From positions 18,214 to 82,213 of the forward strand of contig JAUXGA010000011.1 of the NCBI GenBank assembly GCA_030622545.1: a DNA stretch of 64,000 nt, written 5' to 3'. Origin of the DNA: a bacterium (GTDB taxonomy: Bacteria; Electryoneota; RPQS01; DYHQ01). A program made the position numbers and the translations under genes. How positions within the stretch are numbered: position 1 is the stretch's first letter; each line of letters starts with the position of its first letter. Of the stretch, positions 1 through 64,000 are shown one piece after another. The notes beneath the pieces are model-generated. The model was not told where the DNA came from, ran no database searches, and worked only from the letters and a program-made list of their open reading frames with translations.

Positions 1-1381
1 TACGAGTTCTTTTTCATGTTCTTTTAGTGTTCGCCGGGAACTCGATGTGTGAGGCGCCGGAGAAATAATCAACTCGGCTGGAGTAATACCATGCTCTCCG
101 GCCAAAACGATCGCGCGTTCGATAGCGTTCTCCAACTCGCGCACATTCCCCGGCCAGTGATAACCTTCGAGGATGCGCATCGCTTCCGGAGTCACGCGCT
201 TCATCGGCGCGTTCGTCTTTTCGGAATTCTTTTTCAGGAAATGATTGACCAGAAGCGGAATGTCGCCATTGCGCTCCCGGAGCGGCGGCAGCGTCACCGT
301 AATGACATTCAACCTGTAATAGAGATCCTCGCGGAAATTCCCTTTCTCGACCTGCGCCGCGAGGGATTTGTTCGTGGCGGACATCACGCGGACATCCACC
401 CGGCGTGTTTCCGTGTCTCCGACGCGCCGGAATTCACCCTCCTGCAGAACGCGCAGCAGCTTCGCTTGAATCGCCGGAGGAATATCCGCAATTTCATCTA
501 AGAAAAACGTCCCGCCGTTGGCCACTTCCAACAAACCTCGTTTATCCGAAATCGCACCCGTGAAGGAGCCTTTTTTGTGCCCGAAAAGTTCGCTTTCCAG
601 CAAATGCTCCGAAAGATTGCCGCAGAATTGCACGATAAACGGTTTCTTCCGGCGCGGCCCGTTGTAATGCAGCGCGCGCGCCGCCAGTTCTTTTCCGGTA
701 CCCGACTCTCCTTCAAAAAGAGTCGAGATGTCTGATTGAATAATCTTGCTTAAAAGCGAGAAAATCTGCTGCATCTTCGAGCTGTTCCCGACAAGTTCGC
801 TGAATCCATAGCGCCGTTCCACTTCGGAGCGAAGGAACTTGTTTTCTTCGCGCAGTCGTTCCATCAGCCGCGCATTTTCGATAGCAATCGCCGCCAAGTC
901 GGCAAACGCGCTTAAAAACGAAAGTGTTTCGGGTGTAAAACCTCCTCGACGCGTTCTGCCGTCAAGATAAATCGCTCCCAAGACGCGCCCGCGCAAATGG
1001 AACGGCACACACGCGACGGCTTGAATCTGTTTTAAAATCAGACTTTCCGACCCCTCGAAACGCTGATCCGCCTGCGCGTCCATCGTCAAAACCGGTTTGC
1101 GCGATTCAATGACTCCACTAACAATCGAGCGACTGAATCCATCCTTGTCCATCGCCGTCTCTGCGGAAATGTTCCGGGCGGTACGGACTCGCAAGCTCTC
1201 GTCTTCGCTCAACACCAGGAAACCGCGCTCGGCTTCAACCGCTTGCACGGCAACCTCCATGACGTGTTCGAGCAAACTGTCTATATCCGTGATGGAATTG
1301 ATGGATTGGCTGATATCGTAGAGAGCTTTCAAATGCTCTTGCGTCAGGGAAGGATATTGCGACGTTGGTTTGTCAGGCACG
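1..1381 (-). CDS. Sigma-54-dependent transcriptional activator (GAF sensor + AAA+ sigma-54 interaction domain), 3'-truncated by window edge; HTH lies beyond coordinate 1
   Basis: Minus-strand frame translates to ...NSSKMQQIFSLLSKIIQSDISTLFEGESGTGKELAARALHYNGPRRKKPFIVQFCG...ELFGHKKGSFTGA...REDLYYRLNVITVTLPPLRERNGDIPLL... (Walker A GESGTGKE, GAFTGA-like motif, RE(D)LYYRL); N-terminal GAF-like region. Starts with GTG at ~1381 preceded by GGAGG, so absent from the ATG-based ORF track; the track's 49..501(+) ORF is its antisense shadow. Confidence 0.85.
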
Positions 1382-1411
1382 GGTTCCTCCGGGAAAAGTC
1401 AACGTTATAGA

Positions 1412-2182
1412 TTAGTTTCCTGATGAAGAAACGACAAAATGGAAGGGCAGCGATGTCGCACTGTTGCCGTCGCCGTCCACAACCGAGACGGTCCAGGAAT
1501 AGTAGAAATCAGGGTCTCCCAAATTGTCCAGGCTGTCGGGGAGTTCGACGCAAACCATTGTGCAACTATCCGGAAGCCCTTCGCTGTTCCAAATCACACG
1601 ATTCTCAGGATTAAGGTAGCAATTTATCGAGTATGTAAACGCACGCCCCCAGATATATCGTGCCCACTCAAAACACGGCCAATATGTTCTGACCGTATCG
1701 GGAGGATAGAATTGGTCTCCAGGAGATCTGGGACCAGGATAGCTTCGATTCGGTTCGGAGATGCTGTCGCTCTTTTGAATGATATATCCCGCGTCATCCA
1801 TAAAGAAAACCGTAAAGACGGAATCCATGTAGGTCTCCAGTTTTCCCGGTAATTGCTCCGTGAACTCATAGAGCATCAACGAGAAATTATCTTCCGCGGC
1901 ATCATAGTGCATCTGACCAAGGGCTCTCTCTCCCAAGGTCAGCCATGCACTGTCCAGAGTGGATATTCCATCCGGATCGTAAATGTCTGCAATCACTTTT
2001 AAATCACAGAAATCCAGCATGAACTCACGGCAATGCGTTTCGAATCGAAGTTGTCGAATCTCTGGCGGCCCATCGAAATTCGAAGCTCCCGGATCCCGAG
2101 GATTGTCCCGTAGAGGTGACCAATCACAACCCGCTAAATAAATCGCCGCCAGAAATACGAGAAAAGCGATGCGTTTCGTCAT
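1412..2182 (-). CDS. Hypothetical lipoprotein (signal peptide + lipobox LAGC)
   Basis: ORF track 256 aa; N-terminus MTKRIAFLVFLAAIYLAGCD is a classic lipoprotein signal; no recognisable catalytic motifs; 30 nt upstream of the sigma-54 regulator start on same strand. Confidence 0.55.
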   Translation of the reverse strand: MTKRIAFLVFLAAIYLAGCDWSPLRDNPRDPGASNFDGPPEIRQLRFETHCREFMLDFCDLKVIADIYDPDGISTLDSAWLTLGERALGQMHYDAAEDNFSLMLYEFTEQLPGKLETYMDSVFTVFFMDDAGYIIQKSDSISEPNRSYPGPRSPGDQFYPPDTVRTYWPCFEWARYIWGRAFTYSINCYLNPENRVIWNSEGLPDSCTMVCVELPDSLDNLGDPDFYYSWTVSVVDGDGNSATSLPFHFVVSSSGN

Positions 2183-2405
2183 GTTAATACCCTATTTCTC
2201 ACTAATTTAGATATACAGTTTTGCGCGCACAGGATATAACATAGTTGCACGCAAATTTTGCATTAAAATATACAGCTTTTTTTCATAGGATGCAAGGTTT
2301 TCGTAAAAAATTTGAAACGGGGTGTTTTGGGGGGATTCGAAGAATAGAAAAAGGCTGCGATTTATATCACAGCCCTGTTGGAAGAAATCCAAATATGCTG
2401 GAGAA

Positions 2406-3959
2406 CTATTTAATTAAGACGAGCCGTTGTGTTGAAATCGAGTGCCTATCGACAAGAATTTGGGCGAAATAAACACCCGAAGCCCATGAAGAACCTGAAA
2501 CGGATAATAGATGCTTCCCCGCAGCATGCTTTCCGTAGAAAATGCGACCGACTTCCTGACCCAGCATGTTAAAAACAGCGATTTCCACAGTCGCACTACG
2601 GTACAGTTCCAACGGAAGGACGGTTGACATGTTGAAAGGATTCGGATAAGCTGCACCCACACTTATATCTGTTGGAACATTCGGATTCGGATCAGCAGCG
2701 GCGCTTTGAAAATAATAAGCACCCACATCAGCGACTGTACCGTCCGGGTCGCGGGGCGCTCCTACATTCGGGTCTCCTGCATCAATACAAGGGGAATTAT
2801 TTTGCAATTCGTAACTGAAAGGCTCTTCTCCAACAACTCCAACAAACAGCGGATCCATGTTGAAATTTCCTTCATCATCTAATCTTCCATCCAGTGTCTG
2901 GCCAACACCTTTGTCATCATTTAATGATGAGGTACCGTAAAGCTCCTGCCATAAATCACAGTAATCTATTGAGGGCGTCGCCAAACAATCGGTAGCAACG
3001 AATGAGCCTCCAGCATTACCATCCAGCCATAGAATCGAGTTGACAATTTCGGCGTAAGCGCGACCCCACAGTAAGATGGCCGAACGCTCGCTGTTTTCAG
3101 AGATGATATGCAAGGTACAATTCTCGATAGTGTAATCGTGACTATCATCAGCTCGAATCCAGATTCCGCGCGCCCAATATCCCCGGCTTTCAGCGCGAAT
3201 CACATTCCGCTTGATAAGCAGATTATCGCAGTTATTCTTGGCGTAGATTCCCGTGATACTTCCCTGTCCATCAATACGAAATTCATTATGCTCAATCAGC
3301 AAATTTTGCGAATCCTGGATATGAAGACAAGATGTATGATTTGTACCAAGAACACTCACGATAATATTGTTGTCGTTCACTATGGAATTGGATGCTCGAA
3401 CAAGAAAAATCGCCGAACCCGCCGCTCTTGATTTCGTGATAGTGCTGTTCTTCATCCAAACAGGTGCGCCTGTGCATTCAAGTGCCGTACGCCGCGCTCC
3501 AATCATACAGTCATTGATATCCAAAGGTCGTCCTTTCGACGTAAGCGCACGAGACGGAAGAGCCTCTGGATCAAAATGAACGTGATTCAAGCGAACCGTG
3601 TCGTCAGCAGCGCCCGCCAGAAAAAGGAAACACTGCGCCCCAGTATCTGCTTCAACAATAATCGGAGCCCATGCTTCTCCCATCGCCTGAAAGCCGCCTT
3701 CAACCCTGATAGGCAACCTCCATTCCACTCGCACCGTAACCCCAGCGTGAATCGTCAGGGTCTTGTCAGCAGGAACCCAACTATCCCCATCAATGACATA
3801 TACGTAATGGGTCGTATCAGGCGGATCGACATCCCCCCAATCCCCGAACTGTGTGAGATCTCCTGAGACCCGGGTTTCCGACTGCAGAACACCCGCCAAC
3901 ATCAGGCAGATTCCCACAAGCACAATGCAACGTATAAATACTTTCATGCCTACCTCCAC
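2406..3959 (-). CDS. Secreted right-handed beta-helix (pectate-lyase-fold) protein with T9SS C-terminal sorting domain
   Basis: 517 aa ORF; probable true start at internal MKVFIRCIVLVG (GGAGG 5 nt upstream); repetitive NxIxxN beta-helix-like segments; C-terminus AYPNPFNMSTVLPLEL...VYFAQILVDRHSISTQRLVLIK matches Por/T9SS CTD. Confidence 0.75.
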   Translation of the reverse strand: MEVGMKVFIRCIVLVGICLMLAGVLQSETRVSGDLTQFGDWGDVDPPDTTHYVYVIDGDSWVPADKTLTIHAGVTVRVEWRLPIRVEGGFQAMGEAWAPIIVEADTGAQCFLFLAGAADDTVRLNHVHFDPEALPSRALTSKGRPLDINDCMIGARRTALECTGAPVWMKNSTITKSRAAGSAIFLVRASNSIVNDNNIIVSVLGTNHTSCLHIQDSQNLLIEHNEFRIDGQGSITGIYAKNNCDNLLIKRNVIRAESRGYWARGIWIRADDSHDYTIENCTLHIISENSERSAILLWGRAYAEIVNSILWLDGNAGGSFVATDCLATPSIDYCDLWQELYGTSSLNDDKGVGQTLDGRLDDEGNFNMDPLFVGVVGEEPFSYELQNNSPCIDAGDPNVGAPRDPDGTVADVGAYYFQSAAADPNPNVPTDISVGAAYPNPFNMSTVLPLELYRSATVEIAVFNMLGQEVGRIFYGKHAAGKHLLSVSGSSWASGVYFAQILVDRHSISTQRLVLIK

Positions 3960-4063
3960 ACGGCTGGTTAAGGCATCTTCAACACCTATATAAATTTACA
4001 AAGTTCAACTCCCGGAGTCAAGGTTTCTTGGCAATTTTTGAATCTTTTCTTGCATCACTGTCT

Positions 4064-4288
4064 TTATATGATTTTCTTGATATTGTCAAGTATTTCGTTA
4101 TTTTCAGGGAAACGGCCTTCTTTTCTTTTCGAAAAGAGGAGGCGGCCATCCACTTCTACCTCGAAAACACCCCCACCTGATTTGATAAATTCAATCTCCG
4201 AATACCCTTCTCGCTTGAGAAAATCGGCCAGACTGGCCGCTTGGGGATAGTAGTTTCATTCTACACAGTATTCAATTGTTATACGCAT
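4064..4288 (-). CDS. SelW/Rdx-family selenoprotein (in-frame UGA = Sec in CxxU motif); 74 aa
   Basis: Not in ORF track. Minus strand: AAGGAG-N9-ATG then MRITIEYCVE-TGA-NYYPQAASLADFLKREGYSEIEFIKSGGGVFEVEVDGRLLFSKRKEGRFPENNEILDNIKKII-TAA. CVEU fits the Rdx CxxU redox motif; C-terminal GGGxFEVxVDGxLLFSKxxxGRFP resembles SelW/Rdx family; TGA codon at plus 4256-4258. Confidence 0.7.
4225..4239 (-). promoter_or_regulatory. Candidate bacterial SECIS stem-loop (CGGCC-AGUCU-GGCCG) starting 16 nt 3' of the in-frame UGA
   Basis: Perfect 5-bp GC stem with 5-nt loop containing GU, positioned at the distance expected for a bacterial SECIS element; seen directly in sequence. Confidence 0.4.
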
Positions 4289-4336
4289 ACCGGACATCTC
4301 CTTTTTCTTTTAAAATCACATAGCTCCGATATAGTT

Positions 4337-5011
4337 CTATGATTTTCCGATGACATATTTCGCCGGTCGGCTGCGCAGAACTTGCAGCACTCCCGTTACG
4401 ATTTCCCTTCGACTCAAACGGCGCGGGCCTCGCACAGTCTGCGTGCGACCAAGGTATAATTCTGTCGGGACGATTTGAGTCCCCACCAGCTCTCGTCTGA
4501 GAGCTCTCAGGTAAATCTGCAGCGCGGCACGACTGGCGGCATAAGCGGCGGGTTGTTTTTCAAGCGCGAGAGCCGCCGCACCACATATCACGATTGCATG
4601 GCCTCGCCCCAGACGCTTGAACATGGGATGCGCCAATGAAAAACAATTGATGAATCCATAGAAATTCAATCCCATGACGCGTACTAATTCCGCGCCGCTG
4701 AAAACTTCCTTTATCGCAGTATCAGGTTCAATCCCGACGTTGTAAATCAGACAATCCAACCGCGGTGACCTCTCCACGATCTTCTCAAAAGCTTTAATGA
4801 CTTGCTTGCCGTCGGTAACACTGGCCGCCAGCGATAGTACGGAACCGGGCGCCCAATTGGTCGCGGCCATGACCTCACGCAACCTTTCCTTTGTACGGAA
4901 GAAAAGCACGACACGCTCGCCCCGCTTTACGATTTCGTCCGCTAAAGCAATCATTGCAGGCGAGACCCCGGCTATCAATGTGGTTGGGCATTCCTGTTCC
5001 AAGGATATCAT
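4337..5011 (-). CDS. Short-chain dehydrogenase/reductase (SDR) family oxidoreductase
   Basis: 224 aa; Rossmann-like N-terminus (TLIAGVSPAMIALADEIVKRGERVVLF), SDR-like Y..AS(R/K) region AAYAASRAAL; start codon overlaps nothing; directly upstream (same strand) of selenoprotein gene. Confidence 0.7.
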   Translation of the reverse strand: MISLEQECPTTLIAGVSPAMIALADEIVKRGERVVLFFRTKERLREVMAATNWAPGSVLSLAASVTDGKQVIKAFEKIVERSPRLDCLIYNVGIEPDTAIKEVFSGAELVRVMGLNFYGFINCFSLAHPMFKRLGRGHAIVICGAAALALEKQPAAYAASRAALQIYLRALRRELVGTQIVPTELYLGRTQTVRGPRRLSRREIVTGVLQVLRSRPAKYVIGKS

Positions 5012-5084
5012 TCAATAAGCTCCTATATCATCAGAGCGCACAGCCCCTCTTATAAATATCGGCATTCTTAAGAGCGATCTCAAG

Positions 5085-6842
5085 TTAGAAATTCCAACTC
5101 AGCGCCAGCGCGGTTTCAACGCGCTCTTCAACACCCGTCTCTGCAACGCGCGTGATACGCCCTTGTACGAGAAAATTCTCCAGCAACTCCAGCACAGCCC
5201 AGAGCGAATAACGGTCTGTCCGGTGGAAATCACCCTCCAACAAGGGGTACGTGGAGTCCGGCGAACCCGTCAGCGGCGCGTAAATACTCCCCCCTACATT
5301 GTTATACTCACCTGCTGAAGAATTCGCACCATGATTCTGCCGTTGCCAACGCAGTCCGAACTGCACGGGATAAAAAGTCGCTCGAAGTTCTGTGGTCATG
5401 AATTCCGAATTGGGTTCAAGCGTAAGCCCAAGCGGCGATGTCCAATGCGTATAAACATTCGTCGCAAAAACATGCGAATAAACAAACGGCCTGACTTGCG
5501 TGTATTCGGCGCGTGCGTCGAGAAACCGCCATGTTCCCCGTGGCGCGGCATGGATGCCGAGAGTAAACGCAGACTTGTTGCGCGCGTCATCGCTCCCGAA
5601 TTCGGCAATCGCCATATCATCCCAGAGCAATTCTCCATAAGTCATCAGGCCGCGAAACGGACGCCAAGTCGCATCAAAAGCGACGAGCAAATTATCCTTA
5701 TCGCCCTCTGCATGCTCAATGGAATATAAAAAAGACACGGGAGTGATATACGCCAATTCAACGTTCCGGTCGCCATAAACCACTCCCTGAGAAAATCCAA
5801 GAAGCAGATTCGGTAGCGCTTTCAGCTCAATGCGCTGCGCCGACAGGAATTTCTGCCGGTCAATGGTGCGAGGTCGTCCGCTCGGGGCGATGTACAGTGT
5901 ATCTCCCGGCACTCCGTAGGCTTTGAGAAACGCATGAAGAAACGTATAATTCAAAACCGGGCCATCTTTGCCGCGAAAGACAGCATCGAAACGCACATAA
6001 TCGAACGGCGGCCCTTCAGCGGAAAGAAAAAGCTGTCCGAATCGCCCCGGCCCCCATGCATGACGCCCGCGCCCCAGCGAAAGCGACATATTGCGTCCGT
6101 ACCACTGGATAAAAGACTCCGAAACATTGTATGAAACGCTCGTCGCTTTATCCTTTAGATCAACAAACGCCCAGCGATCCTCATAGAGCTGTTCGCGCGC
6201 TGTATAAGGACCGCGCCCCGATTCGCCGTAATCGCGGAAATCCACCATGAAATGCAGCGCACCTGCCGCTCCTCCCTCCAGACGGAAACCCGCCCCGCTG
6301 CGGCGAATACCTTGCGCTTCCGAGTCTGTCCAGATGCCTTCAATTCCATAGACAGGCTGATACGTCAAAGCGAACTTCTCTTCGAGATGAAGCGCCGCAA
6401 AATGATGGTTCGTGGAATAGAGCCATCGCAATCCGCGCCGATTTCTTATCCCAACCTTTTTTAGAAACCGGGACCAGCCGCTTTCGCATACCGGTTTGAT
6501 GCGGCCTTCAGCAATTAGATGCCGCGATAGACTTTCACTTCGGAACCGGCGGCTTTCTTTATCGGAAAATCCTACTGAATTCACTGAATCGAAATGAAAC
6601 TGGAAATAGGGACGAATATGTGACTGCAACGGCAAATCTCCTCGCGCCTGCGTTCGATCAACATAGTCATAAAATCGATGACCGAGCTGAGGATAATCGA
6701 AATAAATACTGCGACAACCGGGCTCCGCCGCAAAGACACGCGATGCGATGAGTCCCATCGCCAAAGCTCCAATCATATACGACCAACGTTTAATCGTAAC
6801 TTTTCCCTTCATCCGATTCTTCTTGAAGTAAGTACTTTTCAT
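5085..6842 (-). CDS. Outer-membrane beta-barrel protein (hypothetical; porin/Wzi-like)
   Basis: 585 aa; N-terminal signal-like segment MIGALAMGLIASRVFAAEP; alternating amphipathic beta-strand pattern, aromatic-rich, C-terminal ...LALSWNF (terminal Phe typical of OMPs). Confidence 0.55.
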   Translation of the reverse strand: MKSTYFKKNRMKGKVTIKRWSYMIGALAMGLIASRVFAAEPGCRSIYFDYPQLGHRFYDYVDRTQARGDLPLQSHIRPYFQFHFDSVNSVGFSDKESRRFRSESLSRHLIAEGRIKPVCESGWSRFLKKVGIRNRRGLRWLYSTNHHFAALHLEEKFALTYQPVYGIEGIWTDSEAQGIRRSGAGFRLEGGAAGALHFMVDFRDYGESGRGPYTAREQLYEDRWAFVDLKDKATSVSYNVSESFIQWYGRNMSLSLGRGRHAWGPGRFGQLFLSAEGPPFDYVRFDAVFRGKDGPVLNYTFLHAFLKAYGVPGDTLYIAPSGRPRTIDRQKFLSAQRIELKALPNLLLGFSQGVVYGDRNVELAYITPVSFLYSIEHAEGDKDNLLVAFDATWRPFRGLMTYGELLWDDMAIAEFGSDDARNKSAFTLGIHAAPRGTWRFLDARAEYTQVRPFVYSHVFATNVYTHWTSPLGLTLEPNSEFMTTELRATFYPVQFGLRWQRQNHGANSSAGEYNNVGGSIYAPLTGSPDSTYPLLEGDFHRTDRYSLWAVLELLENFLVQGRITRVAETGVEERVETALALSWNF

Positions 6843-6978
6843 AAGCTTAATATAATACTCTCGCCTTTGAATCGCAAGCCGTCTGTCTTCAACTTGACTA
6901 ACATAATGCTTGACATTTCAAACAATATCATGTATATTCTAAAAATGACCGCAAATAAAATTTCGGGAGGTATCCCCA

Positions 6979-8603
6979 TGAAAAAGATATCCGTGTTTGT
7001 AATGGGCCTTGCCCTGATTATCCTGCTCGTCGTGATAAGCTGCACCAAGAAATCAACCGATGGCGGAGACGGACCGGCTACATCCTGGACGGTGATGTTG
7101 TACGGCGCTGGTAATAATAATCTGGACTCCACCAACAACGCTACGTCGTACATTATTCAGGATGTGCAGGACATGGAAAAAGTCGGCAGCCAGCCCGGTA
7201 TGGAAATCATTGCGATGGTGGCATCGTGGCGCACGGGCGGGCAGGCGAAATACTACCATGTCGAATACCACCCCAGCGAGAATCCGGATCAACTCAGTTC
7301 GCCCGTCCTTGCAGACAAGGGCTCCAAGGATATGTCCGACCCGGCCACGCTCACGGAGTTCCTCGACTACTGCAAGACCAACTATCCCGCTTCGAATTAT
7401 CTGTTGATCATTAATGACCATGGAGCCGGCTGGCCGGGAAGCTGCACCGACGATTTGAACGGCGGTGGTGGCGATTTGACAATGCCCGAGCTTAAAAACG
7501 CGATTGCTCAATCGGAGTTGGGGCACGTTGATATTGTCACCTTCCACGCCTGTTTGATGGCAATGGTGGAAGTGGGCTATGAGCTGCGCAGTGTGGCGGA
7601 CTATATGACCGCTTGCCAGTTTACTATGCCGATGGAAAACATTCTTGGCTCTGATATCTGGCTGGGTTGGCTTAAAGATAATCTGAATGCAACACCGTAT
7701 GATTTGGCGCACAAAATTGCTGAATCCGTTCCCCAGCGCGCGGAATTCAAGCAGAAGACCAGTCATTACGCAATGATTAATCTTGCCGAAATGACCACCA
7801 TCGGTTCAAAAATCGGAAATTTCGGAAATATTCTCGCTACTGAAGGCGCCGCTCATTGGGGTGAAGTCGTACATGCGTGGGGAGAAACACATTTCACGCA
7901 ATATGACAATCCCGCATATGTGGATTTGCGCGAGTTCGCCAATAAGATCAAGCTGGAACCCAACCTGTCGCAAATCAATCTTATCAACACACAGGCCAAT
8001 GAAATCATTGCTTCAGTGAACAATGCCGTCCCCTACACGCGCGTCTATATCAAACCCGGTGATCCCAACGTGGCGCGCGGCGGACTCAATATTCACTTCC
8101 CACATCAGATACAGGATTTTGACTCCGCGAACTACGTCACACTGGATTTCCATAATACCAACTGGCACGCTTTCTTATCGACATTCCTGCGCAATTCAGG
8201 TCCAGAGCCGCCTCCAGGATGCCCGACGACTTGCGCCGAAGCGGCAGTGATTCAAGTGGGAGAAGCTGTAACCGAATGTCAATTTTCTGAAGGGGAAACC
8301 CAACACTGGGGCCGCATCACCCTCAATCCGGGAAATTATCGCTTCCAACTCTACGGCTTCCCCGGAGGAGCGGATTACGACTTGTACTCCTTTATGCAAT
8401 GCGCTGATTATCCCGACAATCCCACCGGCTGCAGTGGTGAAGCTACCGGGCCTGAAGATTTTGGCTGTGAAGTTACAGGAGGCGCTATCGAGGCTTTTGT
8501 TCTTGTCAACGCCTATCAGCCACCTTATGGCGGCTATACTCTGTTGATTACGCAGACAGGGATAGCAAATCCAGATAATCCAACGATTGTAGCCACACGA
8601 TAG
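6979..8603 (+). CDS. Clostripain-like cysteine peptidase (family C11) lipoprotein with C-terminal pre-peptidase (PPC-like) domain
   Basis: GGAGG 8 nt upstream of ATG at 6979 (ORF-track 6678 start is an N-terminal over-extension); MKKISVFVMGLALIILLVVISC lipoprotein signal; His-Cys dyad motifs IINDHGAGWPGS and VTFHACLMAMVEVGYEL as in C11 peptidases; Cys/Gly-rich C-terminal domain. Confidence 0.8.
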
Positions 8604-8635
8604 CTCATCCTGCTACCTGAAAAATTTCTTACTGA

Positions 8636-8669
8636 AACACCTCCGGTGCGAGAATAACCGGGGGTGTTT
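8636..8669 (+). terminator. Stem-loop downstream of C11 peptidase gene (AAACACCTCCGG...CCGGGGGTGTTT)
   Basis: Inverted repeat directly 3' of stop; followed by T-rich tract tcctatttcc. Confidence 0.4.
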
Positions 8670-8803
8670 CCTATTTCCCCTCGAGTGCGGGGGAAAGAAG
8701 AGGAGTTGACTTTGTGCGATTTCAGTCGTAAATTTATGTTTTTCCTCACGATGCTGCAGGCTATCCTGCTGTTGTGATTATAGTTCCGAATCATAGAACA
8801 ATC

Positions 8804-9496
8804 ATGCATCTGCTTATCTTCGACATAGACGGCACTCTGGCAACGTTTGCCGGAATAACGCGCGTCGCGTTCAACCAGACGTTCGAGCATCTGTTCGGAC
8901 AACCGGGTCCGTGGGGACAAGTGCTCCCACATGGTAAAACCGACCGTGCGATTCTGCGCGAATGCCTCGATGTCGTTCAAATCAACGGTAATTTTGATGC
9001 GATGTTCTCGAAATTTGTCGACAACTATCTGCGCGATCTCCAGCAAGCCCTTCAAACGGCAAGCAAACCAAGACTCATGCCCGGCGTGCGTGAGCTTCTT
9101 GAAAGGTTGGCGACGAACAATACCGCTTGCTTAGCATTGGGAACCGGGAATGTCGAGGAAGCCGCTCGCATGAAATTGCGTCATCTGAATGTGGAGTCAT
9201 TTTTCCCCGTCGGCGGTTTTGGTGAATTCACCGATGAACGCAGCGAATTGCTTGCCGATGCGGTTGATAATGCCGCACGTCACTTTCAATGCACATTCCC
9301 ACCGAAAAACACCTGGGTCATTGGAGATACAACCTATGACATCGAAGGCGCTCAAGCGCTGGGATTGCGCGCGTTAGCTGTCGCGACAGGCGGCTTGTTC
9401 TCATCTGATGATTTACGCCGCGCCAAACCGGATCTTCTTTTCGAGGATTTATCCGACACCGAGCACGTTATAAAATCTCTGAATCTTTCAGACTAA
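8804..9496 (+). CDS. HAD-superfamily hydrolase (phosphatase)
   Basis: MHLLIFDIDGTL (motif I DxDGT), ...WVIGDTTYDIEGAQALG (motif IV); ORF-track start 8774, internal Met at 8804 preferred. Confidence 0.75.
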   Translation: MHLLIFDIDGTLATFAGITRVAFNQTFEHLFGQPGPWGQVLPHGKTDRAILRECLDVVQINGNFDAMFSKFVDNYLRDLQQALQTASKPRLMPGVRELLERLATNNTACLALGTGNVEEAARMKLRHLNVESFFPVGGFGEFTDERSELLADAVDNAARHFQCTFPPKNTWVIGDTTYDIEGAQALGLRALAVATGGLFSSDDLRRAKPDLLFEDLSDTEHVIKSLNLSD

Positions 9497-9505
9497 CTCA
9501 ATCCC

Positions 9506-10354
9506 ATGTTAGAAAACACCTTCTGCCACATACCGCGGCTGTCGCTGCGCACCGAAGAAAAATTCTGGTCGGAGGGAATCCATGGCTGGCATGCTGCGTT
9601 GAACGTGAGCACACTTCCCGTGGCGCGCGTGAATAAGGATGCTTTACGACGGCATCTCGATGATTCGATTGCGAATCTGAAACTCGGGAATCCGTATTAC
9701 TTCGCAGACCTCCTGCCACCGGGACTGCACTGGAGACTCTTCCCTGAATTTCGCAATAGAATCGCTTACCTCGATATTGAAACCACCGGTTTGTACGGAT
9801 GGCTGGATAAAATCACAACGATTGCTCTCTATGACGGGAAAATCATCCGTCACTACATCCAGGGAGTAAACCTGCAGGAGTTCAAACGGGATATTCAGAA
9901 ATACGATATTCTGGTTACTTATAACGGCAAATGCTTTGATGTGCCTTTCCTGCGCAGCGCTTTGAAAATACGACTGGAGCAAGTTCATATCGACTTGCGC
10001 TATGTGCTGCATGCGCTCGGATTTTCCGGCGGCCTGAAAGCTTGTGAAAAGCAGCTTGGAATCTCCCGAGGCGAACTCGACGGGATCGACGGATTTATGG
10101 CTGTTGCGCTCTGGTCCGATTTCAAGAACAACCGGAATCCACGAGCGCTTGAAACACTCGTCAGCTACAACATTCAGGATGTGCTGAATCTGGAGACTCT
10201 GCTTGTGAAAGCCTACAACCGAAAGCTGAAAGAAACGCCGTTTACTCGAGTGCGCAAACTACCCATGCCTGTCACACCTGAAAATCCATTCCAACCCGAC
10301 CGCGAAACCGTGAACCGCCTGAAATACGAATTCGCGCGGCACTTCGAGCAGTAG
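9506..10354 (+). CDS. RNase-H-like superfamily predicted 3'-5' exonuclease (COG3359/YprB-like) with ~95-aa N-terminal domain of unknown function
   Basis: AYLDIETTGL (DEDD exo motif I), ILVTYNGKCFDVPFL (motif II-like), YNIQDVLNLETLL (motif III-like); 10-nt gap from HAD gene, 3-nt gap to DJ-1 gene. Confidence 0.6.
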   Translation: MLENTFCHIPRLSLRTEEKFWSEGIHGWHAALNVSTLPVARVNKDALRRHLDDSIANLKLGNPYYFADLLPPGLHWRLFPEFRNRIAYLDIETTGLYGWLDKITTIALYDGKIIRHYIQGVNLQEFKRDIQKYDILVTYNGKCFDVPFLRSALKIRLEQVHIDLRYVLHALGFSGGLKACEKQLGISRGELDGIDGFMAVALWSDFKNNRNPRALETLVSYNIQDVLNLETLLVKAYNRKLKETPFTRVRKLPMPVTPENPFQPDRETVNRLKYEFARHFEQ

Positions 10355-10356
10355 AA

Positions 10357-10887
10357 ATGGAGGAACGTATCGTGAAACTTGCTGGTAAAAAAATTGCTGT
10401 GCTTATCGAAGCAAATTATCAGGATATGGAAGCTTGGTATCCGATTTTCCGTTTGCGCGAAGAGGGCGCGGAAGTTTTAGCTATCGGGACAGGCTCCAGC
10501 CCGACGTATGAAGGCAAATACGGCTACCCGATTACCGTGGATTTCAGCGCCGACCAAGTCCATGCCGATGAGTTCGATGGTGTGGTAATTCCCGGTGGCT
10601 GGGCGCCAGATAGATTGCGGCAATACAAAACTGTGCTCGATTTCGTGCGGCATATCTTTGAATCTAAAAAACCCGTTGCTGCGATTTGTCATGGAGGGTG
10701 GGTATTGGCCAGCGCGGGACTTGTTCGCGGCAAACATCTGACAAGTTTCATCGCTATCAAAGACGACCTGAAAAACGCGGGAGCCAACTGGGAAGACAAG
10801 GAAGTTATCGTGGACGGCAACCTCGTCACGTCGCGCCGCCCCGGAGATTTGCCTGCTTTCATGCGCGAGTTCATCCGGCTTTTTTGA
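10357..10887 (+). CDS. DJ-1/PfpI family protein (class I glutamine amidotransferase-like; putative deglycase/protease)
   Basis: KIAVLIEANYQDME...AAICHGGWVL nucleophile elbow Cys; alternative GTG start at ~10372 has a stronger RBS (GGAGGA-N7-GTG). Confidence 0.8.
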   Translation: MEERIVKLAGKKIAVLIEANYQDMEAWYPIFRLREEGAEVLAIGTGSSPTYEGKYGYPITVDFSADQVHADEFDGVVIPGGWAPDRLRQYKTVLDFVRHIFESKKPVAAICHGGWVLASAGLVRGKHLTSFIAIKDDLKNAGANWEDKEVIVDGNLVTSRRPGDLPAFMREFIRLF

Positions 10888-10894
10888 CCCAAGC

Positions 10895-10920
10895 GCACTG
10901 CCGTGCGGCACTACCAGACG
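10895..10920. repeat. Short palindromic repeat, family D (GCACTGCCGTGCGGCACTACCRGAC); copy 1 of 3 in window
   Basis: Near-identical copies at 25302-25327 and 63872-63896; core TGCCGTGCGGCA is nearly self-complementary. Confidence 0.6.
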
Positions 10921-10936
10921 ACCTTCGGACTAAATC

Positions 10937-12640
10937 ATGGACAAGCACGACGCTGCTCAGACACTTCGATTTTACGCGACGCTCTTGGAACTGACGGAAG
11001 AGACACCGTTCCGGGCGCGCGCATATGCCGGAGCGGCTCGCTCGCTGGAAACACTCGACGAACCTTGGGAAGAACTTGCTCGTTCCGGTCGCATCGCTAA
11101 AATCCGAGGTATCGGCAAGGGACTTGCCGCCGCTTTAAAGCAATTCGCAGAGACGCAGGCCTTTCCTGAATTAGATGAACTGCGCTCGCAGGTTCCCGAT
11201 GGCGTGCTCGATTTACTTCGTCTTCCCGGACTGGGCACGAAAAAAGCGCGGGCGCTCTGGCAGAAGCTTCACATTGCGAGTTTAGGGCAGCTTGAATTCG
11301 CCTGCCGTGTCAATCGCCTAATTGACCTTCCCGGCTTCGGCCTTAAGACACAGCAAAAATTCCTTGAAGGTATCGCATTTCTCCGCGCAACCGAGGGACG
11401 TCACCTGCGTCATCACGCGCTTGCGGCTGCCTCTGCATTGGAAAAGAGTTTAAGCAAACTCAGCGGCGTCGAAAAAGTTGTCTTCGCTGGAAGTTTGCGT
11501 CGCGGCAATGAAATTATCGGCGATTTGGATGTTATTGTTCAGGCGAGCGCGGATAAACACGCTGAGTTGCGGGAACAAATTTCGAAGATACTTCAAATCG
11601 AGAAATCCGGCAAAGATGAAATCCTTCGAGGCCGAACGACGGAAGGATTCGAAGTCGAGCTCTCTCTTCACGACGCAGCCTCACTGCCGGTAACGTTGCT
11701 TTTCGCCACAGGTTCCAAAGCACATTTGAATGAGCTGACGCAACTCGCAAAGAAACGCGGTCTCGCTCTTACAAATAAAAACTTGAAGGGACGCATTTCA
11801 ACCGAAGGAGATATTTACCGCCTGCTGGGTATGGCTCCGATTCCGCCGGAGTTGCGTGAAGGTCGCGGCGAAATCAAACGCGCGAGCGACGCTCCCTTTC
11901 CCGAGGCAATTACATCGGAAGATTTGCGCGGCATTCTTCATGTTCATACTACCGCCAGCGATGGACGGTCAACGCTGAAAGAAATGGCTCTCGCCGCGCA
12001 GAAAAGCGGCTTTCAATACCTCGGTATCGCTGATCATTCTCAATCGGCTGCTTACGCCGGAGGATTGACTCCCGAGCGCGTGCGTGAGCAGTGGAAGGAA
12101 ATCAATGAACTGACCAGCGAGCTTGCTCCCTTCCGAATTCTGAAAGGAACCGAGGTAGATATTCTCGCTGACGGTTCCCTCGATTACGATGATGAACTGC
12201 TCGCCGGTTTTGATTTCGTCGTTGCTTCGATTCATTCGGGTTTCCGTATGACCGAAGAAGCGGCGACGGAACGTCTTTGCCGGGCGTTGGAAAATCCGCA
12301 TGTGGATATTTTAGGACATCCGACCGGACGATTACTTTTAGCGCGCGACGGCTATCCCGTCAACATGGATGCCGTTATCAAATGCGCGGCGGCCCACGGC
12401 AAAGCGATTGAAATGAATTCAAGTCCGTACCGCCTCGATTTGGACTGGCGTCACCTGCAAACAGCTCAAGAAGCGGGTGTGCCTGTGCCGTTATGTCCGG
12501 ACGCGCATGATGTGAATGGCCTCGCCGATATTCATATCGGAGTGCAGGTTGCACGAAAGGGGCCGCTTCTGCCTGATGCGTGCCTGTCAACATGGTCGGT
12601 TGATAAATTTTCAGAATGGACAACGTCTCACAATAAATAG
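10937..12640 (+). CDS. polX: DNA polymerase X family (Pol beta-like nucleotidyltransferase + C-terminal PHP phosphoesterase domain)
   Basis: N-terminal HhH/8-kDa-like region, GSLRRGNEIIGDLDVIV (NT catalytic Asp pair), PHP motif ILHVHTTASDGRSTLKEMALAAQKSGFQYLGIADHSQS. Confidence 0.85.
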   Translation: MDKHDAAQTLRFYATLLELTEETPFRARAYAGAARSLETLDEPWEELARSGRIAKIRGIGKGLAAALKQFAETQAFPELDELRSQVPDGVLDLLRLPGLGTKKARALWQKLHIASLGQLEFACRVNRLIDLPGFGLKTQQKFLEGIAFLRATEGRHLRHHALAAASALEKSLSKLSGVEKVVFAGSLRRGNEIIGDLDVIVQASADKHAELREQISKILQIEKSGKDEILRGRTTEGFEVELSLHDAASLPVTLLFATGSKAHLNELTQLAKKRGLALTNKNLKGRISTEGDIYRLLGMAPIPPELREGRGEIKRASDAPFPEAITSEDLRGILHVHTTASDGRSTLKEMALAAQKSGFQYLGIADHSQSAAYAGGLTPERVREQWKEINELTSELAPFRILKGTEVDILADGSLDYDDELLAGFDFVVASIHSGFRMTEEAATERLCRALENPHVDILGHPTGRLLLARDGYPVNMDAVIKCAAAHGKAIEMNSSPYRLDLDWRHLQTAQEAGVPVPLCPDAHDVNGLADIHIGVQVARKGPLLPDACLSTWSVDKFSEWTTSHNK

Positions 12641-12652
12641 ACAAGGTCTCTT

Positions 12653-14020
12653 GTGAATCAATCAGCGCAAACATCTTCCCCACTTATGGTCTCGGTTTCC
12701 GGCGTTCGCGGTATCGTCGGAGAATCACTGACCGTTGACGTGATTCTGGCGTGGGCGCGCGCGTTCGCTCAGGGGAAAGCGCCCGGCCCGATTGTTGTCG
12801 GCGGGGATTCGCGCCCTTCGCGAGTGATGGTGCGCTCGGCGGTTTTTGCGGGCCTATCCAGCGCCGGTTGCCGCGTCGTTGACTTGTGTATTGTCCCGAC
12901 ACCGACTATCTCGATGGCCATCCGGCACCATCAAGCACGCGGCGGCATCGCGATTACCGCCAGCCATAATCCGGCGGAATGGAACGCACTAAAATTCTTC
13001 GGACCGGATGGACTCTTCTTGAGTGATGCTGAAGGCAAAGCGCTGCAAAGTCTGGTGCAATCCGGCAAATTCGATTCCGTACCTGCGCAGAAAATCAGCA
13101 TCATCGAGCCGGACACAAACGCTGTTCAGCGGCATGTTGATGCGATTTGTTCGATTGAGCTTTTGCAAATCGATAAACTGAAAGCTCGCAACTTTCGCGT
13201 GGCGCTCGATACGGTTCATGGTGCGGGGGGAGCGATGCTGCTGGAATTGCTCGAGCAGTTCGGATGCGATGTGGTTCCGTTTCACACAGAACCCACCGGT
13301 CTTTTCCCACGCAATCCCGAACCAACGACGGAAAACCTGCGCGAACTTGGCCGGGACGTCGCGGCGGTGGGTGTGGATATCGGATTTGTCGTGGATCCCG
13401 ATGCCGACCGGCTGGCCGTGCTTCTTGAAAACGGCGAGCCCGCCGGTGAAGAATTGACACTCGTCGCGGCAGCCGATATCGTACTGCGTCACCAGCCTAC
13501 CCCTGTCGTCGCAAACGCCTCCACCACCCGCGCACTCGATGATGTCGCAGCCCGTTATAGCCAAAGTGTCCTTCGAACGAAAGTCGGTGAAGCTCACGTC
13601 GCCGCGAAAATGATTGAAACCGGCGCTGTTATCGGCGGGGAAGGCAACGGCGGCGTGATGTTTGCTCCCGTACACACCGTGCGGGATTCCGGCGTAGGCA
13701 TCGCGCTGATTCTTCAGGCGCTGCTCGAATCCGGCGAAACCGCTTCGCAGCTTTTCGGCTCCTTCCCGCACTACGAATTCGCAAAAGAGCGCGTCGAAAT
13801 GCCTAACCTTTCCGAGGCGCATGCGCGGCTTCAAGCGCTTCCGGATAAAATCAGCTTCGGTGAGCCGGACAAATTGGATGGTCTCAAATGGCATTTCGAA
13901 GATGGCTGGGTGCAAGCACGCCCATCGAATACCGAACCGATTATTCGCGTCTTCGCCGAAGCGCGCACTCGAAAACGAGCGCGGCAGCTCGCAGGTGAAC
14001 TCATCCGGCAACTTAAATAG
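12653..14020 (+). CDS. Alpha-D-phosphohexomutase family (phosphoglucomutase/phosphomannomutase or GlmM-like)
   Basis: VSGVRGIVGESLT..., active-site ITASHNPAEWNALKF (phosphoserine loop TASHNP), VVDPDADRLAV (metal-binding DxDxDR). Confidence 0.8.
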   Translation: MNQSAQTSSPLMVSVSGVRGIVGESLTVDVILAWARAFAQGKAPGPIVVGGDSRPSRVMVRSAVFAGLSSAGCRVVDLCIVPTPTISMAIRHHQARGGIAITASHNPAEWNALKFFGPDGLFLSDAEGKALQSLVQSGKFDSVPAQKISIIEPDTNAVQRHVDAICSIELLQIDKLKARNFRVALDTVHGAGGAMLLELLEQFGCDVVPFHTEPTGLFPRNPEPTTENLRELGRDVAAVGVDIGFVVDPDADRLAVLLENGEPAGEELTLVAAADIVLRHQPTPVVANASTTRALDDVAARYSQSVLRTKVGEAHVAAKMIETGAVIGGEGNGGVMFAPVHTVRDSGVGIALILQALLESGETASQLFGSFPHYEFAKERVEMPNLSEAHARLQALPDKISFGEPDKLDGLKWHFEDGWVQARPSNTEPIIRVFAEARTRKRARQLAGELIRQLK

Positions 14021-14026
14021 TATGAC

Positions 14027-14084
14027 GGCAGGCAGAGCCAGCCGCTAGGATTTGCCCTTACCTACGGGCTGGCTCTGCCCGCCC
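14027..14084. repeat. Palindromic repeat family E (GGCAGGCAGAGCCAGCC ... GGCTGGCTCTGCCCGCC hairpin)
   Basis: 13-bp perfect inverted repeat around a ~24-nt loop; a longer relative with the same termini at 41926-42019. Confidence 0.55.
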
Positions 14085-14148
14085 GATATTGAATGGCAAT
14101 TAATAAAACGATCTGTTCGTAAAAAATTAAAACCGAAAGAGTAGAGCG

Positions 14149-15432
14149 ATGCAACGAACGCTTGGAGTTGTCCTTGGAGGGGGCCCGGGTTCACGTTTAT
14201 ATCCCTTGACGAAATACCGGTCCAAACCTGCAGTGCCGTTTGGAGGTATGTGCCGGTTGATTGATGTCCCTCTGTCGAATTGTCTGAATTCCGGTTTGGA
14301 TCGCATTTTCGTTTTGACCCAATACAACTCGGCTTCCTTGAATCGCCACATTGCGTTAGCTTATAAATTCGACTCGCTGCGCGAAGGCTTCGTCTCGGTA
14401 CTCGCCGCGGAGCAAGCGCCCGACCATTCCGACTGGTATCATGGCAGTGCGGATGCTGTTCGCATGAACCTGCGCCACTTCGATCCCTATAAAGCCAACG
14501 ACATCCTGATTCTTCGCGGCGACCACATCTACCGCATGGATTACCGAACCATGGTTTCGCTCCATCGCCGCCAGCGCGCGGATATTACGATAGCCTGCCT
14601 GCCGGTGCAAGCTGAACAAGCCAAATACTTCAACATCCTCAAGATGAATTCCGAAGGACGAATCATCGACCATCACGGACCTCTGACAAGTTCCGATGAC
14701 GCAAAAGAATGGGCATTGTCTCCCGGTCTCTTCGGTGGAGCGGCCAGTGTCGGGGAAGGGCCGATTTTTCTGGCAAGCATGGGAATCTATCTGTTCCGGC
14801 GCAATGTCCTGCGGGAGATTTTGACCAAGCAAACCGATAAGCATTTCGAACAGGAGATTATCCCTTACACCATCAACCACGTTCGGACTTTCGGTTTTCC
14901 TTTTTCAGATTACTGGGAAGATATCGATTCGGTGCGAGCTTATTTTGATGTCAATCAGGCATTGACCATTCCTGAGCCCAAATTCGATTTTTTTGATCCG
15001 ATACAGCGCGTTTTCAGTCATCCGCGGTTTCTCCCCGGTTCTCACATCGAACAAGTCGATTCGCATCATTCTATTATCTGCCAAGGGTGTCGTATCGAAA
15101 AGGCTCGGCTGGAACGCACTATCGTTGGAGACGGCTCCATTCTACGCGGGGATGTCGAACTGATTGAAACCATTCTTATCGGAGCCGATTACTATGAAAC
15201 CGACAGCGAAATCCGTGAAAATGCGTATCTGAAAAGACCCGATGTCGGCATCGGCGGTGATACTCGTATCCGCCGGGCGATAATCGACAAGAATGCCCGC
15301 ATCGGTGAAGGAGTTCGCATTGATCCGGGAGATAATCTGCCAAATACCGATGGCGACGGCTGGGCGGCTCGCGATGGCATTATCGTTGTCGAAAAAGACG
15401 CCGTTATTCCCGATGGAACAGTACTCCCCTAA
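14149..15432 (+). CDS. glgC: Glucose-1-phosphate adenylyltransferase
   Basis: LGVVLGGGPGSRLYPLTKYRSKPAVPFGG (GGxGxRL NTP-transferase motif), C-terminal left-handed beta-helix hexapeptide repeats; 427 aa typical of GlgC. Confidence 0.85.
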   Translation: MQRTLGVVLGGGPGSRLYPLTKYRSKPAVPFGGMCRLIDVPLSNCLNSGLDRIFVLTQYNSASLNRHIALAYKFDSLREGFVSVLAAEQAPDHSDWYHGSADAVRMNLRHFDPYKANDILILRGDHIYRMDYRTMVSLHRRQRADITIACLPVQAEQAKYFNILKMNSEGRIIDHHGPLTSSDDAKEWALSPGLFGGAASVGEGPIFLASMGIYLFRRNVLREILTKQTDKHFEQEIIPYTINHVRTFGFPFSDYWEDIDSVRAYFDVNQALTIPEPKFDFFDPIQRVFSHPRFLPGSHIEQVDSHHSIICQGCRIEKARLERTIVGDGSILRGDVELIETILIGADYYETDSEIRENAYLKRPDVGIGGDTRIRRAIIDKNARIGEGVRIDPGDNLPNTDGDGWAARDGIIVVEKDAVIPDGTVLP

Positions 15433-15479
15433 ACCATTTTATCTCACACACAGAAATCAACGCAAGGGATTTTGCTTCT

Positions 15480-16835
15480 ATGGTTATAGATTGGATACAA
15501 CGCAAACAGCACGGCGGTGAATTATCGCACGAAGAAATCCGCGACCTGATTAAAGGATTCACGGGCGGGGATATTCCCGACTATCAGATGGCGGCGTTGC
15601 TCATGGCGATTTATTTTCAGGGTTTGAGTGCGGCGGAAGGAAAAACCTTCTTGCAGGAAATGATTGCTTCCGGCGAACGTCAAAACCTTTCACAGATACC
15701 GGGCATTAAAGTCGATAAACATTCCACCGGCGGCGTGGGCGATAAAGTGTCGCTCGTCATCGCGCCGGTCGTCTCGTCACTGGGAGTTCCAATTCCGATG
15801 ATTTCAGGGCGAGCACTCGGACATACCGGCGGAACGCTGGACAAACTCGAATCCATCCCGGGCTTCCGCACCAAACTTTCCGGCGGTGAATTCCGGCGCA
15901 TTTTAGGTGACGTGGGATGCGTCCTCGCCGGACAAAGCGATTCGCTGGTTCCCGCCGACCGCAAACTTTATGCGTTGCGTGATGTCACCAGCACGGTAAA
16001 AATCCCCGAACTTATCGCCGCGTCTATTCTCTCGAAAAAGATTGCCGAGGGAGCTCAGGCTCTTGTGCTCGATGTCAAAATCGGCGAGGGAGGATTTCTA
16101 CCTTACGAAAAAGAAGCGACTGAACTCGCCAAACTGCTTGTGGAATGGGCGGAAGAAAACGGCTTGCGCGCTGTCGCTTTCGGCACCGATATGGAAACTC
16201 CATTAGGGCAAGCCGCGGGTAATGCTCCCGAAATCATCGAAACGCTTAGCCTTCTGAAGGGAGACGCGCCGGAATCTCCTCTATCAAAACTCTGCGAACT
16301 GCAGGGAGCGATGATGATTCAGTTGGGCGGGAAAGCGTCGAATCTGACGGAAGCGCGCGAGCTTTACCGCGAAGCGATTTCTTCCGGCAAAGCGTTTGAA
16401 CAGATGAGGAAAATCGCTCATGCGCAAGGGTGCGCACCGGATGTTTTTGAAGATTTCGAGCAGAAAGTCCAGCCTCAAAACAGAACCACTTTAAAAGCGA
16501 ACCGGTCAGGATACCTGTCGCGCATTCATGCCCAGCAGATTGGATGGGGACTTGTGGATTTAGGTGCGGGGCGAAAACAAGCAAAGGACCCGGTGGATTC
16601 GACAGCGGGAATTTATTTCCTGATTCACGAAGGAGACGAAGTGAAAACAGGCGACACTCTGGCGGAAGTCGTTTGGAGCAATCTGCCGGATGCAACGGAA
16701 CCACTAACTCGCCTTGGGGAAGCGTTTGTGATTTCTGATGCGCCCGTATCACCGCGCTCGCTTGTATCCTTCAAGCAAGACCGTGATGGTTTCTCCAAAG
16801 TAAATGATTTTGAACAACTCTTTACCGACAAATAA
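15480..16835 (+). CDS. Thymidine/pyrimidine-nucleoside phosphorylase
   Basis: YQMAALLMAIYFQGLS..., DKHSTGGVGDKVSLVIAPVV, SGRALGHTGGTLDKLESIPGF are the phosphate- and nucleoside-binding motifs of the TP/PyNP family. Confidence 0.8.
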   Translation: MVIDWIQRKQHGGELSHEEIRDLIKGFTGGDIPDYQMAALLMAIYFQGLSAAEGKTFLQEMIASGERQNLSQIPGIKVDKHSTGGVGDKVSLVIAPVVSSLGVPIPMISGRALGHTGGTLDKLESIPGFRTKLSGGEFRRILGDVGCVLAGQSDSLVPADRKLYALRDVTSTVKIPELIAASILSKKIAEGAQALVLDVKIGEGGFLPYEKEATELAKLLVEWAEENGLRAVAFGTDMETPLGQAAGNAPEIIETLSLLKGDAPESPLSKLCELQGAMMIQLGGKASNLTEARELYREAISSGKAFEQMRKIAHAQGCAPDVFEDFEQKVQPQNRTTLKANRSGYLSRIHAQQIGWGLVDLGAGRKQAKDPVDSTAGIYFLIHEGDEVKTGDTLAEVVWSNLPDATEPLTRLGEAFVISDAPVSPRSLVSFKQDRDGFSKVNDFEQLFTDK

Positions 16836-16857
16836 CCTGCAAGAAAAGGTTGTACAG

Positions 16858-17190
16858 ATGGATGAAGACAAAGAAAGACAGGCTCGGAAAGTTCGCCTGA
16901 AAATCATGCGCCTGCAAAAAGAGATGGCCTCATCACAGCATCATGCCAGTCTTGGCAGTTTCCTTCAGGCAGGCCGCCCGTCCAATATCCGAAATCAAGC
17001 CGAGCGGGACAGGAAACGTCTTGAAGAGGAAATCGCACGCCTGCGCGAGCAGTTAGAAACCTTGACTCCTTCAAAGGAAACACCGGCCAAGAAAAAGGCC
17101 GCTCCGAAAAAGGCGGCTAAAAAGAAAGCTGCTCCCAAGAAAGCAGCTTCGAAAAAAGTGTCTCCCAAAAAGGCGAAGAAATCTCGCTAA
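16858..17190 (+). CDS. Histone-H1-like lysine/alanine-rich protein (coiled-coil N-terminus + KKAAPKK repeats)
   Basis: MDEDKERQARKVRLKIMRLQKEM...EEEIARLREQLETL... then PAKKKAAPKKAAKKKAAPKKAASKKVSPKKAKKSR; resembles bacterial H1-like/AlgP/PhaF C-terminal tails; ORF-track start 16804 overlaps upstream gene, internal Met chosen. Confidence 0.55.
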   Translation: MDEDKERQARKVRLKIMRLQKEMASSQHHASLGSFLQAGRPSNIRNQAERDRKRLEEEIARLREQLETLTPSKETPAKKKAAPKKAAKKKAAPKKAASKKVSPKKAKKSR

Positions 17191-17513
17191 CTGAGATGAT
17201 TCTTCATTTTCTCCACAAATTTCGCTTTGGGAAGAACGCCTACAATCGTCTCAATATGCTGGCCGTTTTTGAAAAAGAGTACTTGGGGGATATTGATAAT
17301 CCCGTAGCGCTGTGCCGTTTTGGGTTCTACGGCAATGTCAATTTCTCCCATCGCGACTTTGTCTCCCCATTCCGGGTGCAACTCCTTTAATAGAGCGTGA
17401 ACTTTTTTGCACGGAGCACACCACTCCGCGCCAAAATCTAAAACCGCCAGCTTGTCGCTGCGCAGCATTGTCTCTTCAAAATTCTCATCGGTTACTGTAA
17501 TCAGTTCCGCCAT
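17187..17513 (-). CDS. trxA: Thioredoxin (WCAPC active site)
   Basis: 108 aa; LVDFGAEWCAPCKKV..., cis-Pro region; size and motif typical of thioredoxin, with Ala replacing the usual Gly in WCGPC. Confidence 0.85.
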   Translation of the reverse strand: MAELITVTDENFEETMLRSDKLAVLDFGAEWCAPCKKVHALLKELHPEWGDKVAMGEIDIAVEPKTAQRYGIINIPQVLFFKNGQHIETIVGVLPKAKFVEKMKNHLS

Positions 17514-17527
17514 TTTCTCTCCTTATC

Positions 17528-19303
17528 CTACAGGTTATTTTCATCCAACAGAGTTAGCACGCTTCCCGCCGATTTGAATCCCGTAAAACGCACAACTTCG
17601 TCACCGGAAGGCCCCAAGAAAATCACGGTGGGCATACCGATGATAGCATACTTCTGTTTCATCTCTTCCACCCACGCTGACGAGCGTGTGAAATCCAGCT
17701 TCAAACGGCTGAAACTGTTCAACCGTTCGACCATTTCCGGCACAACCCACGTCTTCTCGTCCAGTTCCACACACGCAGCGCACCAATCCGCATAAACATC
17801 AATCACAACCGGCTTCCCGGCATCCTGAGCTTCCGTCAGAACATCCGATTCCTCATTGATGCGCCACTCGAGCGCAACGCGCTCCGGCGCTATCGCTCCC
17901 TGGGGAACAAGTCCTCGATACAGATAGATGGCTCCCACGAGAAAAACGATAAGGAACACCGCTTTCCCCAGTCGTTTCCCTGAATCCGCCGACTCGCCGA
18001 GCGAGTCAAATGCTCCCGAAAACACACTGAAGATAACTAACAGCGCGCCCCACAGGAAGAAATAAACGGACGGCGGTATAAGCGAACGCAGCAAAAACAG
18101 CGCAGCTCCCATAAGAATCCATCCGAAACCCTTCTTGATGCCTTCCATCCATTTGCCCGCCTTAGGCAATGCCTGAATCGCTCCGGCAAACGTTCCGATA
18201 ACTAAGAAAAGCATTCCCAATCCGAGCGAAAAGACGAACAGCAGCGCCCATCCCAGAAACAGGCTCTGCGTCTTGGCGACCCACGCAAGTAACGCGACAA
18301 TCACCGGCCCAACGCACGGCGCCATCACGAGTCCCGATACCATCCCCACAAGCAGAGGCCCGAGCAATCCCGTTTTCTTGCCGCTCGATTGCAATTTCCC
18401 TTGCCACGAAGCCGGCAATGCGATTTCAAAAGCACCGAGCATCGAAAAACCCATCACCGCAAAAATCACCGCGACGCCCATCATGATATAAGGCGAACCG
18501 GATACCGACCCGAACAACGTGCCCGTCGCCGCGGAAAGAAGCCCCAGACCGGAATAAATTATCGCGATTCCCAAAACAAAAATCGCCGACAGCCCAAGCC
18601 CTCGAAGGGGTTTCCCAGCACTGCGCGCTCCAATATAACCAATGGTAATCGGAATCACCGGATAGACGCACGGCGTGAAACTCGTCAGGATTCCCCCGAT
18701 GAAAACCAGCAAAAACGCCAACCATGAACCGCGTTCGAGTGCGCCAATCAGTTTGCCTTCGAGACCAGTCTTTGTTTCCACCTCAGCAGGCGGTTCTACA
18801 GCACCGAATGTCTTTTCATTCGCCGGGAATACGCTCGTTCCGGCGGTGACGATTTCGATTTCGAGAGTAATCTGTTTCTCTTCGGGCAGGAAACAGACTT
18901 CATTGCCGAATTCCTGACAAACCTGATAGCCGATTGTCACGGGAAAGCTGCGCAATCCGGGTTCTGCATCGGGCAGGGCGGACACCGAATCGAAGACAAC
19001 GACATCTCCTTGGTAAGCGGTTTCACCCTTGTATTTGACGCCTTTTGGAAACTCCGGCTTACCGAAGTGTAAACCCAGCGTATCCCGAAGATTCACGAAA
19101 AAGAGGCCATATTCGACGTCGGTAAGATGATGGCGGTCAGGAACCTCGAAAACAAAGGCTAATCGCGCTTCACCTTCTGCCGGAATTCCGGTATGGTCAA
19201 ACACGGCCTGAACGGGTACGGGAGGTGCCCCTTCAGGCTGTGCCAGAGCCACGGAAACCGCGAACAGCAATAATGTGCTAAATTTAAAAAGAATTTTCAT
19301 CAA
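17528..19303 (-). CDS. dsbD: Thiol:disulfide interchange protein DsbD (N-terminal periplasmic domain, CcdA-like TM core, C-terminal thioredoxin-like domain)
   Basis: Signal peptide; TM core with CVYPVIPITIG (first of the two TM cysteines); C-terminal ADWCAACVELDEKTW thioredoxin motif. Confidence 0.8.
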   Translation of the reverse strand: MMKILFKFSTLLLFAVSVALAQPEGAPPVPVQAVFDHTGIPAEGEARLAFVFEVPDRHHLTDVEYGLFFVNLRDTLGLHFGKPEFPKGVKYKGETAYQGDVVVFDSVSALPDAEPGLRSFPVTIGYQVCQEFGNEVCFLPEEKQITLEIEIVTAGTSVFPANEKTFGAVEPPAEVETKTGLEGKLIGALERGSWLAFLLVFIGGILTSFTPCVYPVIPITIGYIGARSAGKPLRGLGLSAIFVLGIAIIYSGLGLLSAATGTLFGSVSGSPYIMMGVAVIFAVMGFSMLGAFEIALPASWQGKLQSSGKKTGLLGPLLVGMVSGLVMAPCVGPVIVALLAWVAKTQSLFLGWALLFVFSLGLGMLFLVIGTFAGAIQALPKAGKWMEGIKKGFGWILMGAALFLLRSLIPPSVYFFLWGALLVIFSVFSGAFDSLGESADSGKRLGKAVFLIVFLVGAIYLYRGLVPQGAIAPERVALEWRINEESDVLTEAQDAGKPVVIDVYADWCAACVELDEKTWVVPEMVERLNSFSRLKLDFTRSSAWVEEMKQKYAIIGMPTVIFLGPSGDEVVRFTGFKSAGSVLTLLDENNL

Positions 19304-19477
19304 TCAACCTCGATTTATGAAATAAGGTGTCATTCAATCTTACTCTTTCCCAGCCTCATAGTTCCCTACATTCTTGTCGCCTATCCGCGACAGAGGTCGC
19401 GGGTAGTAAGTACGGTCTGGTGTGCTGCACGAGTGCGCTTGGGTCGGCTGCAAAGCAGTGGGCACCGTGCTAAATTA

Positions 19478-19508
19478 CGCGAAGGGTGAGGCACCCATTC
19501 GCGGCGAG
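19478..19508. repeat. Palindromic repeat family C (CGCGAGNGGGTG...CACCCNCTCGCGGCGA), reverse orientation
   Basis: cgcgaagggtgaggcacccattcgcggcgag; relatives at 33951-33983, 62622-62654 and 63789-63820. Confidence 0.55.
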
Positions 19509-19514
19509 TCTATA

Positions 19515-20411
19515 TCAGAAAAGAGAGCGGAGGGTAATCCATAGCCAATCCATGCGTCCCAACGCAGGGCGTTCAGAAAACACGCGCGCGCCTTTTCGGC
19601 TTACTTTTTTCAGAATGCGCAGTCCTCCCTGCCGAATGAGTTCGATTTCAAAGCCGATTCTTCCTCGCAGCATTTTCGACAAATCTTTCGCCGCATGAAA
19701 ATAAGGCAGCGTTCGTGTCACTTCATACTGGATGAGCTTTTCAAGGGCGGGAGGTGTCGGTTGGTAGTCGAGACTTTCACGGTGAAGGCCAAACCTCGCT
19801 AAATCTTCCGTCGGCAGATATTCCCGCCGGGGACGGTCGCGGGATAAATCCTGCCAGAAATTCGTTAGCTGAAGACCAATACATAACACATCCGCTTGTC
19901 TTTGAAATCGTTCTTCATCCTTCCCGAAAAGCTGCAGCAGCATTCGCCCCACGGGAATCGCTGAATAATTACAATAATCCAGCAATTCGTCGCGGGTATC
20001 GTAAATGGTCTGATGTTGGTCTCGGCGGAAAGCGACGAGCAGATCCAAGAAGGGTTGTTTTGTCAGCGGAATATTTTCTATCAGTTCCTGCAGGCGTTGA
20101 AAGAGAGGAAAAGCGGCCTTTCCGTCAAAAGCCGCTTCCAATTGCTGCTGCCAGATATCGAGAGCCTCAAGAGCGCTCTCCGTATCCGGTGATGCGTCTG
20201 CTATGTTATCAGCCCCCCGACAATAGGCATAAATGACGCGAAACGGGCGACGATACGGACGCGGTAAAGCCAACGAAGCGACAGGAAAATTCTCACTGCG
20301 CGCCGTGCGTCTGTCCGAGTCGCTCGCCAAAGGATCGCGGGCGAGAGTTTCAATCGTTTTCGATGGGCTCTTTTCCGACACCGCTGGGTGTCGTGCTTTC
20401 GTAGATGCCAC
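19515..20411 (-). CDS. Squalene/phytoene synthase family protein (HpnC-like presqualene-diphosphate/squalene synthase)
   Basis: ENFPVASLALP near N-terminus (HpnC hallmark), YAYCRGADNIADAS and later D-rich regions (DxxxD-type Mg-binding), 298 aa; true start may be downstream (overlap with small ORF 20350-20571). Confidence 0.7.
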   Translation of the reverse strand: MASTKARHPAVSEKSPSKTIETLARDPLASDSDRRTARSENFPVASLALPRPYRRPFRVIYAYCRGADNIADASPDTESALEALDIWQQQLEAAFDGKAAFPLFQRLQELIENIPLTKQPFLDLLVAFRRDQHQTIYDTRDELLDYCNYSAIPVGRMLLQLFGKDEERFQRQADVLCIGLQLTNFWQDLSRDRPRREYLPTEDLARFGLHRESLDYQPTPPALEKLIQYEVTRTLPYFHAAKDLSKMLRGRIGFEIELIRQGGLRILKKVSRKGARVFSERPALGRMDWLWITLRSLF

Positions 20412-20571
20412 TGGAGATAACCGTTCCTTCTAAACTCTGAGTCCCGATCTTGTTGGCCTTCCTGCAGAGCGCAACGAAGCATTTCCAATGGTAATGCCCT
20501 TCCATACCCGCCTGTTTCGACAGATACAGGTCGCTGCCCTCAATCTCTTTATTACAGGATTTGCAAATCAT
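20350..20571 (-). CDS. Small Cys/His-containing hypothetical protein (possible zinc-ribbon)
   Basis: 73 aa, MICKSCNKEIEG...HYHWKCFVALCRK; strong RBS GAAGGAGAG 8 nt upstream of ATG; 3' end overlaps annotated start of the HpnC-like gene by ~60 nt. Confidence 0.4.
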   Translation of the reverse strand: MICKSCNKEIEGSDLYLSKQAGMEGHYHWKCFVALCRKANKIGTQSLEGTVISSGIYESTTPSGVGKEPIEND

Positions 20572-20698
20572 GTTCGCGTACTCTCCTTCAAATCTCCATC
20601 AGAAGAATTCTCATGCCAACACATAACCGGAACTTTGTTAAACTCATATTCGAGTCCCCGGCATGTCTGTGGCATTTCCGGGGACTTTTGTGCAAAAA

Positions 20699-22087
20699 CT
20701 ATGACAGCGAGAAGCCTCCCGCCTGCGAGAGGACATTTTCAACCGATTTGCGAATGTCAGCCAGGCGTTCGGGTGAATCCGCTTCAAAGCGAAGCACCAG
20801 CACCGGCTGCGTATTAGAGGCGCGCACAAGCCCCCATCCGCCGGGATAGGTGACACGAACTCCGTCGAGGTCGAAAATCGGCAACCCCTGTTTGCGCAAC
20901 GCATCACGGGTTTTTTGAACCACCTCGAACTTCTGCTCATCGGGGCAATCCACTCTGATTTCAGGTGTGGCGTATGTCTTCGGGATATCCGCCAATTCCT
21001 CTTCGATGGAATGATCCAATTCCGCGACCAATTCCGCCAGTCTCGCCGACGCGTAAATGCCGTCGTCGAAACCGAAATAACGATCGGCAAAAAATAAATG
21101 CCCGCTCATCTCCCCGGCAAAAAGCGCCTCTTCTTCCCACAGCTTGCGTTTAATCAGAGCGTGCCCGGTCTTCCACATAATCGGCCGACCGCCCTTTGCT
21201 TTTATATCGGCAAACAGATTGTCCGATGATTTGACATCCGCGATAATTGCCGCGCCGGGACGTTTTTTTAGAATCGCACGAGAGAAGAGAATCATAAGTT
21301 GATCCCCCCATAGCACACGTCCCTTCCCGTCAATCGCTCCCACGCGATCCGAATCTCCATCATAGCCGACACCTAATTCCAATCCGTTGTCGGCCACGAG
21401 CTTCTTTAAATCGACGAGGTTCGCTTCGACCGTCGGGTCGGGATGGTGATTGGGGAAACGGCCATCTACTTCACTGTAAATATCGTGCACTTCACAGCCG
21501 AGCCGTCGGAAGATTTCCGGCGCGACCAGCCCTCCTGTGCCGTTGCCGGAATCCATGCCGATGCGAACTCCCCGAGTCAAATTCAAATTCTTCACGACAT
21601 AATCGATGTAAGGCTCAAGAATCGAAAACGTTTCTTTCGGTGGAGGCAAGGCTTTTTCGAAATCATCCTTCTCGATTAGATGCCGGATTTTCTGAATCTC
21701 CTTGCCAAAAATTGACTCGCGCCCCATCGTCATCTTAATGCCGTTGAATTCCGCAGGATTGTGCGAACCGGTCACCATCACACCGCCGTCTTTTTTCAGA
21801 TGCGCAACCGAGAAATAATGAACGGGTGTCGGGCAAAGGCCGGTATCGGTGATTTTCAAACCGGTTGACGCTAACCCGGCGGCGAGTTCGTCTGCGATGC
21901 GTTCCGACGTCAGCCGTCCGTCACGTCCCAGTGTGATTTCGCTCGCGCCTTTGCGTTTCATCAGCGTCCCGATAGCGCGACCGATGGCCACAACCGTTTC
22001 CGAATGAAAATCTTTTTCGACAACTCCCCGAATGTCGTACTCTCGAAAAATAAGTGGATTTGTTTTCATGGATGTCTCTGCTTTCAT
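20699..22087 (-). CDS. Phosphomannomutase/phosphoglucomutase (alpha-D-phosphohexomutase family)
   Basis: IFREYDIRGVV..., GVMVTGSHNPAEFNGIKM (TASHNP-type phosphoserine loop as GSHNP), GVGYDGDSDRVGAID metal site; start may be the internal MKTNPLIF Met. Confidence 0.85.
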   Translation of the reverse strand: MKAETSMKTNPLIFREYDIRGVVEKDFHSETVVAIGRAIGTLMKRKGASEITLGRDGRLTSERIADELAAGLASTGLKITDTGLCPTPVHYFSVAHLKKDGGVMVTGSHNPAEFNGIKMTMGRESIFGKEIQKIRHLIEKDDFEKALPPPKETFSILEPYIDYVVKNLNLTRGVRIGMDSGNGTGGLVAPEIFRRLGCEVHDIYSEVDGRFPNHHPDPTVEANLVDLKKLVADNGLELGVGYDGDSDRVGAIDGKGRVLWGDQLMILFSRAILKKRPGAAIIADVKSSDNLFADIKAKGGRPIMWKTGHALIKRKLWEEEALFAGEMSGHLFFADRYFGFDDGIYASARLAELVAELDHSIEEELADIPKTYATPEIRVDCPDEQKFEVVQKTRDALRKQGLPIFDLDGVRVTYPGGWGLVRASNTQPVLVLRFEADSPERLADIRKSVENVLSQAGGFSLS

Positions 22088-22373
22088 GTATTGAAATTAT
22101 TCGCTTTTCTCAATCCGCGCCGCTACCCTCTCCGGAATCGAAACGACAAAATGCTGTTTACCGTCAAGGGACGCTATAAATATACGAAGCTATGGCTTTT
22201 TTGTCAACCAAACCGCTGGCGCAAGATTTCCTGCAATCGGAGATTCGTTTGCAAAAGACCCGCAAATTTCTATATTACTACTACGATAAGTGCGCGGAAT
22301 TAACGACAAATACGCTAAACACCTGAAGGAACGAACTTTGAGATACGGTCAACAATCACAAATCAGTTTCAAC

Positions 22374-23150
22374 ATGGCGTGGACTCCGGCGGTTCGCTTC
22401 CTGATTATCATAAATGTCGTGATTTTCCTGCTACAGGGGTTATTCGGTCTCGAACGTTTCCTCGCGTTCCATTTCGGATTGATACCGAGGCTCATCGCGA
22501 TGAAAGGCTGGGTATGGCAACTCGGCACTTATATGTTCCTCCATCATGGTCTCTGGCATATTTTCTTCAACATGTTCGCGCTCTGGATGTTCGGTTCGAC
22601 ACTGGAACGTGTCTGGGGAACCAAAGGTTTTCTGAAATATTATTTCCTGACCGGTCTCGGCGGCGGACTCTGTTACTTTCTTTTCAATCTTGGTTCGACT
22701 ATTCCCACCATCGGCGCTTCCGGTGCGATTTACGGTCTACTTGTCGCCTACGCGGTGCTTTTCCCTAATAGTGTTATCTACCTCTGGCTCATTATTCCGA
22801 TTAAAGCCAAATGGTTTGCGCTGCTTTTCGGAGTCATCGAATTCATGGCTTCTCTGCAATCAAGTGATTCTGTCGCGCATTTAGCTCACCTCGGAGGCAT
22901 GGTCATCGGATACCTTTACCTGAAAAAGGAACGCTTCTTCGGTCGGTTTCTCTCGAAAATGAGGGCGCAGAAGCTGGAATATGAAGCCCGAACTCGCCGG
23001 AAAAAAGAAGAGAATATGACTGATATCCGAAACGAAGTCGATGAACTCCTCGATAAAATCAATCGCGTCGGTTTCGATGGCTTGACTCCTGCCGAGCAGA
23101 AGAAACTCAAGCACGCCAGCGATCTCCTTCGCAAGAAGAACGGTCACTGA
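22374..23150 (+). CDS. Rhomboid-family intramembrane serine protease
   Basis: Multiple TM helices; GASGAIYGL (catalytic Ser) and AHLGGMVIG (catalytic His) motifs; start taken at MAWTPAVRF inside ORF-track 22290..23150. Confidence 0.8.
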   Translation: MAWTPAVRFLIIINVVIFLLQGLFGLERFLAFHFGLIPRLIAMKGWVWQLGTYMFLHHGLWHIFFNMFALWMFGSTLERVWGTKGFLKYYFLTGLGGGLCYFLFNLGSTIPTIGASGAIYGLLVAYAVLFPNSVIYLWLIIPIKAKWFALLFGVIEFMASLQSSDSVAHLAHLGGMVIGYLYLKKERFFGRFLSKMRAQKLEYEARTRRKKEENMTDIRNEVDELLDKINRVGFDGLTPAEQKKLKHASDLLRKKNGH

Positions 23151-23179
23151 CCTTTTTCAAATCCCCCTTCTTATCATCT

Positions 23180-23941
23180 ATGAAACTCGAGCTTACATGG
23201 GTGCCGGGACAAGAACCGGCACTTGTTTTTCTTCATGGTTTAGGCGCCGATGGGCGATGTTTTCGTGGTGCGCTAAATGCTCCCGGTCTTCGCGGACGCG
23301 CTCTGCTGATTCCTGATCTTCCCGGTTTTGGCCGCAGCCCGCTGCCCGAAGAATTTTCTCATGCGATGGACGCGCACGCTGAGTCCGTAATTACTCTTTG
23401 CCATCAATTCAAGCTGAACGAGATTGCCATCTGCGCTCATAGTATGGGCGGCGCTGTCGGTATTATCTTGGCTGAAAAATGTCCCGGCCGCGTGACGCAT
23501 TTCGTCAATGCCGTCGGCAACCTGATTCCGGAAGATTGCTTTTTCAGCCGCCCGTTCATCGAAATGGGCTGGGAAGCTTTCGAAGCGCACGGCTTTCAGA
23601 AATTCAAAGATAAAATTAAATCGCAACTGTTTCACCCAAACCGCCCGCCTTCTACCTATCTTCAATCCCTCCAGAAAACCAGCGCTCGAGCGATGTACCT
23701 GAGCGGCCGTGACCTTGTGCGCCTGTCCGATGAAGGCAATTTGCTCTCGCGTTTTCTTGCTCTGCCCTGCAAAAAACTCTACCTTGCAGATGCAGACAAT
23801 CCAATCCTCCCTTATCTGAAAACCGCACGGGAAAAGGGCAACGTCCCCATCACAGTCATTCCCAACACCGGCCACGCCCTAATGGAAAACAATCCGGCGG
23901 ATTTTTACGGTGCCCTTGCTGATTTCCTAAATGACAATTAA
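23180..23941 (+). CDS. Alpha/beta-hydrolase fold protein
   Basis: LVFLHGLGADG (HGxG oxyanion), ICAHSMGGAV (GxSxG nucleophile elbow), C-terminal NTGHALMEN (catalytic His). Confidence 0.7.
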   Translation: MKLELTWVPGQEPALVFLHGLGADGRCFRGALNAPGLRGRALLIPDLPGFGRSPLPEEFSHAMDAHAESVITLCHQFKLNEIAICAHSMGGAVGIILAEKCPGRVTHFVNAVGNLIPEDCFFSRPFIEMGWEAFEAHGFQKFKDKIKSQLFHPNRPPSTYLQSLQKTSARAMYLSGRDLVRLSDEGNLLSRFLALPCKKLYLADADNPILPYLKTAREKGNVPITVIPNTGHALMENNPADFYGALADFLNDN

Positions 23942-23965
23942 AGAAGCCGCAACACTGGCAAAAAA

Positions 23966-23993
23966 AACGCGCGAGCCAATAAAGCCCGCGCGT
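23966..23993. terminator. Bidirectional stem-loop between convergent hydrolase and aminopeptidase genes (ACGCGCG-N13-CGCGCGT)
   Basis: 7-bp GC stem flanked by A8 upstream and A/T-rich downstream, sited between two convergent stops. Confidence 0.45.
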
Positions 23994-24023
23994 CAATTAT
24001 ATCGATGCCTTCAGCGTCTCCCG

Positions 24024-25151
24024 CTAATCGACTTGCAGATTTTCGGGATTCAAAGCGGTGAATGCTTCATGGACGAAACGGCCGTCTTTGCGAATCAGGA
24101 CATCATCGAAATAAATTTCTCCGCCGCCTTTCTCAGGCGTCTGTATCAACACAAGATCCCAATGAATCGCGCTGCGGTTGCCGTTGTCCGCCTCTCCGAT
24201 ATACGCGTTGCCGGGCGTGAAATGCAGTGAGCCTCGGATTTTCTCGTCAAAGAGCGTATCATCCATCGGTTCCGAAATAAACGGATGAAATCCCAGAGCA
24301 AACTCGCCGATGTACCGGGCTCCTTCGTCCGTGTTCAGAATATCGTTGATGCGGTCGTTGTCATTGGCGGTCGCTTCGACAATCTTGCCTTTCGAAAATT
24401 TGAATCGGATATTCTCGAAGGTAAACCCGCGCAATGTTGACGGCGTATTATATTGGATGACACCTTCAATCGAATCGCGCACCGGTGCTGTGTAAATCTC
24501 CAAATCGGGAATGTTCTTGCGTCCATCACATTTCTGCACGTCAATTCCCTTAATCGAGAATTTCAAATCCGTTCCCGGACTTTTAATATGCACGCGCTCG
24601 GCTTTCTTTATGAACGCTACCGCTGGATCCATCGCCTTTGACGCCTTCGCCCAATCAACTTTCGTGCATACCTGAAAATAAAAGTCTGAAAACGCTTCGT
24701 AAGACATCTTCGCCATTTGAGCCATCTGTGGCGACGGAAAACGCAGCACCACCCACTTCGTATTCGGTACCCGCTCCTCCAGATGAACCGGTCCCATCCA
24801 GAGCTTCTCGTAGAGCGACATCCGGTCACCGGGAATATCGGAAAACTCCTTCGCGTTGAAAACACCGCGTACACCGATATACGCATCCATCTTCTTCATC
24901 CGGTCCATCTCGATGCCCGCGATAAATTTGATGCGTTCTTCCGTCGCGTTCAGGAATAGTTTGCGCTGCACAAGCTGGTCTTTCATTTCCAGCACCGGCA
25001 ATCCGCCAGCATCGCAAATTTCCTGCACCAAAACCGCCACGAATTCAGCGGGAACGTTAGTAGTTTCGACGAGTACTTTCTCGCCCGGTTTGATTTCAGT
25101 CGAATAGCGCACGAGTACGCGCGCCAAATCAAGATAACGGGGATCTGCCAT
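24024..25151 (-). CDS. Aminopeptidase, peptidase family M29 (thermophilic metalloprotease/AmpS-like)
   Basis: 375 aa; ...EGARYIGEFALGFHPF..., IHWDLV metal-binding-like segments typical of M29 aminopeptidases. Confidence 0.65.
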   Translation of the reverse strand: MADPRYLDLARVLVRYSTEIKPGEKVLVETTNVPAEFVAVLVQEICDAGGLPVLEMKDQLVQRKLFLNATEERIKFIAGIEMDRMKKMDAYIGVRGVFNAKEFSDIPGDRMSLYEKLWMGPVHLEERVPNTKWVVLRFPSPQMAQMAKMSYEAFSDFYFQVCTKVDWAKASKAMDPAVAFIKKAERVHIKSPGTDLKFSIKGIDVQKCDGRKNIPDLEIYTAPVRDSIEGVIQYNTPSTLRGFTFENIRFKFSKGKIVEATANDNDRINDILNTDEGARYIGEFALGFHPFISEPMDDTLFDEKIRGSLHFTPGNAYIGEADNGNRSAIHWDLVLIQTPEKGGGEIYFDDVLIRKDGRFVHEAFTALNPENLQVD

Positions 25152-25213
25152 AAGTCATACCTCTGTAAGCTATGTGAAAAAGTTCTGCGAATTTATTTCA
25201 GAACAAAGTTTAA

Positions 25214-25283
25214 CCGCCGAGCCGGGTTCAGCGCCGATGCCCGTTTGGCAAACGATAAAATTATCGCGCGTAACCCGGCCGGA
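25214..25283. repeat. ~70-bp inverted-repeat element, family B (CGCCGAGCCGGGTTCAGCGC-N~30-ATCGCGCGTAACCCGGCCGGA); copy 1
   Basis: Termini CCGGGTTCAGCGC / GCGCGTAACCCGG are near-perfect reverse complements; other copies at 31485-31556 (reverse) and 33868-33936. Confidence 0.65.
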
Positions 25284-25301
25284 ATTTTCAGTACCTCCAG
25301 C

Positions 25302-25327
25302 GCACTGCCGTGCGGCACTACCGGACG
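25302..25327. repeat. Palindromic repeat family D, copy 2
   Basis: gcactgccgtgcggcactaccggacg, adjacent to family B element in same intergenic region. Confidence 0.6.
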
Positions 25328-25447
25328 CTTATAATATACGATAAATACCTCTAAATCGCAAACAGATTTCAATACGATTTCTCCCTTGATTTTACGCCAA
25401 AAATAGACTATACTGTTACGTCATGACGGATTCCAAATAGAGAGAAT

Positions 25448-26788
25448 ATGATGACACAATCAAGCACCTCACCTGCTCCTCCTGCAAAACGCCGACATCC
25501 TCCCGGACTTCAGGTTCTCTTTTTCACTGAGATGTGGGAAAGATTCAGCTTTTATTGCATGCTTTCCATTCTCACGCTCTATATGAACGAAAGCCTGCTC
25601 TTCAACACAGACACCGTCGGTCAGATTTATGGCGGTTATGTCGGACTCGTTTACTTCACACCGCTCCTCGGTGGAATTTTAGCTGATCGCATCTTGGGAT
25701 TCCGTCGAGCGATTTTTATCGGCGGTGTCATCATGGGTATCGGGCATCTGCTTTTAGCGTTTCCGCCGCTGCCCACATTTTTCGCCGGGCTCGGCTGCCT
25801 TATCATCGGCAACGGGCTTTTCAAGCCGAATATTTCAACCATCCTCGGCAATCTCTACCGGAACCTTCCTGAAAAACGCGATGATGCCTACAACATTTTC
25901 TACATGGGTATCAACCTCGGCGCGTTCATATCGCCGTTGATTGCCGCCTACCTGCGGTACAAATTCGGCTGGCATTACGCTTTCGGCGCGGCAGGTTTGG
26001 GGATGGTTATTTCGCTGACGATTTTCACTCTCTTCCGAAAACATGTCGCCGCCGGTGAAATTAGCACGTCGATGAGCAAGGCTGATCCGACGATTCAGGA
26101 TATTAAATTGACACCGAAGCAGGAGCGCGACCGCGTCTTCGCGCTGCTCATGGTTTTCGCTGTCGTGATTGTCTTCTGGATGGCGTTCAAACAGCAGGGA
26201 TTCACTTTGACCTTCTGGGCGCGGGACTGCACGCGCACAAGTCTGTCTCCCGAACTTTTTCAATCCGTCAATCCGGCGTTCATTCTCATCTTCACTCCGC
26301 TGTTGGTCACCTTCTGGAACGTGCTGCGCCGCAGGGGTAAAGAACCCTCTACAGCGTCTAAAATCGCGCTCGGTATGCTGCTGACCGCCGGAGCGTACGC
26401 GATTATTTCGCTCGCCGGACGTGTAGGCGGCGATTTCGGACGCGTGAATGTAAACTGGCTTCTTGGAACCTATGCCGTTATTACACTGGCTGAGTTGTGT
26501 CTTTCTCCGATGGGATTATCGCTCGTATCGAAACTTGCTCCGCCACGAATGCGGGGAAGTTTGATGGGAGGATGGTTCTGCGCGACGGCTATCGGCGGTT
26601 ATCTGTCGGGACTGCTCGGCGGCTTGTGGGATGACATGCGCCACAGTAGCTACTTTTTCATCCTCGTGCTGGCGTCACTCGCGGCGTTCGCAGTTCTGTT
26701 GCTGGTCATCAAACGCCTTCACGGCACCATCAGCGAAGCCGAAGAAATGGCGCGCCAGTTCGCCGAAAAACAATCACGAGCCTCTTAA
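25448..26788 (+). CDS. Proton-dependent oligopeptide transporter (POT/PTR2 family, DtpT-like)
   Basis: ExxERFxYYG-like start FFTEMWERFSFYCM, GGILADRILG, ~12 TM helices, FYMGINLGAF signature. Confidence 0.85.
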   Translation: MMTQSSTSPAPPAKRRHPPGLQVLFFTEMWERFSFYCMLSILTLYMNESLLFNTDTVGQIYGGYVGLVYFTPLLGGILADRILGFRRAIFIGGVIMGIGHLLLAFPPLPTFFAGLGCLIIGNGLFKPNISTILGNLYRNLPEKRDDAYNIFYMGINLGAFISPLIAAYLRYKFGWHYAFGAAGLGMVISLTIFTLFRKHVAAGEISTSMSKADPTIQDIKLTPKQERDRVFALLMVFAVVIVFWMAFKQQGFTLTFWARDCTRTSLSPELFQSVNPAFILIFTPLLVTFWNVLRRRGKEPSTASKIALGMLLTAGAYAIISLAGRVGGDFGRVNVNWLLGTYAVITLAELCLSPMGLSLVSKLAPPRMRGSLMGGWFCATAIGGYLSGLLGGLWDDMRHSSYFFILVLASLAAFAVLLLVIKRLHGTISEAEEMARQFAEKQSRAS

Positions 26789-26802
26789 TATCTGAGTACT
26801 CT

Positions 26803-26828
26803 AAACAAGGGGCTGAAGCCCCTTGTTT
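26803..26828 (+). terminator. Rho-independent terminator of POT gene (AAACAAGGGGCTGAAGCCCCTTGTTT)
   Basis: Perfect 10-bp stem, followed by A/T-rich tract. Confidence 0.6.
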
Positions 26829-26835
26829 AAAATAT

Positions 26836-26872
26836 AAAAAGCCGCGCGGCGATAATACCACGCGGCTTTTTT
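26836..26872. terminator. Bidirectional terminator hairpin (AAAAAGCCGCGCGG...CCACGCGGCTTTTTT) between convergent genes
   Basis: GC stem flanked by A5 and T6; serves minus-strand gene 26919..28217 and plus-strand POT gene. Confidence 0.6.
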
Positions 26873-26918
26873 ATTCTCATCGCGCACAGGTACCTTGAGA
26901 CACCTGCGCGTACAATTA

Positions 26919-28217
26919 TTACTTCAACAGCACCATCTTCTGCTGCGAAACAAAGCCTCCGGATTTTAATTGATAAATATAGACGCCCGACGGCAAATCA
27001 CCCGCATCAAATGCGATTCGATACTCTCCGGCAGGCTGCTCCCGATTCACAAGCGTCGCCACGAGACGACCGGTGATATCATACACTGTCAGGCGCACGT
27101 GTCCCGCATCAGCAATCGCGTACACAAGCTCTGTTACTGTATTGAACGGATTCGGATAGTTTTGCGCAAGGTAGTAATTCTCAGGAGCCGCTTCCGCAAG
27201 CGGAACAGCCATAACTTCGCTAAGCTCCTCCACCACTCCAGCGAAATCCAGAGACTTCAAACGGTAGTGATAGGCGGTTTCAGCCGAAACGTTTTCATCG
27301 ATATACGTATAAGAGGATGTCGTCGTGCTGTTGCCCCGTCCATCGATTCGGGCAATTTCGAACCACGACGCGCCTGAACTTGACCGTTCAAGAATGAAAC
27401 AGCGGTTATTCTGCTCGGTACCGGTAATCCAGTTTAATCGCACGGCATTTTCCAACGGCTCCGCCTCAAAACTTTGCAATTCCACCGGTAACTGATACTC
27501 AAAGTAATAGCACCAGCATCCCGGCTCGGTTAGGTTAACCGGCCAGAAGATACGACACCAAATATTGGGAACAGGATTGCAGGCCGGACCCCATATAACA
27601 TCATCAAATACCGCTGGTATGCACGTGGTATCATTACATTGAGTATTGCCCGGATCGCATCCTGGGGTAATCTGGAACAGCGGTTCAAATGGTCCTTCAC
27701 AATACCAGAGAACACAAACATAATCCAGACTGTCGCCTGTAAATTCAAAACATTCCGCTTCCGGCCACACGAGAACATTGCGATCCGAAACGACCACGAA
27801 ACCGGAATTCTCATCCATCGCACTTGGAAGCGAATCAATCACTCCCCCGGGACTCGGGCAAGGCAGAATAATCGGCCGGTCGCGCGCGAACGCCTCACCG
27901 GTGACAATGACCTGCGTCGAATCACCTCCATCCGAGCTGTAGACGCATTCAAATCCGTTAATATTGTACAGAGTGTCGAATTCATAGAGCCTTGTCGCTC
28001 CACTGCCCGGTCCGGCTGAAATCTGAAGATCCGGATCATCAAACAGCACCACTTCCTCCCAAGTGAAAGCGGCATAGGTCATTTCCACACTGTGCGCACC
28101 GCATCTTAAGAACATATGGCTGCCATCCATCTCATCGGCGGCAACAACCGGGACAGCGATGACCAGCACGAGACCTAACGCAAAACTGCGTTTTAAAAAG
28201 CGAAAAAATATTCCCAC
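26919..28217 (-). CDS. Secreted protein with T9SS C-terminal sorting domain (fibronectin-III-like region upstream of CTD)
   Basis: Signal peptide MGIFFRFLKRSFALGLVLVIAVPVVAA; C-terminus NYPNPFNTVTELVYAIADAGHVRLTVYDITGRLVATL...IYQLKSGGFVSQQKMVLLK. Confidence 0.7.
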   Translation of the reverse strand: MGIFFRFLKRSFALGLVLVIAVPVVAADEMDGSHMFLRCGAHSVEMTYAAFTWEEVVLFDDPDLQISAGPGSGATRLYEFDTLYNINGFECVYSSDGGDSTQVIVTGEAFARDRPIILPCPSPGGVIDSLPSAMDENSGFVVVSDRNVLVWPEAECFEFTGDSLDYVCVLWYCEGPFEPLFQITPGCDPGNTQCNDTTCIPAVFDDVIWGPACNPVPNIWCRIFWPVNLTEPGCWCYYFEYQLPVELQSFEAEPLENAVRLNWITGTEQNNRCFILERSSSGASWFEIARIDGRGNSTTTSSYTYIDENVSAETAYHYRLKSLDFAGVVEELSEVMAVPLAEAAPENYYLAQNYPNPFNTVTELVYAIADAGHVRLTVYDITGRLVATLVNREQPAGEYRIAFDAGDLPSGVYIYQLKSGGFVSQQKMVLLK

Positions 28218-28396
28218 GGAAATCTCCTCTCAGGAAAGGCAAAATCGTTTATTCAATCGCCTAATTTAGCTGCCTTACATAACAATCGCAATAGACAGTC
28301 ACATTTCCTGTGAGATTTCTGCGGAAAAAACCGTTCGCCTAAAATATATCACTCATAGCAGACTATATTTCTTATAATGAGAACGTCTGTAAGCTA

Positions 28397-29677
28397 TTAG
28401 AAATTCTGTGCGATGCCTCCTTTCCTTTTCAGCAATACATACGGCCCTTGAGGAATGACGTTCAGTCTCGCACCGGAATCCGCCCTCTCCAGCGCTCCTC
28501 GAACGTCCTCCGTCAGGTCATTCGTAAATGAGAACACCGCGCCTTCGTATTCTTCCCGAAGGCGCGGCGAATAAACAATCACGCTACCTTTTTTCAGCAC
28601 TCGGCAGAGTTCTTCCAATTGCCACTGATCAACTTTGACCTCAGAACGCCGGGTGATGCGATTCAGATATTCATCGGCGTCATCAATCGTCGCCAGTTCT
28701 TCTCGAAACGGCGGACTTCCGAGCCCCTCGCAACACTCAGCGACAAGGAACAGCGTTCCGCCGGATTTTAAGGCTGGTAGTGCCGCCGTCAAACCTTTCA
28801 CCGCCTGATAAAACGTCGCATCCAGCGGCCAACCTGCAGATGTCGCGACCACAACATCCGCCTCTTCACATTCGACTTCCTGACACTGGCGGCAAAACGC
28901 GATGCCGGTATCGTGAGCCTTAACCGGATGCCCCGCGAAGACGCCGGTAATTTCCCGCGCTTCGTTTAGAGCAACGTTGATAATAAAATCTATGCCCACT
29001 TCCTGAGCAATCGCGCGCACGGTGTCTTGCAGTGGATTTTCCGCCACGACGCCTTCGCGGCAGCGCGGATCTTCTAAAAATTTCGGACTGTGCAAGGCTC
29101 GGATAGTTTCCGCTCCCGCAACTCCCGGCGCCACCAATTTGCATCCCCCTGAGAAACCCGCCATCAGGTGCGGCTCAATAAGTCCGGTCAATATTTTCAA
29201 ATCCGCGCCCTGCAAGGTGCGCGAAATCCAGAGCGGAATTCCTTCTACGTCGCCGACATACGCTAAATCTTCCTGCTGCTCTGCGCGATGATTCACGACG
29301 CGATAGTCTTCAGCAATTCGCCACCCAAGGCTCTCGATAACTTCCGTTTCGCTCATCGGCCGGTGTAACCCGCACGCAAAAAGAAGCATTATCTTTTCCC
29401 GCGGGATTCCCGCTCTTTCGATACTCTTCAGAAGCGGCGGTAAGATAATCTTGTGCGGGACAGGCCGTGTGAAATCCGACAAGACGATAACCGCGCTTGA
29501 CTTTTTCTTGGCGATTTCCCGAAGCGGCGGAGTTCCAACAGGCTCGGCGAGCGCTCTCTCGATATGACGCGCCGGTTTATCAAGAGCAGGAGTCGGCCCA
29601 GCCGCGAGCACGTTTGCTCTTAGCGGCAGCTCGAGCGTTACATGCGTGCGTCCAAAAGACAGTGTTGCCGATGGCAT
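28397..29677 (-). CDS. Lactate-racemase-like protein (LarA family, nickel-pincer-nucleotide dependent)
   Basis: 426 aa; conserved LarA-like segments (LFACGLHRPM, GLIEPHLMAGFSGGCKL, VVATSAGWPLD); no larB/larC/larE nearby. Confidence 0.65.
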   Translation of the reverse strand: MPSATLSFGRTHVTLELPLRANVLAAGPTPALDKPARHIERALAEPVGTPPLREIAKKKSSAVIVLSDFTRPVPHKIILPPLLKSIERAGIPREKIMLLFACGLHRPMSETEVIESLGWRIAEDYRVVNHRAEQQEDLAYVGDVEGIPLWISRTLQGADLKILTGLIEPHLMAGFSGGCKLVAPGVAGAETIRALHSPKFLEDPRCREGVVAENPLQDTVRAIAQEVGIDFIINVALNEAREITGVFAGHPVKAHDTGIAFCRQCQEVECEEADVVVATSAGWPLDATFYQAVKGLTAALPALKSGGTLFLVAECCEGLGSPPFREELATIDDADEYLNRITRRSEVKVDQWQLEELCRVLKKGSVIVYSPRLREEYEGAVFSFTNDLTEDVRGALERADSGARLNVIPQGPYVLLKRKGGIAQNF

Positions 29678-29678
29678 T

Positions 29679-31415
29679 TTACTTCACCAATACCAAACGC
29701 TGCACAGCTCGTTTCCCGTCCGCTTTCAAGTGCGCGAAGAAAACGCCGCTCGCTTGACTCGGCGCGGTCCACGAAATGCGATGCGAACCTGCCGGAACAG
29801 TCTTTCCTTGAATCAATGTCTCCACTTGGCGGCCTAAAATATCATAAATCACCAGTGATACTTTCGTCGGTGCTTTCAGTTCAAAAGGAATCACCGTTGT
29901 CCCATTGAACGGATTGGGAAAAGCGGGCAACAAACAAAACGTAACCGCAGAAACAGGATTCGACGGCGGCGCATTGGAGAAATCCACATGAAGCGGACGC
30001 CAAGGAATTATCGGTGTCGTTGCAATATCCGCGTACGAGACTTCCTGATAAATCATCAGATTCAAACTCGGGTTATCGCTTTCGATTCCGATATCGCTTT
30101 CATAGAAAAGATGCAGCCACCCATCTACGATTTCAGCTAAGGAAGCATCGCGTTCATGCGCCGATACTTGTCCACTGCCCAGCGACTGCGTCAGGTTCGT
30201 TCCTTCTGCCCAAGACATGCCGCCATCAGTCGAAACCGTCGCCCAGATATCAGCCGCGCGGAATCCACTTGGCGAAATATCTTCCTGATTGGTGCGCATA
30301 TACGAGCAATAGAGATAGCCCATTGTGGGATCGATTCCCATCGAGGGCTGCTGCACGATGCGATCCATACCGCCGGGAAGAGAGCCGTCGATTTCCTGCC
30401 AGCCCTCAGCGAGCGGCGAGAAAACTCCCGTCTCTTCGTTCCAGTACCATATCATACTGGCTTGGTCTGTGGTCAAACCTTCAATCGCCCAGTAACCGAC
30501 AGTCGTGAACGCCACATGCAGGTAATCCTGCTCGTCGAAGAACAGCGCGCAATCGTTGAACGCTCGCAGCGTGTCCTGATTCGCGCGGACCGTATCCGGC
30601 AGTTCGTTCAAATCCGGCGGCAGGAAAGAAGTCAGATTTATCACGTCTCCCCACGTCTCGCCTCCGTCCTCCGACAGCATCAGAAAAATATCGTTGTTGT
30701 AAGCATGATAGAAGCCTTCGTGGTCCGGCTGTAACTGGCTCCAACCAAGAGCGACTCTTGGCGAGTGGCGCGCACAAGCGATGTTGTGAGATGACACAAG
30801 CTGCGCTCCGACTCGCACCGCATCCGTGCCTTCAAATTGCCCCGAATTCGTATCATACGTCGCCGATGAATACCAGATGTCGAACGAATCCGCTTCCATC
30901 GTCATGCCGGTAAAAATCGAATGAATGCGGCCGTTTGTGTCGCGCGCGATGTGAGGTTCAATCATCATCGACGGCTGAGCGGGGAATTCAAAACAGTCGA
31001 AAACACAGACTCCCGACATGTAATCGACGCACACGTGAGCATGCGCGCTCATGCCGCCGTTCCCATGGTACGCGATGATGCCGTTGCCTCCCTGCAGCAC
31101 GGCAAGACTGGGATACCCGCCGCGACTGGAACCGTCGGCCAAACAGCCTCCCGGCATCATCCATTCGCCTTCCGCCGTGCGCATATTGTAGTAGATGTGC
31201 CGCTGCTGCGGGGGAACGTTGTCATCCATCGCATTCATCCACGCGACATGGATGGAGCCAAACGCATCGAGCGCGATGATGCGTCCGACTTCACCGCTGT
31301 GCTGACGGCTCGTGTGCGTTGTACCTACCGTATCTACGAAACCCAGCGGATCCGCAAATAAAACTCCTGATGCTGCAAAGCTTAGGAATATGCAGACCAA
31401 ACAAACGCGAAGCAT
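29679..31415 (-). CDS. T9SS-CTD secreted protein, paralog of the 47919..49922 product (BNR/beta-propeller-like)
   Basis: Start at MLRVCLVCIFLSFAASG (AGGAGA 8 nt upstream); shares VGTTxxxxQHxG, VxVxWMNx, RxxYYN blocks with 47919..49922 product; C-terminus FPNPFNGTTVIPFEL...FFAHLKADGKRAVQRLVLVK. Confidence 0.7.
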   Translation of the reverse strand: MLRVCLVCIFLSFAASGVLFADPLGFVDTVGTTHTSRQHSGEVGRIIALDAFGSIHVAWMNAMDDNVPPQQRHIYYNMRTAEGEWMMPGGCLADGSSRGGYPSLAVLQGGNGIIAYHGNGGMSAHAHVCVDYMSGVCVFDCFEFPAQPSMMIEPHIARDTNGRIHSIFTGMTMEADSFDIWYSSATYDTNSGQFEGTDAVRVGAQLVSSHNIACARHSPRVALGWSQLQPDHEGFYHAYNNDIFLMLSEDGGETWGDVINLTSFLPPDLNELPDTVRANQDTLRAFNDCALFFDEQDYLHVAFTTVGYWAIEGLTTDQASMIWYWNEETGVFSPLAEGWQEIDGSLPGGMDRIVQQPSMGIDPTMGYLYCSYMRTNQEDISPSGFRAADIWATVSTDGGMSWAEGTNLTQSLGSGQVSAHERDASLAEIVDGWLHLFYESDIGIESDNPSLNLMIYQEVSYADIATTPIIPWRPLHVDFSNAPPSNPVSAVTFCLLPAFPNPFNGTTVIPFELKAPTKVSLVIYDILGRQVETLIQGKTVPAGSHRISWTAPSQASGVFFAHLKADGKRAVQRLVLVK

Positions 31416-31484
31416 AGCTTTCTCTCCTCTTTGCGTATATTCTCCCACTGCTTGCGGGGGAACAAAAGGGGGGCGACCTTAAAT

Positions 31485-31556
31485 TTCCGACCGGGTTACG
31501 CGCGATAAATTCCTCGGTTGGTATACAGAGAGTAGCGCTGAACCCGGCTCGGCGAG
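31485..31556. repeat. Family B ~70-bp inverted-repeat element, copy 2 (reverse orientation)
   Basis: ttccgaccgggttacgcgcgat...gcgctgaacccggctcggcgag is the reverse complement of the 25214 and 33868 copies. Confidence 0.65.
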
Positions 31557-31571
31557 ATATCCGAAGTATCG

Positions 31572-32429
31572 TTACGGGCTTAGAATGACCGGCAACCCGT
31601 CTTTGCCCGAGCCGATGATAACCATTTTTGCGTTCGCTGATTCAGCCAGTTTCGCCGTCGCTTCGATGCCTTTCCATCGCAGCAGTCCTTCAGTAATATC
31701 CCGCATGACGATCTTCTGGAAATCCGAAATACCCTTCGCTTCGATGCGTTTACGTTCGGCTTCCTGCGTTTCCTTGGCGATAACAAATTCCATGCGCCGG
31801 GCTTCGTTCTCAGCAGCGGTGACCTGCTCGATAGCTTTCCGCACTTCATTCGGCGGTGTCACTTCCCGCAGAAGCACCTTCTCTATCGTGACTCCTTTCT
31901 CGAGCAGGATAGGCGCCGCCGCTTCGATGATAGAGCTGGCGACGAGCGTTCTTGAGGATGTGTAGAGAAACATCGGTTCGAACAGCGCCGTTACCGCACG
32001 CAATTCAGAGCGCATGAGGGGTCCAACAACCGTGATTGCATAATTAACCGAGAGCTCTCGATAGACCTTCGGAGCCGTCGCCGGGTTGAGCCGGTACCAA
32101 ACGGAAATATCCATCCGCAGATTCAGTCCGTTCTTCGCGGGGACTTCGGCTGTTTCTTTCAGCTCCTGAAGCTGAATGTTCATCATAATGATACGCGCCC
32201 AAGGGAGCTTGGCTCGCAGACCGCTTTCCAGTGATGTCGCTTGGACTTTCCCAAAAACATCCACGACTCCTACATGCCCCGCTGGAATGATGACCATTCC
32301 TGTCGCAGCGAGTAGAATAATAAACAGCACGCCTCCCCCTCCTAATATCGTTTTCCTCATGTGAGGCACCGACATCGCGCCTAAGATGGCGCCGATAATA
32401 ATAATTATGGCAATTACGAAAAATTCCAT
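31572..32429 (-). CDS. SPFH/band-7 (stomatin/prohibitin-like) membrane protein
   Basis: N-terminal TM helix, PAGHVGVVDVFGKV start of SPFH domain, charged coiled-coil C-terminus (ENEARRMEFVIAKETQEAERKRIEAKG). Confidence 0.8.
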   Translation of the reverse strand: MEFFVIAIIIIIGAILGAMSVPHMRKTILGGGGVLFIILLAATGMVIIPAGHVGVVDVFGKVQATSLESGLRAKLPWARIIMMNIQLQELKETAEVPAKNGLNLRMDISVWYRLNPATAPKVYRELSVNYAITVVGPLMRSELRAVTALFEPMFLYTSSRTLVASSIIEAAAPILLEKGVTIEKVLLREVTPPNEVRKAIEQVTAAENEARRMEFVIAKETQEAERKRIEAKGISDFQKIVMRDITEGLLRWKGIEATAKLAESANAKMVIIGSGKDGLPVILSP

Positions 32430-32553
32430 GATGAATCTCCTTTGATTCTATGTTGTAGTGTTTGCAGTATTTCTGACCCTGCACGGGTAAAAAATAAACG
32501 AAACCTCCGCCCCTTAGAGCGCGATGTTACGTTTCTCTATAGTCTATGGAATC

Positions 32554-33450
32554 TCAAAACATCTCGACGATGCGTATCGGAATCGTCGCCGGACGATAGC
32601 CTTCATCGGCGACCACTTTTTGACCTGCATTTGAGACAATAAAGGTGAGGAAACCCGCCGCCACATCCTGCTTCTTCCGGTTTGTGACATAGGTAAGGGT
32701 GAGCGCAAACGGATAGCGCGGTTTTTCGACGATGGTTTTTATATTCGGAGGAATTTCGATATTGCCGACTCGCCACCAGAGCTTGCGCAGGGATGTTTTC
32801 TGAATCGGAATCGATACCACCGCTAACGCTCCCGGATCCGCCTCGGCTTTTTCGATAAGCTCAGCGTGCGTCGAACACGTTACCGCGATGACCGTATCCA
32901 AGAAACCGAAGTAATTCATGCAAGTTTCCCAGCTCCCTTCTCCCGGCAGCGAGATATACGGATGGCAGGGGATGTTTGGCCCGCCCGCTTCTTTCCAGTT
33001 GTCCCATGCTCCCGTCATAAAGTTTCGCAGCGCAACCGAATCGATGGCGCGCAAAGGATTTTCGCTGTGCACTCCGAAATAAAGCGGCACCGACGCTATG
33101 GCGTATGAAAAAATCGGGATATCATGCTCAGCCGCCGCCAGAGATTCGGCTTTTATCAGCGGCCTGTCCAGAAAAATCTCCTCTATCGTACCGAACAGCA
33201 ACGATTCCACAGCCGCACGCGTCCGCAATGAACCGAAATCAATCCGCGCGTCGGTGTAAAAGCTTTCAAAGCTCTTGGAGAGTTCAACTCCTAAATGTTC
33301 CGCCGACGACGATGCGTAAAGAAAAGCGGAACCCGTCGTCGGACTCGTCTTTTTCTGGGCAGGGCCGCACCCGGCGAGCCACAGGATGCTCAAAGCGGCA
33401 ACAACAAGGCTACACAGATTTCGATTCATGATTTCCCGTGGATGTTTCAT
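32554..33450 (-). CDS. Periplasmic substrate-binding lipoprotein (PBP superfamily, possibly PstS/phosphate-binding-like)
   Basis: Lipobox LAGCGP after signal; two-lobe PBP-like composition; weak assignment. Confidence 0.45.
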   Translation of the reverse strand: MKHPREIMNRNLCSLVVAALSILWLAGCGPAQKKTSPTTGSAFLYASSSAEHLGVELSKSFESFYTDARIDFGSLRTRAAVESLLFGTIEEIFLDRPLIKAESLAAAEHDIPIFSYAIASVPLYFGVHSENPLRAIDSVALRNFMTGAWDNWKEAGGPNIPCHPYISLPGEGSWETCMNYFGFLDTVIAVTCSTHAELIEKAEADPGALAVVSIPIQKTSLRKLWWRVGNIEIPPNIKTIVEKPRYPFALTLTYVTNRKKQDVAAGFLTFIVSNAGQKVVADEGYRPATIPIRIVEMF

Positions 33451-33706
33451 GTTCCTTCTTCAAAAACTTTTTTCGTTGTCCCCCGTAAGGACGGCGTTTT
33501 TCAGGCGGCACGAAAAGAAAAACCGAACCGCGATACAACCCGAAAAGAATCGTCACCAATCCTAACATAGGCCGCATCCCGGTCCCTTCCGGCAGTCCCG
33601 GGAAAATCCACCCCAGCAGAATGCCTGCCCCAAACACTAAAAAGAGAATCGGCAAACCAAGACGAAGCAATTTCATTTGACCCATTATAAAACTTATACT
33701 AGGCAA
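33410..33706 (-). CDS. Small hydrophobic membrane protein (hypothetical)
   Basis: 98-aa ORF; two predicted TM segments (LLRLGLPILFLVFGAGILLGWIF; MLGLVTILFGLY); may start at internal MKLLRL. Confidence 0.35.
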   Translation of the reverse strand: MPSISFIMGQMKLLRLGLPILFLVFGAGILLGWIFPGLPEGTGMRPMLGLVTILFGLYRGSVFLFVPPEKRRPYGGQRKKFLKKEHETSTGNHESKSV

Positions 33707-33867
33707 TACGCTCCCGCGTATTGTACGCGCGTCCCCACAATGCGAACAAATTCGAGCTCTCCAACACGCAGGAGCGTGTTGGCTAGTGATGGTTAGGAAG
33801 AGTTAATGCGGTGTTGGCTGCTTGCAGCTGACCCATTCCCGTTCTGACAAACGAACGAATTCTTCAT

Positions 33868-33936
33868 CGCCGAGCCGGGTTCAGCGCAAGTTCCCGTATG
33901 CCAAACGATACAACTATCGCGCGTAACCCGGCCGGA
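33868..33936. repeat. Family B ~70-bp inverted-repeat element, copy 3
   Basis: cgccgagccgggttcagcgcaagttcccgtatgccaaacgatacaactatcgcgcgtaacccggccgga. Confidence 0.65.
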
Positions 33937-33950
33937 ACTAACGAGAATCC

Positions 33951-33983
33951 GCCGCGAGTGGGTGCCCCCACCCCTCGCGCAAT
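33951..33983. repeat. Palindromic repeat family C (GCCGCGAGTGGGTGCCCCCACCCCTCGCGCAAT)
   Basis: CGCGAGTGGGTG / CACCCCTCGCG arms form a hairpin; adjacent to family B copy. Confidence 0.6.
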
Positions 33984-34054
33984 TACCTCACCGCGAAAAT
34001 CGCAAGAACAGGGATAGAATATATGAGGAAACAGAATATGTGTTTCATTTTACA

Positions 34055-34083
34055 TAAAAAAGCCTCCCTTTCGAGAGGCTGTT
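34055..34083 (-). terminator. Rho-independent terminator of tonB (AACAGCCTCTCGAAAGGGAGGCTTTTTT on minus strand)
   Basis: GCCTC/GAGGC stem immediately 3' of tonB stop followed by T6. Confidence 0.55.
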
Positions 34084-34087
34084 GAAT

Positions 34088-34831
34088 TTACTTCTTGAAT
34101 TCAAAATTGAATGGAATCGCTATCCAGACTCCCACAGGATTGTTCTGCTGAATCGCCGGTGTGAATTTCCATTTCTGGATAACTTTGAGAACCTCCTCTT
34201 CGAAGCCCAGACCAGCCGGTTTGGCCGCCATGATTTCCCACTGCTTCACGTCGCCTTTTTTGTCCACGTACACCTTGACGACGACCTTGCCCTTCACGCC
34301 CGCCGTCTTCGCCATTTCCGGATAATCCGGCTTTGGATTCACAATCGGCGCCGGCGCTATTTCATAGGGTGTGAACACACTCGAGGCAGGTATCAAATCC
34401 AAGTCGAGCTCCTGAATCACCAATTCGATATCATCGCCGCCGAAAAGCGTCGTGTCTTCGACGGGAGTGGCAGCAATCGCGAGCTCTTCTTGAGACAGGA
34501 TTGTCACTTCTTCCTTCGCCTCTTCGTCCGGAATCGCCACAGGTTTTGCCGCTGCCGGAGGAGCAATCCTCGGTGCGGCTACTTTGATTGATGGCGGAAC
34601 CGTCTTGTCCGTAATCGAAGGCGGCGCTCCGAGCATGGACGGATCCAAGATGACGATGCGTTTCGGTCCGGCCGGCTTTCGACTTAGAATATTCGCAACG
34701 ACAAACGAACCGATAGCCGTCCCATGAAGGCCTACCGATATGGCGAGCCCAATCCAGAGATAACGGCTCAAGTATTTTTTCAATTCAAAAGAACCGTAAC
34801 GGTCTTTTGTTACTTCTTCATAAACATCCAT
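34088..34831 (-). CDS. tonB: TonB-family energy transducer (N-terminal TM anchor, Pro/Ala-rich spacer, C-terminal TonB domain)
   Basis: LWIGLAISVGLHGTAIGSFVV TM; PxP-rich linker APRIAPPAAAKPVAIPDEE; C-terminal PxYPxxA-like PDYPEMAKTAGVKGKVVVKVYVDKKGDV. Confidence 0.75.
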   Translation of the reverse strand: MDVYEEVTKDRYGSFELKKYLSRYLWIGLAISVGLHGTAIGSFVVANILSRKPAGPKRIVILDPSMLGAPPSITDKTVPPSIKVAAPRIAPPAAAKPVAIPDEEAKEEVTILSQEELAIAATPVEDTTLFGGDDIELVIQELDLDLIPASSVFTPYEIAPAPIVNPKPDYPEMAKTAGVKGKVVVKVYVDKKGDVKQWEIMAAKPAGLGFEEEVLKVIQKWKFTPAIQQNNPVGVWIAIPFNFEFKK

Positions 34832-34982
34832 AATCCGCCTCCTATGCGGCCTTGCTACTAATATATTAAAGCCAGCTTACAGTCTGTAAAAAAGGAGCGA
34901 TAAACGAATTATGGCTCCAATGCATTTTACCAAGACTTCTTCAGACTATCGTTTCATTGAATATCGCACTTGAACTGAAGCT

Positions 34983-36086
34983 CTACTCCAAATCATTTTG
35001 AGGTGAATGGCCATCCTCGAAAGACACGCTAGAAATAAGACTATTCACCCACTCGACTGGCGTAGCCCAATAGCAACATGACTCTGAATCCCTAACCTGC
35101 CAAATAGCTACGCCAATTACTTCACCCTCTGCATTGACTAATGGACTGCCACCGAGCGCTCTGTTAATCGGGGCATTAAACTGAATAACGGTTCCATAAT
35201 TATCAATCATAGGAATCGCGGTTACAAAACCACTTGAAACTATATAAGGAGACTCTATTGGATTTCCAATTACATGTATCTGATCCCCACCCTTTGGATA
35301 ACCTACATTTACTGGTAAAAGATCGATTGACTCCGGGAAATCTTTAAGCTGAACAATAACGAGATTATGATCCTGATCTTCAGCAAGAATGTTCTTAACC
35401 TCATATCGATTATTAGCAATGCCTATTTCAATATGCTCAGCTCCATCAAGTAAATGCCACGTGGTAACGAACCACCCTCTTTCATTAATAAAAAAGCCGC
35501 TTCCTTGAAAGCGACTTTCTGATCCATCCAGTTCTTTCGTCGCAATCACAGTAGCCACGGAAATACAGGTGTTTGATTTGTGTGCAGTTAAATTCTGCGA
35601 GTTGCTGCTGACATCTTCAATGGACGCAAATGAAGAGGATTGAAAATCCACTTGTGCTTGTGAGGAGCACTGAATCTCCTCGATTAACGGTGTGATTCTT
35701 GTTTCGTCAAATACCTCTTGTGATTCATGAATACTCAATAACGCTTGATTTGCAGACGTGTTAATGGATGTCTTCTCTTGCGCATAGGAATCTATCCCAA
35801 TAATTAAGGAAGCAACAAGAAAAGTAAGAATATAGGCTAGTTTATATTTCTGGACCCGCCTTAAGAATAAAAAACACTGTTTTTCAATAATATCAACCCT
35901 TTTCACACTTACCGCTTTCTGAATAAGTCCCGAAAGCAATTCATCAACGTAACTCAACCTGCGTTCTACTTTCATCGGGATGATTCTTTTGTGATGGCTT
36001 ATGTAATGTGATAGTGAAAATATCTGAAACATGGTTCCATCCGTGTTGTTTTGTGGGGGAACTTGACGACGCACAATGCCTCTCAT
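34983..36086 (-). CDS. Membrane-anchored trypsin-like (S1/HtrA-type, no PDZ) serine protease homolog, copy B; noncanonical Ser motif
   Basis: His motif FVTTWHLL, Asp motif DQDHNLVIV, Ser-region ALGGSPLVNAEGEVIGVA lacks canonical GxSGxP; ~45-aa cytoplasmic N-tail then TM (AYILTFLVASLIIGI); lies in AT-richer island. Confidence 0.65.
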   Translation of the reverse strand: MRGIVRRQVPPQNNTDGTMFQIFSLSHYISHHKRIIPMKVERRLSYVDELLSGLIQKAVSVKRVDIIEKQCFLFLRRVQKYKLAYILTFLVASLIIGIDSYAQEKTSINTSANQALLSIHESQEVFDETRITPLIEEIQCSSQAQVDFQSSSFASIEDVSSNSQNLTAHKSNTCISVATVIATKELDGSESRFQGSGFFINERGWFVTTWHLLDGAEHIEIGIANNRYEVKNILAEDQDHNLVIVQLKDFPESIDLLPVNVGYPKGGDQIHVIGNPIESPYIVSSGFVTAIPMIDNYGTVIQFNAPINRALGGSPLVNAEGEVIGVAIWQVRDSESCCYWATPVEWVNSLISSVSFEDGHSPQNDLE

Positions 36087-36147
36087 ATATCGTCAAGCCG
36101 CGCCATTCATTTAATTAACAAAACTCACCCAGTCCGAGATCGGCCAA

Positions 36148-37116
36148 TTACTTTTTTGATCGCCGACATTTGATCCCAACTTCCTTTAAAAGATCGTGAA
36201 CCCTCCTGATCGGAACAGCTAGAAATAGACCTTTTTCCTGACCTTGTATGTCTATCAATTTCCAAGTCGCGACCCCAATAACCTCTCTATCGGAATTCAC
36301 CAATGGAGATCCCGAGTAACCCTCCCCGACCGGTGCATTAAATTCTATTAAAAAATCAATGCCAGATGTTAAGTTGTCGCATATCGATGTGACAAATCCG
36401 TTCGAGTTAGTCGGAGCGGTTTCAAGTGGCACTCGCGTGGCAATTACCCAATCGTTAACCTTTGGACACTCCATATTCCATGGTAATAAGGGCGGTACCG
36501 CAACCACGAGATTTGTAACACAAGCTATAGCTAAATCATGTTTGGAGTCCTCAATTATTATCGAATCAATCCAACAGTGGTGCCCCGCAGTATGTACATC
36601 AACATGGTGTGCTCCCTTGATGCAATGTAAATTCGTTGCTAACCAGCCTCGATCGTTGACAAAAAATCCCGAGGCTTCAGACTTGCTTAGCTTTTCCCCT
36701 TCTTTCCTGATAGTTCGAATAGTCACGAGTGATTGGGATACTTCAAAGGAAATATCTTCAGCTAATCTAACTCTTCTGAGCAAATACGTAGGTGAAGACA
36801 CCAAAGACGCTGATATCTTCCCATCTGTGGAAGATAAAAAGTTGCCTCCTTGAAAGCCTAGAACTCCCCTTCTAAATATAGGGATGATTCCATCAAAATG
36901 CAACTCATTTTTTGCCAGAGAAAATTCTGTTGTCCATGGGTCACCAGTAATTGTAACCATGTTACTTATAGGCAATAGAGCACATTCTTGAGCATTTATG
37001 TTAGAAATAAGACAAATTAGGCAGACTAATAGGATAATTGCTCTATTTTCCAACGAATCACACGAATTGCACGTATTTCTCGTGAAGAAATGGCGTAGAG
37101 TCATAAAATTAATCAA
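36148..37116 (-). CDS. Membrane-anchored trypsin-like (S1) serine protease, copy A (canonical triad)
   Basis: LATNLHCI (His), KHDLAIACV (Asp), GYSGSPLVNSDREVIGVA (GxSGxP Ser); N-terminal tail with CNSC then TM IILLVCLICLISNI; AT-richer than flanks. Confidence 0.7.
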   Translation of the reverse strand: MINFMTLRHFFTRNTCNSCDSLENRAIILLVCLICLISNINAQECALLPISNMVTITGDPWTTEFSLAKNELHFDGIIPIFRRGVLGFQGGNFLSSTDGKISASLVSSPTYLLRRVRLAEDISFEVSQSLVTIRTIRKEGEKLSKSEASGFFVNDRGWLATNLHCIKGAHHVDVHTAGHHCWIDSIIIEDSKHDLAIACVTNLVVAVPPLLPWNMECPKVNDWVIATRVPLETAPTNSNGFVTSICDNLTSGIDFLIEFNAPVGEGYSGSPLVNSDREVIGVATWKLIDIQGQEKGLFLAVPIRRVHDLLKEVGIKCRRSKK

Positions 37117-37234
37117 ATAAACTCCCCTTAAAGAAGTAGATCGTAAATTTCTATTCTTCGGTAAATATGACAGCAGAGAAGATCCTTGTACTCCAAATCT
37201 CCTTCTTCACCTTTTTAACGATCAAATCGCCTGA

Positions 37235-37843
37235 TTAGTGCCCGCTTTCAATTTCTCTTTGGGCTTCTTCGATTTCTCCCGCCGCAGCAGCAGCTTCGGC
37301 TTCTGCGACGACCGCCATGCAATTGGCGGGGATATTCGCCAACCGCAGCACGGAATCATCCGCGAAGGTATATCGGTCAAGGCTGAAACGGGTCGTCTTT
37401 GCCACGTTGAACTCGTCAATAAGATCGACCATGCTCTTATAATTCGCCTTTCGGCAGACGCGAGCGACGACAATCAGACGACTCCGTCCTTCTTTGTCAA
37501 GGCCAACAAACGCCCTGCGTTCCAGCAGTTTGGCGCGCAGAGAATCCCATTCCAAGGGAATAGGCAGGTCGTTTCCAACATTATAAAACAATTCATCGGT
37601 TTCGATAACCCGCAAGGTCAGAAGTCGGGATTCGCCGACCTCCAACTCCATGGCAACTTCGCTCTCCGGGGGCAAGTTGATTTCCATAGCTTGGGGCAAC
37701 CGGAAAACCGTGGTGACCATAAAGAAGACGAGCAGTAGAAAAGCGATATCCACCATCGGTGTCATATCAATCCGGATGGCGACTCGAGGTCGCTTCCACG
37801 CCTTTCCGCTTCGATCTTTTGGTCCTGCAACATCACCAGCCAT
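37235..37843 (-). CDS. exbD: Biopolymer transport protein ExbD/TolR (with C-terminal Ala/Glu-rich tail)
   Basis: IDMTPMVDIAFLLLVFFMVTT signature TM segment of ExbD/TolR. Confidence 0.8.
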   Translation of the reverse strand: MAGDVAGPKDRSGKAWKRPRVAIRIDMTPMVDIAFLLLVFFMVTTVFRLPQAMEINLPPESEVAMELEVGESRLLTLRVIETDELFYNVGNDLPIPLEWDSLRAKLLERRAFVGLDKEGRSRLIVVARVCRKANYKSMVDLIDEFNVAKTTRFSLDRYTFADDSVLRLANIPANCMAVVAEAEAAAAAGEIEEAQREIESGH

Positions 37844-37855
37844 ACGAAATCCTCC

Positions 37856-38362
37856 TTATCCGGCCTCGCCTGCGGGCCGAACACCCTCCGGCTCGGTTTC
37901 CAGCTCTGTAATGAGATGGAAACGCGTCATTTTATTCTTCTGCAAAGCGGCCATTACATCTTCCACCAGCCCGTAATCCGCTTCTTTATCCACCCTCGCG
38001 ATAATACGAACCTTGGGATTATGTAGTCGGTAGTTCGTAATCGTCACCGGCAGTTCGTGCGTCGAGAACTCCTTGCTGGTAATCTGGCCTGTCTCCGTTT
38101 CTGAAATAAACCCGTATTTGACATCCAAATTCGCCGCGCCCGTCGTCAGATAGACCTTGTTCTGCTTGGGAATCGTGATAATAATCACATCCGACTCCGG
38201 CAGCTTAATCTCGGAATGACTGCCCGGAATGCTTACCGTGAATTCTTCAGGTGGCTTAAACTGAGTCGTCGACATGAAGAAGACCAGAAGAAGGAATGCG
38301 ATATCCACCATCGGCGTCATATCGATTTTGATCGCGATGCGTTTCGGTTTTGGAACCGCCAC
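37856..38362 (-). CDS. exbD: Biopolymer transport protein ExbD/TolR, second copy
   Basis: IDMTPMVDIAFLLLVFFMSTT; tandem with previous. Confidence 0.8.
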   Translation of the reverse strand: MAVPKPKRIAIKIDMTPMVDIAFLLLVFFMSTTQFKPPEEFTVSIPGSHSEIKLPESDVIIITIPKQNKVYLTTGAANLDVKYGFISETETGQITSKEFSTHELPVTITNYRLHNPKVRIIARVDKEADYGLVEDVMAALQKNKMTRFHLITELETEPEGVRPAGEAG

Positions 38363-38366
38363 AGCT

Positions 38367-39140
38367 CTACGCCTCCTTTTCCTTCAACAGTTCGACCATC
38401 ACATAGGATGCTTCATCAATACTATAGTTGAACTGGTCCACTTTGTTGACAAAAAAGTTATAAGCAATAATTGCGAGAACCGCCGCCGCAAGTCCGCCGG
38501 CCGTGTTGACGAGCGCTTCAGAAATTCCCATCGCAAGCGCAATTGCGTCAGGGGCCCCTTGCTGCGCCATCGCACCAAAGGCACGGATCATCCCGATGGT
38601 CGTTCCTAATAGCCCGACCATGGTCGCCACGGATGCAATGGTCGAAAGAGCAATCAGGTTGCGCTCGAGAATGGGAATCTCAATCAGACGCGCTTCATCA
38701 ATCGCGCGCTGGGTTTCCGACAGTCTCTTCTCCGGCGAAATCTCCTTCGCATCGACCAATCGCCGGTACTGGTCAATTCCGGATTTCAGCACCGCCGCCG
38801 CTGACCCTCGCTGCTTATCGCAAAGCTTCGACGCATCTTCGAGACGTCCTTCACGAATAGCTTTACTGAACTCGGCGAAATAGAGTTGAATCACCCGCGT
38901 CCCTCGAGCCTTGCGTAATGTCAAGAAGCGTTCGAAGATATACGCAATAACCATGATAAGCATCATCAGGAGTGTAGCCACTAACGGCCCTGCTTGCCGA
39001 ATCTGGTGAAGAATCGGAGTCAATGGACGTCCTGTCGTGGGATCCATCTTATCCATCGCGGGAACCAAGTAGAAAATAATACCGACGGATATCACCAGAG
39101 CGACGACAAGAACGATCATGGTAAAAGCACCTTGTTTCAT
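38367..39140 (-). CDS. exbB: MotA/TolQ/ExbB proton-channel protein
   Basis: Three TM helices, conserved LGLLGTTIGMIRAF and ALVNTAGGLAAAVLAII segments. Confidence 0.85.
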   Translation of the reverse strand: MKQGAFTMIVLVVALVISVGIIFYLVPAMDKMDPTTGRPLTPILHQIRQAGPLVATLLMMLIMVIAYIFERFLTLRKARGTRVIQLYFAEFSKAIREGRLEDASKLCDKQRGSAAAVLKSGIDQYRRLVDAKEISPEKRLSETQRAIDEARLIEIPILERNLIALSTIASVATMVGLLGTTIGMIRAFGAMAQQGAPDAIALAMGISEALVNTAGGLAAAVLAIIAYNFFVNKVDQFNYSIDEASYVMVELLKEKEA

Positions 39141-39194
39141 TCTCAGAACCTCTTAAAAATAGACCACAGATTTATTCGAATTAATTGATTTCTT

Positions 39195-39371
39195 TTACAA
39201 AACAGAACGCGGAAATTCCATATTATAGAGTTCTGTTACTTCCTTAAGATTGGCAACAGCTTCTTCCACGGTGTGTCCCTGACTCACGGTTCCTGTCTTA
39301 GGACACTCAGCGACGTACAGATCATCTTCTTTGTGCAAAACCGCCGTATATGTCTGACTGTTCGTTTTCAA
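39195..39371 (-). CDS. HicB-like antitoxin-family small protein (RNase-H-fold HicB N-domain only), second copy
   Basis: Not in ORF track (TTG start with GGGAG 9 nt upstream): LKTNSQTYTAVLHKEDDLYVAECPKTGTVSQGHTVEEAVANLKEVTELYNMEFPRSVL matches HicB_lk_antitox pattern (YxAxxxxEDGxYVAExPExPGxxSQGxTxEEAxxNxKEAxELY). Confidence 0.5.
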   Translation of the reverse strand: MKTNSQTYTAVLHKEDDLYVAECPKTGTVSQGHTVEEAVANLKEVTELYNMEFPRSVL

Positions 39372-39401
39372 CGCGGGTACTCCCTATCCCCAAATCCGTA
39401 T

Positions 39402-39641
39402 CTATATTTTGCCGTACGCTTCCAAAAATTCTTCTCTCGAAATTCCAGATTGGGTACAGATTGTTCGCAAAGTTGAGGCTTTTATCTTTGGCTTATTTGG
39501 CATCGTCAGCGGTATTTTGGTTCCATCGCGATTATCTCGCACCATAGAAATATGCTCTTTCTCGCGCACAATTCGGAATCCCAGAATCTCGAGTGTTTTA
39601 ATGACTTTCGGCTTGGGAGCATCAACTGGAAATTTTGTCAT
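39402..39641 (-). CDS. hicA: HicA-family mRNA-interferase toxin (YcfA-like)
   Basis: 79 aa; PKVIKTLEILGFRIVREKEHISMVRDNRDGTKIPLTMPNKPKIKASTLRTICTQSGISREEF fits HicA (k.ikaLek.Gf..vRqkGSH..l.......tvPvH..kel..gtLr.Ilkqagl); start overlaps hicB stop (ATGA). Confidence 0.7.
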   Translation of the reverse strand: MTKFPVDAPKPKVIKTLEILGFRIVREKEHISMVRDNRDGTKIPLTMPNKPKIKASTLRTICTQSGISREEFLEAYGKI

Positions 39642-39868
39642 TGGACTTGTACGCCTACTTCAGCGACAAAGGCTTCAATGACCGAAGGTTCACCTTCTAA
39701 GACTTCTTCTCCAAAGGATTCAATATGGAACCGAATTGCCGACTTTACATCAGATAGGGCTTCTTCATGGGTTTCGCCTTGACCGACAACGACACCTTTC
39801 AAACCTAAAGGATAGGCGACATACCCATCCGGATGTTTCTCGACAATTATTTTAATTAACTTTTGCAT
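39638..39868 (-). CDS. hicB: HicB-family antitoxin (UPF0150 / HicB_lk_antitox)
   Basis: 76 aa; KIIVEKHPDGYVAYPLGLKGVVVGQGETHEEALSDVKSAIRFHIESF matches HicB N-domain pattern; 4-nt overlap with hicA. Confidence 0.7.
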   Translation of the reverse strand: MQKLIKIIVEKHPDGYVAYPLGLKGVVVGQGETHEEALSDVKSAIRFHIESFGEEVLEGEPSVIEAFVAEVGVQVQ

Positions 39869-39883
39869 TCGAATTCCTGCTCC

Positions 39884-41671
39884 CTATCCCCCAATCCGCT
39901 TCTTGTAATCCTTGACTGCTTCGAATGTTTCTTTCAGGTCTTTGTCGCCGGGATTGAAACGAAGCGCTTTCGCGAAACCGTTTTCGGCGGCGCGAAGATA
40001 GCTGCCGCCCTTTTCAAGCAGCTCATCGCCGGGAATCAATCCATCGTGGGAATCGCGAATCTGCCCACGGATATTCAAGAAATGCGACCAATTGGCATAG
40101 CCGTATAGGCTCCAGAAATCCCCGCGCTCGGGGCAATAGTTCACCGCTTGTCTCAAATTCCGAATGGCGGGCACATATTGCTCGCGGTTGAAATAAATCA
40201 ATCCCATTTGGCCGTACGCTTCGCAATTGGCTGAATCCAGACGAGTAATTTCCTGATAGACTTTAATCGCCGCACTCGTGGAATCCTTCGAAGCCAAAAT
40301 CGAAGCCAGATACGAACGCGCCGCCACATTCGTCGAGTCACAAGCGGCTCCCTGACGCAATGATGCAACCGCTTCCACCCACTTCTGCAAACGCCCGTAG
40401 CTGTAACCCATCGTAATCATAGCTCCGCACCTATTGGGCTGCAGCTCGAGTGTTTTTTTATAGAAAACAATCGCCGAATCCAATTCATCAAGATTGTAAT
40501 AAACCGTCGCCACCCGGTAAGTCAAACGCGGCTGTTCAGGCATGACACTCAGTGATTTCTTATAGAAAACCGCCGCGGAATCGTAATGAAGCATCTTTTG
40601 CTCTTTTACCGTGTCACGCGCCCCCAGAGCATAGTTAGCATCGCCCGCCAGTTCCAATAACTCTGCATCCGTCGTCGTATCGGTCAACACCGTACGCAAA
40701 AAGCCGATTTCTTCGCTGTATTTCCGTTCATCTTTCAGCGTCTTCGTCAGTAAAAGTATGACATCCCGGCGCTGCGGTCTGAGCTTGTGCGCACTGCGCA
40801 GAGAAGCCTCTGCGTTTTCAAGCTGGACAAGATTGCGATAGGATTGTCCGAGCAAATAGTTCGAATAGAAATGCTCCGGGCGATCTCCGACAGCCCCCTG
40901 CAAATACGTTAAACCATCCGCATAGCGACCCGCCGCGAAATAAAGCCGGCCGATTTGGTAATTCACCTCGATATTCGTCGGATCCGCGTCGAGCACTTTT
41001 TTAAACTCACCGAGCCCCTCATCAAACTGTTTATTCTTGATGAGTGTCTGCGCCAGTTCAAAACGAAGTTGAGCATCGGTGGGAGCAAGCTCGACGGCAT
41101 GGCGGAAATGATCAATCGCCAATTCGTAGATATTCTTGTCGCGGTACAGTCGGGCCAATAAAATGGGATACAAGGCGTTCTTTGGATTCTTCGCCGCCGC
41201 CTGCGCAAGGATTCTCGTCGCTTCGGGGATTTGACTCTGCGACGCTAAGACGCGCGCGCGGCACGCTTTAATCTCCCAAGAGCGCCCTTTCCGATCCTTC
41301 GCTTCAGCGGCTGCAACATACTGATCAGCCGCGTCAATTTCTCCTCGCATCAGAAGCACATCGACCAGAGGAACCAAACTCCCTGTATCGCGCGGCTTCA
41401 TAGACAGCACACTCTTGAGATGTTCAATCGCTTCGGTGGTATCTCCGACCACAATCAGCGCCTGCCCAAGAAGCCGATGCGCATCAAGAGATTTCTCGTC
41501 CCGGCTGAGGACAGCTTGAGCTTTCTCGACGACCGTTTCCCATTTCTGGGATTCCGCCGCCTTTTTCATCGCTTCAATGTCCGGGTCCTTGGCCGCAAAT
41601 CCGTCCTCGGGCATCAGCACGACCAGCATTAAGAGCGCGATTAACAAACCGCAGAAAGAGGTAGTTTTCAT
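39884..41671 (-). CDS. Secreted tetratricopeptide-repeat (TPR) protein
   Basis: Signal peptide MKTTSFCGLLIALLMLVVLMP; >10 TPR-like 34-aa repeats (W/LG..Y....Y..A...F..A..L.P.N); ORF-track start 41746 likely over-extended. Confidence 0.75.
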   Translation of the reverse strand: MKTTSFCGLLIALLMLVVLMPEDGFAAKDPDIEAMKKAAESQKWETVVEKAQAVLSRDEKSLDAHRLLGQALIVVGDTTEAIEHLKSVLSMKPRDTGSLVPLVDVLLMRGEIDAADQYVAAAEAKDRKGRSWEIKACRARVLASQSQIPEATRILAQAAAKNPKNALYPILLARLYRDKNIYELAIDHFRHAVELAPTDAQLRFELAQTLIKNKQFDEGLGEFKKVLDADPTNIEVNYQIGRLYFAAGRYADGLTYLQGAVGDRPEHFYSNYLLGQSYRNLVQLENAEASLRSAHKLRPQRRDVILLLTKTLKDERKYSEEIGFLRTVLTDTTTDAELLELAGDANYALGARDTVKEQKMLHYDSAAVFYKKSLSVMPEQPRLTYRVATVYYNLDELDSAIVFYKKTLELQPNRCGAMITMGYSYGRLQKWVEAVASLRQGAACDSTNVAARSYLASILASKDSTSAAIKVYQEITRLDSANCEAYGQMGLIYFNREQYVPAIRNLRQAVNYCPERGDFWSLYGYANWSHFLNIRGQIRDSHDGLIPGDELLEKGGSYLRAAENGFAKALRFNPGDKDLKETFEAVKDYKKRIGG

Positions 41672-41925
41672 AGACGAATTCTGAATTGATTTACGCTTTA
41701 CAACAACAAATCTACTTAAGTGTGTAATATACCTATCTGTTCTCAAAATCGCAAGTGAAATTTTACACTCAAATCCTCTTTTCGCTATGTATCACCTATA
41801 ATGCCTCCCCATAGATTTATAATTTGTATTTCCATAATTATCAATATCTTATACCTAATTTTTCATATTTCAGACAGAATCCTTGACGCGACCTCCGCAA
41901 CTTCTGTTAGCTGGCGTTTGATGTC

Positions 41926-42019
41926 GGGCAGGCAGAGTTAGACCGTAGGATGGAAGCAAAGACCTAACAGGAATCTTGGGTGAAACTTAACAAAATTCCA
42001 AAGGCTGGCTCTGCCTGCC
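41926..42019. repeat. Palindromic repeat family E, long variant (GGCAGGCAGAG ... CTCTGCCTGCC termini)
   Basis: Shares GGCAGGCAGAG / GGCTGGCTCTGCC termini and internal TAGGAT segment with 14027-14084. Confidence 0.5.
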
Positions 42020-42113
42020 TTACCTTCTCAAGAGAACTCTACATCCAAAGCAAGAAAAAAGCGCGCGAACAGCTCTGTCCGCGCGCCTTTGATATTATCG
42101 TTTGACTCGAATA

Positions 42114-43712
42114 TCAGTCGGATAGTTGTCCTGAACCTAACTCAGCGATTTCTTCGGCGCGGTCGAACAGGGTGCGCGCCGCCGCAATCTGATTATCTCC
42201 TTGCACCTGAACTGCATAGTAGTACTGGCGCCGATTAAACAATGTGCTTGCAATTTCGCCGCGCAGGGTGGTGCGGATAAAATTATCATCGGTCTTCCAC
42301 GCCACCGTGTCCAGTTCAAATTCTTTGGATACGATGAGCTCCCGGAAATCGTTCATCATATCATCCGTAACCTGAAATCCTTTCGAGAATTCCCGGAAAT
42401 TCTCGCCCAATTCCGAATGCTTCAGCGCGAAATCCGACGCATATTCGAAAAAGAGTCTCTTAGACATCAAGCGAAACGTCTGTGCTTCCGCTCTTGCCGG
42501 CACAATAATCGTATCCGGTCGAATGCCGCCTCCGCCATAAACGACGCGTCCTCCCGCGGTATGAAACACTTCGCGCTTCGTCGTATCGATTTCACTGATA
42601 TCTTCATCCTGCCGTCCCTCTTTGATGTAATCCACCAGGCCCTTATCGTAAGGCCGCTGGATAAGCCTGCCGGACGGCGTGTAATAGCGAGCGGTCGTGA
42701 TGCGAACCACCGATTTATCGGGAAGATTAAACGGCGTCTGTACAAGTCCTTTCCCGAAACTGGTTTGTCCTGCAATCAAACCCCGGTCTAAATCCTGAAT
42801 CGCTCCAGCGACAATCTCAGAGGCCGATGCGCTGCCATGACTGATAAGGACAATCAAAGGAAAGTCATATTTTTTCCCGCGGCCTGTCGATGTAAACGTC
42901 TTATTGCTTTTGGCAACGCGGCCTTTGGTGTAAACGATTGTCTTGCCTTCTTCGGCAATAAAGAGATTCGCTACCCGCCACGCCTGATCCAGATACCCTC
43001 CCGGATTGCCGCGCAGATCCAAAATGAGCTGTTCCATCCCCAGTGTTTGAAGGCTGTCGATAGACTCTACAACTTCATCCACTGTCACAGCCGTAAACTG
43101 CGTGATTTTGACATAGCCGGTCTCATCATCGTCCAACAGAAGCGCGGCCGAAACCGAATGAATCGGAATCTTGTCCCGCGTGATGGTGAAATCCATCGGA
43201 TCCGGAATGCCTTGGCGCGAAATCGTCACCGTCACCTGTGTCCCCTTCGGTCCGCGAAGTTTCTCGAACACTTCTTCGTTCGTAATGCCGTACGCCGATA
43301 TATCTTCAATCCGGATAATCCTGTCTCCCGCTCGAATGCCCAAACGGTCTGCGGGGGTGCCCGGAATGGGCGATACGACGGTCAGTACTTTATTCTGAAT
43401 CACGAACTGGATGCCGATGCCTTCAAATTCACCGTGAAACCGTTCACTGATTCGCTTCTGTGCGTCCGCGGGAATATAAGCCGAGTGAGGATCCAGAGTT
43501 TCGAGCAAACCGCGAATCGCTCCGTCGAAAACCTTACTCATATCCGGCTCTTCCACATAAACATCGCGTATCACGCGCAAGACGAAGCTCAGTTTGCCTA
43601 ATTGCTGATTGATATTCTTGGCATCCGCCCAAAGGGTAGGCCCCCAGAGAGCACTTAGCCCTATCAACACAATGAGTATTCCCGTTATCACTGTCCAATG
43701 TTTCCGTTTCAC
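42114..43712 (-). CDS. ctpA: Carboxyl-terminal processing protease (S41 family, PDZ domain)
   Basis: N-terminal TM anchor; PDZ (SPIPGTPADRLGIRAGDRIIRI); catalytic IVLISHGSASASEIVAGAIQD (Ser) and GKGLVQT (Lys) motifs. Confidence 0.85.
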   Translation of the reverse strand: MKRKHWTVITGILIVLIGLSALWGPTLWADAKNINQQLGKLSFVLRVIRDVYVEEPDMSKVFDGAIRGLLETLDPHSAYIPADAQKRISERFHGEFEGIGIQFVIQNKVLTVVSPIPGTPADRLGIRAGDRIIRIEDISAYGITNEEVFEKLRGPKGTQVTVTISRQGIPDPMDFTITRDKIPIHSVSAALLLDDDETGYVKITQFTAVTVDEVVESIDSLQTLGMEQLILDLRGNPGGYLDQAWRVANLFIAEEGKTIVYTKGRVAKSNKTFTSTGRGKKYDFPLIVLISHGSASASEIVAGAIQDLDRGLIAGQTSFGKGLVQTPFNLPDKSVVRITTARYYTPSGRLIQRPYDKGLVDYIKEGRQDEDISEIDTTKREVFHTAGGRVVYGGGGIRPDTIIVPARAEAQTFRLMSKRLFFEYASDFALKHSELGENFREFSKGFQVTDDMMNDFRELIVSKEFELDTVAWKTDDNFIRTTLRGEIASTLFNRRQYYYAVQVQGDNQIAAARTLFDRAEEIAELGSGQLSD

Positions 43713-45040
43713 GTTTGTCTCTCCTTCTTAACCGTCAATTCATAGTGGCGGCGCAACAGCTCTTCCTCAGGCTTCGAAAGCTCTTCGCCTCGGCGAGCCA
43801 TAGCCGCTCGCGCCGTTTCAATCGTGCGGCTCAGCGGTACCGGCAGCAACCGTTCGGCTCCCCCCCAGTGAAACGAGGGAACAAACCGCCGCGGGAATCC
43901 CGCTCCATAGACATTGCAGCCTACTCCCACCACTGTTCCCGTGTTCAGCATCGTATTGATGCCGGTCTTGGTGTGATCTCCAAGAAAGCAACCGACGTGC
44001 AAAGAATCCGTATCTTTTAGTTTACCGGCGACTTCGACTTGAACTGGAGTGTAATTATTTTTCAAATCGGAGTTGTTCGTCCCAGCGCCGATGTTCACCC
44101 ACATTCCCAAGTGAGCATGTCCCAAAAAACCATCGTGCTGTTTGTTCGAATAGCCCTGAAAAATTGTCTGGGTTATTTCGCCCCCCAATTTGCAGACCGG
44201 CCCGAATGAAGAACCGCCGTAAAGCTTTGCTCCCGCATTGACAACGCAATCGCGCCCGATATAAAGCGGCCCTTCCAAATAGCTGTGCGGCAGAACTTCC
44301 GTTCCCGCGTCAATGAAAATCGCGCCCTTATGATTTCCCAAGACGACGCCCGGATGGAGTTTCACCCCCGCTCCTATATAGACTGCCGCTCCCCCCCTGC
44401 GGTTGCAAACCTCCACGCCGGGCCCCGGATCCCGCAACAAATGAGCACTAAAAAGTTCGTCTTCTGAAGCCTGAAGCTGGGCTTTAAGCAGTTCAGGATT
44501 GGCGAGCATCAAATCCCAGACATGGCGGACAACGTGGCAGCGCCATCCTTTCGGCAGAGGCGCCGCATCACCCTCTTGAACGAGGAGCTCGGCGATGTGG
44601 TTTCCGTTTTGCGTCAGAAGTTCCCGAGCTTGGGCGGCGGAGCGCCGTGCAAACAGGAGGTTACCTTCCTCATCGCAGACTGTATCCGGCAGTGCGTCTG
44701 CGTCTCCTTCCGGTCGGAGTTCAAACACGCGCCCGCTTAGAAAAATGACCGATTCATCCGTAACCGGTTCCTCGTCCTGTTCGAGCGATGCGTACAAATC
44801 CCGCAGATGTGTTCGAGGTTGCAGCAGCGGCGGTTTTCCCGAAGCGCGCTGAACATGCTCCCGGATGCTCGCCGTACCCGCCAGCAAATCCCACACCGGC
44901 CGGAGTACGGTCAAAGGAAACAGATCCGTTTCCACGGCGTCATCTTCAAACAGACAGACCACAGCTCCTTCGAAGAGCTTGGGATGAAAAAGATAATCAC
45001 TATGTTCTGACAAAATACTTCCCCGGTAATTGTCTGACAA
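43709..45040 (-). CDS. Left-handed beta-helix (hexapeptide-repeat) protein, putative sugar-nucleotidyltransferase/acyltransferase-like
   Basis: C-terminal imperfect hexapeptide repeats (IGAGVKLHPGVVLGN..., IGRDCVVNAGAKL..., VNIGAGTNNSDLKNNY...); N-terminal ~200 aa of unknown function; no classic GxGxRL motif seen. Confidence 0.5.
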   Translation of the reverse strand: MSDNYRGSILSEHSDYLFHPKLFEGAVVCLFEDDAVETDLFPLTVLRPVWDLLAGTASIREHVQRASGKPPLLQPRTHLRDLYASLEQDEEPVTDESVIFLSGRVFELRPEGDADALPDTVCDEEGNLLFARRSAAQARELLTQNGNHIAELLVQEGDAAPLPKGWRCHVVRHVWDLMLANPELLKAQLQASEDELFSAHLLRDPGPGVEVCNRRGGAAVYIGAGVKLHPGVVLGNHKGAIFIDAGTEVLPHSYLEGPLYIGRDCVVNAGAKLYGGSSFGPVCKLGGEITQTIFQGYSNKQHDGFLGHAHLGMWVNIGAGTNNSDLKNNYTPVQVEVAGKLKDTDSLHVGCFLGDHTKTGINTMLNTGTVVGVGCNVYGAGFPRRFVPSFHWGGAERLLPVPLSRTIETARAAMARRGEELSKPEEELLRRHYELTVKKERQT

Positions 45041-46100
45041 TGCCTTTTAATTCCATCAGCAATAATGTTCCCAGAACTTCCGCAATCGAAACATGAAGTG
45101 CCTCCGAAATCACATCCACATGTACGCCATCGTCACTCGACAACAAGTGACAGATTTGCGCTTCTTCTTTCGGCAGTTCCGGTTCGATAAGTTCCGCCTG
45201 CGCGGGTGTGGATTCGGGAGTCTTGCGCGCGACTTTCAATATTTTCACAATCTGAGCGCTGTTCTCGATGAGCGACGCACCGTCGCGCAGCAATGCGTGG
45301 CAACCCTTCGACTTTGTATTATGCACCGACCCGGGAATCGCCATCACTTCGCGTCCTAAATCAGCGGCGATGAGAGCCGTGATGAGCGCGCCGGAACGTT
45401 CTCCCGCTTCGACGACAAGCGTTCCATGCGACAGTCCTGCGATGATGCGGTTGCGGCGAGGAAAATTCCCGCGCATGGGTCTTGTTCCGAACGGGAATTC
45501 CGAAACAAATGCTCCTCCGCTTTCCAAAAGCTTCCGACCGAGTTCAAAGTTCGTGGGCGGATAAATTCGTTCGACGCCGCAGCCGAAGACCGCCAGCGTC
45601 AGCAATCCTGTATCGAGCGCTGCGCTGTGAGCGAGTCCATCAATTCCGGAAGCCAAACCGGAGACAATCGTTAAACCTGACCCGGCGAGCCCGGAAACGA
45701 TATCTCTGACGACCTTTTCGCCGTAGGGACTGAAACGCCGCGTGCCGACAATGGAAAGCGCATCCGTTTGCAGCAGCTCCGCATTGCCCCGCACATAAAG
45801 AATCGCCGGAGGATCATATTCGATTTCTCGCAGGCGCGGCGGATAATCGTCGTCCCAGAGCGTCATCACTTTGACATGATACTTGTCAATCATTTTCAGT
45901 TGATGTGCCACGACATTGGCGTCGCCGCCCTGACGAATCCGGGCCGCTTTCTGCGGACTGATTCCTTTCACCGCCCCTAATTCCGCGGGCGACGCCTGAA
46001 AAACTTCTTCAGGCGAGCCGAAATGATTGACCAGGCGAATCAGCGTAATGTTCCCAATATCATCGATATGAGTTAGCCGCAGGAGCGCCTCAAGTGCCAT
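45000..46100 (-). CDS. dprA: DNA processing protein A (DprA/Smf), Rossmann-fold recombination mediator
   Basis: SIVGTRRFSPYGEKV..., SGLASGIDGLAHSAAL, GTLVVEAGERSGALITA are conserved DprA motifs; C-terminal winged-helix-like tail. Confidence 0.8.
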   Translation of the reverse strand: MALEALLRLTHIDDIGNITLIRLVNHFGSPEEVFQASPAELGAVKGISPQKAARIRQGGDANVVAHQLKMIDKYHVKVMTLWDDDYPPRLREIEYDPPAILYVRGNAELLQTDALSIVGTRRFSPYGEKVVRDIVSGLAGSGLTIVSGLASGIDGLAHSAALDTGLLTLAVFGCGVERIYPPTNFELGRKLLESGGAFVSEFPFGTRPMRGNFPRRNRIIAGLSHGTLVVEAGERSGALITALIAADLGREVMAIPGSVHNTKSKGCHALLRDGASLIENSAQIVKILKVARKTPESTPAQAELIEPELPKEEAQICHLLSSDDGVHVDVISEALHVSIAEVLGTLLLMELKGIVRQLPGKYFVRT

Positions 46101-47097
46101 GAATTTCCTCCGGATGGACAGGGTTGACTGAATTCGGCATCGGCGCTTTTAACAGCATTTCCCAGAGCTTTTTTACGAGTTCGTCAAGCCCTTGGTTTGT
46201 GGCGGAGGAAATCTGCATCGTCCAAGTACCCTCGGGAGCAGCTCCCTCAAGAAGATCGCATTTGCTGAGCACAACAAGCGCCGGACGTTTGCTCAAGTCC
46301 GACTTCCATGCTCGCAGCTCTTTTTTCAGAACGTGCAAATCTTCCAACGGATGAGGCGATGTCACATCAATCAAGAAGAGCAGCACGCGCGTTCGGTCAA
46401 CATGACGAAGAAAATCATGTCCCAGTCCTTTGCCGCTGCTGGCTCCCTCGATGAGTCCCGGCAAATCGGCCAGTACGAAATTCTCGTAGTCGCTTGCCCG
46501 AACAACGCCAAGATTGGGAATCAGAGTTGTGAACGGATAGGGAGCAATTTTTGGCCGGGCAGTGGTCAACATCGAAAGTAGCGTGGACTTCCCCGCATTC
46601 GGCAAACCTACGAGACCTACATCGGCGAGAAGTTTCAATTCAAGCTGGAGCGTCCGCTCTACGCCCGGTTTTCCGGGTTCGGCATATCGCGGAGCCTGAT
46701 TCGTACTTGTGGCAAATACGGCATTCCCCCGTCCCCCTCGTCCGCCGCGAGCAATGCATATGCTTTCGTCCGGCTTCACCAGATCCGCGATTTGAGTCTC
46801 TCCTTCAAAGACTTGCGTCCCGCACGGCACTCGAATTTCTAAATCCGCCCCGCGCCGCCCGGACTTTTGAGAGCCTTCACCGGGTCGTCCGTTTTCACTC
46901 TGGTAGTGTTTCTTATAATGAAAATCAAGCAGTGTCGAAAGATGGGTATCGGCTTTCAGAAAAATATGTCCGCCGCGACCGCCGTTCCCGCCGTCAGGTC
47001 CTCCCTTCGGGATAAACGCCTGCCGTCGGAAAGAAATACATCCCTTTCCCCCATCCCCCGCCTTGATGGTAATCACAGCCTGATCAACAAAATTCAT
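46090..47097 (-). CDS. obg: GTPase Obg/CgtA
   Basis: MNFVDQAVITIKAGDGGKGCISFRR (Obg fold Gly-rich), GLVGLPNAGKSTLL (G1), DLPGLIEGA (G3), SKCDL (G4); ORF-track N-terminal extension (to 47169) is translation of a REP and is rejected. Confidence 0.85.
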   Translation of the reverse strand: MNFVDQAVITIKAGDGGKGCISFRRQAFIPKGGPDGGNGGRGGHIFLKADTHLSTLLDFHYKKHYQSENGRPGEGSQKSGRRGADLEIRVPCGTQVFEGETQIADLVKPDESICIARGGRGGRGNAVFATSTNQAPRYAEPGKPGVERTLQLELKLLADVGLVGLPNAGKSTLLSMLTTARPKIAPYPFTTLIPNLGVVRASDYENFVLADLPGLIEGASSGKGLGHDFLRHVDRTRVLLFLIDVTSPHPLEDLHVLKKELRAWKSDLSKRPALVVLSKCDLLEGAAPEGTWTMQISSATNQGLDELVKKLWEMLLKAPMPNSVNPVHPEEIHGT

Positions 47098-47112
47098 GAA
47101 GCCTTCTCGCCG

Positions 47113-47240
47113 TAGGGGCCGACCCAAGTGTCTGCCCGCCGATACTTGGGCTTGAACGCGGGCGCACACGTGGGTACGCCCCTACAACTGGATTCTGCCA
47201 CGACAATTCATAACGGGCGCACACGCGGGTACGCCCCTAC
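47113..47240 (-). repeat. Cluster of three REP sequences (GTAG-type; GTAGGGGCGTACCCRCGTGTGCGCCC) 3' of RAYT gene
   Basis: Copies at 47113-47139 (degenerate), 47160-47185 and 47215-47240, all in the same (minus) orientation; each begins with the GTAG tetranucleotide characteristic of REPs and can fold as GGGCGYAC/GTGYGCGCCC hairpin. Confidence 0.75.
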
Positions 47241-47779
47241 GCGCCGATGTTCTGTGGATTTTCTTTATCCAGTTCCCACCGCAGTGGATTGTCCCGAATA
47301 TATTCGCGAATCGCTGTTAGGTCTTTATCACCACGAATAACATGTTCGTAATAGTTTCGTTGCCACAGGCGCTTTCGAAATGGTGCCCAATTATGAGTCT
47401 TGACGTTACGAATATATTCATTTGTCGTCATGGTTTTAAACCATCGCACAATTTGCTGTAGGGGCGTACCCACGTGTGCGCCCGTTTTCATATCCGCAGA
47501 TCCGTCCTCTTCATCGGGTATTACAACAATCCTGTGAAAATGATTCGGCATTACGATGTGACAATCCAACTCCACATTGTATTTATCCGATAGTTTTTCC
47601 CACCAAATTTCCAACAGATGACCGGCTGTGTTTATCTTCATTTCGCCGCTAATAATTTCACCGAATAAACACAGATGATCCTGCGCACAAATAGTGATGA
47701 AATAGAAACCGGGCTGTGTATAGTCATAATCAGGTAATCGAATGGTTTTGCGTTTCGGATAATGATTTGGTGATATCAT
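47237..47779 (-). CDS. REP-associated tyrosine transposase (RAYT; IS200/IS605-like Y1 HuH transposase)
   Basis: MISPNHYPKRKTIRLPDYDYTQPGFYFITICAQDH..., HuH motif VMPNHFHRIVV, catalytic Tyr region RNYYEHVIRGDKDLTAIREYIRDNP; flanked by REPs; ORF-track N-terminal extension to 47893 rejected (translated REP). Confidence 0.75.
   Translation of the reverse strand: MISPNHYPKRKTIRLPDYDYTQPGFYFITICAQDHLCLFGEIISGEMKINTAGHLLEIWWEKLSDKYNVELDCHIVMPNHFHRIVVIPDEEDGSADMKTGAHVGTPLQQIVRWFKTMTTNEYIRNVKTHNWAPFRKRLWQRNYYEHVIRGDKDLTAIREYIRDNPLRWELDKENPQNIGA
47458..47484 (+). repeat. REP copy embedded in-frame inside the RAYT coding sequence (encodes ...KTGAHVGTPLQ...)
   Basis: gtaggggcgtacccacgtgtgcgcccg in opposite orientation to flanking REPs; lies between HuH motif and catalytic Tyr. 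Confidence 0.7.
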
Positions 47780-47795
47780 TAAAGACTCTATTCGC

Positions 47796-47821
47796 GGGCG
47801 CACACGCGGGTGCGCCCCTAC
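47796..47821 (-). repeat. REP copy 5' of RAYT gene
   Basis: gggcgcacacgcgggtgcgcccctac, same orientation as 3' cluster. Confidence 0.7.
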
Positions 47822-47918
47822 AATATGAACAGATATCTGTCCAATAGAAAGGGCCAGATGCTGGACTCTGCATATCTGGCCCTTCGAATTCACGAAAGCA
47901 AATGAAAGGAATTTCCAG

Positions 47919-49922
47919 CTACTTCATCAGCACCATTTTCTTGGAAGCCACGTAGCCGTCAGAAATCAGCGAGTAGATGTAAATTCCTGATGCCAGTTCC
48001 GAACCATCGAAAGCAATATTGTGCGTTCCAGCCGTCAGCGTCACATCGCTAAGCAGATTCGCGACTTCCTGTCCCAGCACATTGTAAACTTTCAACGTCA
48101 CCTTCGCGCGTTGACCCATATCAAACTGAATCATCGTCGTCGGGTTAAACGGATTCGGGTAGTTCTGATACAGTGCAAACCGCTCCGGCAATGCATGCGT
48201 CTCGACAGAGCCGCTCAGGTAACATTCGTCCGGCGGAAGACCGACGGAATCCCAGTGCATCGGATACCGCTCCGTATACGGCAGGGCAGGAATGTCCGCC
48301 ACGGGAATCCGCTGGTAAATCACAGGATTGAGCGTCGCCAATCCTTCTTCCTGCGGAACACCGCCCGCGTCCTTGTCCAGAACATATTCCATATGCAGAT
48401 ACCCACCCGTGACGAGTTTCGCGACCGTGATATCGCGTTCATGCAAACTTTCACCGGAAGGAACGATCTCCATCGGAGGTGTCGTGTTGGTCACGTTTGT
48501 ACCCAGCGACCACGAACAGCCGTTGTTCGTGGACATCGAGACCCAAGCATCCGCCAAAGGAATACCGCTGGATTCGCTATAGGCCAGCGTGTCATATTTC
48601 TGATAGGAACAATAGAGGTAGTTGGTCGAAGGATCAACTGCCAGACTCGGCCGCTGAGTGGTACGCTGCCACGCTCCCGGCTCATAAGCCGGCTGCCAAC
48701 CGTTAGCGACAAGGCTGCTGTAATGCGTTTGTTCATTCCAGTGCCAAATCATCGAATTAGTCGAATAGGAATACCAGCCGCTGTCGATAACGCCGCCGTT
48801 ATCCACATACCAGAAAAATGCGGGCGTCGTGAAAGCAACGTGAATGTAGTCATCTTCATCCATCAGAATCGAGCAGTCCGTGTAAACACGGAACGTATCC
48901 CGGTCGCATTCATAGGGATCACCGCCTTCATCAAGGCAAACCGGATCCCACGGCGTCCACTGGGTGACGTTGATGAAATCGCCCCAATTTAGGCCGCCGT
49001 CTTCCGAAACCATCATATAAATTTCATTGTTAATCTGACTTGCGTCAGCCAAATCATCCATGGAATGGCACCACGCAATCGCAACGCGCTCCGTGTGACG
49101 CGAGCAAGCAACATCCGGCGCAATGACCATGACATACTCAACCTCATTAAAACCGCTACAGGTCAATTCGTCCCATAGAATATCCAGTCCGAATCCATCC
49201 TGATCAAATTCCGGCACGCCTCGGGAATAATAAATCCGCTGGGGATCGCCTGCAGCGCCACTGGCGGGATTTTCGCAGGAAACCATGTGGAGAACACCGT
49301 TGATGTCCATGTCAATCTTCGGCCAGATAAGTTCCAAATCGGTCCCACCATCAAAACACCATGCCGGTTCCACAACCGTGAAAGCTTCACAATAGGCGCA
49401 ATAGTCAATCGCTGAAGTCGCGTGCGCATTGTCACCGGTTGTTTGCTGATGGAACGCCGGGAAACAGAAACCGTCGGGCGATGTCACCTGACTGATATAG
49501 CCGGCGCGCGTCGAAGCATCGATACGAATACCGATATTGGTGTACATGAAATCGCTTGTCACCGGATCCCAGACGTTGTAATAAACGTACCGGGGATTTT
49601 GTTGCGCGTTCAAACCGTTCATCCAGACGACTGAAACCATTCCGAAATCATCCGCGCTGATCATCTTTCCGGCGGTACCGTTGTGCTGATAATCATACCA
49701 GGTCGTTCCCGCTGTATCGATTGTTCCAACATAGTCATCCAAATGTTGGGACGTCGGCCGATCAGGCGCAACGCCGACGGTGATGTCGGGATCATTCGAC
49801 GTTCCGAATACAGGGAGGTTTTGGTCCATCTTCTGCTTGTGAACAACCTTGTCCGGAGCCGCCCAAAGCAGCCCGACCGCGACGACGCCCACAAGAGTGA
49901 ATACAAATAAATTCCGCAACAT
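47919..49922 (-). CDS. T9SS-CTD secreted protein, paralog of 29679..31415 product (beta-propeller/BNR-like)
   Basis: Signal peptide MLRNLFVFTLVGVVAVGLLWA (AGGAGG RBS); shared N-terminal blocks with paralog; C-terminus NYPNPFNPTTMIQFDM...IYIYSLISDGYVASKKMVLMK. Confidence 0.7.
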   Translation of the reverse strand: MLRNLFVFTLVGVVAVGLLWAAPDKVVHKQKMDQNLPVFGTSNDPDITVGVAPDRPTSQHLDDYVGTIDTAGTTWYDYQHNGTAGKMISADDFGMVSVVWMNGLNAQQNPRYVYYNVWDPVTSDFMYTNIGIRIDASTRAGYISQVTSPDGFCFPAFHQQTTGDNAHATSAIDYCAYCEAFTVVEPAWCFDGGTDLELIWPKIDMDINGVLHMVSCENPASGAAGDPQRIYYSRGVPEFDQDGFGLDILWDELTCSGFNEVEYVMVIAPDVACSRHTERVAIAWCHSMDDLADASQINNEIYMMVSEDGGLNWGDFINVTQWTPWDPVCLDEGGDPYECDRDTFRVYTDCSILMDEDDYIHVAFTTPAFFWYVDNGGVIDSGWYSYSTNSMIWHWNEQTHYSSLVANGWQPAYEPGAWQRTTQRPSLAVDPSTNYLYCSYQKYDTLAYSESSGIPLADAWVSMSTNNGCSWSLGTNVTNTTPPMEIVPSGESLHERDITVAKLVTGGYLHMEYVLDKDAGGVPQEEGLATLNPVIYQRIPVADIPALPYTERYPMHWDSVGLPPDECYLSGSVETHALPERFALYQNYPNPFNPTTMIQFDMGQRAKVTLKVYNVLGQEVANLLSDVTLTAGTHNIAFDGSELASGIYIYSLISDGYVASKKMVLMK

Positions 49923-49948
49923 GTCTCCTCCTAAAAGAGAGTCAATTT

Positions 49949-49964
49949 GGTCCCCGGAGGGACC
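49949..49964 (-). terminator. Candidate hairpin (GGTCCCTCCGGGGACC) between pilD and downstream T9SS gene
   Basis: Perfect 6-bp stem/4-nt loop followed by A/T-rich tract on minus strand; distance from pilD stop makes role uncertain. Confidence 0.3.
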
Positions 49965-50148
49965 TGTCCAACGTTTGAATTATAGAGTGAATTTCTTATT
50001 CGAGTTTTACAGAATACAGCAATTTAACATTTTACATCACAAAAGTCAAGTCCTTTCTCATGAACATGCGTTATACTCAATTCGTCAACAGCCTACTCTA
50101 ATCCATCTTCTCCTTACTGCATAGTTCTCAATTCATTAGGGACTTATT

Positions 50149-51006
50149 TCACCAGAAAATCTTGAAGAGCAAAGCGGCAATTTTGTCTCCCGCGATGAGT
50201 GCCAATGTCGTCCCTACGGAAAGGATTTCATCTCCCCAAAAAATGACCAGCGCCGTTCCCACCGAAAGAAATGGGCCGAAAATTATTGGCTTTATTTCGC
50301 GCTCACGACGCACAAGCTTCAAGAAACGCAGAATAACAAAAATGACCAGATGAAAGTTTACCACCAATCCCAAGAGACACGCCAAGAAAATCATGAAGAA
50401 CGTCATCTCCCACCCCAGAAACGTTCCCGCCATCAGACCGAAGACGATATCTCCTCCCCCCATCGTTTCCCGCTTCACAATAAAACCAAGAAGTGCCACG
50501 AATCCGAAGAAAGCCAGTCCCGATGCAGCGCCTATCAGCGAGTCTATGAACGGCAGCGTCGCTCCTAACGCCGAACCAAGCAACCCAATCGCGGTCATCG
50601 GAAACGTAATCACCCAAGGCAGCCACTGTTCTTCGATATCAATAATCGATAAGACGAGCAGTGCAACCAAGAGCAATCCATAAAAGAGCGTCGCGAGCGA
50701 CCAACCGAAACCTATCGCCGCGCCCAAGAAAAGCAATCCCGACGCGAGTTCAATCAGCGGATAGCGCACGGCTATCGGCGCGCCGCAATCCCGGCACCGA
50801 CCCCGCAATATCAAATAACTGATGACGGGAATATTATCAAAAGCCCGGACACGATGACCACAATGCGGACAACGCGACGCGGGCTTGATAAGTGATTGTT
50901 CTCGAGGCAACCTATAGATAAGGACATTTCCGAAACTGCCTAACACGGCTCCGAAAACCGCCGACCATAGATAGAGCAAGGCATTTGGAAGAGAATCCCA
51001 CGCCAT
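50149..51006 (-). CDS. pilD: Prepilin peptidase (A24 family)
   Basis: Zinc-binding CPHCGH...CRDCGAPI tetracysteine N-domain, catalytic GGGD(I)VFG region, multiple TM helices. Confidence 0.8.
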   Translation of the reverse strand: MAWDSLPNALLYLWSAVFGAVLGSFGNVLIYRLPREQSLIKPASRCPHCGHRVRAFDNIPVISYLILRGRCRDCGAPIAVRYPLIELASGLLFLGAAIGFGWSLATLFYGLLLVALLVLSIIDIEEQWLPWVITFPMTAIGLLGSALGATLPFIDSLIGAASGLAFFGFVALLGFIVKRETMGGGDIVFGLMAGTFLGWEMTFFMIFLACLLGLVVNFHLVIFVILRFLKLVRREREIKPIIFGPFLSVGTALVIFWGDEILSVGTTLALIAGDKIAALLFKIFW

Positions 51007-51009
51007 CGC

Positions 51010-52260
51010 TTACGCGCCCATCTGGACGGCACGTCCGAGCATAAAGACCGGCAGATATATCGAAATCAGAATCAGCGCAATGACGACTCCGATCATGATA
51101 ATCATGAGCGGCTCAATCAGAGATGTTAAGCGGCTGATAGTCGCGTCCACCTGCTTCTCGTAGAACTGCGCCGCTTTATTCAGAAGCTTATCCATATCGC
51201 CGGTTTCTTCGCCTGTCGCGATAAGCTGCACGAGAATTGCCGGGAAGACGCGGGTTTTTTTCAGGGAAACCGAAATGGCGTAGCCGTCTTTAATCAAGCT
51301 GCGCGCTTCACGCAGTCCCCGTGCGATGACACGATTCTCTACCACGCGTATGGCATGACCCAGCGATTCGAGTACGGGGACACCGGAACCGATGAGAATT
51401 CCGAATGTGCGCGCGAATTTATCCATCAAGGTATTGCGCACCAGTCCTCCAAAAACCGGGAAATTCAGCTTGACATTATCCCAGATATAGCCTCCGCGAG
51501 GTGTGAGCGCCGCAAACCAGAGCAGCAGCATCAATGCGATAACCAGAAAAGCGACAATAAAAAAGTGTTCCGAAATCGTATGTGAAATCGCAATGAGCAT
51601 GCGAGTCGGTCCCGGCAGCTTCGCATTAAATCGCGTATACACTTCGCTGAACCTCGGCACCACCACCAACAGCAGGAAGGTAATCACGCCCGCGAGAAAC
51701 ACCAGCGAAAAAATCGGATACGACAGCGCCGAAATCACTTTCTGCCGCGTGTCGGCCACCGTCTCCAAATACGAGGACAGCTCCTCCAAAATCACATGCA
51801 GATTTCCCGAAACTTCCCCGGCGTGAACGAGTGCGATATAGAGATTCGAAAAGACTCCCGGATGCTTCGCCATCGCTTCGGAAAGCGCATAGCCTTTTTT
51901 GAGGTCGGTCGAAACCTGCGCGAGAATTCTCTTGAAGCGCTGACTTTTTTCCTCGGCCAAAAGATTCTGAATCGATTTCTCGATGGTGAGTCCTGCTGAG
52001 AACATCGTCGAAAGCTGGCGCGTGAAAAAGACGAGTGTTTTCAAAGGGACACGGTGGCGCAGCCGGTAGATGGTTAGGCTCATCCGCTCGCCGACTGTCA
52101 TCTCATCGAACGCGACACTGCGGACTTCGCGCACCGAGACAACCTGCCCAGCCCCTTTCTTGCGAAGGGATTCCAGGGCCGCTTCATAGTTGACGGCTTT
52201 CAGACTGTCTTCAATTCGCTTCCCCGCGCTATTGCGGACAACATACGTATATGTCGGCAT
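51010..52260 (-). CDS. pilC: Type IV pilus assembly platform protein PilC / GspF family
   Basis: Two GspF-like repeats, three TM helices, conserved ...LSSGV(P)LLESL... and GEETG(D)LD(K)ML motifs. Confidence 0.85.
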   Translation of the reverse strand: MPTYTYVVRNSAGKRIEDSLKAVNYEAALESLRKKGAGQVVSVREVRSVAFDEMTVGERMSLTIYRLRHRVPLKTLVFFTRQLSTMFSAGLTIEKSIQNLLAEEKSQRFKRILAQVSTDLKKGYALSEAMAKHPGVFSNLYIALVHAGEVSGNLHVILEELSSYLETVADTRQKVISALSYPIFSLVFLAGVITFLLLVVVPRFSEVYTRFNAKLPGPTRMLIAISHTISEHFFIVAFLVIALMLLLWFAALTPRGGYIWDNVKLNFPVFGGLVRNTLMDKFARTFGILIGSGVPVLESLGHAIRVVENRVIARGLREARSLIKDGYAISVSLKKTRVFPAILVQLIATGEETGDMDKLLNKAAQFYEKQVDATISRLTSLIEPLMIIMIGVVIALILISIYLPVFMLGRAVQMGA

Positions 52261-52308
52261 CGCTACCTACCAAATTATGTTTACAACTATCCCCTGAATA
52301 GAATCATC

Positions 52309-53244
52309 TTAGTGTTGAATACTTGTAAGTATCCCATTATCGAAATAGAGATAATTTCCATCACCGTAAACCCATTGTTCTTGTTTGACTGAGGCAGAGC
52401 TGGTTCTATTGATTTCCTTAGGTTCACCCCAACTCATGCGCGCCTGCTGTGCAGTCATGCCAACAAATACCTTTGCCTTTTCAATTGCAGACCACACCTC
52501 GTTTGACCACTTGTAAGTAATTCTTGGATCTTCAGTAAGAAAACGACTTTCAAAACTCCGATAATCGGCATCTCTATAAACGTCACCAATATTTGTGTTC
52601 CCCACTTTTACATCTATAAAACCCTCTTCCTCTGACTTTGTCCGTATGATGAATCGGACAGGACTATCGTCGTCCCAGCCAGCTACAATATCAATAACCT
52701 TGACCGGTACATATTTCCTCTCTAACCATATGGAACCCTCTTCGTCTGATTCTTCATTATAGGTGGATAGATGAAAAGTTTTATACCAAAGTGTTTTCCC
52801 CAGCCATCTGGCACGCGCACTGTCTAAATCAGCTATTGGCATAATATCGGGTATAGAGCCCAGTGTGGCTTCACCAGAATAGACTTGGTTATTGTCGGTC
52901 ATCTTAATTAAGATCACGTCCAAAATGTCGCCCGTACCAAAAACCTCGACAACTGTACCAATCCGTCCTACACATTCCTCATAGGTTGGGCACCCATATT
53001 TACCTCCGCCGCCCTTAAAGCTTCGATATCCATATTTTTGAAGACCTTTTCTTCTGGGAAGAAAAATGAACTTTTCCCCGACCCAGCTCTCAATAGGCAA
53101 GAATGTAAAGGCTTCTCTCTCAGATGTATCTTTCTCTGACTTTTGCGTCCCGATGGAGCCTTCTCGTATATACGGATTTTGGGCCAAAAGAATGCCCACG
53201 TAGCAACTAAATAGCATCACACCTAAAAAAAAGAATCTATTCAT
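52309..53244 (-). CDS. Secreted hypothetical protein with C-terminal SmpA/OmlA (BamE-like) domain; AT-richer insert in pil operon
   Basis: Signal peptide MNRFFFLGVMLFSCYVGILLAQ; C-terminus KVFVGMTAQQARMSWGEPKEIN...EQWVYGDGNYLYFDNGILTSIQ resembles BamE/SmpA_OmlA fold. Confidence 0.5.
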   Translation of the reverse strand: MNRFFFLGVMLFSCYVGILLAQNPYIREGSIGTQKSEKDTSEREAFTFLPIESWVGEKFIFLPRRKGLQKYGYRSFKGGGGKYGCPTYEECVGRIGTVVEVFGTGDILDVILIKMTDNNQVYSGEATLGSIPDIMPIADLDSARARWLGKTLWYKTFHLSTYNEESDEEGSIWLERKYVPVKVIDIVAGWDDDSPVRFIIRTKSEEEGFIDVKVGNTNIGDVYRDADYRSFESRFLTEDPRITYKWSNEVWSAIEKAKVFVGMTAQQARMSWGEPKEINRTSSASVKQEQWVYGDGNYLYFDNGILTSIQH

Positions 53245-53300
53245 TGCTGTTCCTCCCCATCGTGGTACACACTATTAAACCCCCAACTCCGCAAGTCAAA

Positions 53301-55007
53301 TTAATACTCCTGCACAGTCACGCGCAGAAGCTCGTGTGGCGTTGTAATTCCGGCGTAGATTTTGTTCAGGGCGGCGTCTCGCAGCGAAATCATGCCGAGC
53401 TTCACCGCCATCTCGCGCAATTCTTCTTCGTTCGCATTTTCGAAGACAAGCCGCCGCATGGGCTGCTTCATCTCCAGAAGCTCGAAGATGCCCGTTCGTC
53501 CGTAGTAGCCGGTGTTGCGGCAATGCACACACCCGCGCCCGCGATAAAATTCTTTGTCTTTCATATCATCGCGTGTGAGTTTCATCGCTTCCAACTCGGC
53601 ATCGCTGGGGACGTAGGTTTCCTTGCATTGCGGACAAATCCTGCGCACAAGCCGCTGTGCCATGACGAGGTTCAAACATGACCCCACCAAAAACGGCGGC
53701 ACACCGATATCCAGAAGACGTGTAATCGTCGAAGGAGCGTCATTCGCGTGCACGGTCGAAAAAACCAGATGCCCCGTCAGTGAAAATTTAATGGAAATAT
53801 CCGCCGTTTCTTCATCTCGAATCTCACCGATGAGGAGCTTGTCGGGGTCTTGACGCAAAATCGAGCGCAACGCGTTGGCGAATGTTAAACCAATCTTCGG
53901 TTTCGTCTGCACCTGATTAATCCCCGCCAGATGATATTCGACCGGGTCTTCGACGGTGACGATATTATCCGCTTCGGATTTGATTTCTTTAAGCGAAGCG
54001 TAGAGTGTCGTAGATTTACCGGAACCCGTCGGGCCGGAAATAATTATCATTCCATACGGCTGACGAATCCAGCGCCGGAAAATTTTCAGCAGCTCATCGT
54101 CCATGCCAAGAGTGCTCAGGTTAAACGCAAAACCGGTTTTGTCCAGCAGACGCAGCACAATCTTTTCGCCGTTCACTGTCGGCAGAATCGACACACGCAC
54201 ATCCACTTCTTTATCCGGTGAAATAATCGTGAAGCGTCCATCCTGCGGCAGCCGCTTCTCCGCGATGTTGAGTTTGGAAAGGATTTTCACGCGGGAGATA
54301 ATTCCCGGATGCGAAGATTTCGGCGGCGTCATCACTTCCTGCAGCACACCATCAATGCGAAACCGCACCGCGACTTTCTCTTCCTGCACCTCGATATGAA
54401 TATCCGTTGCGCGCTCGCGCAGCGCATCGGCAATCATCAGATTGACCAGTTTCACCACCGGCGCATCTTCGAGACCTGCTTGAACTTTCGTCATGTCCAT
54501 CAGGCCTTCTTCTTCGGTGTCCGATTCCGTGAAGAATTGCAGATTCCCGATAACATCGGTCACTTCGCCGGCCTTGCGGATTTTGACATAGAGCTGTTCG
54601 ATGGCGTTTTCAATCACGCCGGGCGCAGCAAGTGACGCGTCGATGGACATGTTCGACAGTTTCTGAAGGTTGTCAATCGCGATAATATCATCCGGGTCAG
54701 CCATCGCGACTTTCAGCGTTCCGTCGTCAATCGCGAAGGGAATCAGACGATTCTCGCGCGCGAAGGGTTCAGGGACGATGCGCACGGCATCATCCGTGGC
54801 AACGAGAATATCATCGCTTTTCACAAACGGAACATCCCACTGCTGCGCCAGCCCGGCATAGACATCCTCTTCCACCACATAGCCCAACGCCACCAACACT
54901 TCGCCAAGCTTTTGATGCGTGTCTTTCTGACGCGACAGCGCTTCGCTGAGTTGCTTCTCGGTAATTTTTTCTTGTTCGAGAAGAATTTCGCCTATCTTTT
55001 TTCGCAT
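53301..55007 (-). CDS. pilB: Type IV pilus assembly ATPase PilB (GspE family)
   Basis: N-terminal GSPII domain, Walker A GPTGSGKSTTLYA, Asp box, Walker B, tetracysteine CPQC...CVHC zinc site. Confidence 0.9.
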   Translation of the reverse strand: MRKKIGEILLEQEKITEKQLSEALSRQKDTHQKLGEVLVALGYVVEEDVYAGLAQQWDVPFVKSDDILVATDDAVRIVPEPFARENRLIPFAIDDGTLKVAMADPDDIIAIDNLQKLSNMSIDASLAAPGVIENAIEQLYVKIRKAGEVTDVIGNLQFFTESDTEEEGLMDMTKVQAGLEDAPVVKLVNLMIADALRERATDIHIEVQEEKVAVRFRIDGVLQEVMTPPKSSHPGIISRVKILSKLNIAEKRLPQDGRFTIISPDKEVDVRVSILPTVNGEKIVLRLLDKTGFAFNLSTLGMDDELLKIFRRWIRQPYGMIIISGPTGSGKSTTLYASLKEIKSEADNIVTVEDPVEYHLAGINQVQTKPKIGLTFANALRSILRQDPDKLLIGEIRDEETADISIKFSLTGHLVFSTVHANDAPSTITRLLDIGVPPFLVGSCLNLVMAQRLVRRICPQCKETYVPSDAELEAMKLTRDDMKDKEFYRGRGCVHCRNTGYYGRTGIFELLEMKQPMRRLVFENANEEELREMAVKLGMISLRDAALNKIYAGITTPHELLRVTVQEY

Positions 55008-55111
55008 GTGAACTCTATTTCTTAATCGTTTTCCAATGATTTATTTTCCCCCGTATGCGGGGGGAGATTCATCTCGCCGAGCTGGATCACTCAGACCCAG
55101 CCGCAAAGAGA

Positions 55112-57463
55112 TTACCCTCCCGAGCCGCGTTGAAGCTGCACAATCACCGCGTCGCTGGCCACGCCTCCATAGAAGAGCAGTTCGACGCGCACTTCACAGG
55201 TGGTTTCCACCGTAATGGGATCCGGAAACGCCCATTGCATTTCGCAGCGAAGCCAGAGAATCGACTGGCCGTTATCCGCCGGCGGAGTGCCCGTGACATA
55301 TTCATCGGCGCGCGCGCCGCCCGTGGAGGACGTGTAGAAATGCCCGCGCTGAGAAAAATAGAACACCCGCGCACCGTTTATCGGTACATGATGCCCATCC
55401 TGAACCGTCGCCAGACATCGAACGCGGGTCGGGTCGCCATCGTCGAGGAAATGCCAGTGCTGCGGCGTGCATAGAAGGTTCAATTCCCCTTCCTGAAGCG
55501 GCAGAATGAATGTGGTGTCTTCGCGCACGGTTCCCTCAGGCGGCTGGCATTCCGCAGTGATAATCACCTGCTGGAATGTCTGCGAGCTCAGCCATGTGAG
55601 CTGCGTGTAAGCAAAACCCGCTCGCGAGTCGTCATTCATATCCGGATTCCCCGTATAAACCTGTTCAGAGGCAATCGAAGCGATATCCGGTTCTATACTG
55701 AAGAACACGACCCAATTATTCGAGACCGGGTTATTAAACATATCTCGAACCTGCGCCGCCACTTCAACCATCCACGCTCCACCCCCTGCGTCCGTGCCGA
55801 TTTCTCTCGGCTGTATGCTGATGGACGCCGGTGGCCCGGAGACAACAGAGATGTTCGATTTATGCGCGAAGATTTCCTCGCCTCCCACATAGGTGGACGC
55901 TCGAAGATCAACGATGCCCGGATAAATCCCCGCGTTCAAAGTTACTCGCGCAACACCGCTGGATGTTTGTGCAGAATCGATATCGCCGCTGCCGTTGATA
56001 TTGACTCCTCCTCCCGGACCGACGACAATCTGGAACGTCACCCACTGCCCGTCCGGTACCGGATTCTGATTGGCATCCAAAACCGTCGCTTCAACAAGCG
56101 CCTGATCCACGCCGCCCGTCCCCCGTACCTGAATCGAAGCCGGTGATACATTCAGCGCCAGCGTATTGGCCGTTCCCGCCACGATGCGCACCGTTACCGA
56201 ATCAACTGCTTGACCGACGAATGCCTTCACCTTGGCATTTCCGGCTTCCGTACCGGGATTCAGCGTCGCGCGTGCGATGCCGTCGTTGTCGGTCGGAGAG
56301 TTTTCGTTAATCGATCCGTGCGTGGTGGAGAAACTGACAAGTGCTCCTTCGAAAACAGGATTGCCCATCGTATCATAAACCTGAGCCGTTACCGAAACCA
56401 GCTCTTGTGAACCGATATAGACTTCATTCGGCGTTGCATCAACACTGACAGTTTTTGGCCCGCCGGGATTCACTATTACCGTGAATTCATTCGACACGAC
56501 CTCTCCCACATTAGCGTAAATCATTGCCGTACCTCGCGTCGGGCAGAAATAATAGGTATTGAAAGCCACACCGTTTGATGTTTTAACAGTATCGTTTTTG
56601 AAATCACCGCAATCGGTATGGAACAGAACATCCGTATTATCCGGCGCGCGAAGTCCGTTCTCCAAGAAGACATTGACACGCACCGTTGAGGAATCTTTTC
56701 CGGCGATGCCTTCATCCGGCTGAACCATCAAATTCACTTCACCAACCGGTTCTTCGGGCTCGATGACAATATAAGCAGTATCGGCCAGCCCCCAATCGGA
56801 AAAGCGCGCGATGACCATCGCTGAATCGGGCGCGGTGGGAATGCCGTAAACATCTTTAAACGTCGAGTGCGCGACACCGAAACCGTCCGTCACCACAGGC
56901 GATTCGACAGTGCCAAATCCCGGCGTTGCGAAACGGATGGTATCAGCCGCTTGCGGTTCTCCATATTGATCTTTGAGTATCGCCGTGATATTCGCGAAAC
57001 TTCGACCGCGGTCAGCGTAGATGACTTTGGTGTCCGTACTGATAATCAATGTACCGAAACGGGATGCGGTGCTGTTGACCCAAATCGTCGCTGTGTCAGC
57101 TTTGCCGCCCGCCATGGCGATGATATTGAATTCGCCAAAGATACCCGCCGAACTCCACACCGTTGCCGTCTGTCCGTTGGCATCGGTGACCTCGGGTTGT
57201 CCCACGACGCCGCCGGTCGCTCGCATCTCGACCTGAATGTCTTCGATTCCGACGAAACTGTTATCATAAACCGTTATCATCACCGAAACCGTATCCGAAC
57301 CGCCCGCTTCCACATCCACACTTTCGCGAGAAAGTTCAACGTAGATTCCTCCCACGTTCTGGGCTCCTCCTTCGGACGTCACACCTTTCTTCTGAGTGCA
57401 TCCAAACCCAAGGACGAGAAAACAAGCCATCCCCATAATAATGGCTCTTTTGGCTACCCGCAT
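55112..57463 (-). CDS. Large lipoprotein with tandem bacterial Ig-like (Big_1/invasin-type) domains
   Basis: Start MRVAKRAIIMGMACFLVLGFGCTQ (GGAGG-N6-ATG; lipobox); ~7 repeats of ~90 aa with ...TDANGxA/V..L..G.......V.A motif; ORF-track start 57601 over-extended. Confidence 0.7.
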   Translation of the reverse strand: MRVAKRAIIMGMACFLVLGFGCTQKKGVTSEGGAQNVGGIYVELSRESVDVEAGGSDTVSVMITVYDNSFVGIEDIQVEMRATGGVVGQPEVTDANGQTATVWSSAGIFGEFNIIAMAGGKADTATIWVNSTASRFGTLIISTDTKVIYADRGRSFANITAILKDQYGEPQAADTIRFATPGFGTVESPVVTDGFGVAHSTFKDVYGIPTAPDSAMVIARFSDWGLADTAYIVIEPEEPVGEVNLMVQPDEGIAGKDSSTVRVNVFLENGLRAPDNTDVLFHTDCGDFKNDTVKTSNGVAFNTYYFCPTRGTAMIYANVGEVVSNEFTVIVNPGGPKTVSVDATPNEVYIGSQELVSVTAQVYDTMGNPVFEGALVSFSTTHGSINENSPTDNDGIARATLNPGTEAGNAKVKAFVGQAVDSVTVRIVAGTANTLALNVSPASIQVRGTGGVDQALVEATVLDANQNPVPDGQWVTFQIVVGPGGGVNINGSGDIDSAQTSSGVARVTLNAGIYPGIVDLRASTYVGGEEIFAHKSNISVVSGPPASISIQPREIGTDAGGGAWMVEVAAQVRDMFNNPVSNNWVVFFSIEPDIASIASEQVYTGNPDMNDDSRAGFAYTQLTWLSSQTFQQVIITAECQPPEGTVREDTTFILPLQEGELNLLCTPQHWHFLDDGDPTRVRCLATVQDGHHVPINGARVFYFSQRGHFYTSSTGGARADEYVTGTPPADNGQSILWLRCEMQWAFPDPITVETTCEVRVELLFYGGVASDAVIVQLQRGSGG

Positions 57464-57542
57464 AGCTACCTCCAACATTGCACCTATTCCCCTCTCTAAA
57501 AAGCCATATTCAATAAAATGTTTTTTAACCGTAAAATATTCC

Positions 57543-57569
57543 GTAGGGGCGCTCCCGTGTGTGCGCCCG
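57543..57569 (+). repeat. REP copy (GTAGGGGCGCTCCCGTGTGTGCGCCCG)
   Basis: Same family as the REPs around the RAYT gene; located between Big-domain gene and Wza-like gene. Confidence 0.7.
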
Positions 57570-57597
57570 TTTCTGCAGCATGGAGCCGCGTGATTCA

Positions 57598-59238
57598 TCA
57601 TTTAAGACTCGCAGCGATAAACGCAATCGTCGCAACTTGTGAGAGCACTACGATACCGTCTTTGATCTGACTCCAAGTGGTGACTTCCGGTTTGGGCGGG
57701 ACGAAAATAATGTCGCCCGGATCAAGCCGCACCTTCGACGAATAAATCACCACCGCGCCGCTGCTCGCTTTTACTATCCGCGTCTTCGATTTCCAGCCGC
57801 CGCGATTAACACCGCCGACCGCTCGAAGGTAATCGTTCAGTTTCCATCCCGGATGATACGCGGTTTCTCCATTTTGATTCACATACCCCAACATCCGAAT
57901 GCCGAGCGGCTGTCCAGGAATTTCCAGCACATCGCCGTCGCGCAAAACGATATCTTCGCTGTTATCATTTTGCAAATCGATGACGACCGTCGTCCCCAGC
58001 CAGCGTTCTAAAGCCGCCGTGAGTTCCCGTTCTGCGCCGCGCTTTTCGAGAGTATTCCCAGGGTCGCGCGGGCGAAGCAAGCGTCCTTTTTCCGGCTGGC
58101 GAAATTCATAATCGGGTGCGCGAACCAAACGAGCACTGTTCAGCGCCGCTGTCGGCAGCGTCCCACCGGCTTGAGTTAAAACGTCGCGCAGAGTTGTCTT
58201 TCCGATTTCGAGCGGATAACTCCCCGGCCTTGTCACTTCACCTTTAAGCGTTACCGTACCGAATCGCTTCCGTTCCGGTTCCATCGGGATATAGAGCCGG
58301 TCGCCGGGCTGGAATTCACTTTCATGCAGTACCGCATCCTCAACATCTACCCGGCGTCCATCCGCACGTATGATGTACGCGTCCTGCACGTTCGCAGACG
58401 CGCGAATGCCGCCCGCTAACTCAAGCAAGACTTCGATACGGTCGCCGGGCACATATTCGAAAAGCCCCGGAGAAAACACGCCGCCAAAAACACCAACTTC
58501 ACTCGGCCCCTCTTCTTTCAACGGCACGCGCACCACATCTCCGTCATGCAGCAGCGGATTGGCATCCGTGCGACCGGCACGCTCGAAGAGCAGCAAATCT
58601 GCGCGTTGTTCATTTTCAATATCTCCGGCAGGAATCACTCGAAGACGGCGCTGCGACGCGACAATGACAGACGTCGTATCCCATTCGGCGCGAGACCTGC
58701 GTAAGAAACCTCCCGCCATCCAGACCGCATCGGCCACGCGCGCGGTCGCAGGCAATAGGTAACTCCCCGGCTCCATCACGGCTCCGCAAACATGGACGCG
58801 GAACTTCCGCACTTCACGCAGTGAAACGGTAACTTCCGCACCGGAGAACCGCTCGCAAATTTTTGCGATCATCGCGTCTTTGGCTTTCGCCAGAGACATG
58901 CCCGCTACTTTGACCGGCCCGACCGCCGGAATCACCGCTTCTCCCTCAGCGTTGACTTCCACCGGCAATTGTGTCACCGTCGGACGCCAGAGAAAAATAT
59001 CCAGCTTATCTCCGGGGCCCAGCTCGAAAATTTCCGGATCCACCGGCCCTTCAAAAAAGGTTTCCGATACCGGAAGCCGCTGAGGAGTGGACTTCAAGAG
59101 TTCTTCCAGCTTCGTTTTGCCAGGCGCCATGCCCGTCAGCGAAACACTCTGAGCGAAAACCACGTCCCCAAGCAACCCTACGATAAGCCCGATTCCGAGG
59201 ACGAATAGAAATAAATTACTCTTCGTCATGTTCCTCAT
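57598..59238 (-). CDS. Polysaccharide export protein (Wza/GumB-like; Poly_export + SLBB domains)
   Basis: Signal peptide; FELGPGDKLDIFLWRP...LPVEVNAEGEAVIPAVGPVKVAGMSLAKAKDAI (Poly_export motif); repeated SLBB-like segments (LRDGDVL.IP). Confidence 0.75.
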   Translation of the reverse strand: MRNMTKSNLFLFVLGIGLIVGLLGDVVFAQSVSLTGMAPGKTKLEELLKSTPQRLPVSETFFEGPVDPEIFELGPGDKLDIFLWRPTVTQLPVEVNAEGEAVIPAVGPVKVAGMSLAKAKDAMIAKICERFSGAEVTVSLREVRKFRVHVCGAVMEPGSYLLPATARVADAVWMAGGFLRRSRAEWDTTSVIVASQRRLRVIPAGDIENEQRADLLLFERAGRTDANPLLHDGDVVRVPLKEEGPSEVGVFGGVFSPGLFEYVPGDRIEVLLELAGGIRASANVQDAYIIRADGRRVDVEDAVLHESEFQPGDRLYIPMEPERKRFGTVTLKGEVTRPGSYPLEIGKTTLRDVLTQAGGTLPTAALNSARLVRAPDYEFRQPEKGRLLRPRDPGNTLEKRGAERELTAALERWLGTTVVIDLQNDNSEDIVLRDGDVLEIPGQPLGIRMLGYVNQNGETAYHPGWKLNDYLRAVGGVNRGGWKSKTRIVKASSGAVVIYSSKVRLDPGDIIFVPPKPEVTTWSQIKDGIVVLSQVATIAFIAASLK

Positions 59239-60664
59239 CTGATTCGGATTCCTTTTCCATTAATGTCCCTTTAGGGAAGAATTTCTTCTCCGAGCTTTCA
59301 ATCATTTTGGATTTTTTCAAACGGTAGCCTTGATCCATAATATGAGGCGTCACCTGAATAATCAGATCCGTCTTGCGCGTCTGCTCCGCTGTATGCCGGA
59401 AAAGACCGCCGATGAACGGAATATCCCCAAGGAAAGGCACCTTATGTACCGTCTTGGACGCGTCAATCCCCAAGAGTCCGGCGATGATAATCGTCTCGCC
59501 GTTTTTGACGCGGATCGTGGTCGTGGACATCCGACGCTTCACCCACGGCACCGATGATTCCCCCGACTCGATAAACTGAAAAATCGAGGAAAGCTCCGGC
59601 GCGATTTCCATGGTAACGTATCCATCCGTGTTTACTTTTGGGCGGACGGTTAACTTCACACCCACCTGCTCCTTTTCAATCTGAACCTGCCCCCCAAGGC
59701 CCCCCGCACGAGCAATGTACGGAATTTCGTCGATAACCTGAAGTTCAGCGGTGGTGTTATTCATCGTCGCTATAGCGCTGTTGGCAAGCACTTCCGCGCG
59801 GTTTTGTTTCATCAGCCAATCCAGCGCGAATTCGAATGCCGAAGCTTGTTTCGTCATGTAGCCAAGACGACTCGATTCCAGCGGGAAATAGGGAAGCTGT
59901 GTGGGAGCCCGCCCTAACGGAGAATCCTGAAGACCGGTGAGGACTTCGCTCAGATTCGGGTCAATGAATTGCCCAAGCTCATCGACTGGCCCTTCGGCAA
60001 AAACTGTCTGCAGAGATGACAAACGGTTCCAGTCAATGCCGAGTTTTTGTTCATCCTCAACAGCCACCTCAATAATGCGCACCTCGAGTATAATCTGCAG
60101 CGCTGGTTTGTCCACCTCGGTAACGACCTTCAGAATATCCGAAATCGTCTTGGGACTCGTGATGATGAGTAGTTTATTGCCGGTTACATCCACGGTAATT
60201 TTGGCATTGAACTCTTTGAGCATCTCCTTAAAATTAGCCGCATCGGTATATTGCAGCTCGACAACATAGGAGGTCAGCCCTACCTGCGCTTTCAGCTTGT
60301 CGGGCGGCGCTACAAGAAACGAGCGCCCCACGAGTTCATAGGAAAGTCCGGCGGCGCGCACCACCAGATTCATCGCCTGCTCGATGGGCGTATCCTTCAG
60401 GTGAATCGAAATACGCTCTTCCCGGTTTACGCCGGGCCCGGTGACGATGTTGTAGCCGCTCTTGTCCGCCAAAATGGAAAGAATCGAAGGCAGAAACGCA
60501 TCGTCGGCATCAATAGATACTTTTCGCTGCAGGGCTTCGTCAGCTTCCTTCAGACCTCCGGTAGGCAGCTCCGGCTGAATTTGCGCGGCGGCCAGACACG
60601 GCAGTAAAGACATAAAACTGACAAGGAAACTTAGAATGATTTGACGTCGTAACCTTTTATGCAT
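59216..60664 (-). CDS. pilQ: Type IV pilus secretin PilQ (GspD/secretin family)
   Basis: Start MHKRLRRQI (GGAGAG RBS); N0/N1-like domains, C-terminal secretin domain (VPFLGDIPFIGGLFR), acidic C-tail. Confidence 0.8.
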   Translation of the reverse strand: MHKRLRRQIILSFLVSFMSLLPCLAAAQIQPELPTGGLKEADEALQRKVSIDADDAFLPSILSILADKSGYNIVTGPGVNREERISIHLKDTPIEQAMNLVVRAAGLSYELVGRSFLVAPPDKLKAQVGLTSYVVELQYTDAANFKEMLKEFNAKITVDVTGNKLLIITSPKTISDILKVVTEVDKPALQIILEVRIIEVAVEDEQKLGIDWNRLSSLQTVFAEGPVDELGQFIDPNLSEVLTGLQDSPLGRAPTQLPYFPLESSRLGYMTKQASAFEFALDWLMKQNRAEVLANSAIATMNNTTAELQVIDEIPYIARAGGLGGQVQIEKEQVGVKLTVRPKVNTDGYVTMEIAPELSSIFQFIESGESSVPWVKRRMSTTTIRVKNGETIIIAGLLGIDASKTVHKVPFLGDIPFIGGLFRHTAEQTRKTDLIIQVTPHIMDQGYRLKKSKMIESSEKKFFPKGTLMEKESESDEEHDEE

Positions 60665-60715
60665 AAACTCTCCTCGCGACAAAACTAAAAGGTTCTCCCG
60701 GGCGATGCCGGATAT

Positions 60716-61258
60716 TTAAAAATTGCCTGCGCGCCCGCCGCCGAGTTCCTCGAGCTCGCCTTGGGGCGCTTTTTCATTGACTAACACCAATTGCGCACCG
60801 CCTTTCAGAAGCACGACGCGCTCGGGTTCGATGACTTCGACCCGATAACCGTTAAAAATATCCCCCGTATGAACCACATAGGAGCGGCCTAAAAACTTAA
60901 TCACAGCGGATTCGCTGGGGCCGACAACCGTGCAAGATAACCGCATGCGCCCCTGCTGTTCGAGGGATTCGCGCAGTCCCAAACGCGCCAGGAATTTCTT
61001 CGACTGGATAACCTTCGTCAGATCCAGCGGATCACTTTCGACATTCGTCTCGTAGTCAAGACGTTCTTTGAGCTCGGTTTCGAGGGTGGCAACCGTTCTC
61101 GAAAGTTCTTCGTCGCTGCCGATACCGACTTGCCGCGCCTGCTGATGATAATGGTCGATGCGCTGCGAATAGCGAACATTCGACACGACCATCCAGACCG
61201 CCACCGCAATCAGCAGCGTCAGAAGAATCCCCCAGAAAACATGAATTCGTTCAGCCAT
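60716..61258 (-). CDS. Pilus assembly lipoprotein-like PilP homolog
   Basis: N-terminal TM, C-terminal beta-rich domain (YRVEVIEPERVVLLKGG) typical position after pilO and before pilQ. Confidence 0.5.
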   Translation of the reverse strand: MAERIHVFWGILLTLLIAVAVWMVVSNVRYSQRIDHYHQQARQVGIGSDEELSRTVATLETELKERLDYETNVESDPLDLTKVIQSKKFLARLGLRESLEQQGRMRLSCTVVGPSESAVIKFLGRSYVVHTGDIFNGYRVEVIEPERVVLLKGGAQLVLVNEKAPQGELEELGGGRAGNF

Positions 61259-61269
61259 GTGTCAGATGA

Positions 61270-61824
61270 TTACCGATGTTTAAGCAGTGTTAATGTGGAA
61301 ATGGTTATCGCCAGCGGTCGCCGGTCAATGTCGCCGCGCTTGACGCTCTCTTCGGAGCGTTTAACTGAGTTGGAGAGTTCAAACTCCCCGACGGTGACCA
61401 ACCGATCCGATTTCTCTATACGATTCAAAAAATCTACCATATTGGCATAGGACGTTTCGACGTCGAGTATGTAGGGCGTCTTGATGTAATCCGCCATATT
61501 CACTCGCTGTCCGGGTTGAATCCGCACGAGACGCACATCCATCTCTTGAAGCAGATCCGTCATATAATCCATAAACGGCATCGACGCATCTTCCGCAAGA
61601 CTGTCCTTGAGCGACAGCGCCAGATTGCCTTCAATGAGCTGCGTAACCTGCTGAAGTTCTCCGGCGATAATTTGCGCGGCGATGAGTTTCTCGTTTTCGC
61701 GGCTGATGGTTTGATCAAGCTGGCGGATTTCACGCGGCAGTTCCGCGTAAACTAGCCGCTGATACAAATAGTGGCCGCCGCCGAATAAAACCAAAAGAAG
61801 AAGGGCTATCAGAGTTTTTTTCAT
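61270..61824 (-). CDS. PilO-like inner-membrane pilus assembly protein
   Basis: N-terminal TM, coiled coil, ferredoxin-like C-domain; gene order N-O-P-Q. Confidence 0.5.
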   Translation of the reverse strand: MKKTLIALLLLVLFGGGHYLYQRLVYAELPREIRQLDQTISRENEKLIAAQIIAGELQQVTQLIEGNLALSLKDSLAEDASMPFMDYMTDLLQEMDVRLVRIQPGQRVNMADYIKTPYILDVETSYANMVDFLNRIEKSDRLVTVGEFELSNSVKRSEESVKRGDIDRRPLAITISTLTLLKHR

Positions 61825-61839
61825 CGTGTTACTCGTTAT

Positions 61840-62463
61840 TTATCCGCGTATCGGACGTTCGACGGAGCGCGGTTCCCGCGCCTTCTTTGCCACCGGTTGC
61901 TGAGGGAAACAGGTGATAACAAGTTCCAATACTTCCTGATCTTCGATACGACGCCGCTTGGATTGCGTGAAACGAATATCCCGGAACCGGCTGGCGAATT
62001 CCGGCGTCGTTTCCAAAATGTCCATGAGTCGGGAGACGCGCTCGAATTCCTTTTCATCCTTCTTGATTTTCGAAATGGCTTTGATGACGAGCCGGTTGTG
62101 TTCGAATTTCAGCCCGGTAAGCGCCATGCCGTCAGGCAATATATGCGCCAGCGCTTCTAATCTTGCCGCCCAGAGGAAGCGATCTTTTTCGAGCTTCGCC
62201 AGCGACATGACATCCTGCTTGGAAACCTTGGTGCCTTCGCGCCGGAGCGAATCGAGCTGATGCTTAATGTCAGCAATCTTGTCCTGTTTGGACTCGACAA
62301 TATCGCGAAGCTCCCGGTGTTTTGACCATGTGAAACCGCTCAAGACGATAAGCACGACCGCGATAATCGCCAGATATATCAGTGACCGGCGCTCCCGCAC
62401 TCGCGCCCGCAATACCGCCTCGCCTTCCCCCTTATTCAGATTAATTGTAAATTGCTTTATCAC
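61840..62463 (-). CDS. PilN-like inner-membrane pilus assembly protein
   Basis: Short cytoplasmic N-terminus (MIKQFTINLNKGE), single TM, coiled-coil periplasmic region; position upstream of pilO. Confidence 0.5.
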   Translation of the reverse strand: MIKQFTINLNKGEGEAVLRARVRERRSLIYLAIIAVVLIVLSGFTWSKHRELRDIVESKQDKIADIKHQLDSLRREGTKVSKQDVMSLAKLEKDRFLWAARLEALAHILPDGMALTGLKFEHNRLVIKAISKIKKDEKEFERVSRLMDILETTPEFASRFRDIRFTQSKRRRIEDQEVLELVITCFPQQPVAKKAREPRSVERPIRG

Positions 62464-62533
62464 AAACGCTCCAAAAATATTCTATAAAACCCGCCGTTGT
62501 GGGTCTCCAGACCCGTAATGGTTCAAAATTTCC

Positions 62534-62610
62534 GTAGGGGCGTACCCGCGTGTGCGCCCGTTTTTGCACCTATTTGGATTTCGCGGGCAGACACGTGGGT
62601 CAGCCCCTAC
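62534..62610. repeat. BIME-like pair of inverted REPs (GTAGGGGCGTACCCGCGTGTGCGCCCG ... GGGCAGACACGTGGGTCAGCCCCTAC)
   Basis: Two REP copies in opposite orientation separated by ~25 nt. Confidence 0.7.
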
Positions 62611-62621
62611 AAAGAATTCCT

Positions 62622-62654
62622 CGCCGCGAGTGGGTGCGTTTACCCCTCGCGCAA
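62622..62654. repeat. Palindromic repeat family C copy
   Basis: cgccgcgagtgggtgcgtttacccctcgcgcaat. Confidence 0.6.
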
Positions 62655-62657
62655 TAA

Positions 62658-63770
62658 TCACTCAACTAATTTCTTGAATTCTGGATCGTCCCAGAGACTC
62701 TTCAAATCCTCATCCGTCTTCGCTTTCTCCTTGTACTTCCCGTCAATTCTAATCGCTTCCTTCAAATCTGAAAGCGCTTCCTGTTTCTTGTTCATGAGAG
62801 AATAGGTGCATGCGCGGTTAAACCATATCTTTGGAAGACTTTGCTTTAACTCAATCGCTTTGTCATGAGACATGAGTGCTTCATTATGGCGGTTAAGCTT
62901 TGCGAGTGCTGCTCCCTTGTTAGACCACGCCATAGCATTATCAGGTTTCAGCTTGATCGCTTTCTCTCCAGCCTCAAGAGCCTCTATATAGCGGTTAAGC
63001 TTTCGAAGTATCCAGCTCTTGCCAGACCATGCAACAGCATAATCCGGTTTGAGCTTAATTGCCTTCTCATAAGCCTTCAGCGCTTCTTCATTGCGACCAA
63101 GCTGGCCAAGTGCCATCCCCATGTTAAACCATGCCTTAACAAAATTCGATTCAAGATCGGTGGCTTCCTCAAAGGCTTCAGTTGCCAATTCATATTTGCA
63201 TTTATTATATAGATCAACTCCACGATTGTTGTAATCCAATGCGCTCAGCGAACCGCCAAACGCTTCAACGCGCTCTAACCTGCTCGCAAGTTCATTCAGT
63301 TCTTTCTTTGTTTCCTCAGACGGTTCTTCTGTTAGGGAGAGAGTACCGATTTGAGCAGATAACTTCTCTTTCTCCTCTTCAGCTTTTTCCCTGAGTCTTC
63401 GAATGACTTTTAAATGTCCCTCGGCTTCTTCCCTAATCTTTTTCCACCGCTTGATTTCAAAAAATCCAAATGCAATGGCGACGATAAAAAGCAGCGTAAG
63501 CACTGCAACAGAGCCGGACATCACCCACCCGACCAACTGTGAGATTCCTACGACTTTATCAATGGTCTTTTGCGAACCTTCGGCAGTGTCTTTCCGGGGA
63601 GTAACTTGAACAGCGAGCGAATCTACCGCTTCCTTTAGATCCTGTATCACCTCGCCGAAGTCTTGCAGCAATTTCGTTTGCGTATCAACAGTTGCTGTTT
63701 CTGTCGGCTGCGCGAAAGACACACAGACGAATGTGCAAAGAAGAAGTATGAAAAGGATTTGTTTCAGCAA
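62658..63770 (-). CDS. TPR-repeat protein with N-terminal signal/TM and central coiled coil
   Basis: C-terminal tandem TPRs (AWFNMGMALGQLGRNEEALKAYEKAIKLKPDYA... repeated 4-5x). Confidence 0.7.
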   Translation of the reverse strand: MLKQILFILLLCTFVCVSFAQPTETATVDTQTKLLQDFGEVIQDLKEAVDSLAVQVTPRKDTAEGSQKTIDKVVGISQLVGWVMSGSVAVLTLLFIVAIAFGFFEIKRWKKIREEAEGHLKVIRRLREKAEEEKEKLSAQIGTLSLTEEPSEETKKELNELASRLERVEAFGGSLSALDYNNRGVDLYNKCKYELATEAFEEATDLESNFVKAWFNMGMALGQLGRNEEALKAYEKAIKLKPDYAVAWSGKSWILRKLNRYIEALEAGEKAIKLKPDNAMAWSNKGAALAKLNRHNEALMSHDKAIELKQSLPKIWFNRACTYSLMNKKQEALSDLKEAIRIDGKYKEKAKTDEDLKSLWDDPEFKKLVE

Positions 63771-63788
63771 GTTTTCCTTTTTCTATTA

Positions 63789-63820
63789 CGCGAGAGGTGA
63801 GGGCACCCACTCGCGGCGAT
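63789..63820. repeat. Palindromic repeat family C copy (reverse orientation)
   Basis: cgcgagaggtgagggcacccactcgcggcgat. Confidence 0.6.
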
Positions 63821-63871
63821 TAAATAACAGGTTTGCTGAGCGCGCTAACGCCATGCCGCGACGGGGTAAGT

Positions 63872-63896
63872 GCACTGCCGTGCGACACTACCAGAT
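63872..63896. repeat. Palindromic repeat family D, copy 3
   Basis: gcactgccgtgcgacactaccagat. Confidence 0.6.
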
Positions 63897-64000
63897 TATT
63901 CACCACCGCAGTAAACTAAACCGCCTGTGCGCGGAGGGCGAGTCCAACCGCGGCGGCGTATTGCCATGGATTGTTCTCGCGTCCGGCGCCGCCTTCAAGC

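Follow-up and report, generated by a model that had tools for sequence, protein, structure and literature searches.

An uncalled SelW-like gene with an in-frame UGA codon and a conserved SECIS-like hairpin in an uncultured bacterium

Introduction

Between a short-chain dehydrogenase (SDR) gene and one whose product carries a T9SS sorting tail, the 64-kb stretch of DNA analyzed here (the window) carries a gap with no called gene. On the minus strand, this gap holds a short frame that opens with a ribosome-binding site and an ATG, and that meets a UGA at codon 11. The question raised by this locus is whether that UGA ends the frame, reflects an error, or encodes selenocysteine (Sec) in a small protein of the SelW/Rdx family, as was originally predicted.

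SelW-like proteins were among the prokaryotic selenoprotein families already known at the time of the 2005 Sargasso Sea survey (PMC1088965). They outnumbered every other family of that data set, with 48 genes, and were characterized by a CXXU motif and by SECIS elements of the bacterial kind (PMC1088965). They have also been catalogued in many genomes, with very few or no Cys homologs (PMC1794560).

Materials and methods

For profile-HMM scoring, the Sec residue (U) was written as Cys. Relatives were collected by a word-indexed protein search, which gave 17, and by scanning a single genome for each GTDB species, which gave 283. The best 80 of these 283 were retrieved and, together with 3 earlier loci, made up the 83 loci that were compared with the window. 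Alignment A2 comprised, without gaps, 70 distinct sequences of 45 nt, each beginning with the TGA.

Results

The reading frame and its start

Translated from ATG to TAA, the frame 4288..4064 (-) reads MRITIEYCVE, then the in-frame UGA, then NYYPQAASLADFLKREGYSEIEFIKSGGGVFEVEVDGRLLFSKRKEGRFPENNEILDNIKKII and the final stop (Table 1). Frame, ribosome-binding site, start and stop agree letter for letter with the original prediction, whose coordinates were right. The ORF track is indeed empty here, and the mechanical ORF list holds no ORF of at least 30 aa in this frame. The CxxU redox motif is present with the UGA at codon 11, and so is the announced C-terminal signature of the SelW/Rdx proteins, with its GGxFEV, FSK and RFP motifs. 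The residues found invariant in alignment A1 were S37, G38, G39, G40, V41, F42, E43, D47, F52, S53, K54, R59, F60 and P61.

In the relatives, the Shine-Dalgarno sequence is AGGAGG and its spacing is equal to that of the window. There is an additional in-frame ATG at 4297-4295. Since it abuts the GGAG without any spacer and is missing in the close relatives L001, L002 and L004, we place the start of the SelW-like gene at 4288. On the 3' side of the in-frame TGA, the earliest ATG, GTG or TTG of the window gene is codon 46.

Table 1. Features of the SelW-like locus and its neighbors in the window.
Feature	Position	Strand	Details
Predicted SelW-like/Rdx-family selenoprotein CDS	4064..4288	-	74 codons + TAA; predicted Sec = codon 11
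Shine-Dalgarno AAGGAG	4298..4303	-	9-nt spacer to ATG, read directly from the sequence
Redox motif Cys8-Val-Glu-Sec11	4256..4267	-	TGT GTA GAA TGA; predicted Sec codon TGA 4258-4256
Motif S-G-G-G-V-F-E	4160..4180	-	codons 37-43; columns invariant in alignment A1
Motif F-S-K-x4-R-F-P	4106..4135	-	codons 52-61; columns invariant in alignment A1
Predicted bacterial SECIS hairpin	4225..4239	-	stem CGGCC (4239-4235)/GGCCG (4229-4225) + A-U closing pair; loop AGUCU (4234-4230), apical loop A-GUC-U
Short-chain dehydrogenase (SDR) gene	4337..5011	-	Pfam adh_short, 89 bits
Beta-helix protein with T9SS sorting tail	2406..3959	-	104 nt downstream of the SelW-like gene

Family membership

The encoded protein belongs to the Rdx family by every profile that was scored. 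Pfam Rdx (PF10262) matched over its whole length with 70.6 bits against a cut-off of 22.6, the NCBIfam equivalog NF041051 ('SelT/SelW/SelH family (seleno)protein') with 94.1 bits against 88, and TIGR02174 (CXXU_selWTH) with 64 bits against 34.2. The 63 residues after the UGA reached 45.9 bits with PF10262 by themselves, and the first 11 residues, with Sec as Cys, added 24.7; the homology is therefore independent of the substitution of Cys for U. In this way the expected similarity to the Rdx/SelW profiles was found above the curated cut-offs, also for the part after the UGA alone.

The top PDB matches were the Rdx-family proteins MIEN1 (2LJK) and Atu0228 (2FA8), both with E of about 3e-10. The alignments span the UGA, and it stands opposite the second Cys of the CxxC motif in 2FA8_A ('riairyCtqCnw') and 2LJK_A ('vrivveyCepCgf'). 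The UGA had been expected to align with Sec or Cys, and it does so with Cys in these two structures and with TGA in the 83 other loci (including the best 80 of 283). MIEN1 has a thioredoxin-like fold and a redox-active motif (PMC3527542), and judging by this homology the product of the window gene would be a small protein with a thioredoxin fold.

The UGA codon in the window and the Sec machinery

TGA terminates 10 of the 48 long ORFs of the window, and the Pfam matches of these ORFs are complete. UGA is thus an ordinary stop in this DNA, and its proposed recoding is local to the SelW-like gene. When the readthrough ORFs of the window were enumerated (334), no second credible gene with an in-frame TGA was found, since the SelW-like frame alone combined unannotated space, a redox motif and homologs.

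The window holds no tRNA by ARAGORN, hence no tRNA-Sec, and no SelA, SelB or SelD by a Pfam search on its approximately 50 ORFs. This is expected and says little, because 64 kb are about 1-2% of a genome. In the neighborhood of 60 related loci, ARAGORN found no adjacent tRNA-Sec and a single tRNA-Pro.

The hairpin downstream of the UGA

The GC hairpin CGGCC-AGUCU-GGCCG that had been reported 16 nt past the UGA is present at 4239-4225 with that onset, and its letters encode the peptide A-A-S-L-A. It folds with -9.9 kcal/mol. The stability of a 60-nt fold is unexceptional (z = -1.36; 22 of 200 shuffles fold equally well), so the significance of the hairpin rests on comparative data.

In alignment A2, columns 19-24 pair with columns 30-35. 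The helix is paired in 86.4% of the cells; sliding the 3' partner by 1-3 columns lowers this share to 22-58%. Its covariation score was 0.280 against 0.070 +/- 0.012 for shuffles (0 of 500 reached it), and the slid controls gave 0.024-0.116. Both-sided changes were observed in four of the six pairs. The pair 21-33 occurs in six types (n = 70: CG 31, GC 13, UA 9, AU 6, UG 6, GU 1, other 4) and, since both of its columns are synonymous third positions of Ala codons, this covariation is not attributable to the protein. In the apical loop, G26 is invariant and U27 is conserved in more than 90% of the sequences. RNAalifold on the 45-nt alignment recovered the top three pairs only, and the six-pair helix was specified and counted explicitly.

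The published model of the bacterial SECIS describes an apical loop of 3-9 nt with a G in its first two positions, an upper stem of 4-16 bp, a distance of 16-37 nt from the UGA to the loop and an MFE of -7.5 kcal/mol or lower (PMC13188914). In the window hairpin, the loop counts 3-5 nt, depending on whether it is read as AGUCU or as GUC with the A-U pair closed; the stem has 5-6 bp, the distance is 21 nt and the energy is that given above. Its loop letters, G then U, fit the pattern N1-G-[G or U]-N-N2 (PMC13188914). The hairpin proposed as a SECIS thus fits the model and covaries as none of the shuffles did. The energy and loop-G tests were passed by 61 of the 70 sequences of A2. Among the window, the best 80 of 283 and the 3 earlier loci, the element is nearly fixed as GCN-GCC-AGU-YUG-GCN, hard-wired into A-A-S-L-A and common to more than 10 phyla. 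No Rfam family was matched in the 64-kb window at the gathering score, and none was matched by the hairpin at that threshold; a search of 3900-4450 at E of 10 or lower returned only chance matches to one miRNA and one lncRNA model.

Two variants of the helix were also observed. In 15 of the 70 sequences of A2, where the second Ala codon is replaced by Ser or Thr, columns 22 and 32 form a mid-stem U.C or A.C mismatch; a 1x1 internal loop is apparently tolerated in the SECIS. The alphaproteobacterial-type homologs L050, L057, L065 and L066 (and L082) present a distinct helix, GCUCUC-CGUGY-GAGAG, which is fully compensated and encodes A-L-R-x-R instead of A-A-S-L-A, while the G-U of the loop and the register are retained.

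Conservation of the UGA and selection on the gene

At the codon of the CxxU motif, TGA was present in 84 of 84 loci (the window, the best 80 of 283 and the 3 earlier ones) and a Cys form in none. The loci among the best 80 of 283 come from more than 10 phyla and include Calditrichota, KSB1, Zixibacteria, Eisenbacteria, Krumholzibacteriia, Acidobacteriota, Planctomycetota, Desulfobacterota, Alphaproteobacteria and others. The complete lack of Cys forms in this set agrees with the earlier catalogue (PMC1794560). Across the same 84 loci, the 10 codons preceding the UGA show conservation at the protein level (IEYC).

The window gene and its close relatives L001, L002 and L004 share 91-92% nucleotide identity, and their codon differences are 11-12 synonymous and 7 non-synonymous (dN/dS 0.15-0.16). 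On the 5' side of the UGA only synonymous changes occur, and the hairpin codons 17-22 do not differ at all. Purifying selection acts on both sides of the UGA. From the exclusively synonymous changes and the low dN/dS, it follows that the ten codons before the UGA are translated within the same protein as those after it. The maintenance of the UGA and the SECIS under purifying selection in four close genomes is a strong, if indirect, argument for the existence of the Sec machinery.

Genomic context

The SDR stop lies 48 nt 5' of the SelW-like ATG. A promoter-like site at 5083-5055 is the only one on the minus strand upstream of the SDR and SelW-like genes, and the gene with the T9SS tail has a promoter-like site of its own at 4021-3993. 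The SelW-like gene is likely co-transcribed with the SDR gene. The order Wzi-SDR-Rdx-T9SS protein is kept in L001 and L002, two MAGs labelled 'bacterium'.

The comparison of neighborhoods among related loci revealed no universal neighbor across phyla. A thioredoxin-reductase-like gene (Pyr_redox_2, CATCDG) lies convergently downstream, 0.2-1.4 kb away on the opposite strand, in 10-11 loci of the Calditrichota type (L005, L009-L012, L015-L017, L024 and L026); in the window it does not adjoin the SelW-like gene. This adjacency could be a functional redox pairing or mere lineage synteny and, being seen in Calditrichota-type loci only, it is weak evidence for a functional link. In one MAG (SRP162660_co2_186), identical SelW-like copies stand on two contigs (L009 and L010), a case of duplication or of assembly redundancy.

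The GC content of the window is 51%, and its Obg protein finds its best named matches in Calditrichota (79%) and KSB1 (63%). Together with the several T9SS-tailed proteins encoded in the window, these data indicate an uncultured member of the FCB group. The relative L004 (CAZADO010000093.1) is labelled 'uncultured Alphaproteobacteria bacterium'. Since its gene is 97% nucleotide-identical to that of L001, and the Obg of the window lineage is closest to Calditrichota/KSB1, this label appears doubtful.

Elsewhere in the window, T9SS C-terminal sorting domains occur in four proteins, all on the minus strand (2406-3959, 26919-28217, 29679-31448 and 47919-49922) and otherwise with little or no Pfam annotation. 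An ORF between obg and one of these genes (47237-47893, minus strand) shows a weak match to an IS200-like Y1 transposase (27.7 bits). A cluster of the type IV pilus/T2SS kind, with a PilB-like ATPase, T2SSF, a prepilin peptidase and a secretin, extends over approximately 50-61 kb. Intergenic gaps of 250-380 nt, without ORF call and without Rfam match at the gathering threshold, were noted at 33707-34087, 39141-39408, 41747-42113, 25152-25447 and 20412-20698.

Database entries of the relatives

It had been anticipated that standard gene callers would truncate or miss a gene of this type, and the database entries bear this out in two ways. The two nearest relatives, at 87-89% identity, appear as calls cut short to 55 aa (MADFLK...), namely MBU1937762.1 (P0001) and the JGI entry P0004. 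Such entries are named 'Rdx family protein' or 'selenoprotein W-related protein' and do not contain the CxxU motif. The loci of MBU1937762.1 are L001 3729-3896 and L002 1312-1479, and the called start is a CTG within the SECIS hairpin. On the other hand, the full-length homologs P0002, P0003 and P0005-P0015 carry Trp ('W') at the Sec position. In L003 (1403-1630) the DNA has TGA at this codon, and translation with code 11 does not give the database entry; the 'W' is therefore an artefact of gene calling with code 4.

Discussion

The observations gathered here make it very probable that 4288..4064 (-) functions as a gene and encodes a SelW-like selenoprotein of the Rdx family, 74 residues long. 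If the E. coli system is taken as a guide, ribosomes would initiate at the ATG behind the AAGGAG, and the UGA at codon 11 would be decoded as selenocysteine instead of as a stop. The recoding would be due to the mRNA hairpin 16 nt downstream, acting as a bacterial SECIS that brings SelB-GTP-Sec-tRNA(Sec) to the ribosome. The encoded protein is predicted to be a thiol-dependent oxidoreductase, in which Cys8-x-x-Sec11 would cycle between the selenol/thiol and the selenenylsulfide forms.

Other explanations of the same frame have to be considered. If the UGA were a true stop, the real product would be a truncated Rdx protein initiated downstream, of the kind annotated in MBU1937762.1 and the JGI entry P0004 (55 aa). 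We hold this to be highly improbable. Those calls take as their start a CTG of the hairpin itself (position 3729 of L001), the window offers no ATG, GTG or TTG after the UGA before codon 46, and the ribosome-binding site stands before the upstream ATG. Such a product would also be without the two elements that define the family, its first strand and its redox motif, and the codons it discards are those conserved as IEYC in the 84 loci and altered only synonymously among the close relatives. It is highly improbable, too, that the UGA is translated as something other than Sec, either under a code in which it means Trp or Gly or by near-cognate readthrough with Trp or Cys after loss of the Sec machinery. 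Many database homologs do show 'W', and the 64-kb window showed no Sec machinery. However, the 'W' comes from code-4 translation of what in L003 is a TGA, the same codon ends 10 of the 48 long ORFs of the window with complete Pfam matches, and a conserved, covarying SECIS has no role in plain readthrough.

The TGA is one base away from the Cys codons TGT and TGC, and MAG assemblies do have errors; a pseudogene, or a Cys codon misread in sequencing or assembly, is nevertheless extremely unlikely. TGA stands at this place in all 84 independent assemblies (the best 80 of 283, the 3 earlier loci and the window), from many phyla and with no Cys form among them, and the dN/dS of 0.15 and the covarying hairpin at the SECIS position speak against both variants. 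On the comparative data, this explanation can already be taken as effectively refuted. We give equally little credit to a role of the GC hairpin as an intrinsic terminator or attenuator in place of a SECIS. A consensus scan does mark 4239-4225 as terminator-like, with the stem followed by AUUUUCUC, but the U-rich tail is not conserved in the homologs (e.g. GAAGCAAUU and GCCGACCUG), whereas the stem, the G-U of the loop and the distance to the UGA are. Besides, the hairpin is embedded in coding sequence, with purifying selection acting on either side.

We therefore return to the SelW-like selenoprotein. The window gene is a real, previously uncalled member of the well-known SelW-like family. 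Since this family is among the commonest and longest-known of the bacterial selenoproteins (described in 2005), the result is an annotation fix and not a discovery, and it leaves the knowledge of selenoproteins and of UGA recoding unchanged. Its practical value lies in the annotation. The SelW-like gene is absent from standard ORF calls, and the forms present in public databases are wrong in two ways, as a 55-aa fragment with a CTG start or as a full-length protein with an active-site Trp from code 4. The correction gives the organism one more selenoprotein and implies Sec competence.

A broader suggestion can be made only tentatively. With Sec in 84 of 84 loci and Cys in none (the best 80 of 283, the 3 earlier loci and the window), the SelW-like clade might be obligately Sec-encoding, which we consider possible but rather doubtful. 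If this were true, the pattern, with its nearly fixed SECIS common to more than 10 phyla, would suggest a very ancient co-conservation of protein and RNA element, or else a self-contained Sec module that was passed on horizontally more than once, and the gene could be used as a simple marker for Sec decoding in phyla not yet cultured, e.g. Calditrichota, KSB1, Zixibacteria and Eisenbacteria.

Comparison with known systems

The Cys-containing Rdx proteins of solved structure, namely Agrobacterium Atu0228 (2FA8), Vibrio 2P0G, Streptomyces SAV_2001 (3DEX) and human MIEN1/C17orf37 (2LJK), are homologous to the window protein over its full length (E = 3e-10) and have the redox motif at an equal position. 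They differ from it in presenting CxxC instead of CxxU, with neither UGA nor SECIS, and in being approximately 30 residues longer at the termini.

The E. coli fdhF SECIS, which is bound by SelB and serves as the paradigm of the bacterial elements, is like the window hairpin located in the coding region just past the UGA, and its small apical loop likewise contains G-U. The minimal helix of fdhF starts 11 nt past the UGA, whereas that of the window starts at 16 nt. Unlike fdhF, the window hairpin has no bulged U, and about one fifth of the homologs have the mid-stem U.C or A.C mismatch instead. Both elements fit one consensus model (PMC13188914). Mammalian selenoprotein W has the Rdx family and the CxxU motif in common with the window protein, but the eukaryotic SECIS sits in the 3' UTR and is built differently (PMC1088965), while that of the window would lie inside the ORF.

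The closest known system is that of the bacterial SelW-like selenoproteins described by Zhang, Gladyshev and co-workers in 2005-2006 (NF041051, TIGR02174, PF10262). These proteins have about 75 aa, as the window protein does, with an N-terminal strand followed by CxxU and then the SGGGxFEV and FSK...RFP motifs. In both, the in-frame UGA is followed by an in-frame bacterial SECIS, and the close homologs are almost without Cys forms (PMC1794560). The host of the window gene is an uncultured bacterium whose Obg is closest to Calditrichota/KSB1, lineages that were unsampled in the original surveys; between the gene itself and the bacterial SelW-like family there is no substantive difference.

Follow-up and report, generated by a model that had tools for sequence, protein, structure and literature searches.

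A strain-specific cassette encoding an intact and a degenerate HtrA-like protease domain lies in the exbD–tonB spacer of a TonB operon

The TonB operon and the island

In the 64-kb stretch of DNA analysed here (the window), a TonB operon on the minus strand starts with exbB (38367..39140; Pfam MotA_ExbB) and proceeds through exbD1 (37856..38362; Pfam ExbD) and exbD2 (37235..37843; Pfam ExbD, E 3.6e-19) to tonB (34088..34831; Pfam TonB_C, E 1.6e-19). The native exbD2 and the native tonB lie directly upstream and directly downstream, respectively, of a foreign AT-rich island of 2356 bp (34848..37203, no strand assigned). The island carries two minus-strand genes, which encode protease A (36148..37116; 322 aa from a TTG start) and protease B (34983..36086; 367 aa as the longest ORF), both assigned from Pfam Trypsin_2, AF2, Foldseek and triad alignment. 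Alternative starts exist in both genes, at 37104 (ATG) and 37053 (TTG) in A, and at M19, M38 and a GTG at codon ~61 in B.

The island differs clearly in composition from the rest of the window. Specifically, the GC content of 34840-37234 is 0.405, compared with a window mean of 0.510 and a standard deviation of 0.025 for windows of the same size, and this is the minimum of all such windows across the 64 kb and the most deviant stretch. The tetranucleotide distance deviates likewise, with z = 9.45, or z = 6.1 with base-composition normalisation. In the two island genes, GC3 is 0.37 and 0.36, versus 0.57-0.62 in exbB, exbD1, exbD2 and tonB. This foreign composition points to a recent arrival. 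The longest stop-free run in the island spans 369 codons, whereas 2000 Markov simulations of the island gave 102 on average and no more than 230; with ORFs of 322 and 367 codons intact in DNA of 40% GC, far beyond chance, both are real genes.

An empty site in five relatives

The gene order TPR-exbB-exbD-exbD-tonB-PBP is kept in five independent relatives, whose TonB proteins are 70-99% identical, and none of these five loci has the protease pair. In L001 and L002 (95-99% nucleotide identity) and L003 (89%), the exbD2-tonB spacer is 127 bp long and holds no protease genes, and the loci L010 (TonB 84% identical at the amino acid level) and L011 (70%; 'Candidatus Latescibacterota bacterium') read TPR-exbB-exbD1-exbD2-tonB-orf98-PBP, again without a protease. 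Homology to L001, L002 and L003 by blastn ends at 37204 and restarts at 34847, and these break points (37204/37203 and 34848/34847) define the foreign segment as 34848-37203. The first-pass annotation had drawn the island at 34840-37234; the island itself is confirmed, and its true edges lie slightly further in. L001 carries 80 bp where the island stands. Given an empty site in five relatives, the island is an insertion found in this strain only, where it took the place of ~80 bp, and both the foreign composition and the insertion, as the first-pass annotation had claimed them, are established.

The island comes from a metagenome-assembled contig, so that a foreign fragment might have been mis-assembled into it, and both the restriction of the island to one contig and its sharp composition contrast with the flanks would agree with such an artefact. 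We regard this as extremely unlikely. Both junctions fall in one 127-bp spacer and the contig is collinear with relatives for >7 kb on either side of the island, so an artefact would need two coordinated chimeric joins; additionally, only 8-10 bp of sequence are shared at the junctions, which is less than assembler k-mers.

The manner of insertion can be narrowed as well. tonB matches L001 with 100% identity over its first 300 bp, exbD2 is 97% identical to its L001 counterpart at the amino acid level, and divergence is not raised beside the island, as in a recent event against a native background; without any drop in identity there, import by homologous recombination with a divergent donor is rejected. 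Neither terminal inverted or direct repeats nor a target-site duplication were found at the island ends, no integrase or transposase was found among the neighbour genes scanned, and the 64-kb window revealed no genes for tRNAs or other RNAs. The island thus shows no hallmark of a discrete mobile element of the IS, transposon, integron-cassette or integrative-island type. No donor sequence was detected in phage, plasmid, viral-contig or metagenome collections, with the island compared by blastn with plasmids and phages and protein queries used elsewhere.

The same cluster has at least two further variable sites, one upstream of exbB, where HicAB or PRiA4 cassettes are found, and a variable segment downstream of tonB. 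The latter contains, in L001, a 330-aa ORF that was considered as a relative of the island and set aside, as it has neither similarity to it nor a Pfam match.

Catalytic state of proteases A and B

Both island proteins contain an HtrA-like protease domain, located at residues ~109-317 of A and ~159-352 of B. Against Pfam Trypsin_2 (PF13365; gathering threshold 27.6), A scores 60.9 bits (E 3e-16) and B scores 66.7 bits (E 5e-18). AF2 models, predicted as single chains, have pLDDT >90 over residues 109-317 of A and 159-352 of B, and Foldseek searches retrieve Deg1, HTRA1 and DegS for A and Deg1 and DegS-deltaPDZ for B, in both cases at E ~1e-15 and TM ~0.8 (target-normalised). A and B are 34% identical to each other over 190 aa (E 6e-33). 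The fold is thereby established, and Pfam, structure prediction and Foldseek bear out the earlier description of two paralogous, PDZ-less protease domains of the S1C type.

The two domains differ in their catalytic residues. In a profile alignment of 300 domains, protease A has an HDS triad consisting of H164 (36627-36625), D194 (36537-36535) and S268 (36315-36313), and alignment to the S1C proteases HTRA1 and DegS places its TNLH, HDLA and GYSGSP motifs on the catalytic residues, as expected from the canonical triad first attributed to this copy. In the same profile alignment, protease B has HNG, formed by H211 (35456-35454), N241 (35366-35364) and G312 (35153-35151). The suspicion that this copy is degenerate was therefore well founded and extends to a second residue, with Asp replaced by Asn in addition to the change of the nucleophile Ser to Gly. 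Homologues ~40% identical to protease B all have D and GSSGSP at the degenerate positions. From its His211/Asn241/Gly312 triad, B is predicted to be inactive, a pseudo-protease that would be folded and catalytically dead, and it keeps the structural glycines and a GEVIGVA motif.

Predicted export of A and B

Each protein has one hydrophobic segment ahead of its protease domain. In A this comprises residues 26-40, AIILLVCLICLISNI (36997..37041, minus strand), which lie in an AF2 helix at residues 23-42 and are followed by NA/QE, where the slash marks the putative cleavage point. In B it comprises residues 83-98, LAYILTFLVASLIIGI (35793..35840, minus strand), 16 uncharged residues with a KD value of 2.6, followed by DSYA/QE. 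The segments thus end in NINA/QE and DSYA/QE, and homologues, whose signal peptides are short and classical, share the resulting A-Q-[ED] ending. Both segments are probably the h-regions of signal peptides, and from these sequence features we infer that A and B would be exported and cleaved by signal peptidase after NINA and DSYA, which would probably free them into the periplasm. Of the unique cytoplasmic N-tails and single TM anchors proposed in the first-pass annotation, the hydrophobic segments are present, but their length of 15-16 residues and the A-Q-[ED] ending make an anchor doubtful. As for the long N-tails, no Pfam family matches them, and in-frame alternative starts nearer the hydrophobic segments cast doubt on the tails themselves.

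In the N-tails and linkers, Pfam scanned at permissive settings yielded no credible domain, such as an anti-sigma domain or a zinc finger around the CNSC motif. In both A and B, an orphan segment of ~55-65 residues links the signal peptide to the protease domain; it is poorly predicted, AF2 confidence being low there in both models.

Relationship of A and B to each other and to their homologues

For both A and B, other homologues rank ahead of the island paralogue, which stands at ranks 74 and 61 of 298, with identities all at ~35%; a recent tandem duplication is therefore rejected as their origin. No close relative of A or B was found among ~15 billion proteins, and no orthologues were found in a word-seeded search of 5.8 billion proteins or in JGI metagenome contigs, nor, for A, in viral contigs. 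An exhaustive HMMER search of 1.84 billion representatives leaves protease A a singleton and finds no homologue that covers its residues 1-105. Protease B has no entry in either protein collection, although A, TonB and ExbD from its contig are represented there, so the source annotation may treat B as a pseudogene.

Among the 300 homologous domains, 280 have an HDS triad. In related multi-domain proteins, a degenerate domain almost always adjoins an intact one, judging from their sequences, and 14 of 24 multi-domain homologues join the two (for example P0136, P0137, P0143 and P0005). By analogy, A and B look like a two-gene version of this multi-domain design. In magnetotactic bacteria, MamO is a degenerate HtrA protein that promotes MamE-dependent proteolysis (PMC4794232). 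The fused dead and active relatives, together with MamO and MamE, suggest that B is most likely a non-catalytic partner of A, and the related fused proteins lend support to the earlier idea of a pseudo-protease partner. Based on gene adjacency and on this analogy, we infer a partnership in which A would be the catalytic subunit, with His164/Asp194/Ser268 as its triad, and B would most likely serve A in regulation, substrate binding or assembly. At one homologue locus, L006, a possible second split pair of dead and active genes was discarded, since the second Trypsin_2 gene there is HDS.

The pair might instead be decaying DNA, with B a dead relic and A a functionless orphan, tolerated as read-through still expresses tonB. 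Two of the three catalytic residues are lost in B, B may be uncalled or flagged as a pseudogene given its absence from protein collections, the models are low in confidence from the signal peptide up to the protease domain, and there are no orthologues anywhere searched from which purifying selection could be shown. However, the ORFs of 322 and 367 codons are intact at 40% GC far beyond chance, both domains have a high-confidence predicted fold, the structural glycines and GEVIGVA motif are still present in B, and many relatives keep degenerate domains beside active ones, as with MamO. Decay therefore appears unlikely.

Transcription and possible functions

An intrinsic-terminator-like hairpin with a T-run, located just past the tonB stop (34061..34080, minus strand), is the only strong minus-strand terminator that the terminator scan detects from exbB to the end of tonB, and none was found inside the island. 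As the cassette lacks its own terminator, transcripts started at the exbB promoter probably read through it. Such read-through would probably transcribe A and B and still allow tonB to be expressed, as tonB is intact and its RBS (GCATAGGAGGCGGATTATG) is retained at the island junction. A promoter-like TTTACA-16-TAATAT lies upstream of tonB at the 3' end of the island (34863..34890, minus strand); it is a consensus match only, and the number of such sites in the region does not exceed the shuffle expectation.

The position of the pair in this operon would fit a functional addition to the TonB system that is co-expressed with it and processes TonB-dependent cargo, for instance imported peptides or proteins, or cleaves a TonB-dependent transducer, an anti-sigma factor or TonB/ExbD. 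The operon has no internal minus-strand terminator, the export signals on A and B would place both in the periplasm with the C-terminal domain of TonB, and further genes for the use of peptides are encoded in the window (POT transporter, M29 peptidase, S41 peptidase). DegS-type HtrA proteases act as site-1 proteases in envelope signalling, which adds to the appeal of such a role. On the other hand, the pair is missing at 5/5 related loci with the same operon, and ExbB/ExbD/TonB are beside 0/6 of the nearest homologues, whose neighbourhoods are unrelated contexts. The absence of a conserved co-occurrence with exbB, exbD and tonB across these 5 related loci and 6 homologue neighbourhoods is therefore established. 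Additionally, the foreign composition speaks for a recent arrival, and no anti-sigma, sigma or TonB-dependent transducer gene adjoins the pair. The functional link to TonB suggested in the first-pass annotation is thus not sustained, and we consider such an addition improbable. As the pair is present in the spacer of one strain only, it looks like an accessory insertion rather than a novel component of the TonB system.

Equally improbable is a heteromeric protease of the periplasm whose dead subunit B gates or targets active A and whose activity the exbBD-tonB transcript couples to conditions that induce TonB-dependent uptake. If true, it would be the split-gene form of a widespread, unstudied tandem Trypsin_2 architecture that combines degenerate and intact domains, and one strain would gain the processing of imported protein or peptide cargo or the cleavage of a TonB-system component.

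The earlier proposal of an acquired defence or toxin module would make the pair an anti-phage protease effector, or a secreted bacteriocin-like protease with a cognate, inactive 'immunity' paralogue. The island is strain-specific and AT-rich, in a cluster that collects toxin-antitoxin cassettes (HicAB), some homologues lie near a transposase or resolvase amid hypothetical genes, and PADLOC reports a domain-level match to RT-Protease_XI (E 1e-11). That match, however, is confined to the generic protease domain, the half of the RT-Protease_XI profile at positions ~327-506, and in the island neither a reverse transcriptase nor an NTPase, sensor or further known defence component was detected; the known retron type XI RT-protease system is accordingly rejected. 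Moreover, the export signals would take A and B out of the cytoplasm, an unusual feature in an anti-phage effector, and searches of viral contigs, phages and plasmids brought up no relative. A defence or toxin role is therefore not borne out and appears very unlikely.

We consider it likely that the island is a strain-specific acquired cassette encoding an active protease A and a dead partner B, both exported, whose position in the TonB operon is accidental. One strain would have acquired the cassette horizontally, and it would have landed in the 127-bp exbD2-tonB spacer of a Latescibacterota-like (FCB-group) chromosome in place of ~80 bp, most likely by chance insertion at a tolerant intergenic spot. 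The island is a real and fairly ordinary accessory cassette, and A and B are new but divergent members of a known protease type.

The locus raises no new question on TonB energy transduction. It provides a natural example of a foreign cassette that sits in an intergenic spacer of a conserved and essential operon and leaves that operon unbroken, and near-identical strains with empty sites fix the insertion event to a few bases. It also cautions against inferring function from operon position, because the TonB location is strain-specific and not common to relatives or homologues. Finally, it draws attention to a PDZ-less HtrA-like branch in which degenerate domains are nearly always found beside an intact one, a little-noticed pattern which suggests that MamO-like pseudo-protease partners may be general beyond the magnetosome.

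Comparison with known systems

The island flanks correspond to an FCB-type exbB-exbD-exbD-tonB cluster with PBP_like_2 and TPR genes, from which the locus differs in that one strain only has anything between exbD2 and tonB.

The chymotrypsin-like protease domain of A and B is that of HtrA/DegP/DegQ/DegS (MEROPS S1C; TIGR02037, 'Do family serine endopeptidase'), and envelope export would be a further common feature. Unlike the HtrA/Do family, which has at least one C-terminal PDZ, A and B have none by Pfam at E<=0.01 and end 5-15 residues past the protease domain; the family His-Asp-Ser triad is present in A and absent in B, which lacks Asp and Ser, and the orphan linker of ~55-65 residues after the signal peptide is a feature of A and B. 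Trimer-based oligomers are typical of the family; for A and B, the models cover single chains. In line with this, the island proteins score 70.1 and 69.3 bits against NCBIfam TIGR02037, versus a cutoff of 416.2, and fall far below all cutoffs of the NCBIfam DegP, DegQ, DegS, HhoA, MamE and MamO models.

MamE and MamO are, like A and B, intact and degenerate HtrA-type paralogues co-encoded on an island. B matches the NCBIfam MamO model better (4e-10) and A the MamE model (1e-8), both far below cutoff (27-39 bits versus 800), so the likeness is at the domain level only. A and B lack a magnetosome context, the CXXCH magnetochrome motif, PDZ and the TauE-like transporter domain, and the nucleophile position is Thr in MamO, whereas B has Gly together with the change of Asp to Asn.

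The nearest relatives are uncharacterised secreted Trypsin_2(-TPR) proteins (for example P0004, P0006 and P0008), with 35-40% identity over the protease domain and the same A-Q-[ED] signal-peptide ending. Compared with these, A and B are long-branch singletons that have no TPR repeats and carry an extra linker after the signal. Tandem Trypsin_2 forms (P0005, P0136, P0137 and P0143) combine dead and active domains, as A and B do between them; in the island, the two are split into separate genes, with the active one first.

An AT-rich island separates exbD2 from tonB

The TonB cluster, whose genes match Pfam MotA_ExbB, ExbD (twice) and TonB_C, lies between a large TPR protein gene upstream and a PBP_like_2 gene downstream, while the rest of the window is ordinary chromosome (Obg, DprA, S41 peptidase, LarA, POT transporter) that also encodes T9SS-tail proteins, a feature typical for the FCB group. 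An island of 2356 bp (34848-37203), for which the first-pass annotation had proposed a foreign composition, stands between exbD2 (37843..37235, minus strand; Pfam ExbD) and tonB (34831..34088, minus strand; Pfam TonB_C). This is borne out by windowed GC, tetranucleotide usage and GC3. Specifically, the interval originally singled out has a GC content of 0.405 versus 0.510 in the window, the lowest among same-size windows and ~4 sd under the mean; the tetranucleotide distance of 34848-37203 from the window reaches z = 9.45, and z = 6.1 once base composition is normalised; and GC3 is 0.37 and 0.36 in the two island genes, protease A and protease B, versus 0.57-0.62 in exbB, exbD1, exbD2 and tonB.

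That the segment was inserted, as had also been proposed, agrees with TonB-cluster synteny in relatives, where the site lacks the proteases. The 90%-identity clusters of TonB and ExbD2 have members on other contigs, which were fetched as L001-L004 (nucleotide identity to the window 95-99% for L001/L002 and about 89% for L003/L004), and the exbD2-tonB gap is 127 bp in L001, L002 and L003, all the fetched contigs carrying both genes. Scanning TonB against one genome per species added two loci, L010 and L011 ('Candidatus Latescibacterota bacterium'), whose TonB proteins share 84% (amino acids) and 70% identity with that of the window; both have the gene order TPR-exbB-exbD1-exbD2-tonB-orf98-PBP without a protease. 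L010, like L009, is titled 'uncultured Alphaproteobacteria bacterium' though both are close relatives of this Latescibacterota-like locus, probably a mislabel because the title conflicts with the T9SS-tail proteins of the window and with the label of L011.

Homology to L001 reaches position 37204 and restarts at 34847, and 2356 bp stand where L001 has 80 bp; the tonB ribosome-binding site is still present beside the island. Identity to L001 does not drop near the island, and tonB matches L001 at 100% over its first 300 bp. This steady identity indicates a recent insertion into a native background, not one carried in by divergent flanks. The island ends bear neither terminal repeats nor a target duplication, no mobility gene occurs among the neighbours scanned, and RNA gene searches of the window found none. 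An origin of the island in mis-assembly is highly improbable, as it would need two coordinated chimeric joins inside one 127-bp spacer.

The island encodes a predicted active protease and a predicted pseudo-protease

Protease A (37116..36148, minus strand; 322 aa counted from TTG) and protease B (36086..34983, minus strand; 367 aa taking the longest ORF) are intact ORFs, which are not due to chance because the stop-free run of 369 codons exceeds the maximum of 230 (mean 102) in 2000 simulations of island-like sequence. Both pass Pfam Trypsin_2 (60.9 bits for A and 66.7 bits for B; threshold 27.6), neither has a PDZ domain by Pfam, and they share 34% identity across 190 residues (E 6e-33). AlphaFold2 models built from 65-sequence alignments have pLDDT >90 over A 109-317 and B 159-352, and both match the HtrA protease domain in Foldseek, with Deg1, DegS-deltaPDZ and HTRA1 as best matches (E ~1e-15, TM ~0.8 normalised to target). 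With ORFs intact and folds confidently predicted, it is unlikely that the island represents decay.

When A is aligned to HTRA1, DegS and DegP, the catalytic His, Asp and Ser fall in TNLH, HDLA and GYSGSP. Triads were called on a profile made from 270 homologues with 300 aligned domain instances, 280 of which are H-D-S; the alignment gives H164/D194/S268 for A and H211/N241/G312 for B. Because the closest relatives of B all keep D and GSSGSP at the latter two positions, B has lost its nucleophile along with the Asp. The triads HDS (A) and HNG (B) thereby support the earlier proposal of an active protease paired with a pseudo-protease.

Membrane anchoring of the two proteins, also proposed earlier, is doubtful. 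Their hydrophobic segments span 15 residues in A (26-40) and 16 in B (83-98) and are followed by NINA|QE and DSYA|QE, resembling the short classical signal peptides of the nearest homologues, which end in the same A/S/G-Q-[ED] motif immediately N-terminal to the protease domain. Additionally, alternative in-frame starts lie nearer the cores (TTG at codon 22 in A, giving MENRAIILLV..., and GTG at about codon 61 in B), and the long N-terminal tails match no Pfam family. Cleavable signal peptides yielding soluble periplasmic proteins therefore seem more likely than an N-tail with a TM anchor. Most of the stretch that links the hydrophobic part to the protease domain has low AlphaFold2 confidence in both proteins (A ~43-108, B ~100-158).

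Protease A is a singleton: 5.8 billion clustered proteins yield A itself and two weak DegQ matches. When 1.84 billion representatives are searched exhaustively with HMMER, A alone falls below 1e-30, the remaining matches cover the protease domain only at 39% identity or less, and A ~43-108 has no homologue anywhere. The best matches of B are secreted Trypsin_2 proteins at 40% identity, many with fused TPR repeats. B is absent from both protein collections, which do contain A, TonB and ExbD2 from its 109-kb NCBI contig; B may have been left uncalled, or flagged as a pseudogene, in the source annotation. Searches of JGI metagenomes, viral contigs, plasmids and phages found no close relative. A recent tandem duplication was rejected, as neither A nor B is the nearest relative of the other (mutual ranks 74 and 61 among 298). 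A and B are very divergent additions to an already known protease type.

The position of the island beside tonB is best read as accidental

Co-transcription of the island with the TonB operon is plausible, because the terminator scan finds no minus-strand terminator ahead of a strong one 3' of tonB. No related copy of the operon (L001, L002, L003, L010, L011) carries the A and B genes, and six nearest-homologue neighbourhoods (L005, L006/L007, L008, L012, L013, L014) contain no ExbB, ExbD or TonB genes; two of the six are sets of hypothetical genes close to a transposase or a resolvase. The suggestion that the pair is part of TonB function, in an undescribed arrangement of significance, is thus not supported; a TonB-linked function, being without comparative support, seems improbable.

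Two further intergenic sites in the cluster vary from strain to strain, which also counts against a link to TonB. At the site that separates the TPR gene from exbB (39209-39879), the window carries a low-GC3 pair on the minus strand, HicB-like (39868..39638) and HicA (39641..39402); L001/L002 have a different HicAB pair without DNA homology to it, L003/L004 have a HicB remnant and a PRiA4_ORF3 gene, and L010/L011 are empty. Just past the tonB terminator, a non-coding segment of about 350 bp (33707-34055) that is GC-rich, full of hairpins and without a credible Rfam match is absent from L003, L010 and L011; in L001 its place is taken by 1 kb of DNA encoding a 330-aa ORF unmatched in Pfam. The most fitting reading of the protease island is as another accessory cassette at a site that tolerates insertion. 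That it serves in defence or as a toxin is very unlikely, its sole basis being a generic domain match to RT-Protease_XI, of which the RT part is missing.

Degenerate and intact Trypsin_2 domains recur together

Among the best matches of A are proteins carrying two to four Trypsin_2 domains, and 14 of 24 such multi-domain proteins have at least one degenerate and at least one intact domain, as in P0136 (HDN+HDS+HDS), P0137 (IGS+HDS+HDS), P0143 (QGW+HDS) and P0005 (AGN+HDS). Because nearly all degenerate domains in the sample adjoin an intact one, this fusion-type evidence suggests that the dead domain works with the live one. By analogy, A and B look like a two-gene form of this dead and active design, a mildly interesting pairing pattern.

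These four proteins, P0154, P0179 and others are secreted and carry two to four Trypsin_2 domains in tandem, often with TPR repeats between them, the first domain(s) degenerate and the last ones intact, a recurrent architecture that is apparently undescribed. Separately, L006 carries at 6001-10971 two intact (HDS) Trypsin_2 genes 2.4 kb apart amid hypothetical genes, with a resolvase gene ~4 kb upstream; one has fused TPR repeats, and the other has a membrane segment at its C-terminus and a tail resembling a zinc ribbon.

A and B score far under every cutoff of the HtrA, DegP, DegS, MamE and MamO NCBIfam models. The studied analogue of the dead/active pairing is MamO: this degenerate HtrA promotes the proteolysis that depends on MamE, and pseudo-proteases of its kind arose independently several times (PMC4794232).

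Follow-up and report, generated by a model that had tools for sequence, protein, structure and literature searches.

The 64-kb stretch of DNA analysed here (the window) very probably carries a REPtron with a RAYT of TnpA-Y1 subclass 2.4, in which a loop of the transposase is encoded by a REP read in-frame, a family-wide feature, and in which this REP is old, tolerated by the enzyme and kept as REP DNA. A sequence-only reading had drawn attention to a REP in opposite orientation lying in-frame between the HuH motif and the catalytic Tyr of this gene; the observation is confirmed (Table 1), and the interpretation then placed on it is partly supported.

The RAYT gene and its flanking REPs

The locus is a REPtron, that is, a RAYT gene flanked by cognate GTAG-headed REPs, copies of which also occur elsewhere in the window, at distances of 10-15 kb from the gene. 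A search of the 64-kb window with the REP 26-mer GTAGGGGCGTACCCRCGTGTGCGCCC gave six matches at up to three mismatches, against 0.00 expected from shuffles, and a looser census gave eight copies. In the REPs, GTAG is followed by GGGCGTAC/GTGCGCCC, and the foot of the stem has three G-C pairs. The GTAG head of the copy directly downstream provides the TAG stop codon of the RAYT gene, and the copy directly upstream, which has its GTAG on the coding strand, carries the perfect stem variant GCGCAC. Folded as ssDNA, the doublet beside the gene reaches -23.4 kcal/mol (z = -3.4). The second doublet is under no long ORF and lies between ORFs ending at 62463 and 62658. The dispersed copy at 57543 is located upstream of a probable lipoprotein start and was considered as a second in-frame intragenic REP, a candidate rejected because the N-terminus of the ORF over it is artefactual and a lipoprotein-type start (MRVAKRAIIMGMACFLVLGFGC) lies downstream. 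The flanking REPs had been read as sharing one orientation, which holds for the copies beginning at 47160, 47215 and 47796 (all on the minus strand) but not for the copy at 47112-37, which is of another stem subtype and lies on the plus strand; since this copy is inverted relative to the others, the flanking REPs are not all in one orientation. Two positions were also adjusted, the in-gene REP ending at 47483 instead of 47484 and the copy formerly placed at 47113 occupying 47112-47137.

Table 1 Positions of the RAYT gene, its motifs and the REP copies in the window.
Feature	Position	Strand	Basis or remark
B-type REP, stem subtype GGGCCGAC/GTCTGCCC	47112-47137	+	Census
A-type REP	47160-47185	-	26/26 identical to in-gene copy
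REPIN-like inverted doublet, heads outward (B-type 47112-37 and A-type 47160-85)	47112..47185		
REP downstream of RAYT gene	47215..47240	-	Census
RAYT / TnpAREP gene, 180 aa plus stop	47237..47779	-	ORF, Pfam, AF2/Foldseek
YIRDNP, catalytic Tyr Y160 and metal-ligand N164	47285..47302	-	phmmer alignment to 4ER8
WQRNYYEHVIR, GTAG-guide recognition motif	47333..47365	-	phmmer alignment to 4ER8
In-gene REP	47458..47483	+	GTAG head on template strand
HuH motif, H80-F-H82	47534..47542	-	Sequence
REP upstream of RAYT gene	47796..47821	-	16 nt before ATG
Dispersed REP	57543..57568	+	4 mismatches to in-gene copy; intergenic
Second REPIN-like doublet (A-type 62534-59, B-type 62585-610)	62534..62610	A-type +, B-type -	

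The RAYT ORF, taken as 47237-47779 on the minus strand, starts with MISPNHYPKRKTIRL, and the extra N-terminal residues of the obg frame (MCARVQAQVSAGRHLGRP) and of the RAYT ORF itself (VGAHPRVRP), suspected from the outset to be artefacts, proved to be so. The gene occurs once in the 64-kb window and has dprA, obg and a gene for a protein with a T9SS sorting tail as neighbours; both here and in a syntenic relative, L001, it is situated between obg and the T9SS-tail gene. The protein matches Pfam PF01797 (Y1_Tnp) over residues 61-164 with 28.5 bits against a cut-off of 23, and the earlier description of a RAYT gene flanked by GTAG REPs holds. The best NCBIfam match is REP_Tyr_transpos (NF047646) with 58.3 bits, ahead of transpos_IS200 with 24 bits; as this score is under the equivalog cut-off of 80, the match was not taken as proof of membership. 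More than 7990 homologues were found in databases, several of them named 'REP element-mobilizing transposase RayT'. An AF2 model built with 27 homologues has a mean pLDDT of 83 and a pTM of 0.78, and Foldseek comparison with the PDB returned 4ER8, the E. coli TnpAREP with a REP hairpin, as best match (E = 1.5e-6), followed by the IS608, ISDra2 and IS200 transposases; all of the top 30 PDB matches (30/30) are Y1 transposases.

The HuH motif is present as had been stated. By phmmer alignment to 4ER8, Y160 corresponds to E. coli Y115 and N164 to N119, and W139, Q140, Y144, E145, H146 and R149 align with W94, Q95, W99, E100, H101 and R104, the GTAG-recognition residues having the same spacing in the window protein as in E. 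coli TnpAREP. The W94-R104 residues of the latter contact the GTAG guide (Quentin 2018, PMC6006769). NYYEHVIR, formerly assigned to the catalytic-Tyr region, therefore aligns with the W94-R104 segment, the predicted catalytic Tyr being Y160 in YIRDNP. Because the catalytic and GTAG-binding residues are complete, with none of H80, H82, Y160, N164, W139, Q140, E145, H146 and R149 missing, the RAYT gene looks functional, and the enzyme is probably active judging from its sequence; the suspicion that it might be inactivated finds no footing in these residues. An Arg, R83, stands where 112 of the 120 closest homologues have Gly. It was weighed as an inactivating change and rejected: rare among close homologues, yet at a position that varies in the family as a whole. 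The protein ends 15 residues past YIRDNP, consistent with the absence of a C-terminal extension.

The in-frame REP and its place in the family

On the gene strand the in-gene REP is read as G100-A-H-V-G-T-P-L107 (codons 47459-47482). On the GTAG strand it folds into a hairpin of 8 bp, one of them a G.T wobble, around a 6-nt loop (-7.0 kcal/mol, z = -1.5); on the coding strand the corresponding pair is a C.A mismatch and the sequence does not fold better than its shuffles (z = 0.03). The A/T residue pair of the window protein at unit positions 2 and 6 corresponds to this wobble and this mismatch on the respective strands. With these two z values, an mRNA-hairpin or regulatory role of the window's in-gene REP is not favoured. 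The HuH-to-Tyr distance is 80 aa, in agreement with the earlier proposal that the insertion lengthens a spacing that is 58-67 aa in most subclasses and has a median of 88 in subclass 2.4 (PMC6006769). The AF2 model gives pLDDT values under 50 for residues 92-104 and starts helix alphaC at residue 106; as modelled, the REP codes for the last part of a disordered surface loop and for the alphaC N-cap. Given this disorder and the N-cap position, the enzyme is predicted to tolerate the REP-encoded peptide and is probably active, and we infer that the loop encoded by the REP does not affect catalysis, tolerance here being read from a low-confidence model loop together with conservation in the family.

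In-frame REPs between HuH and Y have been described as unique to TnpA-Y1 subclass 2.4 and predominant in it (Quentin, Siguier, Chandler and Fichant 2018, BMC Genomics 19:475, PMC6006769); this subclass corresponds to group 4 in the RAYT classification by Bertels et al. 2017. In the same work the insertions of subclass 2.4 were located in the beta3-alphaC loop and modelled as a peripheral extension, the signature of the subclass was given as NH[IFV]H, WQ and YIxNNP (Table 1 of that paper), an 8-aa insertion closing alphaB and the lack of a conserved C-terminal extension domain were named as further traits, the cognate REPs were characterised as long canonical GT[AG]G hairpins, and REPs with an 8-bp stem and a 6-nt loop were listed in its Table S1, e.g. 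GTAGGGGCGGACCCGCGTGTCCGCCC from Desulfomonile tiedjei. The window protein has NHFH and WQ in agreement with this signature, and YIRDNP agrees at five of six positions, with D for N; the in-frame REP, the 80-aa spacing and the long canonical REPs are likewise subclass 2.4 features. By its motifs, loop and REP type the window gene is very probably an intact member of subclass 2.4 / RAYT group 4, and the REP inside it is an already published hallmark of that group. A literature search for REPs inside RAYT genes found them described only in Quentin 2018 (PMC6006769); they are not mentioned in the passages of Bertels 2017 that this search found, and no paper containing VGADLRVCP, GEHKVRPY or the other peptide strings searched for was found.

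Among the best 120 of the more than 7990 relatives, GxHxGxP[LV] stands just before alphaC, four residues ahead of the helix, in 107, and a VGAD-type unit is found in 98. The HuH-to-Tyr distance of these 120 has a median of 86 and a range of 73-178, the window protein being at the short end. Most relatives carry a whole series made of VGADLRVCP, which is the other-strand translation of the same REP type, variable partial repeats and GAHxGAPL; the window gene holds only the 3' half of the doublet, GAHVGTPL, and its loop is among the shortest. Its GTPL is a genome-specific T variant of the GAPL found in the family. In an alignment of 27 relatives the segment is among the best conserved, with G104, P106 and L107 invariant and G100 and H102 conserved at 90% or above.

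Genome loci were collected from many phyla (80, or 81 with the window), of which 73 had parseable loops. In 35 of the 81 loci, the window counted, the in-gene unit occurs with its frame and position unchanged, and a GTAG-headed hairpin with a stem of at least 6 bp is present in the loop of 66 of the 73 parseable loci, the other seven having no loop REP. Different subclades translate one and the same ...GCCCCTAC end in three frames, as ..PL, ..APT and ..RPY, the other-frame readings including GQPQGVAPT and GEHKVRPY. Self-insertion of a REP, which the sequence-only reading had considered unusual, is on this evidence the rule within the subfamily and not private to the window gene. The alternative allowed there, an ordinary family-conserved loop, is correct at the protein level but not at the DNA level, where the segment is REP; since the conserved segment is REP DNA in the homologues as well, the finding of a REP inside the gene stands, and the notion of an accident of the window gene falls. 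An exact-match scan of metagenome contigs for the REP variant of the window returned 19 short contigs, and in none of them does the alphaC motif of the RAYT family come after the REP.

Probable maintenance of the unit as DNA

Codons were compared over 30 unit-bearing loci, from which L001 was left out as near-identical to the window. Within the unit, GGC was found in 30 of 30 loci, CAC and GGT each in 29, CCC in 28 and CTA in 25, compared with ACC/ACA/ACG at 14/10/6, AAT/AAC at 18/12 and TAT/TAC at 21/9 in the adjacent alphaC stretch W-F-K-T-M-T-T-N-E-Y, which is invariant as protein. Synonymous positions within the unit hardly vary from phylum to phylum, whereas the alphaC codons next door drift. 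On the GTAG strand 98.5% of the stem cells are paired, and stem position 6 alternates between A-T, C-G and G-C; residues 2 and 6 of the unit covary as base pairing predicts, the pairs A/A, E/S, T/V, G/P and K/L accounting for 103 of 107. The in-gene unit is identical to an extragenic REP of the same genome in four loci (L014, L016, L044 and the window), loop nucleotides included. In a concerted-evolution test on 10 genomes, the in-gene unit differed from the extragenic REPs of its own genome by a mean minimum of 1.9 mismatches, compared with 3.5 for the units of other genomes (Wilcoxon p = 0.003, n=10); the own unit was the unique best match in 4/10, and the stop-to-stop ORF bounds used had dropped some flanking REPs. 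This result is suggestive of a tendency of the in-gene unit to match the REPs of its own genome. In 20 of 65 loci a perfect in-gene REP is present with no extragenic REP in the examined flanks, which extended ~10 kb to each side in 11 of the 20, such absence being local at ~20 kb per genome.

Fixed synonymous sites, a compensatory stem, the match to own REPs and persistence without nearby REPs together favour maintenance at the DNA level over passive tolerance, and this maintenance could stem either from selection or from ongoing exchange with the REP population. None of these four observations was seen in the main text or legends of PMC6006769. An extension of our preferred explanation, which we consider possible though doubtful, is that selection acts on the in-gene REP as a cis element of the REPtron, for example as a protected master or seed copy that would hold REP and RAYT together despite deletion and horizontal transfer, or as a site for RAYT self-sensing or regulation. 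The near-invariant synonymous sites beside drifting codons for invariant residues, the base-pairing fit of the amino-acid pairs, the reading of one REP end in three frames, the perfect in-gene REPs that have no local extragenic partner and the closer match to own REPs all point in this direction. Continual overwriting by REP insertion or gene conversion, however, gives the same synonymous pattern without any function; the REP absence is local to the ~20 kb scanned per genome, the matching test covers 10 genomes with the own unit uniquely best in 4, the coding-strand hairpin of the window (z = 0.03) speaks against a role at the mRNA level, and 7/73 family members have no loop REP at all. Only tentatively, then, do we suggest that the in-gene REP is a conserved DNA part of the REPtron, an inverted REP doublet that fills the beta3-alphaC loop and would serve as a seed or master copy linking repeat and enzyme or in self-recognition, and is not passively tolerated as the literature suggests.

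A recent accidental self-insertion of a REP into the window RAYT, possibly inactivating, is very unlikely. It would be in keeping with the identity of the in-gene REP to a copy only 270 nt away (26/26), with the genome-specific T variant, and with the dynamics of the locus seen in the closest relative. The window and L001 share gene order and 93% DNA identity, the RAYT orthologue of L001 being 96% identical, and REPs adjacent to the gene differ between the two: the RAYT-obg interval has one REP in L001 and is ~100 nt longer in the window, with an extra REP and an inverted B-type REP, and the REPIN-like doublet at 47112-47185 is missing from L001. This difference in REP content indicates that the REP cluster changed recently. 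The L001 orthologue is moreover a pseudogene, with a premature stop at Q140, on account of which the database protein P0001 has 139 aa; selection on the protein in this lineage may accordingly be weak. But the premature stop arose by a CAA-to-TAA point mutation, which, and not the REP-encoded loop, is the cause of the L001 pseudogene, and the window ORF is open with its catalytic residues intact. The unit is also present at the same codon position and in the same frame in L001, in P0002 (70%) and in homologues down to ~40% identity from many phyla; as the in-gene REP is old and its position fixed in the family, there was no recent self-insertion.

That GAHxGAPL is an ordinary protein-level motif whose likeness to a REP is coincidental or irrelevant is less credible still, for although G100, H102, G104, P106 and L107 are at least 90% conserved and P106-L107 start alphaC in the model, the synonymous sites are fixed down to the CTA codon for Leu, residues 2 and 6 covary as base pairing predicts, extragenic repeats in the genome have exactly this DNA sequence, and other subclades read the REP DNA in other frames.

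Proposed mechanism, known relatives and significance

In the preferred explanation, that of a subclass 2.4 REPtron with an old in-frame REP, the loop from beta3, which directly follows HuH, to alphaC is encoded by REP DNA in-frame, as it is in most of the subclass, most relatives having the whole inverted doublet in this place. By analogy with E. coli TnpAREP and IS608, the protein would bind REP hairpins in ssDNA and Y160 would cut and rejoin the DNA, and by analogy with the E. coli enzyme the GTAG would be read through W139, Q140, E145, H146 and R149. The in-gene REP would be kept as DNA, in its GTAG head, stem and synonymous sites, and would resemble the extragenic REPs of its own genome.

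Compared with known members of subclass 2.4, the window gene shares NH[IFV]H, WQ and YIxxNP, the lack of a C-terminal extension, a beta3-alphaC insertion of variable length in which REP DNA is translated in-frame, long canonical GTAG REPs beside the gene whose stems have three G-C pairs at the foot, and a patchy distribution over many phyla. Nothing essential differs: the window loop is minimal, with one REP unit and without the 5' VGAD-type unit, YIRDNP stands for YIxNNP, R stands for G after HuH, and the host appears to be an uncultured bacterium with a T9SS, not a cyanobacterium or a member of the Bacteroidetes in culture. E. coli TnpAREP (4ER8; Messing et al. 2012; subclass 2.2, RAYT group 2) has in common with the window protein the HuH/Y1 fold, the Tyr with an Asn four residues on, the W-Q...E-H..R residues for GTAG recognition and a REPtron arrangement with flanking REPs, at an identity of only 19%; it differs in its short beta3-alphaC loop, the absence of a REP from its coding sequence, its longer REP stems with bulges and its C-terminal extension. 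The TnpA proteins of IS200/IS605 elements (IS608, ISDra2) share the catalytic core and recognise subterminal ssDNA hairpins, which flank the gene in direct orientation. These elements are, however, multi-copy and mobile, with defined left and right ends, whereas the window RAYT occurs once in 64 kb, has a syntenic counterpart in a relative and is tied to dispersed REPs. GTAG REPs lying in-frame at permissive sites are also known from unrelated genes (Di Nocera et al. 2013, BMC Genomics 14:522), but those are sporadic insertions, e.g. in recB, unlike the window case, in which the REP sits family-wide and at a fixed position in the gene of its own transposase.

In annotation, the window gene is to be entered as an intact group-4 RAYT instead of a disrupted transposase, and ORF extensions that arise from REPs are to be disregarded. 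Subclass 2.4, in which the repeat lies physically within the gene of its enzyme, is a natural test case for the lasting association of REPs with domesticated transposases. As a lead rather than a result, maintenance of the in-gene REP at the DNA level, as the codon data suggest, could, if true, account for the persistence of REP-RAYT pairs through horizontal transfer and deletion.

REPs within RAYT genes and at other loci

In 11 loci inspected over approximately 10 kb on each side (L003, L022, L035, L042, L046, L054, L058, L071, L074, L076 and L077), the sole GTAG REPs in about 20 kb were those inside the RAYT gene, and these in-gene copies are perfect hairpins. In a metagenome contig, L085, the exact REP variant seen in the window was found within a 50-codon stop-free stretch reading ...GGAVLCDRPQEGAHVGTPLRIPTTVQGVLAARIDQLTPAEK..., possibly a REP doublet lying in-frame within an unrelated gene. 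Elsewhere in the window, a REP translated as NGRTHGSAPT opens a mechanical ORF. Translation probably begins downstream of it, at the lipoprotein-like MRVAKRAIIMGMACFLVLGFGC, which would leave this REP intergenic.

Coordinates of the features compared
Feature	Window	Other locus
Segment of mosaic identity	47237-47900	L001: 6760-7420
Q140 codon region	47360-47365	L001: 7290-7300
REP head including RAYT stop codon	47237-47240	
Extra REP cluster	47110-47213	
Unalignable block	52287-53302	L001: 477-2384
Region of the REP at ORF opening	57526-57601	
Mechanical ORF (-)	55112-57601	
REP in stop-free stretch		L085: 760-910

REPs downstream of the RAYT gene

The RAYT stop codon TAG falls within the GTAG head of the REP that lies downstream, an arrangement common to the window and its closest relative, L001, and not general among the other loci. 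Between this stop and the start of the neighbouring obg, the window carries approximately 100 nt that are absent in L001, consisting of two REPs, an additional A-type copy and an inverted B-type copy; this is a recent indel of the REP cluster.

Comparison with the closest relative

A block of approximately 1.0 kb in the window faces approximately 1.9 kb in L001 that could not be aligned to it, and would represent an indel or replacement. L001 is labelled 'uncultured Alphaproteobacteria bacterium'. One of the proteins encoded in the window region syntenic to it has a T9SS (Por_Secre_tail) sorting domain, so that either this label or the binning may be in error.

In the RAYT gene of L001, the Q140 codon CAA is changed to TAA, cutting the protein short, so that it lacks both the motif for GTAG recognition and the catalytic Tyr. 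This product is the 139-aa database protein P0001. The window copy is intact.

Alignment of the two RAYT genes revealed mosaic identity, against a regional average of 93%. Across the 5' flank and the first ~390 nt of the ORF there is a single base difference, giving R83, just after the HuH motif, in the window and G83 in L001, and ~25 differences fall in the final ~150 nt of the coding sequence. This pattern of identity suggests that the 5' part was recently recombined or converted.
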